A DNA stretch of 32,000 nt. It comes from Candidatus Harpocratesius repetitus. Lineage in GTDB: Archaea; Asgardarchaeota; Lokiarchaeia; Sigyniarchaeales; Promethearchaeaceae. The translations under genes and the position numbers were made by a program. The DNA is taken from assembly GCA_021498095.1 (NCBI GenBank), contig JAIZWK010000001.1, positions 3,300,001 through 3,332,000 on the forward strand, written 5' to 3'. The notes under the pieces were generated by a model. The model worked only from the letters and a program-made list of their open reading frames with translations, searched no databases and had not been told where the DNA came from. This document shows positions 1 to 32,000 of the stretch, piece by piece (positions within the stretch are counted from its first letter, which is position 1; each line of letters begins with the position of its first letter).

Positions 1-1326
1 CAAATCAATAGGACAAGCAGGATTTGCTGTTGGTGCAACCAGAGCATTAATTTGATATTCTGAGAGAAGTTTGTCGATACCATTAGTGCGTGTGGCTTGT
101 AAACATTTTTTTTTTAATGTTTTATATTCTTCTGAATTAAGATCTCCTTTTTCTTGAGCTTTTAGAAAAATTTCTTGACCGAAATAAGGTAAAATTTCAG
201 ATGCATGTTCTTTATTAAAGGAAATTAAGTCTGAAAGGGAATGAACTCGAATATTTGAAGGAAGATCATGCAAAAAACGATTAAGATCAGCTTTAAATTC
301 ATAAAGTAATAGTTCAAATTCCCATTCTTCTAATTCAGAAGGAAAATTAAAATTTACAGGATCAAAAATGACAGCTCCAGCTTGCTCCATTTTCTTAATC
401 GCTTGATCAAATAGTTCATCAACTAAATGGTTATATCCACAATAGTCTCGAACCACACCTAATCGAATTCCATGCAATCCTTGATCATCCAAAAAATCAG
501 TATAATCTCTTGGAATCTCATGTGGAATCTTACTTCCTAAACCAGCAGGATCCGATTGCATAATGTATTCGCTCGATTCTGCCATTACTGAAAGAAGAAT
601 TGCAGCATTTTCAACCGTTTGAGCCAAAGGACCCGCTGTATCTTGACGATGTGAAATTGGTATAATGCCCTCTTGACTAATCAATCCAACAGTTGGTTTT
701 ATTCCTACAACGGAATTAATATGAGCAGGACAAAGAATTGAACCATCTGTTTCTGTCCCTACAGCAGCAAGACAGTAATTTACAGCCACTGCTACAGCAG
801 ATCCTGAACTTGAACCGCAAGGAGTCCGATCTAGTACATAAGGATTCTTCGTTTGACGTCCAATGCTACTCCACCCACTACTTGAATGTGTACTACGAAA
901 ATTAGCCCATTCACTTAAATTTGCTTTGCCTAGTATAATTGCTCCGGCATTTCTAAGCTTTTCGACTAATTTCGCATCATAATTTCCATAATATTTAGCT
1001 AATGCTAACGAACCTCCTGTTGTTGGCATTTTATCTAGAGTTACAATATTATCTTTAATAATAATAGGAATTCCATGAAGAATTCCCTTAATACCCTTAG
1101 TTAAACGCTGTTGATCTAATTCTTCTGCGATTTTAATTGCAATTGGATTTATACTAAGGATTGCTCTTAATTCAGGATTTTTTTTATCTAACTGGGTTAT
1201 TTGTTTCAGTGAATGTTCTACCAACTGCTTGGCTGTTATCATTCCAACTCTCATTTTTGAGGAGATAGAACTTATACTTATACCATTTTTAATTCCATCA
1301 TTATTTTCTAATTTGAATTTATTCAT
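1..1326 (-). CDS. Amidase-signature family enzyme (GatA/amidase superfamily), 3' end runs off the window
   Basis: Absent from the ORF track; translated by hand from ATG at 1326. MNKFKLEN...LHGIPIIIKDNI (catalytic Lys), GKANLSEWANFRS, NPYVLDRTPCGSSSGSAVAV (signature), GTETDGSILCPA (nucleophile Ser), GIKPTVGLIS..GIIPISHRQDTAGP. Confidence 0.92.
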   Translation of the reverse strand, partial: MNKFKLENNDGIKNGISISSISSKMRVGMITAKQLVEHSLKQITQLDKKNPELRAILSINPIAIKIAEELDQQRLTKGIKGILHGIPIIIKDNIVTLDKMPTTGGSLALAKYYGNYDAKLVEKLRNAGAIILGKANLSEWANFRSTHSSSGWSSIGRQTKNPYVLDRTPCGSSSGSAVAVAVNYCLAAVGTETDGSILCPAHINSVVGIKPTVGLISQEGIIPISHRQDTAGPLAQTVENAAILLSVMAESSEYIMQSDPAGLGSKIPHEIPRDYTDFLDDQGLHGIRLGVVRDYCGYNHLVDELFDQAIKKMEQAGAVIFDPVNFNFPSELEEWEFELLLYEFKADLNRFLHDLPSNIRVHSLSDLISFNKEHASEILPYFGQEIFLKAQEKGDLNSEEYKTLKKKCLQATRTNGIDKLLSEYQINALVAPTANPACPIDL

Positions 1327-1455
1327 TTCTATAATATTTTCTCCACTAGTTATTATATTTTTTACATTTTATTAAATTCAAAAACATTATTAGGGGATAG
1401 AACTAAATGAAAAATAATTCTTTTAAATAAGAATATAGTAAGGATTGATAAAATC

Positions 1456-1905
1456 ATGAGTCAAAAAAATATTGAAGATTATCAAGCTGAAATTAAAAAA
1501 ATAGAAGAAAAAATTACAGCATTAAAAGAAGAATATCAGAAGAAACAAGAAGAACAAGCAGCAAATGCTAAAAATAAATTAGAAGAGATTGAAAACACTA
1601 AAGGAAAAGAAGTTCAAAATCTTGAAACTGACATGCATACTAAAAACGAAACCTTAGAACGTGCAATGGAAGCATTAAAAAAAGCGAAAGAAGAATTTCA
1701 AGCAGCAAAAGAAACACATAAAATTTCGCTTAAAGAATATGAAAAAGTTAAAAAAGAATTAACAAAAGAACAAGAAACAGCTGAAAAAACCTTAAATAAA
1801 GAATTAAACAACTTAATTAAAGAACAGAAAAGTAAAATTAAGGAATTAGAGAAAAAAATAAAAGCTGAAGAAAAGGCAATTGCAAAAGCAAATCAAGCCA
1901 GCTAA
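1456..1905 (+). CDS. Hypothetical all-coiled-coil protein (149 aa, Lys/Glu-rich)
   Basis: Long ORF with continuous heptad-like K/E/L pattern and an upstream AGGA; no recognisable domain. Confidence 0.75.
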   Translation: MSQKNIEDYQAEIKKIEEKITALKEEYQKKQEEQAANAKNKLEEIENTKGKEVQNLETDMHTKNETLERAMEALKKAKEEFQAAKETHKISLKEYEKVKKELTKEQETAEKTLNKELNNLIKEQKSKIKELEKKIKAEEKAIAKANQAS

Positions 1906-2044
1906 AAACTCGATTATACTTTGAAATATCCATTTTTTTATTTCTTTTTAAAAATTATTATTGATTATTAAGATATTTAGGCGAATATACTAATATATTT
2001 AGTCGATGAGATGAAAGTGTTGTATAATTCTGCAATTCTAATAA

Positions 2045-2353
2045 TTATGAAAGATTTTTATGACATTGACATGGATTCTTGCCACATTTTAGACAATAAC
2101 CAGGATATTTTTTGAGAACAGCTTGATCTAATGAAATATCCATTAAATTTGCAAGAGATGCACTCCATGCTAAAATATCAGCCAATTCTTCAGCAACTGC
2201 TACCTTATTTATCAATTTCGGCGCTTTTTTTAATTCAGCCATTAATTCTCCGATTTCTTCACCCAACCATAATGCAGTCCTATGAAGACCCCGTTGCGAA
2301 TCAAAATGAAAGTAGAGATCTTTCATCAGCTTCTGAAATTCTTTGATTTCCAT
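2045..2353 (-). CDS. MazG-like nucleotide pyrophosphohydrolase with C-terminal Cys cluster
   Basis: EEIGEL and EELAD.LAW acidic helices of the all-alpha NTP-PPase fold; C-terminal CLKCGKNPCQC as in archaeal MazG-like proteins. Confidence 0.85.
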   Translation of the reverse strand: MEIKEFQKLMKDLYFHFDSQRGLHRTALWLGEEIGELMAELKKAPKLINKVAVAEELADILAWSASLANLMDISLDQAVLKKYPGYCLKCGKNPCQCHKNLS

Positions 2354-2523
2354 AATACTTAGTTAAAATAAATAGAGATTTCATTAAAGATTTTAGTTAT
2401 TAACTACTTTAATAAAAATCAATTTCACAACTAAGAGATTACATAAAATCAAATGAATAGGAAAAAAGAAATTAAATAGATATGAATTTGTTAAATAAAC
2501 AATTAATTTTGGTTGATCTTAAA

Positions 2524-2730
2524 TTAAAACAACCAATTGAATACACCTACATGCATAAGTATTACAACGACAATCAATACTCCTGCCAATACTAATGTAG
2601 TAACTGGGGAGAACTTAATGCCATTTGAAGCATCTTGATAGAACCGGATCAAACCAGCTCCACCTGAAGGCATTGGGGTTTCACTTGATCTTCGTTTACT
2701 TCTCGAGCTACGATTAGATTTTTTAGCCAT
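2524..2730 (-). CDS. secG: Preprotein translocase subunit Sec61beta/SecG
   Basis: Basic N-terminus, GAGLIRFY motif, then K-x-S-P and one C-terminal TM helix: the Sec61beta pattern. Confidence 0.9.
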   Translation of the reverse strand: MAKKSNRSSRSKRRSSETPMPSGGAGLIRFYQDASNGIKFSPVTTLVLAGVLIVVVILMHVGVFNWLF

Positions 2731-2905
2731 TAATTATTTGAATGGAATCCTTAAGAAAAAACTTTTGATTTGATCCATTGTGAATGCATAAAATTCGAGT
2801 ATGGTTTGAAAAACCTTAAAAAAAAAAATGAACCATCTCTTTTATTTAAACGCGTAAATTATCACTCTTAGATTATTAATCGCAGAAATAAAAGGTATAC
2901 CAAGC

Positions 2906-4729
2906 ATGTTGCGACAAAAAACACTCTTTAAATTTGTCTTTTTCGGTGGCCTTCTGCTTCTCTTCTTGACCCCATTTATTGCCACGGGATCTACTTTATA
3001 CGAGCAGCAACCAAGTGCCCAAAATATTATAAATGCACCTTCAAGCGCCACCGGGGTTGATTCAAATATTTATATCCGAAATTTCACTCGAATAATTTCT
3101 ATAAATGAAAGTGGTTTTATCACCTATGAAGATTCCTATATATTCGTAAATGATGGGCCAAATACTCATTTTAGTCTTCCTATCGGACTAACTGAACAAG
3201 AAGCTGAAGAAATAATTTATTATCAAGCGTATGATCAAAATATGGGTCCACTTACGGCTCAACTGTCCAATTTAAAGCTAAATCAAACGAATATTTTAGA
3301 AGTTCTATTGACTGAACCTTTAAAACCTTATTCTGAAATAGTTATCAATATTAAAATTAGCATAAAAGGATTTATTAATTATCAAAGTACATTTGGACGG
3401 TTTGTTGTCTATCTTCAATTAGCACCACGTTCTCCATTTTATATCGATACATATGAAACTGAAGCTCACGTTCCATATACGGCACAGAATGTTCAAGTAT
3501 CTGATAATTCAAATTATGTTGGTCCTCTGGATGGAGATTTGGCAAATGTTCATAAATTTTATCCAGGAAGCGCTAATCCTTTTTCAGATATCTATAATAC
3601 AATTATTTTTACAGATACAGATGCCAAAATAATCCAGATTAACCAAATCGACAGGACAATTACAGTAAATCCATGGGGATACATTCGAGTTGTTGAAAAT
3701 CATCAAATCCAAAGTTTTACAAATGGTTATGTTACTGAAGTTAAATTTTCTTTACCAGAAGGATATTCAAATTTGAAAGTTTATGATGATTTAGGTGATA
3801 TTAAGGATATAAAACCAGCAAGTACAACCAATTCTAAAAGAATGGTAGATATTACAGTTCAATTCATAATTAACCGTGCACCTCTTCAATATGCTCAGAA
3901 AATGGATTATACAGTCTCATATTATTTGGATTTTGACAAATACTTTTCAAATCACTTTGGAGAAAAAAATTTTGCTATCGATCTCTATCCATTAAAAACT
4001 AATTATTTAACAATTAAAGTAAATACGCGGGTAGAACTTGAAAATGCAAGACAAATTGAACGAATAAGTCTAGATGCAGAACAAATTGTAGAAACTGCAG
4101 AAGGAATTATCATTGAAACAACTGATACATACATTACTCCTTATCACAACTTTCATTTTGATGTTACTTATAAAATTAACAGCTTTTTAATGATTGATCG
4201 TGCTATTATTTTCAGTTTACTCTTTATTGCAATTGGAGCATTATACGTAGTTAATGCTTCTCGAAAAGAAAGAACAGAAGATATTGTTATCAGTGCCACT
4301 TCAATACCGATTAAAGAACTTCAAGAATTTGTTACCCTCTATGAAGAAAAGAATGCTATTACGATTGAATTAGATTCATTAGAAAAGAACTACTTAAAAC
4401 GAAAAGTTCAGAAAAAAGCTTATGTTCGTGAAGAAAAAACATTAAGTACAAAATTGAAAAAGCTCGAAGAAGAACTATTACCATTCAAAAAAGAATTACT
4501 TGAATCTGCTACTGCTGTTGCCAATGTTATACAAAAATTGGATTATTTAGAAGCAGAGAAGATTTCATTAAAAGATAGCATCCGGAACCTTAACAACCGT
4601 TATCGCAAAGGAAAATTACCTTCAAAAGCTGCTTATGATAAGCTTTCACGCGATTTTGAAAAGAAATTAGAAAGTGCACAGCGTAAAATAGATCGTAATA
4701 TTAATGAATTACGTAGCTACCTTATATAA
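2906..4729 (+). CDS. ost1: Ribophorin I (OST1/RPN1)-like oligosaccharyltransferase accessory subunit
   Basis: Signal peptide and two repeated beta-rich lumenal domains (RIISINESGFITYED; RTITVNPWGYIRVVEN, compare ribophorin I R.IEVSHWG...VEE). One TM at about aa 433-450, then a helical cytosolic tail. Confidence 0.75.
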   Translation: MLRQKTLFKFVFFGGLLLLFLTPFIATGSTLYEQQPSAQNIINAPSSATGVDSNIYIRNFTRIISINESGFITYEDSYIFVNDGPNTHFSLPIGLTEQEAEEIIYYQAYDQNMGPLTAQLSNLKLNQTNILEVLLTEPLKPYSEIVINIKISIKGFINYQSTFGRFVVYLQLAPRSPFYIDTYETEAHVPYTAQNVQVSDNSNYVGPLDGDLANVHKFYPGSANPFSDIYNTIIFTDTDAKIIQINQIDRTITVNPWGYIRVVENHQIQSFTNGYVTEVKFSLPEGYSNLKVYDDLGDIKDIKPASTTNSKRMVDITVQFIINRAPLQYAQKMDYTVSYYLDFDKYFSNHFGEKNFAIDLYPLKTNYLTIKVNTRVELENARQIERISLDAEQIVETAEGIIIETTDTYITPYHNFHFDVTYKINSFLMIDRAIIFSLLFIAIGALYVVNASRKERTEDIVISATSIPIKELQEFVTLYEEKNAITIELDSLEKNYLKRKVQKKAYVREEKTLSTKLKKLEEELLPFKKELLESATAVANVIQKLDYLEAEKISLKDSIRNLNNRYRKGKLPSKAAYDKLSRDFEKKLESAQRKIDRNINELRSYLI

Positions 4730-4900
4730 TCTATGTAACTTTCTCATTTACTTTACATTTTTTTTCAATTTCTTTCATCCATCTATTTTTCCTTAATAAT
4801 TTCTATTTTGTTTATTTTAATTCGATTTATTTTTATCTAAATTCACTTTTCTATTATGAATAATCTTTTTCTTTTTGGTATTCTTTACATTTTTGAACTT

Positions 4901-5521
4901 ATGAAATTATGGCTACTGGAAATTTTGGCATGTCCAATTGATAAAAGTTATCCGTTGGAATTTACAATCCTTTCTTGGAATGATCCAGAATCCACTCATT
5001 CAAAAATTAAAAATTTATTACTTAATTATCCTTCAGGAAATGTGCTTTTTGAAGAGATGTCAAGCCCTATTCATTATGAACAATCAGATTCTACAGGAGA
5101 ATGGATAATTTCTGATGATCTTATAATTAAACCCTTTCCATTCGAACAATATATTCAACAATTATTAGAGAAAATTAAAGAATTAGAAGTTGTTCATGAC
5201 GCTGGTTTGAAAGAAGGAGAAGAATTACTTAACTTCATCCGTTCAGAAATTAAAACCAAATTAGAAGATGCATTCAAAAAAATAAAGCAAAAAATTGAAA
5301 TTCCTGCAATTATTAAGACAATTCTTCCCGATTTAGAATTATTAAATCTCTATAAATATCATTTAGAAATTGAAGATGCTGTAATTGTTTGTCCCAAGTG
5401 CCACCGTTGGTTTCCAGTGTTTGATGCAATTCCACAATTACTTCCAGATGCTCTTAGAAAAAGTGAAGAAGATGATTTATTTAAAAAAAAATGGAATCAT
5501 CAATTTGAATTTCCTAATTAA
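4901..5521 (+). CDS. trm112: Trm112-like methyltransferase activator with large internal insertion
   Basis: MKLWLLEILACPIDK.YPL at the N-terminus and IVCPKCHRWFPVFDAIPQLLP at the C-terminus are the two halves of the Trm112 Zn-knuckle domain. Start moved from 4856 to ATG 4901. Confidence 0.8.
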   Translation: MKLWLLEILACPIDKSYPLEFTILSWNDPESTHSKIKNLLLNYPSGNVLFEEMSSPIHYEQSDSTGEWIISDDLIIKPFPFEQYIQQLLEKIKELEVVHDAGLKEGEELLNFIRSEIKTKLEDAFKKIKQKIEIPAIIKTILPDLELLNLYKYHLEIEDAVIVCPKCHRWFPVFDAIPQLLPDALRKSEEDDLFKKKWNHQFEFPN

Positions 5522-5580
5522 ATTTATTTCATAAAATTAACATTCTTCTTAGTTATCTTTTATTTTTATATATATCTATA

Positions 5581-6282
5581 TCATAGATCAAGAATTTCTC
5601 CCCATAATAATTTGATATTTTGCTCTTCTGCTATCCGAATAAGTTCAGAATTAATCCTAATTGCAGCAAAAATCAATTTAGTTGGAGTTTTCTTGTAAAT
5701 ATGAGTATATAGTTTTACATTAAGTAAAAAGTGAGCAATATCATCTGCATTACCAGTTGCTTTAAGCTCTATCAAGCAAACATCTCCATTTTCCATTATT
5801 ATATCAATATCAGTTCGATATCCAGGATAAAATACAGCACCTTCTTTATCTATCAATGTAACGGATTCAATAGTGTCGGGATCAATATTCTTCAATTTCA
5901 ATGTTGTTTTAAGTAAATCCCTTGTTAAAATTTCTATTGCTTTTCCTTCTTTAGATTCTATTCGAGCGATATCTAATTTTAATGATTTAAGTAATTCAGA
6001 TTGTTGATCAAATTTTTTATTCATAGATGTAATTAAATCAGTAATATGCAGATCCATTTTCTCAAAGCGCTGGTTAATTTTTTCAAAGCGCTGGTCAATT
6101 TTTTCAAAGCGCTGGTCAATTTTTTCAAAGCGTTGGTCCATTTCAGCAATAAGATCTCGGATATCTTCTCGTGTTGCAACTACACCAGATAAAGCAGTTA
6201 TTATTGCTCCTTTTACAGCATCGTCTTCACGAATTAATTGTGGTAAAATTTCTTTAAAGAAATGTAGATCAAATTCAGGCAT
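5581..6282 (-). CDS. Coiled-coil repeat plus PD-(D/E)XK nuclease-fold protein (DUF3782/DUF1626-like)
   Basis: N-terminal (D/N)QRFEK(I/M) heptads; C-terminal TDIDII...CLIELKA motif. Probable start ATG 6282 (MPEFDL). Confidence 0.7.
   Translation of the reverse strand: MPEFDLHFFKEILPQLIREDDAVKGAIITALSGVVATREDIRDLIAEMDQRFEKIDQRFEKIDQRFEKINQRFEKMDLHITDLITSMNKKFDQQSELLKSLKLDIARIESKEGKAIEILTRDLLKTTLKLKNIDPDTIESVTLIDKEGAVFYPGYRTDIDIIMENGDVCLIELKATGNADDIAHFLLNVKLYTHIYKKTPTKLIFAAIRINSELIRIAEEQNIKLLWGEILDL
6056..6141. repeat. In-frame 21-bp tandem repeat, about 4 units (TCAAAGCGCTGGTCAATTTTT), encoding DQRFEKI heptads
   Basis: Units start at 6062, 6083, 6104 and 6125, with few substitutions each. Confidence 0.95.
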
Positions 6283-6373
6283 TCTATCATTATTATGGTA
6301 TTTTTTATTAATAAAGATCTTTAAAAAAAAATTCATTTTAATAATATCTTCAAAATCTGGTAATATGTATATT

Positions 6374-6982
6374 CTAAGCGGACTCTTTAGTTAATTTTCT
6401 ACCTATTATCTCTAAAACTCCAAAAAATCCGAATCCAAATGTAAGCGCACTTAAAATCATAATAAATCCAGCAATAGTTTTAGTCGTTTCTGAAAAATGT
6501 TGAATAGATTCTCCCACTAAAATTAAAAATAAACCAATTCCCATTCCTAAACTTTTATAATCAGAGCGCCTTCGAAAGATCAATAAAAATAACCAGACAG
6601 TCATTAATGTAATAATCGTTGCTAAAATTGTGAATAAATGATATTGCGGAATAATGTAATGTACTACTGTTATTAGAATAACTCCAAGAGTAACAGTAAT
6701 ATTCACCCATTTTTTTAATTCTAAGACTTTACTTGAAAATAAAAATAGTATTAATATACTAATCACACTGACCAAAAATGCAATTTGAAAAACAATATTT
6801 TCAATTCCAAAAATTAAGGTGAAGAATAAAGTTATCCAACCAATACCAGCCGAAGTGAAGAAGACAATTAAATATAGACTGAGAATATTGTTATTATTCA
6901 TATATTTTAAGACTAGCTGCCCATCTATTATTATAAACATTAAGCCGATTATTAAAAAACCCGCCGCATATACTAAGTTCAT
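6374..6982 (-). CDS. Hypothetical polytopic membrane protein (about 7 TM, 202 aa)
   Basis: About seven hydrophobic segments with short loops; GGAG upstream of ATG. Confidence 0.8.
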   Translation of the reverse strand: MNLVYAAGFLIIGLMFIIIDGQLVLKYMNNNNILSLYLIVFFTSAGIGWITLFFTLIFGIENIVFQIAFLVSVISILILFLFSSKVLELKKWVNITVTLGVILITVVHYIIPQYHLFTILATIITLMTVWLFLLIFRRRSDYKSLGMGIGLFLILVGESIQHFSETTKTIAGFIMILSALTFGFGFFGVLEIIGRKLTKESA

Positions 6983-7112
6983 GATTTAGCACACTCCAAT
7001 AATTTATTTGTGACAATTTTTTATACATTTAAAAAAAATTCATATTCTTTTTGTGCTTATATTTCAAAGTTTTTGGTGATGAATTTTATAAACATCATAA
7101 ATCACCAGCACA

Positions 7113-7532
7113 TTACCAAATTCCATCTACTACATGGGTTTTATCAGAAAAAAAATTATCTATATCCTTTGAAAATACTTCAAATTGTTGAATATTCCCT
7201 CCATTAAATCCTTTCAACATTTTCTTTCCAAATTTTTTTTCAAACATCTTATAAAGTGTCTTTAAGATGTTTCTAAGATGTTTCTCTTTTTGAATTGATT
7301 CAGTCAAACCAATTACAATTATTTTCGTTTCGAGATCTCTATAAAATATCAAAAATTTGTTTCCAAGATTCAGAGAAGTAATGCTCTGTTTTGAAGTAAA
7401 TTCAGTAAATTGATTAATCGCAGTAAGAAATCCTCCAAATAATTCCACAGATTCGGCTGTTGCATTATTAACTGTATGATATAAAACCAAGCCTGCTTCG
7501 TTTATTATCCAGATTTCATTGAATTCACGCAT
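7113..7532 (-). CDS. Stand-alone longin-like domain protein
   Basis: beta-beta (IWIINEAGLVLY), alpha (LFGGFLTAINQF), three strands, then alpha-alpha (LRNILKTLYKMFEKKF; FEVFSKDIDNFF): the longin topology common in Asgard proteins. Confidence 0.65.
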   Translation of the reverse strand: MREFNEIWIINEAGLVLYHTVNNATAESVELFGGFLTAINQFTEFTSKQSITSLNLGNKFLIFYRDLETKIIVIGLTESIQKEKHLRNILKTLYKMFEKKFGKKMLKGFNGGNIQQFEVFSKDIDNFFSDKTHVVDGIW

Positions 7533-7937
7533 TGAATACTATCCTCTCAAAAAATCACGTTTGTTTGTTGTTTTTCACTTGTTGTGTTTTATTAATAGAC
7601 TGAAAAATGTGCAAAAAAAAAGCACATATTAATTGATATTATTATATGCAAATATAAGATTATAAAACTTTTGACAATAATTCACAATAACCTTTCCGTT
7701 GGTTAACAATTACTATTCATGCATATAGAGAATTTCAGTTCTTTACATAAAAATTAAAAATTCTGCTGCAATGGCACAAATTATTTATTTTCTCTTATAT
7801 AATAATTCTTTTTATACGCAAAAGTCCATTTTTATTTTTTTCCCTTTTTGGTTCATCCATTTACCACACTCTCTCAGTCTATCATGTGTTTATTTCATAA
7901 ACTTTTTTTATGATTCTTCACTTACATAATTACAGCC

Positions 7938-8027
7938 AGCCCCTTAGTGTAGTGGCCAAATATCCTAGGCTAAGCATCGCGGGCCTTGACCCCGCTGACG
8001 TAGGTTCGAATCCTGCAGGGGCTACCA
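7938..8027 (+). tRNA. tRNA-Gln(UUG) with 14-nt D-loop intron and encoded CCA
   Basis: Acceptor AGCCCCT/AGGGGCT (A1-U72, archaeal Gln identity), D stem GTGT/GCAT, anticodon stem GCGGG/CCCGC with loop CCTTGAC (TTG at 7986-7988), T arm GTAGG-TTCGAAT-CCTGC, ACCA end. Confidence 0.93.
7960..7973 (+). other. tRNA intron at position 21/22 with bulge-helix-bulge motif
   Basis: GGCC/GGCT 4-bp central helix with 3-nt bulges AAA and AAG. Cutting after the second bulge base removes ATATCCTAGGCTAA and restores the canonical D loop AGTGGCCAA-GCAT. Confidence 0.88.
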
Positions 8028-8206
8028 TATTTCTGTTCTTATTTTTATTAGACTTTACTAATCAACCTAACGCTACTAAAAAAAGATTTCAAATTGGAAT
8101 AATTTTCAGATGTTTTAATGAAAATATGATGAAAAATGTATCTATCGAATTCAATTCATCAAAAAAAAAAATTCGATTTTGAGTTGATGCAATAAAATTA
8201 TATCTT

Positions 8207-9691
8207 TTAAAGGAATTTTATTTTCCTTTGATTTTTATTCTTTTTTGCAACAATCCAAATCATGATTATTAGAAAAGTGCTGAAATATCCTAAAGAATAA
8301 CCTTTTATTGAGAGATTGGTAATCAGGTTATCAAAACTTACATCACTACTATTTGTTTTAGGATAAACAGGTAAAATTTTTGAACATGTTGAATTATCTC
8401 CATTTTCATCAATAACTGTAAGTACTATAGTATAATTACCTGGTTCTTTATAAATATGCACGGGATCGCGTAATGTAGAACTATTGCCATCTCCAAAATC
8501 CCAAAAATACTTCATAGGAAGGTTTCCCATAGTTCCTGTGAAAGTAAAAGTAATTTCTTTATCAACTTCAAACGATGTTTGTGAAACACTGAAATCTGCC
8601 ATTGGAATCAAATCAAATTCGACATTTATTACTTGTAATGCACATCCTATATCATTTTCATTATCTCTAACTGAAAAATTTACAAGATATGAGCCTGGAG
8701 AAACATAAATGTGGCTACAGTTAAGTTCAGACGAAGTAGAGCCATCATCAAACTCCCATTTAAATTCAAGATAAGGTAATAATCCACCAGAGGGATATCC
8801 TGAAAATGAGATCTCTTCACCACAAAATACTTTATTCCGAGAAACTGTTATTTTAGTTTGAATCGGTTTTATAATTGTATTATTAACTAAAATCGTATTT
8901 ATTCCATTGTCAATTATAGCATCATCAATATTTTTTTTTAAATAATTATCAATTATTGAAGTTCGATATGAGGTTTTTTCAAATATAGGTCCATCTAAAT
9001 AAATTCCAACACGATTTTTTATAAAAGAATTATTTTTAACTAGAAAATCTGAACAATTTTCTATAAGCGTTCCATAATATAACGATTTTTTAAATATATT
9101 TGATGATATATTGTAATTTGATGAATATCTAATTAGCATACCCGATTTTCGAATATTTGATATCTGATTGTTCTGAATTTGAATATCTTCTGTATGAAAT
9201 GTCCGTATTCCATACGATTGAGACAAGCTAATATAACAATCTTGAATAATAATATTCGAAGAATATTGGAGATAAATACCATTTTTAAAAGAAGCGGAAT
9301 TAATCGTGCAATTTTTGATTATTCCATATACATTAGAATCATAAATACCTATACCCTGTTCTCCTGAACCATTTATTTCTATATTTGCAATAATATATGG
9401 ATCTTCCTTGGTACCTGAACCAGTAACAACATCACAAGTGGTCCAATCATTTCCATAAATACTAATGGATAAATGGGAAGATAGAACAGAGGGAGTTGAA
9501 AGTGCAGCTTCAGATTGAGAGGAATAAGGAGATTTTTTTAAATTTTTTTTCGTTTGAATTAAAGAAGTATCATGTAATGAACTTAAATTTACATTAGTCT
9601 GATAATTGGGTATTCCAATCCAAATAAAGGAAAATACTATACAATATAAAAGAGAAATACAAAAAGACCATTTGAATTTATTTGATTTCAT
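8207..9691 (-). CDS. Membrane-anchored surface protein: parallel beta-helix (NosD/CASH-like) plus two PKD domains
   Basis: N-terminal hydrophobic segment, GSGTKEDPYII motif, repeated GI.l..s.n..I.n strands, two PKD motifs (WEFDDG...HIY..PG.Y.V; WDFGDG...HIY..PGNYTI.LTV), C-terminal TM. ATG at 9691. Confidence 0.85.
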   Translation of the reverse strand: MKSNKFKWSFCISLLYCIVFSFIWIGIPNYQTNVNLSSLHDTSLIQTKKNLKKSPYSSQSEAALSTPSVLSSHLSISIYGNDWTTCDVVTGSGTKEDPYIIANIEINGSGEQGIGIYDSNVYGIIKNCTINSASFKNGIYLQYSSNIIIQDCYISLSQSYGIRTFHTEDIQIQNNQISNIRKSGMLIRYSSNYNISSNIFKKSLYYGTLIENCSDFLVKNNSFIKNRVGIYLDGPIFEKTSYRTSIIDNYLKKNIDDAIIDNGINTILVNNTIIKPIQTKITVSRNKVFCGEEISFSGYPSGGLLPYLEFKWEFDDGSTSSELNCSHIYVSPGSYLVNFSVRDNENDIGCALQVINVEFDLIPMADFSVSQTSFEVDKEITFTFTGTMGNLPMKYFWDFGDGNSSTLRDPVHIYKEPGNYTIVLTVIDENGDNSTCSKILPVYPKTNSSDVSFDNLITNLSIKGYSLGYFSTFLIIMIWIVAKKNKNQRKIKFL

Positions 9692-10127
9692 AATTAACAC
9701 GACTAAATACTTAAATGTTAGATAATTGTTAATTAAAATATTTTTTTAATTCAATCTTAACTAAAAATATTTTATAACCTGTATTTAAATTTTTATTTGA
9801 CTATTTGAATCTATTTCTAAGTAAAAAAAGTTGTAGGAATCTTGGTAGATTTCATACCACTAATAATATTATTCGTAGAACAAATTACATTAATACTCCT
9901 TTTCTTGATTTTAGGTTATTTCTCGTGGAATTTAGATTTTTCTTCTAATAATGGAGCGTTTGAACCAATTATAATAGAATTAGATCGTTTAGTCATTGTC
10001 TTTCGAGATATTACTCAAAGTAGAAAGTAAAATCAGCGAAGGAACTACATTTTCTATTGCACTTCCTTTACAAATTGCAAAGAATGAATAAAAATAGAAA
10101 AAGAAATATAAAATATTTTTAAAATTA

Positions 10128-10676
10128 TTATAATAACTTTGATGGAAGTTCTTTTATTTTTTTCTTAATAAATGCTCGTCGTTCACCGCGCGATTTAAAG
10201 GCTGAAATTTCATCCTTATATTGTTCGTATATAATTTCCCTTTGGAAAAATGTATAAAGTGCATCATATACAGGGAATTCCTTTTCTAAAGCTTCATGAT
10301 CTGAATTACATAATAATGGCATTCCGCTAGCAACTACTTCAAGAAGCCAAGCCATTGGTACCCTTTCCAATCCTCCAGAAGTATCTGCCGCTCTCACAAT
10401 TTTCTGAACTTCAGCTAGTGCTTTATCTTCAGATAAATTGTATTTTTTGCAAATAGCATCGAAAGTGCAGTATTTCACACCATTTTCTTCATAATGATCT
10501 AATTCAACACCAGTCCCTGCAGTATCAAATGGAATAGCACCTGTTTTTTCAACGAATTCCATGATTTCCTCACGAGGAAGAAAAACAAACTGCGCATTTA
10601 TATCCACAAATCGACGAATTAACCAAGGACAAGCAACTCGGTCAACATGTACATAATTTCGAGTAGTCCATAACAT
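10128..10676 (-). CDS. Chromate-resistance ChrB-like (C-terminal domain) protein
   Basis: W.TR....VDRVACPWLIRRFVD..A.F.F, AIPFD, H....CTFDA, IVRAADT match ChrB family motifs. Probable start ATG 10676. Confidence 0.85.
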   Translation of the reverse strand: MLWTTRNYVHVDRVACPWLIRRFVDINAQFVFLPREEIMEFVEKTGAIPFDTAGTGVELDHYEENGVKYCTFDAICKKYNLSEDKALAEVQKIVRAADTSGGLERVPMAWLLEVVASGMPLLCNSDHEALEKEFPVYDALYTFFQREIIYEQYKDEISAFKSRGERRAFIKKKIKELPSKLL

Positions 10677-10744
10677 TGAAATCGATTGAACTAAAGAACA
10701 AGGCAATTTAAAGTTTTATTAAAAATTTGATCTTTTAATTGAGG

Positions 10745-10882
10745 TAGCAACTTCTTTACTTTTGACTAAATTTCCATTTTAATCTTTCATTTTCCGACAA
10801 TAATCAAACTTATCCAAGAATTATTTCAGTCGGCAAAAATAAACTTTAAAAAATTTAATGATGGGTCGATTTTTGACTATTT
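10745..10882 (+). repeat. 138-bp intergenic dispersed repeat, copy A (inverted relative to copy B at 29971-30108)
   Basis: Manual ungapped alignment with the reverse complement of 29971-30108 gives 129/138 identical, with a 43-bp perfect core at 10795-10837. Confidence 0.95.
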
Positions 10883-10937
10883 ATCAAAATTCTGTATGAC
10901 ATTTTTCTAACACATGTAAAAGATCTCATGCAAATTA

Positions 10938-11411
10938 CTATCCAAAAGTGGTTATTATTTCTACATTAAATTTATGTTCAATCTCAGATATTCGATTCTC
11001 TGATAATTCTTCCTCAGACTTAAATAGGATTGGGCAATTTTGATATTTCCCTGTAGCAATAGAAAAGCAATCACTTAATGCGATAGGAAAATGACATTTA
11101 ATATCTGCGGCGATACGAAATATCTTATCTGGGTTGACTTTTACAACTACTGATTCAATAATTGACAAAATTTCAAGACTCACCTTCTTTCCATAATGTC
11201 TACAGATGATATATCCAATTTCTGATAGATTATAGGTATTTCCAAATATAATTTTATCAGAGGTTTCATAAAAAAGGTTTTCTTTAATGAATGTGGTGAG
11301 TTTTGTATCCTTTTTCTCAATATAACTAATCCAAATACTTGTATCTAATACAATACGGGAATGTTGCTTTACTACATCAATGAATTTCTTTTTCATATTT
11401 ATTTTTCTCAC
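10938..11411 (-). CDS. vapC: PIN-domain VapC-like toxin
   Basis: IVLDTSIWI N-terminal PIN motif, NLSEI, IALSDCFSIATG; directly downstream of an antitoxin-sized ORF. Confidence 0.85.
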   Translation of the reverse strand: MRKINMKKKFIDVVKQHSRIVLDTSIWISYIEKKDTKLTTFIKENLFYETSDKIIFGNTYNLSEIGYIICRHYGKKVSLEILSIIESVVVKVNPDKIFRIAADIKCHFPIALSDCFSIATGKYQNCPILFKSEEELSENRISEIEHKFNVEIITTFG

Positions 11412-11681
11412 TTAGTTTTTTAGGAAATTTTGTTCTTCTTTCTTCAGATCTTTTAGTTTTTCATGTCGATATTCATCATATAGTTTTTTATCAAATTTAT
11501 TTGCTAAATTACGAATTTTCTGATATTTATCTTTTTCAAAGAATTTTTCTTGGTGAAGAGCAAGTAATTCTTCAATAACTTCATTGAAACTAACTGAACG
11601 CCCCATTTTTTGAGAAAAAACAATTTTTAATTGAAATAATTTTTGTTTTACTTCATTTTCAACTTGAATTGTAGTTACCAT
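11412..11681 (-). CDS. vapB: Putative VapB antitoxin (RHH-like N-terminus)
   Basis: MVTTIQV...K.KL..LK......SFNEVIEELL pattern; stop codon abuts the PIN gene start. Confidence 0.75.
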   Translation of the reverse strand: MVTTIQVENEVKQKLFQLKIVFSQKMGRSVSFNEVIEELLALHQEKFFEKDKYQKIRNLANKFDKKLYDEYRHEKLKDLKKEEQNFLKN

Positions 11682-12115
11682 AGTTTCTATAGCTTCTATA
11701 GTAATTTATTTATTTATATATTACGAATTAAAGCGAATAAATTCAATAAAATCCAGAAACAAATCAATCCGTTCACATCTAGTCTCCTTCATCATTCAAA
11801 AATTATTCAATCATCAAAAAAGAAAGTCAGAATATGTCAGAAAACAAGCAAAATAATATATTATTGATGAAATTTCGAATTAAATAGAATTTAGTCTTAT
11901 TGCATTTTAATCATTTTATCAAATTTTGACCATTCTTGATTGGAGTTCGCTTAAATTTGAATTTTCTCTACGAATAGAAAAAGTTTTTTATCCATGATAC
12001 GCTTATTTTTCTTAGTTATTCCAAGATCATATCGAATAGAATTAATCTCTTCGAAAAAAGAGAATTCTTTTCAACTAATCTCTGGATGAATAAATTAATT
12101 ATAATGTGAGATAAT

Positions 12116-12328
12116 ATGCCAGGTTCACACGGATCATTAACAAAAGCTGGGAAAGTCCGACAAATTACTCCAAAAGTGGAACGAACGGGAGTAAATGCTC
12201 GTTCGAAAAAAATCCCTCGAGTTCGAAACAAAAAACTTTACATAAAGCGTGTAGTGTTAAATCGATATGGAGGTCAAGCAAATTCAATTGCTGCTCAAAA
12301 ACACGCACGTGCAAGCAACAAGAGATAA
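12116..12328 (+). CDS. rps30e: 30S ribosomal protein eS30 (S30e)
   Basis: [16 protein letters not shown] signature; basic 70-aa protein with no ubiquitin-like fusion. Confidence 0.95.
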
Positions 12329-12365
12329 ATAAATATATTTTCTCTATTTTTTAATTAAATTTTTC

Positions 12366-14864
12366 TTAAAATTCAGTTTTATCCTTATTATCTTTTGTAT
12401 ATTCAAATTTAAGGATTTCACCAAAATATGAATAAATTCTATCAAGATCTTCTTGTAATCTAACAGTTTTTTGAATCGAAACGCAAATTTTTAAAAAATA
12501 AGATATTTCACATGAATTCAAGGCGCGAGAAAATTGGTAACGTTTTGTTTTTGATTTGATACCTTTTTTTTTATCAGAAGGAACGATTCTGTTCTTTAGA
12601 AAGAGAGATAATTGAGCTTTTCCGCCAATTTCGAATTCCCACATCTCTTTTGAAATTCCATCTATCCAAAAAGATGTATTAGGTGCCAATAGATCAAAAT
12701 ATATTCTATTTTCTTCTTCTTTCCATCCTGGATGTCGGACAATTGGTTTGGCTTTAAGATTGATTTTAAATGGACAAGATGATGGAAATATAAAAGAAGA
12801 CAGAGAAGATGAAGAAGGTAGAGAAGATGAAGATGATGAATAAAACGTGCTAGAATTCAAATTAAATTGGAGGGTATGTAATTTTAGTAATTTTTCCCCA
12901 ATTTCAGCCATTAAATGAAAAATTTTTGCATTTTTGGGAAATGGAATGCGTGGAAAATCTTGTTTCAACATAAATTGATATTTCAATCGATATTTTGGAG
13001 TCCAAAGTATAGCATAAATATAATAAAATATCTCTTCAGTTGATTTATAGTAATTAGATGGAAACAATGATAAAAATTCTGACGAAAAATTAATCTCATT
13101 AGCAGAAATTGGATGATTCCAATCTCCTTTTTTTATTGATTTTGATGAAATACGTAGAGGAAAAATATAATCGCCAATACCTGATCCTCCTTCAACACAA
13201 TGAGACTCAGCAATAATATTTGTCGCAAAAACGCTTGTATCTCCAGATGCTTTTCGAGATTTTCGAGAAACAATTATTGCAAGATTATTCTGCCAAGGAT
13301 ACATATATTGCATAAGTCGATAACTGCTTGAACCTTTTGTCATCAAATGTTCATCATAACAGACCCACCATCTATCAAAACCGCGCCATTGCCATTTCTG
13401 GATATTCTGTAAAGCTTTTTTAAGAGAACCTGCTTTTCCATCTGCAATTTTCCAATCTCGTGCATCATGATAAATAACACCATCAGCTTTAACCCAATTT
13501 TGATTTTTAGAATCTTTTATGATAATCTTGTCATAAGTTCCATCATAAAAAGAAGTGATTATTTTCTCCAACTCAAATCGATCGGGATGAGTAATTAATG
13601 TATCGTGCAAAGATTGAATACCTATGATATTTTTTGAGAAAATTTCTGTTATACAATAGAATTGATTGTACTCTTCTTCTCGCTTAATCAATTCAGAAGG
13701 AATAGCAACTAGGTTAAAATCACGACGGTAGGGAATTTTTACAAATGGAAGAGATTCGAAATTCTTATTACAGAAAACCTTTTTCCGTTTTATTGATCCA
13801 TAACATCCACAATAGAACACATTTGCTATATTTTCTTCCGAAATTTCCTGTTTTTCATTTAAAGTCTTACAATCTCTTTCATATTTTGAGAGATAAACAG
13901 CAATAAATAAGCAAATACCTGTCTGAATTCCGAATATATTTTCATCCTTTTCTTTATCACTAAATGATGGTTTATCAACAGCTTCGATTGAAGGTGGATT
14001 ACTCTTTTTGGGATCTCCGAATAAATTTATAATATAAATAAAATCAAATGATTTTAACAAACTACTTCGCAAACCTCGAAAAATATCACCATCTAAGAAA
14101 TAATTATTCAAGACTAAGGCAATAATTCCAGGTTGATTTCTGTCTGATATCAACCATTGGCAGTAACGAATGAATTTAACATAATCGTCTTGTATACCTT
14201 TTAGTCCTACTATCCTTTTTTTCCCTTTTCGCTGTAAATCTTTTTTATAATCTTCTACTAATCTGGAAATCCATAAACCTTTCGATTCAGAAGAAATGGC
14301 ATAAGGAGGATTCCCATAAATTATTAAAATATTATCTTTTTGGAGGGGCGGCAATTCATCGTTGATTTTAGATTTATCTAGGCCATTTAAAGGATTTCGT
14401 TGATATAAATGTTTCAATCTAATTTTTTTATCAATAAAAACGCATGATTTTTTCTCTATTTCCTTCATTGCAGAATTAAAACAAGTATTTGCATTAGAAA
14501 TGGTCTTAGAATCAATTTCAAATGAATAACTTTGATTTAAAAAAACTTGAGTAAACCATTTATTGAAATTTACTGGCTTAACCTGTTCTTGGCATAACTT
14601 AACTAATTCAATTGGAAAACTCAATTCTCCAGCAGCAGGATCCAAAAATTCAATCCGAGAAGAGAATAATCCTTCAACATTAAAGTTTTTAAAATGATGA
14701 ATAAGGCAATAATTTACCCCTCTAAGAAGGCATCTAATTAGAAATGGAGGCGTGTAATAGGCAGATGACCCCGAATAATTTCTTGAAAATCTTGCTGGAT
14801 GATTGTGGGGAGTGTTTTGATCTCTAATTAGAACCTTCTGATTTTTGATTTCCATATCTTTCAA
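12366..14864 (-). CDS. N6-adenine DNA methyltransferase with Type ISP/IIG-like C-terminal specificity domain, no N-terminal nuclease/helicase
   Basis: YYTP (motif X), FLDPAAG (motif I), GNPPY (motif IV), DDYVKFIR, NNYFLDG..FRGLR, DENIFGIQTG, IFYYIYAIL..PKYR....L..DFPRIPF. Confidence 0.85.
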   Translation of the reverse strand: MKDMEIKNQKVLIRDQNTPHNHPARFSRNYSGSSAYYTPPFLIRCLLRGVNYCLIHHFKNFNVEGLFSSRIEFLDPAAGELSFPIELVKLCQEQVKPVNFNKWFTQVFLNQSYSFEIDSKTISNANTCFNSAMKEIEKKSCVFIDKKIRLKHLYQRNPLNGLDKSKINDELPPLQKDNILIIYGNPPYAISSESKGLWISRLVEDYKKDLQRKGKKRIVGLKGIQDDYVKFIRYCQWLISDRNQPGIIALVLNNYFLDGDIFRGLRSSLLKSFDFIYIINLFGDPKKSNPPSIEAVDKPSFSDKEKDENIFGIQTGICLFIAVYLSKYERDCKTLNEKQEISEENIANVFYCGCYGSIKRKKVFCNKNFESLPFVKIPYRRDFNLVAIPSELIKREEEYNQFYCITEIFSKNIIGIQSLHDTLITHPDRFELEKIITSFYDGTYDKIIIKDSKNQNWVKADGVIYHDARDWKIADGKAGSLKKALQNIQKWQWRGFDRWWVCYDEHLMTKGSSSYRLMQYMYPWQNNLAIIVSRKSRKASGDTSVFATNIIAESHCVEGGSGIGDYIFPLRISSKSIKKGDWNHPISANEINFSSEFLSLFPSNYYKSTEEIFYYIYAILWTPKYRLKYQFMLKQDFPRIPFPKNAKIFHLMAEIGEKLLKLHTLQFNLNSSTFYSSSSSSLPSSSSLSSFIFPSSCPFKINLKAKPIVRHPGWKEEENRIYFDLLAPNTSFWIDGISKEMWEFEIGGKAQLSLFLKNRIVPSDKKKGIKSKTKRYQFSRALNSCEISYFLKICVSIQKTVRLQEDLDRIYSYFGEILKFEYTKDNKDKTEF

Positions 14865-15028
14865 TTTTTTCTGCTATAATGATTTATGATTGCTTGTATT
14901 TTCATAATAATATCTAACAAAAAACTTTTATGTCCATAATAAAATACATAATTACTAGAACGCTCTCATTTCCATAAAATTATCTGTAATCTTTCTTTAC
15001 AGATACATAATAATTGGAGTAAAAAAAT

Positions 15029-15646
15029 ATGGCAACATCTGGAAGAACATATAGACATTCACCACAAAATGTGTTAAAAATCGCAATTCTCGGTGAAGGC
15101 GGTGTGGGAAAAACAACCTTAACAAAACGAATCATTACAGGTATTTTTGATGCTAAAACGCGCATGACAATTGGCGTTGATTTCCATTTACTTAAAACAT
15201 CAATATTTGATCCACTTGCACCTGAAGATGCGGATGACGTACCACAAATAGATATTCAAGCGCAGATTTGGGACTTCGCAGGAGAATCTCGATTTAGATT
15301 CATGTTACCACGCTATTGTAAAGGTGCTGTGGGCGGAGCATTATGCTATGATTTATCTCGTTATAGTACGACTAAATATATTGATGAATGGTATCAGATT
15401 TGGAAAGATAACGCTCCAGAAAACTCACCAATCATTTTAGTTGGAACAAAAGCAGATTTGATTGCAGAAAATGATATGGATGAAGCTCAACAAAATTTAG
15501 AAAAATTAGCACACCGCTTAAATATACCAGATTGGTACATAATTTCTGCGAAAAATGGTAGAAATGTACATATATTAACGAATGATTTACTAATTAAAGC
15601 ATATATATTCAATCAAAATTGGATTAAATCCCAGAAGAAGCAATGA
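15029..15646 (+). CDS. Rab-like small GTPase
   Basis: G1 GEGGVGKT, G2/RabF1 TIGVDF, G3 WDFAGE, RFRFM, YCKGA, G4 GTKAD, G5 ISAK; no C-terminal prenylation Cys. Confidence 0.92.
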   Translation: MATSGRTYRHSPQNVLKIAILGEGGVGKTTLTKRIITGIFDAKTRMTIGVDFHLLKTSIFDPLAPEDADDVPQIDIQAQIWDFAGESRFRFMLPRYCKGAVGGALCYDLSRYSTTKYIDEWYQIWKDNAPENSPIILVGTKADLIAENDMDEAQQNLEKLAHRLNIPDWYIISAKNGRNVHILTNDLLIKAYIFNQNWIKSQKKQ

Positions 15647-15705
15647 TTGAATGCTTTTAATGAAAACTCTTTTAGTGTTTTATTAATGTTTTTTTCATTG
15701 TTCTT

Positions 15706-16869
15706 TTAGAAATTTTTCCATTGTTCTTTGCAGAAATTCTTCATTTCCTCCGTAGCAACGAAACCAATACTTAATTTCTCCAGATCATCACGATATTTTC
15801 GTTCAAATTTATTTGCATTACGCTGTAAGAAAAAAAAGTGATTATTTGAATTTTCTTTTGTAAATAACACCCAAAGTATATTTTCTGTACGATAAATAGA
15901 TATTCTAACACTTTGAATTTCAAGATCTTTCAACTGACCAGAATCAAGACACTTTTTAGTAAAATTCTCAAAATTTGCTTTTGTGATATACATCAAATAT
16001 CGGATATTTGCAAAAATTTGGTTATTTTGTATATTTTGATTGGGTTCATTATTTGTAATTATTTCCTGTGAAGAAAAGTCATAATCAAACATTGGTAATC
16101 CATTTTTATATATTAAAATCAGGTATTGTAAATCACCTTGAAAAAGATACAAAAATTTCTTCTTTTTGGAATCAACCAACAGAAAGGTAATTCCAAAGAA
16201 AGCGAAATATAGGAGAACAAACAAGAGGTAAAGATTTACTTCAAAGAACGAAACAAAAACAAGAATAACTCTAATTAAAGAGGTAAGAAATAGAAAAATT
16301 ATAAAGAAGATTTGTCCATTCGGATAATCTTCATTTGTACCTTGACTTTTTTTTTGAACTTTAATAATAATTAATATCAATCGTCCTAAAATGTTAATTG
16401 AATTTAGCATAAAAAAAATTATTAGTATATTAAAAACTTGGGCATTTAATGAAAAGATGAAAAAGGTACCCCAAAATTTAGATTCCAGTGAATAATGGGG
16501 GGTTATAACCAACATAGCCGATATTGCCATCAATGAAATTATTATAGTGAATAATGTATGTATTCGATTACGAAAGATTATTATCTCATCGAGAAATAAA
16601 TTTAAAATAATAAATGAGAGAAAAAGAAAAATAAGCGTTAAAACCCCATATCGATTTAATAGAGAGAGGTATAAATCTTCAAGTTTAAAAGAAAAGGGAA
16701 TGTAAAAAAGAGTATCTATGTATAAACAAAGAAAATATGATAATAAAAATAGTACATATCGAAATCTCAAACGAATATAAGCCCTAATTAAAATTATTAT
16801 AACATAAATCATAATGAGGGTGTTAATTAGTCCGATAATGGATAGAAGAGTCATTTTTTTAATCAACAA
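15706..16869 (-). CDS. 7TM membrane protein with C-terminal longin-like domain
   Basis: Seven hydrophobic segments in aa 1-235, then YLILIYKNGLPMFDY, a helix, G.LK.LEI...RISIYRTENILWVLFT and F.R..NKFERKY (longin-like order). Start could be ATG 16854. Confidence 0.7.
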   Translation of the reverse strand: MLIKKMTLLSIIGLINTLIMIYVIIILIRAYIRLRFRYVLFLLSYFLCLYIDTLFYIPFSFKLEDLYLSLLNRYGVLTLIFLFLSFIILNLFLDEIIIFRNRIHTLFTIIISLMAISAMLVITPHYSLESKFWGTFFIFSLNAQVFNILIIFFMLNSINILGRLILIIIKVQKKSQGTNEDYPNGQIFFIIFLFLTSLIRVILVFVSFFEVNLYLLFVLLYFAFFGITFLLVDSKKKKFLYLFQGDLQYLILIYKNGLPMFDYDFSSQEIITNNEPNQNIQNNQIFANIRYLMYITKANFENFTKKCLDSGQLKDLEIQSVRISIYRTENILWVLFTKENSNNHFFFLQRNANKFERKYRDDLEKLSIGFVATEEMKNFCKEQWKNF

Positions 16870-16885
16870 TTTCGTTAAATTATTT

Positions 16886-18058
16886 TTAATAGTAAGGCTT
16901 CAAAAAAATTTTAAGTTCCTTTTTCACAATACCTTCTATGTTAATTTTCCCAACTGTATCAATTTTCTCAATTTTTTCTGATGTTTGCTTAATTCTCTCC
17001 TTTTCTTTTAAATATATATCAATACTCGACTCCATTTGCTCAATTATTGTGGAAAATGCTTGGTGATAAAGTTCTGATGTTTTTTTTGAAAACAAAACCC
17101 ATCTAAATCTACGAGATTGATAAAAAGAAACGACCAGCCTCTTAAATTGGAGATTCTTGAATGAGATTGGAGAATATGCTTTTTCAATTTTTCTGATGAA
17201 ATACAATTCAGTCCCCAAAAGTATTGAAGTAAAAGACAAAAGAGGGGTAATTTCTTGATCTTCTATATTTGAATCAAAAATTTGTCTTCTTAAAAAGTCA
17301 TATACCAAAGGAATTTTTATAGTATTTTGATTTTCAACAGGAAATATAATCAAATATCTTAACCCTCCTGGAAGAATTGTTAATTGATTACGATTATTAA
17401 TATATCCAACCATTATTATTGTATATACCAGCGACATGGCTAAATAATCAATTCCATAAAGATAATAGGGATAAATTCTTTTTACATTCGTTAAAATTAA
17501 CCAGAATAAGTAACCTAAACCCATTGTTATGAAAAAGCGTGGAATGTGCTTGAGCTTTAACTTACTAAATTTATATGATAGATAAAAGAAACGCAAATTC
17601 AAAGAAAATATCATTAAATAGATTAAAAGAAGAAAAAATTTAATTAGTGGAGTTTCAAAAATACCTGTATAAAATACTCCATAAGCTGAAATAACAGGTT
17701 TTATAGAAATACTTTCGGTAGTTAAATATACACCTAAAAAGACACCAGTTAATATTGAATAAATAAAACTGGGAAATCGCAACTGATTATGAACAATCTT
17801 GTCTAAATAATACGTAAGTAAACATGTATTGATTGGAATTAAAAAATTCGCCCAAAAAGTGTAATATTTTGCTGAAATTTCATTAATTGGAAAAAATAGA
17901 ACTCCTGGATATATCCAGCCACATACTGCAAAAAATAAACCTAAATAAATATCACTGCGAAATTTCATCTTGAAATATTCGATAAAGCTAAATATTGCCA
18001 AGATCCAAAAAATTAGACCTCCAAAAAAATAAATGAGATTTATTATTGATGGAATTAT
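16886..18058 (-). CDS. 7TM membrane protein with divergent C-terminal longin-like domain; probable non-AUG start
   Basis: The frame stays open upstream of track start 18001 to a TAG at 18068-18070, adding TM1 (IIPSIINLIYFFGGLIFWILAIF). The C-terminus (RYLIIFP...FKNLQF..LVVSFYQSRRFRWVLFS) parallels the neighbouring gene. Confidence 0.65.
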   Translation of the reverse strand: MIPSIINLIYFFGGLIFWILAIFSFIEYFKMKFRSDIYLGLFFAVCGWIYPGVLFFPINEISAKYYTFWANFLIPINTCLLTYYLDKIVHNQLRFPSFIYSILTGVFLGVYLTTESISIKPVISAYGVFYTGIFETPLIKFFLLLIYLMIFSLNLRFFYLSYKFSKLKLKHIPRFFITMGLGYLFWLILTNVKRIYPYYLYGIDYLAMSLVYTIIMVGYINNRNQLTILPGGLRYLIIFPVENQNTIKIPLVYDFLRRQIFDSNIEDQEITPLLSFTSILLGTELYFIRKIEKAYSPISFKNLQFKRLVVSFYQSRRFRWVLFSKKTSELYHQAFSTIIEQMESSIDIYLKEKERIKQTSEKIEKIDTVGKINIEGIVKKELKIFLKPYY

Positions 18059-18064
18059 CTTAAT

Positions 18065-18069
18065 CTCCT
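18065..18069 (-). promoter_or_regulatory. Shine-Dalgarno-like AGGAG 6 nt before ATA(18058)
   Basis: Minus strand reads TAGGAG-ATTAAG-ATA-ATT-CCA. Confidence 0.55.
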
Positions 18070-18217
18070 ATTAAGTTATTTGACAATTATAAAAAAGAAA
18101 TGAGTAAATTTTCATTTCGAAGACCTTTAAGATTTTTCATTTTTCTTCTCATTTTTACTTCATTTTCCAGCCAAGATACAAACTCAATTAATGTCGGTAC
18201 TTTGAAAGTGTCTGATA

Positions 18218-19534
18218 TCAATTTTCCATAGCTGCACGAGGTGCAACATTAGGCCAAAAAATTTGCTTGGAAGCCTCAAAAGCGGTTGGTTTCATCACAA
18301 GATCAGGTCGTCCGCATTTATACGCAGTCAAAGCCTTTAACAATTGTAAAGAATAAATAAACGCACGATTTTTTATCGATGAGGACATCCCTCGCGTATT
18401 TAATCGTTTTCCATTATAATATGTGTTATTACTCGAATTTCCTTGTTCAATCATCGGACGAAACTTATAAATCTTAAGAAAATATTCATTAGACCATGAA
18501 TTTGGGATATAATCAGTATTGAAATAATAACCTTTTGTTAATTCCTTAACTGGTTGATTTTTAATATTTTTCCGATCTCTAATAATAAGCATCACCCCTC
18601 GATAGTGTAAATGTTTTAGAATTGACTCAGAATAAGGTCCTGAATCTGCAATTATAAGACTCCATTGATGATGATTAATTCTAAAAAAATCTTCAATTGA
18701 TTCTTTAAACGCTTGGTTATCGCTTCGATTACCTGGAAACATCTTGAAATATATCGGAAAACACCGATCTTTACAATATGCATACAATATTCCAGGATCA
18801 TAACCTACTCCCTTCTTGATTCCATTATGCCGACAATAACCCGCATCAGGATCTCCATATGTGTCTAATCCATCCTTTTTATTATTATTGCTATTTGCAC
18901 GGATGAATTGGCCATCCCAAAGTAAGATTCGAGGTATAATTAATCCATAATCAATACATTCTTCTACTAAATCTTGAAAAAATTGAAATACATCAGATTC
19001 AGGTAATTTCTTAATCACATAACTCATATCTGCAGCATTAGGAACACTGTGTGAGTGTACGGGAAGGCTGAAAATAGACAATTGCGGAGCAAACCGAAAC
19101 AATTTCTCAATGCCCCGATAATCTTTAAATCCCATATTAATTCGTAACATTTCATAAATTATAATATCTCTGACAAATAATCCTTTAAAAGAAACACCTT
19201 CTGATTCTAATCGATCTTGTACCTCATCAAAAAACGATAAATCGTTGAATTCAAAGAGATTTTCAAAAGAACCTTGAAAGTGGGGAAGGTAATGAAACAT
19301 ATCCCATTCGAGTTTAGTGATATGATTTTTCGCAAAATCTTGATAGCACGTTGTTTTTATAGAAGGAAACCGATAGAGATATTTTCCATTCAAATCGGGT
19401 ATCCATTTTATAAAATCGGTCATCTTTTTTTGCGATTTAGGAATAATTGATGCAGATCTTGCTTTTTCATAATTGCGAACATAAATCCAAGAAAACCGTT
19501 TCCGCGCAACTCTATAGTCTTTAGGTCTCGACAT
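18218..19534 (-). mobile_element. DDE transposase (IS4/IS5-like DDE_Tnp_1 clan); element ends not identified
   Basis: LLWDGQFIRAN (D), LIIADSGPYS (D), YKFRPMIEQGNS (Y-x2-R-x3-E; E). ORF track start 19624, likelier ATG 19534. Confidence 0.8.
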
Positions 19535-20244
19535 ATTATAAATTTCAACATGAATTAATCCAATATAATCTGTTATCTGCGTTTGAAGGATAGGAGGTCG
19601 GTTTTTGTAGTAGATCTTAATCAAAGTTAACCACGAATAATATTACTCTTAAATAATAATATAGAGTCCACAGTATTAAAAATTTTTATTCAATTTACGA
19701 TTTCATCAACAAAACAAGTACAATCCTATATAATAATTCGAAGTTGAAAGGCTATCTTCATGAAATTCGGCTAAAAACAGATTATCCTAAAGGAGATTGG
19801 GAAGTGCTGGAAAATGAATTTGGACAAGAAAAATGTAGAAATTGCAATCTAAGATTGAAATCAAAGCCAATTTTTCACAAAAGAAAGAAAAAATTTACAA
19901 ATTTTCAAGATGAAATTTACTCAAATACTATATTAACTTTTTTTCTGAAAAATTATTTTTAAAACAAATAATTGAATTGTTCAAATCTATTTATTTCTTT
20001 TAGTTATGGGAATAGTGAAGGAAAGTCTCTTCTATATTACATATTGATTTCACTATTCAAAAAAAAATGAATCAATCTCCTATCATTTGAATCGAGATTT
20101 TTAAATAAAATTCTCTTTATTAAAATAAGCAAAAGTATTTGTAAGAATGAATTCATTATCCGATATTATTTTTTCAAAAAAGCACAATAAAACTTACCTT
20201 CATGAGCATGAGAGAAATAGGATAAAAATTAGGGATTGTTAATA

Positions 20245-22296
20245 ATGAATCATGTAGAATTTAAGCAAGATATTCAAAAAATAGATGATCTCTCAAAAAA
20301 GAATAATGTACAAAATGAAAAAAATAAAGAAAAAAATGATTCTTGGCGAGAGGATTCTAAAAAACAATTAATCAGAAAATTGCTTGGACACTCTCTAGAA
20401 TTTTTATTACTATTTTTAATAGGCACTTCAGCGATTTTTTTCACGTTTCGATTATTAATTCATGATCCTTGGTTAACAATGACGGCGGATTTTTTCAATG
20501 AAGCAAGGCGAAAATACATCGAAGAACAAAAGGCACTATGTGGATGGAATGATCCTTTTTTAATTCAATATTTTACATATTTAAAGAATTTTCTTAGCGG
20601 AAAATGGGGGACATCTATATCAACTATTATAAATACAAGTAATACAGAAATCTTTTTTATTAAAATTCCGAAGACAATCCAATTGTTTTTTTTAGCATTC
20701 CTTTTTTCAATTATTCCTAGTATATTACTCGGAATTATTTCAGGTAATAAACATGGATCAAAAATAGATCGCATCATTCTTGCATTTACTGCTGTATTGT
20801 TTGTTCTTCCGACTGGAGTAATCGGAACACTATTCCAATTTATATTTTCAGGTAAGTTAAAATGGTTTCCGGCATCATGTTTTATAAGCCGACAGAATTT
20901 ATACTATAAAGCGGATATGACCGGTTATATCTTAATCGATAGTGTGATAAAGGGAGATTTTGGAGTATTTTGGGACGTGTTGAACCATCTATTTATGCCA
21001 TCTTTTGTAATTTCGTTTGGTATCACTGCAATTGGAATATTATTCATTCGCTGGTTAGTAATATCTCGAAAAAATCAATCTTTTTCCTTTCCTAGTCGAA
21101 ATTATATATTAATTGCATTTGTTTTCTTCTATTTTTCGCTAATTTTATTAATTAATGAATTTATATTCGAGTTAAATGGATTTTTAATGCTTATTATTCA
21201 GGTGATTAATAATTATGATTTTTATTTGATTATAAATTCACTAACACTTCTTTTTGTTTTTTTTCAATTATTTGTTTTTTTAAGCGATATTGGAAGAATA
21301 TTATTACAATACCATAAAATGAAAAAAGATGCAGACGCTCCGATACAAATTCAATATTATTCTTTTCTACCCAAAATCAAATCAGAGAAATCAAACAAAA
21401 CTGATGATAATTTGCCATCAATTAATAAAAAACCTCAATTAATTCCACAGAATACGAGAAAAAATCATCTCCTTTTTAAATATACAACACTTGTAAATAG
21501 TTTTGAATTTATTTTTGGGGGATTTCTCCTAATACTCACAATAATATTTGTAAATTTAGCTGAATCATTTTATACTCAAGATTTATTTACTAACATAGCG
21601 GAAGGTGTAATCCCTTGGAGTGCTCCTAGTTTTGAACACTTTTTGGGAACAGGTCATTTTGGACATGATGTTTTGGGATTCACACTATATGGTTATGTTT
21701 TCCCATTAACTAGAGTAATTCCAATTGCAATAATAGTTGGATTTGCAGGAATATGCATAGGATTCTTTTTAACAGCAAAATTTCCAAGATTTATTAGATT
21801 TTTTAACTTTATTGAAAAAATATTTATAATTATTCCTATTGTTTTTATCGTTTTTCTTATATGGTTGATTTTAGAAAGAATATCACGGCGAACAACTTTT
21901 CCTGAATTGGTGACTTACGCAATTTTTTCATTTATTTTAGGGTTTATAGCTGGTAAAGGAATTGGATATCAATCCAGAAAAAAAGATATAAAGATTAACA
22001 CTTTTTTTATACATCTTAAAAATTCAAGTCCAATATTATTAAGTTATCTCTTTATAATTGCTTCTTTAATGATTATGGTTGAATTTACAATAGAATTTAT
22101 GGGATATAAGACACCTTCAATAGTTTCTTGGGGAAGAGAAATATATTATGGAATAAAATATAAACATTTTTATGATGCACCATGGGCAGTATTCAGCCTA
22201 ATGATTGCTTATTACATCCTAATTCTTGCCTTGATCATGATTTGCTTAAGCTTTTTCAACCTATTACATAATAATAACCAAAAACTTAAATTTTGA
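20245..22296 (+). CDS. Fused DppB-DppC (Opp/Dpp-type) ABC permease, degenerate
   Basis: DppB half: GWNDP.LIQYF.YL.N.L.G.WG.SI, LKWFP, TG..LIDS, HL.MPS. DppC half: WSAPSFEHFLGT..FGHDV, SWG..I..G, APW. Confidence 0.8.
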   Translation: MNHVEFKQDIQKIDDLSKKNNVQNEKNKEKNDSWREDSKKQLIRKLLGHSLEFLLLFLIGTSAIFFTFRLLIHDPWLTMTADFFNEARRKYIEEQKALCGWNDPFLIQYFTYLKNFLSGKWGTSISTIINTSNTEIFFIKIPKTIQLFFLAFLFSIIPSILLGIISGNKHGSKIDRIILAFTAVLFVLPTGVIGTLFQFIFSGKLKWFPASCFISRQNLYYKADMTGYILIDSVIKGDFGVFWDVLNHLFMPSFVISFGITAIGILFIRWLVISRKNQSFSFPSRNYILIAFVFFYFSLILLINEFIFELNGFLMLIIQVINNYDFYLIINSLTLLFVFFQLFVFLSDIGRILLQYHKMKKDADAPIQIQYYSFLPKIKSEKSNKTDDNLPSINKKPQLIPQNTRKNHLLFKYTTLVNSFEFIFGGFLLILTIIFVNLAESFYTQDLFTNIAEGVIPWSAPSFEHFLGTGHFGHDVLGFTLYGYVFPLTRVIPIAIIVGFAGICIGFFLTAKFPRFIRFFNFIEKIFIIIPIVFIVFLIWLILERISRRTTFPELVTYAIFSFILGFIAGKGIGYQSRKKDIKINTFFIHLKNSSPILLSYLFIIASLMIMVEFTIEFMGYKTPSIVSWGREIYYGIKYKHFYDAPWAVFSLMIAYYILILALIMICLSFFNLLHNNNQKLKF

Positions 22297-22473
22297 ACAT
22301 TTTTTCTATTTTTTGAAAAGAATATCTTTCTTTATAGTTATTTTTGAGCAGATTAATTTTAGAATTCAATAAGATGAAAATTTAAGGAAATATAACAAGA
22401 TCAATAACAACTTAGGTTATAATTTCTTTATTTCTTTATTCATTTATTCCTTTATTCCTTTAATATATTCTCA

Positions 22474-22481
22474 AAGGAGGT
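22474..22481 (+). promoter_or_regulatory. Strong Shine-Dalgarno AAGGAGGT 7 nt before CTG(22489)
   Basis: Direct reading: tcAAAGGAGGTaattacaCTGattaat. Confidence 0.8.
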
Positions 22482-22488
22482 AATTACA

Positions 22489-24144
22489 CTGATTAATAAA
22501 GACTCGAAAATTAAAGGAGAATTAAGTCTTGAGGAACGGGAACGTGCTAAGCGTCAAAAACTACTAACCGGATGGAATCAACACATAGTAAAGCAAAGTA
22601 CAGTTTTTATTGCAGGAGTTGGTGCCTTAGGGTGTGAAATTGCTAAAGATTTAGCTTTAATTGGGATTGGGAAATTAATTTTATGTGACATGGACACAAT
22701 CGAAACAAGTAATCTATCCAGACAAATGCTTTTCTATAGAGGTGATGAAGGCAGATTCAAAGCAGAAGTAGCTGCTGAAAGATTAAAACGCATGAACCCA
22801 TTTTTAGAAGTCGAAGTATACACTATTCCTTTACAACAGATTCCGATGGAAAAATATATGGAATGCCAAGCAGTTGTAGCTGCCCTCGATAATGTGCAGG
22901 CACGAATGGATCTAAATAAATTCTGTTTGAAATTGGGAATTCCACTGATTGAAGGGGGAACAGTAGGATTTGAAGGACATGTTCAAGTAATTGTTCCAGA
23001 AGCCACACGAACCTTAGGAGGTAAACCTTTTCCTGTTGGTTCAAAATCAAGAGTTATCGACCGACTCGTGGAAGAAAGATTGTGGAATCTTGATGAAAAA
23101 AAATACACAGATTATTTTAAAGCGAAAGAAAAAATCGCAGAATTACAAGATCAAATTGACAAATTGGAAGAAAATTATATTATCCCCATTCGTGATCAAA
23201 TTAGACAAGAAATTTCTGAAAATTTTGATCAAATTGAAATGAAATATCTCCATCAAACACCATGTTACCGTTGTGTCGTTCCAGTTCCTCCTCCATTACG
23301 AAATCAAGTAGCAGCGTGTACACTGAAAGGAATTCCTAGAACGAGAGAACACTGTGCTATCAAAGGTGAAGTTGATTTTATCAAAAAATATGATCGTAAA
23401 CCTGATTATGATAATACAGTTGATATGCAAGAAACACTTAAGTTTGCACAAAAAGAACTGGAAAAATTGAGACAACGTGTTTTAATAGAATCTATTCCAC
23501 CCGAATTAAAAGACAAAATTTCTGAACAAGAAATACAACAGTTAAAACAAAATATATTACATACTTTTGGAGATGATTTTGCATTAGAAGACATGGAAAA
23601 TATATTAGGAAATAAAATTCCCGCAATTCAAAGTGTAAGTTCTATCATATCTTCTATCCAATCTCAAGAAATCTTAAAAATTTTATTTCTTATGCATGAT
23701 CAATCAATCGGAGCGGTAATGGACCCACCATACATTAATTATAACGGAGTTTATGGCTTGTTCGAGCAGGTGGAGGTTACCCGATTGGAAGACTGTGTTG
23801 CATGTGGTTCAAGACAAGGGCAAGAAAATATTACAGTAGTAATAGCAGAGAATTCCACAATTAATGATCTATTTAATGCTGTTCAAGATTACTTTCCAAA
23901 TGTTCAATTATCAGACTATATCATCACAAATCCACTCACCAAGCAGTTTATCTACAATCCTCTTTTTGAAAAAGGCAAAACAGGAGATAAATTGATAAAA
24001 GAAATGGGTATCCAAAATTATGGCGAGGTTGTTTTTACACAAATTGGAAATAAGAATAACAGCACTCATGATGCTCCAAATCAAGCAACGAAAAAAGAGA
24101 AAGGTATTATCAAACAGTACAATGTTACTGTGCAAATAATTTAA
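22489..24144 (+). CDS. Ubiquitin-activating enzyme E1-like (ThiF/UBA3/SAE2-type), 551 aa, CTG start
   Basis: An in-frame extension of 67 codons upstream of track start 22690 restores VFIAGVGALGCEIAKDL. Then DMDTIETSNLSRQ, LDN..AR, PCYRC, CTLKGIPRTREHC (catalytic Cys), CVACG and a ubiquitin-fold-like tail. Confidence 0.9.
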   Translation: MINKDSKIKGELSLEERERAKRQKLLTGWNQHIVKQSTVFIAGVGALGCEIAKDLALIGIGKLILCDMDTIETSNLSRQMLFYRGDEGRFKAEVAAERLKRMNPFLEVEVYTIPLQQIPMEKYMECQAVVAALDNVQARMDLNKFCLKLGIPLIEGGTVGFEGHVQVIVPEATRTLGGKPFPVGSKSRVIDRLVEERLWNLDEKKYTDYFKAKEKIAELQDQIDKLEENYIIPIRDQIRQEISENFDQIEMKYLHQTPCYRCVVPVPPPLRNQVAACTLKGIPRTREHCAIKGEVDFIKKYDRKPDYDNTVDMQETLKFAQKELEKLRQRVLIESIPPELKDKISEQEIQQLKQNILHTFGDDFALEDMENILGNKIPAIQSVSSIISSIQSQEILKILFLMHDQSIGAVMDPPYINYNGVYGLFEQVEVTRLEDCVACGSRQGQENITVVIAENSTINDLFNAVQDYFPNVQLSDYIITNPLTKQFIYNPLFEKGKTGDKLIKEMGIQNYGEVVFTQIGNKNNSTHDAPNQATKKEKGIIKQYNVTVQII

Positions 24145-24251
24145 GTATTTTAAATCTTTTTACTAATTTTCTGATATAAATACCATTTGAGGTAATACTA
24201 TTTAAAAACCATTAGTTTAAATGGTAAGATTCTAATTTTTAAACATTGTAG

Positions 24252-24354
24252 TTTTTATCGAAATCCTAGTCCCACATTCATCCCACTCGAATATCGTAGT
24301 TGCTCAAATGTCGAGATATTTCGATGGGAATTGAATAACGGGAATTGATAAAAC
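24252..24354 (+). promoter_or_regulatory. Long imperfect hairpin in the gdhA upstream region (candidate structured leader or ncRNA)
   Basis: Six nested complementary segments (30 bp) around a 19-nt loop; ends 45 nt before the ATG. Confidence 0.5.
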
Positions 24355-24384
24355 AAGATTTCGTAAAAATTACATAACAGTTAA

Positions 24385-25746
<1,362 letters not shown>

Positions 25747-25778
25747 TTTATTGAAGCATCTAAATGTTTTAATTTAGA

Positions 25779-25800
25779 TTTTTTCTTTTTTACTTCTTCT
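25779..25800 (+). terminator. T-rich tract, plausible archaeal intrinsic terminator of gdhA
   Basis: TTTTTTCTTTTTTACTTCTTCT about 30 nt after the stop; oligo-T terminators are typical in archaea, but such tracts are common in this AT-rich DNA. Confidence 0.35.
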
Positions 25801-26024
25801 AGTTCTTCTATTTATTCTGATACTTCTATTTATTCTGATTCTTCAATAATCATTTCCAAATATTATGTCGAAAACTGTCGAGGAATACAACACTCTGCCT
25901 ACAGTTTTGATTTTTTTCCCATTAATATTAAATAGCTGGAATTTTCTTAACTAATCAACGATGGTTTTACGTGAATACATTCTTCATGAAACCTCAGCGA
26001 TGATGGAATTTTCCTCGAAAAAAA

Positions 26025-26372
26025 ATGCGAATTTCTCATGACACTCTTTTCGGCTTAAAAAAAAAAAAGGAAAAAACAAAAAAGTGGATTTTAAAAAATT
26101 GTCCGTATTGTAAAAGGCAGAATTTAAAGGGAAAAAAAGGATTACAACAACATATTCAAGCAAAACACTCATATCTTAGTAGAAAAAAGAAGAAAATTAA
26201 GGAATTTAAATATAAAGAAGAATTATTGTTTCCTGAAATTGAAACATTAACAAATCAATGCCCAATCTGCCACACCGAATTTAATTCAGTGGACCAAACA
26301 TATAATCATTTTCGAGGGATTCATCATCAAAACACTGCTGTACTGGAAAATACCATTATAAAGCTTTCATAA
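26025..26372 (+). CDS. Small basic protein with two C2H2 zinc fingers; start uncertain
   Basis: CPYC-x12-HIQAKH and CPIC-x12-HFRGIH; Lys-rich segments; A12 run at 26057-26068 near the 5' end. Confidence 0.7.
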   Translation: MRISHDTLFGLKKKKEKTKKWILKNCPYCKRQNLKGKKGLQQHIQAKHSYLSRKKKKIKEFKYKEELLFPEIETLTNQCPICHTEFNSVDQTYNHFRGIHHQNTAVLENTIIKLS

Positions 26373-26548
26373 ATCATAAGTTATACTTCCAAGACAATAA
26401 TAAGCATTTTTCTACAGAATTCTAAATCCCTTTTGATTTATATCTTTGTGAATGCTTTGAAAATTTGTTCTACAAATGAGTATATTTATGGTATTTTTTG
26501 CAAAGATTTTTATTAGAGATTGGGTCTATTTTGATTTTAGTGATCACT

Positions 26549-27811
26549 ATGAGTGAAAACACAAATCAGAAAATTGAATATTTTGGTCTACTAGCTTTAG
26601 GTCTTACAACTGTTATTGGGTCTGGTATATGGGGAGATCCATTTTCTTGGGTAGATACTGCAGGTATTTTTGGAATTATTCCAGTAATTATTAGTTGGTT
26701 ACTGCTTTTTACAGCGGGTTTATCATATGCTGAAGTTGTTGGTATGTTTCCAAACAGTGGAGGTCCTTATTCTTATGTAAGTGGGGCAATTAATAAGAAA
26801 TGGGGTAGTTTTCTTGGATTTACATATTATCTGGGATATTTATTGATAAGCGTAATTTTAACATTTGTCTCAATTGCATCGTTCTTTGGATCAATAAATT
26901 TGAATAATCCTACACTTCTCGTAATTTTTACTGTTCTGCTTGTTATAATCCTATCTTTTGTCGTTGAACTATTTCCTTTGAAAACTATCGGCTGGATTGC
27001 TTTGATATGGGTAGCAATAAAAATTATTCTTCTGATGATTGTTTTTATTTTCTTTATGATTAAAGGTGATAGTTCAAATTTAATTTCAGCTAAACCTACA
27101 TTCGAAGAAATTAAGGTAGTTGGAAATGGTTCATTATGGGCCTTAATGGGATTTGAGGTTATTTTAGTACTAAGTGGAGATTTGTCACATAAAACTGATG
27201 ATGGAAATTCGAAGAAAAAATTACCAAGAGGTATTCTTATCATATTAGGTATAATACTAATCATTTATATTGGAGTAATTATAGGAGTCAATTTTATTGT
27301 TAAGCAAGGTGCGCTAACTGCTTCAGGACTTCAAGCCTTTGAGTATGCAGCCCTTCAATCTGGTATTTCGACATCATTACTTTATGCATGTAAAGCTTTT
27401 TCATCTTTAGGGACAACATTTGCTATATTCTTCATCTTGACATATACTTTAAAAGTACTCGCAAAAGGTGATAGTCTTCCAAAAGTGTTTTCAAAGACAA
27501 AAAAAGGAATGTACATCAATAATGCAATCCTTACAGCAGTTCTTTCTGGAATATTTGCTTTAATCATGACTATATTAATCCAAATTACAAATGGAATAAT
27601 CATTAATGTTTTTTCATATATCGGTTTAGGTTTTATTCTACTTTCCGCTATGATTCCTGCGGGAATTATTGCTTTATATTTACGAATAAAAATGCCTATA
27701 TTAGAACGCCCCTTTAAAACACCGATATACTATATTGTATTCCCACTTTCAATTGTTTTAGGGTTGTATCTATTCACATTAAATCTGTTAGCATTAATTG
27801 GTGCGCTTTAA
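26549..27811 (+). CDS. APC-family amino acid permease
   Basis: TVIGSGIW (TM1), YAEV..MFPNSGGPYSYV, WALMGFE (TM6), LR.K.P..ERPFKTP; about 12 TM. ATG 26549 preferred to 26498. Confidence 0.9.
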   Translation: MSENTNQKIEYFGLLALGLTTVIGSGIWGDPFSWVDTAGIFGIIPVIISWLLLFTAGLSYAEVVGMFPNSGGPYSYVSGAINKKWGSFLGFTYYLGYLLISVILTFVSIASFFGSINLNNPTLLVIFTVLLVIILSFVVELFPLKTIGWIALIWVAIKIILLMIVFIFFMIKGDSSNLISAKPTFEEIKVVGNGSLWALMGFEVILVLSGDLSHKTDDGNSKKKLPRGILIILGIILIIYIGVIIGVNFIVKQGALTASGLQAFEYAALQSGISTSLLYACKAFSSLGTTFAIFFILTYTLKVLAKGDSLPKVFSKTKKGMYINNAILTAVLSGIFALIMTILIQITNGIIINVFSYIGLGFILLSAMIPAGIIALYLRIKMPILERPFKTPIYYIVFPLSIVLGLYLFTLNLLALIGAL

Positions 27812-28431
27812 TTAGTTAAGCACCAAATTAATAAAGGATTTCTTTTTGATTTTTATTTTTTTTTGTAATTACTTTTGATAATTGAGGGTATTTTAAATTT
27901 CAAAGATTCGAATTTTTTCATTTCATCATCTTAATTCTCCCGACTCAAATCTAAAATATCCTTCCTTATTTTTTGTCGATTTTACCAAGGTGCCAAATTT
28001 AAGATATGTAATTCAAAAATTATAATAAAATCGACTTCAGATTGAAGAATTTATAAACAGGATGGTAAATTTTTAATAAATTTTTTGAAAAAATCGAGTT
28101 CGACAAAAAAAGAATTGCGATATTTCAGATATAAGTCGGATATATATGAATGATATTCAAAAAAGCGTTTAAATTAAAAAAGATAAAATATCCTCAATTA
28201 AAATTGGAAATTTTTCCTTAAAGCGTCACTTTATTTAGAAATTTGTTAGTAATATTTCTAATTATAAACTTCAAAAACTTTCCCGATATAATCTATATAT
28301 TCGATATTTATGAAAATAAATCCGCTTTAGCAATAATATACAAAATTGTATGAACGTTTTGATATTGTTGTTATTAAGAATTAATTGATGAAATAATTTT
28401 TTACCATAAGTCAATTCATGGGGTTATACAG

Positions 28432-29004
28432 ATGCAAACATATAAAATTGCGATCGTAGGAGATGGCGGCGTAGGAAAATCATCTTTATTAGATGCAAAG
28501 AAATCGAAAAATTTTCTTTCAAATCGAGCAATCACAGTCGGTGTCGATTTTGATTTCATCCCAATTGAGAAATCAACTCCAGAAAATGGAGAATCTCAGT
28601 TTTTAGTCATGGATCTTGGAGGACAAAAACGATTTCACTTTGTTCATGATATGTATATACAAGGAATCAAAGGAGCAATAATATTATTTGATGTTTCTCG
28701 ATTTCGAACGTTCCAAAATATAAAAAAATGGATTTCATTGATTATAAAGGAAAACTCACAAATTCCTATATTGTTAATTGGAAATAAATGTGATTTAATC
28801 ACTAATGATGAGATTAAACTATTTGAAAAGGATCTTAATTCATTAATCGATGAATATACAGAAACATGCAATTTATATGGTTTCATTTTCACTTCTGCAA
28901 AAGAAAAAGTAAATATTAACGAAACTTTTACAATATGCGAAGAAATGATTCTGTGGGAACAAAAAACTGAGGAACCTAAAGCTTTAGGGATTATTAAAAA
29001 TTAA
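28432..29004 (+). CDS. Rab-like small GTPase (paralogue A)
   Basis: GDGGVGKS, TVGVDF, DLGGQKRF, GNKCD, TSAK. Confidence 0.92.
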   Translation: MQTYKIAIVGDGGVGKSSLLDAKKSKNFLSNRAITVGVDFDFIPIEKSTPENGESQFLVMDLGGQKRFHFVHDMYIQGIKGAIILFDVSRFRTFQNIKKWISLIIKENSQIPILLIGNKCDLITNDEIKLFEKDLNSLIDEYTETCNLYGFIFTSAKEKVNINETFTICEEMILWEQKTEEPKALGIIKN

Positions 29005-29037
29005 TCATCAACATTCTTAAAAAATTTTTTTAAAAAA

Positions 29038-29712
29038 TTATACTTGCTCAGATTTCTTTATATTTAAAAAGATTGTAGAACCTGTCATAACATATTCAAT
29101 TACAATTGAAACTGAATGCATATATTCTTGAATTGCATCGAGCATTCCTTGAGCAAGTCCAATAATAAATTGCGGTGATAAAGTATCTTTTAAAATAATT
29201 GATTGTCGATCTTCTTGAATAACTTTAATTTTTGCACTTTTTTCAAAAATTGGGATAAGCTCAGTTTTCAAAATCAGCTCAGGATCAATTGAAAAAGAGG
29301 CTCCCATTTTTAATAATGGTTCCCTTCGTTTCTGCCATAAATAACGACCAGTAATCCTTCCAGCGATAAATAAATCTTCAGAATTTTTAATTTTTTGAAT
29401 AACTTGTGAAAGAAACCTTAAAAAATGAGAATTTGGATCATCACTTTTGATCAATTTAGCTATTGTGTCTTTAACATCTAATAAACTTGTAGATTTAACA
29501 AAAACGGAGGATTCTTGATCTTTTACAAGCAAAACTCTTTCAATACTACGTGGATTTAAATTTTCATCCAAATATACGGTAATAAAATGATCATTATGTG
29601 AGACTAGAATAGGAAGTATTCCTGAAGTTCCAAATTCAGGTTTAATTTGATCTGGATCGATTTCATATTCAAATGTTTCTCCACAAGTACATTCTAACCG
29701 AATTTTTTTCAT
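29038..29712 (-). CDS. Hypothetical protein: N-terminal CxC..HxxH domain plus V4R/Bet3-like C-terminal domain (paralogue A)
   Basis: CTCG and HNDH; AGRITGRYL and IGLAQGML helices followed by two terminal strands. Fold call is inference. Confidence 0.6.
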   Translation of the reverse strand: MKKIRLECTCGETFEYEIDPDQIKPEFGTSGILPILVSHNDHFITVYLDENLNPRSIERVLLVKDQESSVFVKSTSLLDVKDTIAKLIKSDDPNSHFLRFLSQVIQKIKNSEDLFIAGRITGRYLWQKRREPLLKMGASFSIDPELILKTELIPIFEKSAKIKVIQEDRQSIILKDTLSPQFIIGLAQGMLDAIQEYMHSVSIVIEYVMTGSTIFLNIKKSEQV

Positions 29713-29970
29713 ATTTTTATTTATGAGAGAATAGATTTAAATATTTAATTCAGAAATATTTCCCACTTCTAAAAAAGAGAAATTATGAAAAAAGAAAAAA
29801 TCTCGTAAATTTTAAAAAAAATATAAGAGCCTTTGTCAACATTTGATAGATTAATAAAAAAATAAAAATCCTGCATAATTTACGCATTTACCAACATTTC
29901 ATCCAAATTTGAAATTTGTCGATCAAAAATTTAGAACTTTTTTTATCAAATCCTACTAAAATTTGATTAA

Positions 29971-30108
29971 AAATAGTCAAAAATCAACCCATAATTATAT
30001 TTTCTAAAGTTTATCTTTGCCGACTGAAATAATTCTTGGATAAGTTTGATTATTGTCGAAAAATGAAAGATTAAAATGGAAATTCTGTCAAAAATAAAGA
30101 AGTTGCTA
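29971..30108 (-). repeat. 138-bp intergenic dispersed repeat, copy B
   Basis: Reverse complement matches 10745-10882 at 129/138 positions. Confidence 0.95.
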
Positions 30109-30239
30109 GAATCTCATAAAACTGGAAATTTTTCAAAATGAATATAATAAATATTAACGTATAATTATACTAAATAAATAGTGTTTAAGTATCAGTAATT
30201 CTCTATTTGCAAATCAATAAACAAATAAAGGTATAATTT

Positions 30240-30818
30240 ATGATCCATAAAATTGCTCTCCTAGGTGCTGGAGGTAGTGGTAAAAGCTCAATCCTTGAAA
30301 TGAAAAAATCAAAAACTTTTCAAGAAAATAAATCTATCACAATAGGTGTAGACATTGAATTTATACCTATACAAAATCCAGAGATTGATGATGGTAAAGG
30401 TCAATTCTATACTGTTGATTTAGGTGGACAACAAAGATTTCAACTTATGCATGATGCATATATTAAAGGTATAGAAGGTGCCTTGATTGTTTTCGATCTC
30501 TCCAGATATCGTACATTTGTGGACATTCCAACATATATTGATCTAGTTATTAAAGAAAATATCTCTATTCCAATTTTATTAGTTGGAAATAAAATAGATT
30601 TGATTTCAAAAGACCAGGAAGAACAATATGAAAAAGATCTTATAACATTTTATGAGAAATATAGAGATAAATGCAATTTGTATGGATACATTTTCACTTC
30701 AGCAAAAAATAATTACAATATTGAAGGTACTTTTGCAATCTGTGAAGAAATGATTCTTTGGGAAAAATACCCTTTACAAGCTCAAGTCTCAAAAAAAGCC
30801 CATCAATTACAAAATTAA
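30240..30818 (+). CDS. Rab-like small GTPase (paralogue B)
   Basis: GAGGSGKS, TIGVD, DLGGQQRF, GNKID, TSAK; roughly 55-60% identical to 28432-29004 by manual count. Confidence 0.92.
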   Translation: MIHKIALLGAGGSGKSSILEMKKSKTFQENKSITIGVDIEFIPIQNPEIDDGKGQFYTVDLGGQQRFQLMHDAYIKGIEGALIVFDLSRYRTFVDIPTYIDLVIKENISIPILLVGNKIDLISKDQEEQYEKDLITFYEKYRDKCNLYGYIFTSAKNNYNIEGTFAICEEMILWEKYPLQAQVSKKAHQLQN

Positions 30819-30842
30819 CTGAAGCAAATATTGATATTTTTA

Positions 30843-31514
30843 TTATTTATTAACAATAGATAAAAAAATCGAAGAACCAGAATCAACAAATTCTAAAAAT
30901 TCTGGTAAATCTGTGTGCATAAAACTTTGAATAGCTGTTACAATACCTTGTGTCATTCCTATCATAAATTTAGTTGAAATCACATTTTCAAGTACATATG
31001 AATATTTATTTTCTTGAATTACTTTAACTTGAGCAGTTTTCGAAAAAATCGGCAGGATCTCTTCAGATAATATCATTATTGGATCGGCAGAAAAAGTAGC
31101 ACCCATTTTTAATATTGGTTCTCGTCGTTTATGCCACAAATATCTTCCTGTAATACGGCCTGCCATAAATTGATCTTCTTCTGATTTAAATTCTTGCAAG
31201 ACTTTTGAAAGGAATTGTAAAAAATGAAAACGAGGGTCAATAAATCGAATAAGTTTATTTACTTTTTGTTCAACATTACTTTGATTTTCATCAGTAAGTA
31301 TTATTGAAGATAAATTGCTATTATGCAATAAAATTACTTGTTCCACTCTTAAAATATCATAATGTTTATCAAGCAGAACTGTAATTAAATGATTTTTATG
31401 TTTAAGAAGAAATGGTGGGAATGAAGAATGCCTAGTTTTTAATTTAATATCTTGTGGATCAAAATTAAACGAAAAAAATTCTCCACACGGACATTCTATC
31501 CGAATTTCTTTCAT
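30843..31514 (-). CDS. Hypothetical protein: CxC..HxxH plus V4R/Bet3-like domain (paralogue B)
   Basis: CPCG and HKNH; AGRITGRYLW.KRREP.LKMGA.FS.DP shared with 29038-29712. Confidence 0.6.
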   Translation of the reverse strand: MKEIRIECPCGEFFSFNFDPQDIKLKTRHSSFPPFLLKHKNHLITVLLDKHYDILRVEQVILLHNSNLSSIILTDENQSNVEQKVNKLIRFIDPRFHFLQFLSKVLQEFKSEEDQFMAGRITGRYLWHKRREPILKMGATFSADPIMILSEEILPIFSKTAQVKVIQENKYSYVLENVISTKFMIGMTQGIVTAIQSFMHTDLPEFLEFVDSGSSIFLSIVNK

Positions 31515-31593
31515 AAATAGATTGAGGAAAATTCTCCTTAAAAATGTTTAACAATTTTTGAAGTAAATCACATTATTAATTATATATAACATC

Positions 31594-32000
31594 TTAGAAA
31601 AATTCTGAAAGGCAATAGGACTGTAGCGGAAACCAATTATTAAGAATAGCATTACTTTCTTTTTTCAATCCATCTATCCACTGAAAATATGTTAGTTCTG
31701 ATATAGAACAAGAACCATATAGCAATGCAGTTAACGCACCAATTGAAAATATAGGTTTTGTTCTATCCAATTCAGAACTTATCTTTGAAATATCAAGCTG
31801 ATATTTATGCGGTTGAATATTTACTTCCTCAACAGCTTCCAATTTGTACACACCTGTATTCCAGGGAGCAAGAGGATCTGAAATACTGAAAATAAAGTTT
31901 CCAGGTTGTTTTACTTGAATATCTTTAAATGCTTCTTTAATATTTATTATTCTTGCCATGGTTTGCAAATGCTGGCGTATATTAACTTTTGTGAACCCTT
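31594..32000 (-). CDS. Eis-like GNAT acetyltransferase, C-terminal SCP2-like part; 5' end outside window
   Basis: MARIINI..AF, F.ISDPLAPWNTGVYKL, IGALTALLYG match the Eis C-terminal pattern; the frame is open to the window edge. Confidence 0.75.
   Translation of the reverse strand, partial: GFTKVNIRQHLQTMARIINIKEAFKDIQVKQPGNFIFSISDPLAPWNTGVYKLEAVEEVNIQPHKYQLDISKISSELDRTKPIFSIGALTALLYGSCSISELTYFQWIDGLKKESNAILNNWFPLQSYCLSEFF

Follow-up and report, generated by a model that had tools for sequence, protein, structure and literature searches.

Asgard archaea encode dozens of Ras-superfamily GTPases, and in eukaryotes the longin fold serves to dock GTPases of the Rab family. Dimers of longin and roadblock domains are the usual platforms for small GTPases; those of Asgard archaea are without known regulators or lipid anchors, and gene order supplies no partners for them, the GTPase genes of MK-D1 generally not being in operons with roadblock, longin or TRAPPC3 genes (PMC10933270). 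From the same organisms and the same fold superfamily are the Asgard fusions of a GTPase with a longin or roadblock domain and the solved dimers (PMC10933270; PDB 8yqg, 9jue and 7yh1), which imply a functional tie of these domains to GTPases. The longins and roadblocks described in that paper, in which the word 'transmembrane' does not occur, are soluble or fused to the GTPase itself, whereas in the window analysed here (the whole stretch of 32,000 nucleotides) the longin domains are fused to seven-transmembrane (7TM) bundles. No description of such a fusion was found in the limited collection of literature searched, and the 7TM–longin fusion, which is real and widespread, is apparently undescribed. 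Among the structural clusters of one preprint (10.64898/2026.10.28.762692) is an Asgard cluster named 'class C GPCR', which may be the 7TM–longin family or another.

A tandem gene pair convergent on a Rab-like GTPase gene

On the forward strand is the gene for a Rab-like small GTPase of 205 residues (15029–15646; Pfam Ras 97 bits, Roc 85 bits), and facing it on the reverse strand are two tandem genes for 7TM–longin proteins. Nearest to the GTPase is paralogue B (15706–16869; 387 residues from a TTG at 16869, with an ATG five codons inside it), delimited from the reading frame, an AlphaFold2 (AF2) model and the family alignment; its 7TM part is encoded at about 16159–16869 and its longin part at about 15709–16158. 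Behind it is paralogue A (16886–18055; 389 residues if the start is an ATT at 18055–18053), delimited from its AF2 model and comparison of orthologues, with the 7TM part at about 17381–18055 and the longin part at about 16889–17380. All three genes answer to the original prediction, and the T-rich convergent spacer, from the stop of the GTPase gene to that of paralogue B (15647–15705), measures exactly the 59 bp it had given. The predicted far end of the locus, 18058, was essentially right, the start of paralogue A now being placed at 18055. Upstream is a gene for a DDE transposase, single-copy in the genome, for which clear terminal repeats were looked for and could not be defined.

The first TTG of paralogue A gives a reading frame of 16886–18001, and the frame is open further upstream, to 18067. 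Encoded in this extension, which contains no ATG, GTG or TTG, is the conserved first transmembrane helix of the family; in each of the four loci compared, the reading frame is conserved through this sequence 5′ of the first ATG or TTG, and distant family members have an ATG before the same helix. Also conserved in the four orthologous loci (the window, L001, L002 and L021) is the ATT at 18055–18053 with GGAG 9–10 nt upstream, which in the window takes the form, on the reverse strand, of AGGAG (18069–18065), a 9-nt spacer and the ATT (18053–18069 overall). Judging from this conservation, paralogue A probably starts at the non-canonical ATT.

The GTPase has the P-loop GEGGVGKT, switch II DFAGES, the G4 motif TKAD and the G5 motif SAK. 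Its nearest solved sequences are Rab11, Rab27B, Sec4 and Ypt, its best 60 matches are all Rab, Ypt or Sec4, and its C terminus (...IKSQKKQ) has no cysteine and thus no prenylation motif, all as expected of the Rab-like, unprenylated protein that had been proposed. Ras and Rab proteins carry a catalytic glutamine in switch II; here every orthologue reads DFAGES or DFAGEE, with glutamate at that position, so the protein may need a partner in order to cycle. Between the two switches lie about six extra residues that are common to the orthologues and absent from the other two GTPases of the window. The orthologues are 63–83% identical and spread over a family-level clade, and the GTPase is 77–83% conserved where paralogue B is only about 30% conserved. 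There are 49 Ras-family matches in this genome.

Fold and topology of the paired proteins

Following the 7TM bundle in each protein is a single C-terminal domain of about 150 residues, and the two domains are homologous, with 27% identity between the paralogues (E = 4e-6). In the AF2 model of residues 238–387 of paralogue B (pLDDT 82), DSSP assigns E10–17, E22–27, (E32–34), H43–70, E79–81, E84–90, E94–100, H107–131 and H137–148, which is the five-stranded sheet and the ββαβββαα order of a longin domain, with no N-terminal helix. The same domain in the full-length model of paralogue A reads ββαββαα, with the order of elements as in paralogue B. Among solved structures the paralogue B domain is closest to Ccz1 (5ldd_E; Z-score of 12.0 and r.m.s.d. 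of 3.2 over 134 residues), followed by TRAPP (3cue_C, 11.8), synbindin (10.4), BLOC-3 (10.3), VAMP7 (2vx8, 10.0) and CPLANE (9.9); lower down, the Lokiarchaeota longin 8yqg_B scores 8.3, 9jue_D 8.2 and roadblocks 8.2–7.4. The best 50 matches are all longin or roadblock proteins, and a Foldseek search with the same domain gave TRAPP, AP sigma and Ragulator. As modelled, the C-terminal domain is a longin fold, and the solved matches are led by the very Rab-GEF longins that had been named beforehand (Ccz1, the TRAPP small subunits and BLOC-3). At the level of sequence the Pfam longin models (Longin, Sybindin, Sedlin_N, Fuz_longin_1 and Intu_longin_1) match neither protein at E of 0.1 or better, a search of PDB sequences with the C-domain profile gave nothing significant, and hhalign found no similarity (Prob <3%) between the C-domain profiles and the stand-alone, Fuz_longin_1-positive longin of the window (7113–7532).

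The full-length AF2 model of paralogue A (pLDDT 84, pTM 0.76) contains seven transmembrane helices and a β-hairpin between TM4 and TM5, and paralogue B, with about seven hydrophobic segments, can be aligned to the family from end to end. Lysine and arginine number 12 in the odd-numbered loops versus 2 in the even-numbered ones, a positive-inside count that places the longin domain in the cytoplasm; the predicted topology is accordingly N terminus out and C terminus in. The original description of two tandem genes, each with about seven transmembrane helices and a cytosolic longin-like domain, is borne out by the models, the alignment and the charge count.

By structure comparison, the 7TM bundle of paralogue A matches class C GPCRs over all seven helices (Z-scores of 15.3–14.0, with GABA-B 9jqx_A at 15.3 and GPR156 at 14.9), in a range, of about 15 and below, flagged by the tool as common among helical bundles in general; microbial rhodopsins also match. 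A Foldseek search with the 7TM part gave class A peptide receptors (E = 2e-3), and a search of the ESM Atlas gave first Promethearchaeota hypothetical clusters and then bacterial HisKA_7TM sensor modules that carry a fused kinase or GGDEF/EAL domain as output (TM-score of 0.68 for a HisKA_7TM model, normalized to the matched model). Neither paralogue matches Pfam 7tm_1, 7tm_3, HisKA_7TM (PF16927) or another 7TM receptor family. The likeness to class C GPCRs, microbial rhodopsins and HisKA_7TM, as seen in the models, is one of fold only, and it is at this level that the membrane part agrees with the GPCR-like logic originally foreseen.

The two genes were also foreseen to be paralogues, and the C-domain homology and the tree agree: A and B are, on sequence grounds, lineage-specific paralogues of a small branch, with 20 representatives among 1.84 billion proteins. 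This branch belongs to a large and unannotated 7TM–longin superfamily, in which tandem pairs recur through independent duplications. Members occur in 108 of the 161 genomes of the class, a single genome having as many as 12 copies. Two further candidates were set aside on comparison. A 429-residue gene after P0022 in locus L058 was rejected as a family member, and a small transmembrane protein of the window (6374–6982), considered as a split counterpart, is unrelated to the family 7TM domain, so a split-versus-fused 'Rosetta stone' argument has no sequence support.

Linkage of the pair to the GTPase gene

Linkage in relatives, on which the coupling of pair and GTPase had been made to depend, extends no further than the clade of the window, which counts in part against that proposal. 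In each of the five loci of this clade the pair has the GTPase as its neighbour, and synteny covers the block as a whole. Two of the five have further genes between pair and GTPase, and the spacer is not conserved, being 32 bp in L002, 2.8 kb with two genes in L001 and 0.85 kb with two small ORFs in L021. Elsewhere the GTPase orthologue occurs without the branch or far from it. A closed genome of 4.32 Mb has the orthologue in the same ThiF...GTPase–Type ISP block and no branch member anywhere in the genome; in the place of the pair is a 145-residue gene, which was considered as a longin and proved to encode a zinc-ribbon protein with three transmembrane helices. In a genome of 6.03 Mb, 343 kb separate the single branch member from the GTPase orthologue, and the gene that this member faces is one for a stand-alone longin (Pfam Fuz_longin_1), the two being convergent and ending 6 bp apart; the stand-alone longin of the window is weakly similar to this neighbour (30% over 61 residues).

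Across the 60 superfamily loci scanned, the only other clade with a tandem pair convergent on a Rab-like GTPase gene is the genus g20, in which the arrangement is kept in 10 genomes at 67–91% identity with variable outer flanks. The g20 GTPase is not orthologous to that of the window, and a single ancestral locus for the two arrangements was rejected because the pairs arose by separate duplications and the two GTPases do not share an orthologous group. An adjacent GTPase gene is thus found in only two orthologous groups over the 60 loci. As Ras-family genes make up 1–2% of genes, chance predicts about 0.2–0.8 such cases, and the adjacency is barely above chance. The tie of the pair to the neighbouring GTPase is weak. 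Complex prediction for the two longin domains with the GTPase (score 0.14, mark 0.32) speaks neither for nor against a complex.

The longin of these 7TM sensors might instead dock a partner other than a GTPase, such as a winged-helix regulator or a soluble longin, the pair having been inserted into an older ThiF...GTPase–Type ISP-like methylase block so that its position beside the GTPase is accidental. Consistent with this are the rarity of GTPase adjacency across the superfamily, the 6-bp distance to a stand-alone longin gene in the 6.03-Mb genome and the linkage of the GTPase and Type ISP-like genes, which holds in every relative whether or not the pair is there. Directly upstream of the largest subfamily (438/440 residues), in 15 of 15 loci from three family-level groups, is a co-oriented gene of 236–270 residues encoding a double winged helix–turn–helix (wHTH) protein. 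Against it stand the second, independent arrangement of pair plus GTPase in g20, the closest solved folds being GTPase-binding longins, and the pair of the window itself, which has no wHTH gene beside it. We give this account about the same weight as the mechanism proposed below, well short of even confidence.

Proposed mechanism and comparison with known systems

We tentatively propose, at well short of even confidence, that A and B are paralogous receptor-like proteins whose longin heterodimer docks a small GTPase and whose 7TM bundles control its recruitment or nucleotide state. Each protein would comprise a seven-helix sensor-type bundle, N terminus out and C terminus in, followed by one cytoplasmic longin. 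The pair would form a heterodimer in which A has kept the sensing membrane domain and B the output longin domain, the paired longins offering a dimeric platform of the kind on which longin and roadblock proteins bind small GTPases. Changes in the bundles would thereby govern, at the membrane, either the recruitment or the nucleotide state of a small GTPase that is soluble and not prenylated, for which the convergent Rab-like GTPase is the leading, if unproven, candidate client. Heterodimerization and GTPase binding are inferred, and so are the existence of a ligand and the direction that regulation would take, be it exchange, activation or anchoring. It is doubtful that the locus represents, in the fuller sense, a native receptor-to-small-GTPase system of Lokiarchaeia, in which GPCR-shaped 7TM dimers with fused longins act as a signal-gated exchange factor or membrane anchor for Rab-like GTPases.

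Less likely to be right than the docking of another partner is a seven-helix domain that is a transporter, an enzyme or a plain anchor, with the longin serving for regulation or oligomerization, like those of longin SNAREs or AP sigma subunits. Longin domains do act outside GTPase control (PMC10933270), neither the 7TM nor the longin domain has a Pfam match, and the fold-level likeness to GPCRs and rhodopsins is in a range (Z of 15 and below) generic for helical bundles. This alternative is nevertheless unlikely: no transporter or enzyme family was matched, the nearest non-Asgard Atlas models are sensor modules fused to signalling outputs, and the 7TM domain of paralogue A, with its extracellular β-hairpin, contains conserved motifs of polar and aromatic residues.

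The divided labour of the proposed heterodimer is suggested by the orthologues. Paralogue A is 64–73% identical in the 7TM part and 34–49% in the longin, and paralogue B 18–34% in the 7TM part and 42–65% in the longin; constraint is reciprocal, A keeping its membrane part and B its longin. That B is a decaying duplicate, with A functional alone as a homodimer and no joint role of the pair, would fit its long branch in the tree, its poorly conserved 7TM part lacking some family motifs and the truncated gene call deposited for it (234 residues), but is very improbable, as the four loci with a complete pair all encode B intact and at full length and its longin is better conserved than that of A, which argues for selection on B.

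If a native receptor-to-small-GTPase system of the fuller kind does exist, it would explain how unprenylated Asgard GTPases get to membranes, and would provide both an analogue of GPCR–G protein coupling and a prokaryotic forerunner of the longin Rab GEFs found at membranes. A receptor-shaped 7TM domain welded to a longin of Rab-GEF type is a concrete candidate regulator or anchor for Asgard GTPases, and the window and g20 loci name specific candidate clients. Even without the GTPase link, the family stands as a large and unannotated class of signalling membrane proteins in Asgard archaea, one subfamily of which has a strictly conserved winged-helix partner gene.

Of the known systems, the actinobacterial conservons (AGPS; CvnA–D, Mfp) combine in one operon a histidine-kinase-like sensor (CvnA), a separate roadblock (CvnB), a required CvnC-type protein and a GTPase (CvnD), whereas in the window the sensor is fused to the longin, the convergent GTPase gene is not co-transcribed, and no kinase domain or CvnC-like gene is found among the neighbours of the pair. 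HisKA_7TM sensors (PF16927) share the plan of a seven-helix N-terminal bundle followed by a cytoplasmic signalling-type domain, but their output is a kinase or GGDEF/EAL domain where that of the window proteins is a longin, with no Pfam match. Class C GPCRs such as GABA-B and GPR156, which are obligate dimers, have the same connectivity of seven helices (Z-scores of 15.3–14.8, values common among helical bundles, and r.m.s.d. of ~3.5 Å over 211–217 residues) and the same N-out/C-in topology, although the window proteins have neither sequence similarity to them nor a class motif; two paralogues with divided labour would, by analogy, echo GABA-B.

The longin platforms of Rab GEFs (Mon1–Ccz1, BLOC-3, CPLANE and the TRAPP core Bet5/Trs23, that is, TRAPPC1/C4) have the same fold, at Z-scores of 10–12 over 117–134 residues. 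Those of Mon1–Ccz1, BLOC-3 and CPLANE have three consecutive longins per subunit where the window proteins have one, and Rab-GEF longins are soluble or peripheral, whereas those of the window are fused behind a 7TM bundle and have no sequence-level match. The Rab-GEF platforms likewise set two diverged paralogues side by side, and here a Rab-like GTPase is encoded next door.

Two tandem genes for seven-helix proteins with a C-terminal longin fold

Convergent on the Rab-like GTPase gene are two co-oriented genes on the opposite strand, paralogue B (15706–16869, minus) and paralogue A (16886–18001 or further, minus), with 59 bases separating the GTPase stop from the end of the pair. The frame of A is open 5′ of its first TTG, as far as 18067, and this upstream stretch codes for the first transmembrane (TM) helix, which is present in all more distant family members, there after a normal ATG. 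As four loci, the window's and three orthologous ones, all keep this helix in frame with no ATG, GTG or TTG, and all share an ATT with GGAG 9–10 nt upstream (window 18053–18069, minus strand; L001 7899–7916; L002 7901–7916; L021 4846–4864), A appears to start at ATT 18055, a non-canonical codon. The public annotation truncates both A and B. Automated calls shorten genes such as A and a stop-to-stop Rab-like ORF, likewise without a canonical start, at locus L070 (7409–7951). Between A and a divergent fused permease, ~160 bp upstream of the A start, is a DDE transposase gene (Pfam DDE_Tnp_1; 18218–19624, minus), single-copy in the genome and missing from L002.

The AF2 model of A, built from a 19-row family alignment, is confident (pLDDT 84, pTM 0.76) and comprises seven TM helices, a β-hairpin between TM4 and TM5, and a C-terminal α/β domain. 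Owing to the distribution of Lys and Arg, 12 in the loops after TM1, TM3, TM5 and TM7 versus 2 in the remaining loops, the N-terminus and hairpin are predicted to be outside and the C-terminal domain cytoplasmic. Paralogue B has about seven hydrophobic segments and aligns with the family over its whole length; its C-terminal domain is homologous to that of A, at 27% identity (E 4e-6).

The C-terminal domain of B was modelled separately by AF2 (pLDDT 82) and aligned against 48,161 PDB representatives, with highest structural similarity observed for Ccz1 of the Mon1–Ccz1–Ypt7 crystal (Z 12.0, 134 aa, 3.2 Å), followed by TRAPP small subunits (Z 11.8 and 11.4), synbindin (10.4), BLOC-3 (10.3), the VAMP7 longin (10.0), CPLANE (9.9) and AP sigma/mu (~9.8). 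Roadblock proteins score lower (Z 8.2–7.4), and all of the top 50 listed matches belong to the longin/roadblock superfamily. The order of strands and helices is that of longins, and a Foldseek search agrees; Pfam longin models gave no match to A or B. On the basis of the model, the domain is assigned as a longin at the level of fold.

The 7TM domain is most similar to class C GPCR TM domains (GABA-B Z 15.3, GPR156 Z 14.9; 211–217 residues, ~3.5 Å), then to designed GPCR-like folds, microbial rhodopsins (Z 12–13.6) and many class A receptors, although helical bundles attain such values without homology, as the alignment tool itself warns. Foldseek with the 7TM model placed class A peptide receptors at the top (E 2e-3). 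In the ESM Atlas, the full-length models that come closest belong to three clusters of hypothetical proteins from Promethearchaeota (TM 0.63–0.74). Bacterial sensor modules of the HisKA_7TM type, with kinase or GGDEF/EAL outputs attached, rank next (TM-score 0.68, normalised to the matched Atlas model). The safest reading of the modelled 7TM part is a prokaryotic sensor-type bundle with the GPCR/rhodopsin helix arrangement.

The original prediction of two tandem genes ending 59 bp from the GTPase stop is borne out by the ORF coordinates, and its module end of 18058, three bases from the ATT, was essentially right. The ~7 TM helices and cytosolic C-terminal domain it gave each gene agree with the A model, the charge counts, and the segments and alignment of B, and the longin-like domain holds at fold level.

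Distribution and a possible division of labour

A profile of the C-terminal domain retrieved only 20 representatives among 1.84 billion proteins, all with the domain at the C-terminus of a ~375-aa protein; A and B are the only copies of this small branch in their genome. Homology across the two domains (hhalign Prob 98%, E 8e-14, 331 columns) ties the branch to a far larger group. One member of this group has 371 or more clusters at 90% identity, every one ‘hypothetical’ and lacking a Pfam domain; its matches cover 24 of the class's 30 genera and 108 of its 161 genomes, and a single genome can carry as many as 12 copies. Tandem pairs or triplets are frequent, seen at 10 of the first 20 superfamily loci; in a maximum-likelihood tree the A/B duplication is restricted to the window's clade, pairs elsewhere being separate duplications.

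Four distant superfamily candidates in the window's own genome (contig G000:C1, 2816734–2817810, 3059812–3060570, 4079134–4080300 and 4292591–4293886) have no Ras-like gene within 35 kb. Diverged single branch members at L022:7240–8307 (minus) and L028:2202–3986 (minus) are each convergent with a secreted-type β-helix/NosD/PKD protein, similar to a gene at window 8207–9700; their remaining neighbours are unlike each other. In a 6.03-Mb genome, a gap of 6 bp separates the end of the single branch member from a convergent stand-alone longin (Pfam Fuz_longin_1; L017:8401–8823, minus, equivalent to L025:7126–7533), an arrangement also found on two metagenome contigs.

Among orthologues, the membrane domain of A retains 64–73% identity and its longin 34–49%, whereas B has the reverse pattern (18–34% and 42–65%), which argues that B is under selection and not decaying. 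This reciprocal conservation would be expected of a sensor subunit and an output subunit, and falls short of proving that A and B associate.

The GTPase and its neighbourhood

The window spans positions 3,300,001–3,332,000 of a single contig (4.36 Mb, ~29% G+C), and those close homologues that carry a name come from Promethearchaeota/Lokiarchaeota. The GTPase (15029–15646, plus) matches Pfam Ras (97 bits) and Roc (85 bits), and the solved sequences nearest to it are all Rab, Ypt or Sec4 proteins, confirming its Rab-like character. Its P-loop is normal, and TKAD and SAK motifs are present; switch II is DFAGES, with Glu where the catalytic Gln is expected. Between switch I and switch II its orthologues have some six additional residues, missing in the window's other two GTPases. 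The protein sequence has no C-terminal cysteine. Orthologues occur throughout the family-level clade (63–83% identity; paralogues at most 48%).

Divergent from the GTPase is an 832-aa Type ISP-like methylase/specificity protein (Pfam Type_ISP_C; 12366–14864, minus), a neighbourhood kept in all relatives examined, with or without the 7TM-longin pair, with one gene inserted between the two in the 6.03-Mb genome. In two relatives a GNAT protein lies directly downstream of the GTPase orthologue (L052:5907–7067 and L053:6200–7297, both minus), weakly matching the N-myristoyltransferase N-terminal domain (29 bits in one, where the cut-off is 25, and a sub-threshold score in the other); the window GTPase begins MATSG, not MG.

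The expected linkage in relatives holds in part. Within the window's clade, five loci have the GTPase as a neighbour of the pair, and in ten genomes of genus g20, from another family-level group, a tandem pair of a different subfamily converges on a 186-aa Rab-like GTPase (gap 3–30 bp), in a four-gene block kept at 67–91% identity between variable outer flanks. The g20 and window GTPases are not orthologues; within the window's genome, a different gene matches the g20 protein best (50% identity). The divergent partner of the g20 GTPase is a conserved 637–657-aa protein (L070:5238–7154, minus, with orthologues in L085–L095) that looks like winged-helix repeats followed by TPR-like repeats.

Against linkage, the whole region is syntenic in the window's clade (ThiF, glutamate dehydrogenase, Type ISP-like methylase), and genes are inserted between pair and GTPase in two of the five loci. 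A closed 4.32-Mb relative has the GTPase within this ThiF to Type ISP block, a small membrane protein with a zinc ribbon replacing the pair, and the full-length family profile found no member in that genome; in the 6.03-Mb genome the GTPase orthologue is 343 kb from the branch member. No third adjacent GTPase was found over 60 superfamily loci (~35–40 independent positions). As Ras-family genes make up 1–2% of genes (49–70 per genome), ~0.2–0.8 such cases are expected by chance versus two observed, which are only suggestive of partnership. In the largest, 438/440-aa subfamily, a co-oriented double winged-helix gene (236–270 aa) lies directly upstream in 15 of 15 cases from three family-level groups, forming a strictly conserved two-gene cassette (L018:7677–9781, L019:6143–8201; others include L065–L068, L071–L073, L076, L077, L081 and L082). 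Tandem pairs of this subfamily have a winged-helix gene for each copy.

Interpretation and known systems

The observation is confirmed and the original fold assignments were right. That a heterodimeric receptor with a longin platform regulates the neighbouring GTPase is possible rather than probable; equally likely, the longin domain docks something else, with the GTPase just a long-standing occupant of the locus. A literature search found no description of a 7TM-longin fusion, and a 2026 preprint (10.64898/2026.10.28.762692) lists structural clusters of Asgard proteins labelled ‘class C GPCR’ and ‘7TM’, with longin unmentioned. The nearest published analogues are the actinobacterial conservon and the soluble Asgard longin/roadblock–GTPase fusions (PMC10933270).
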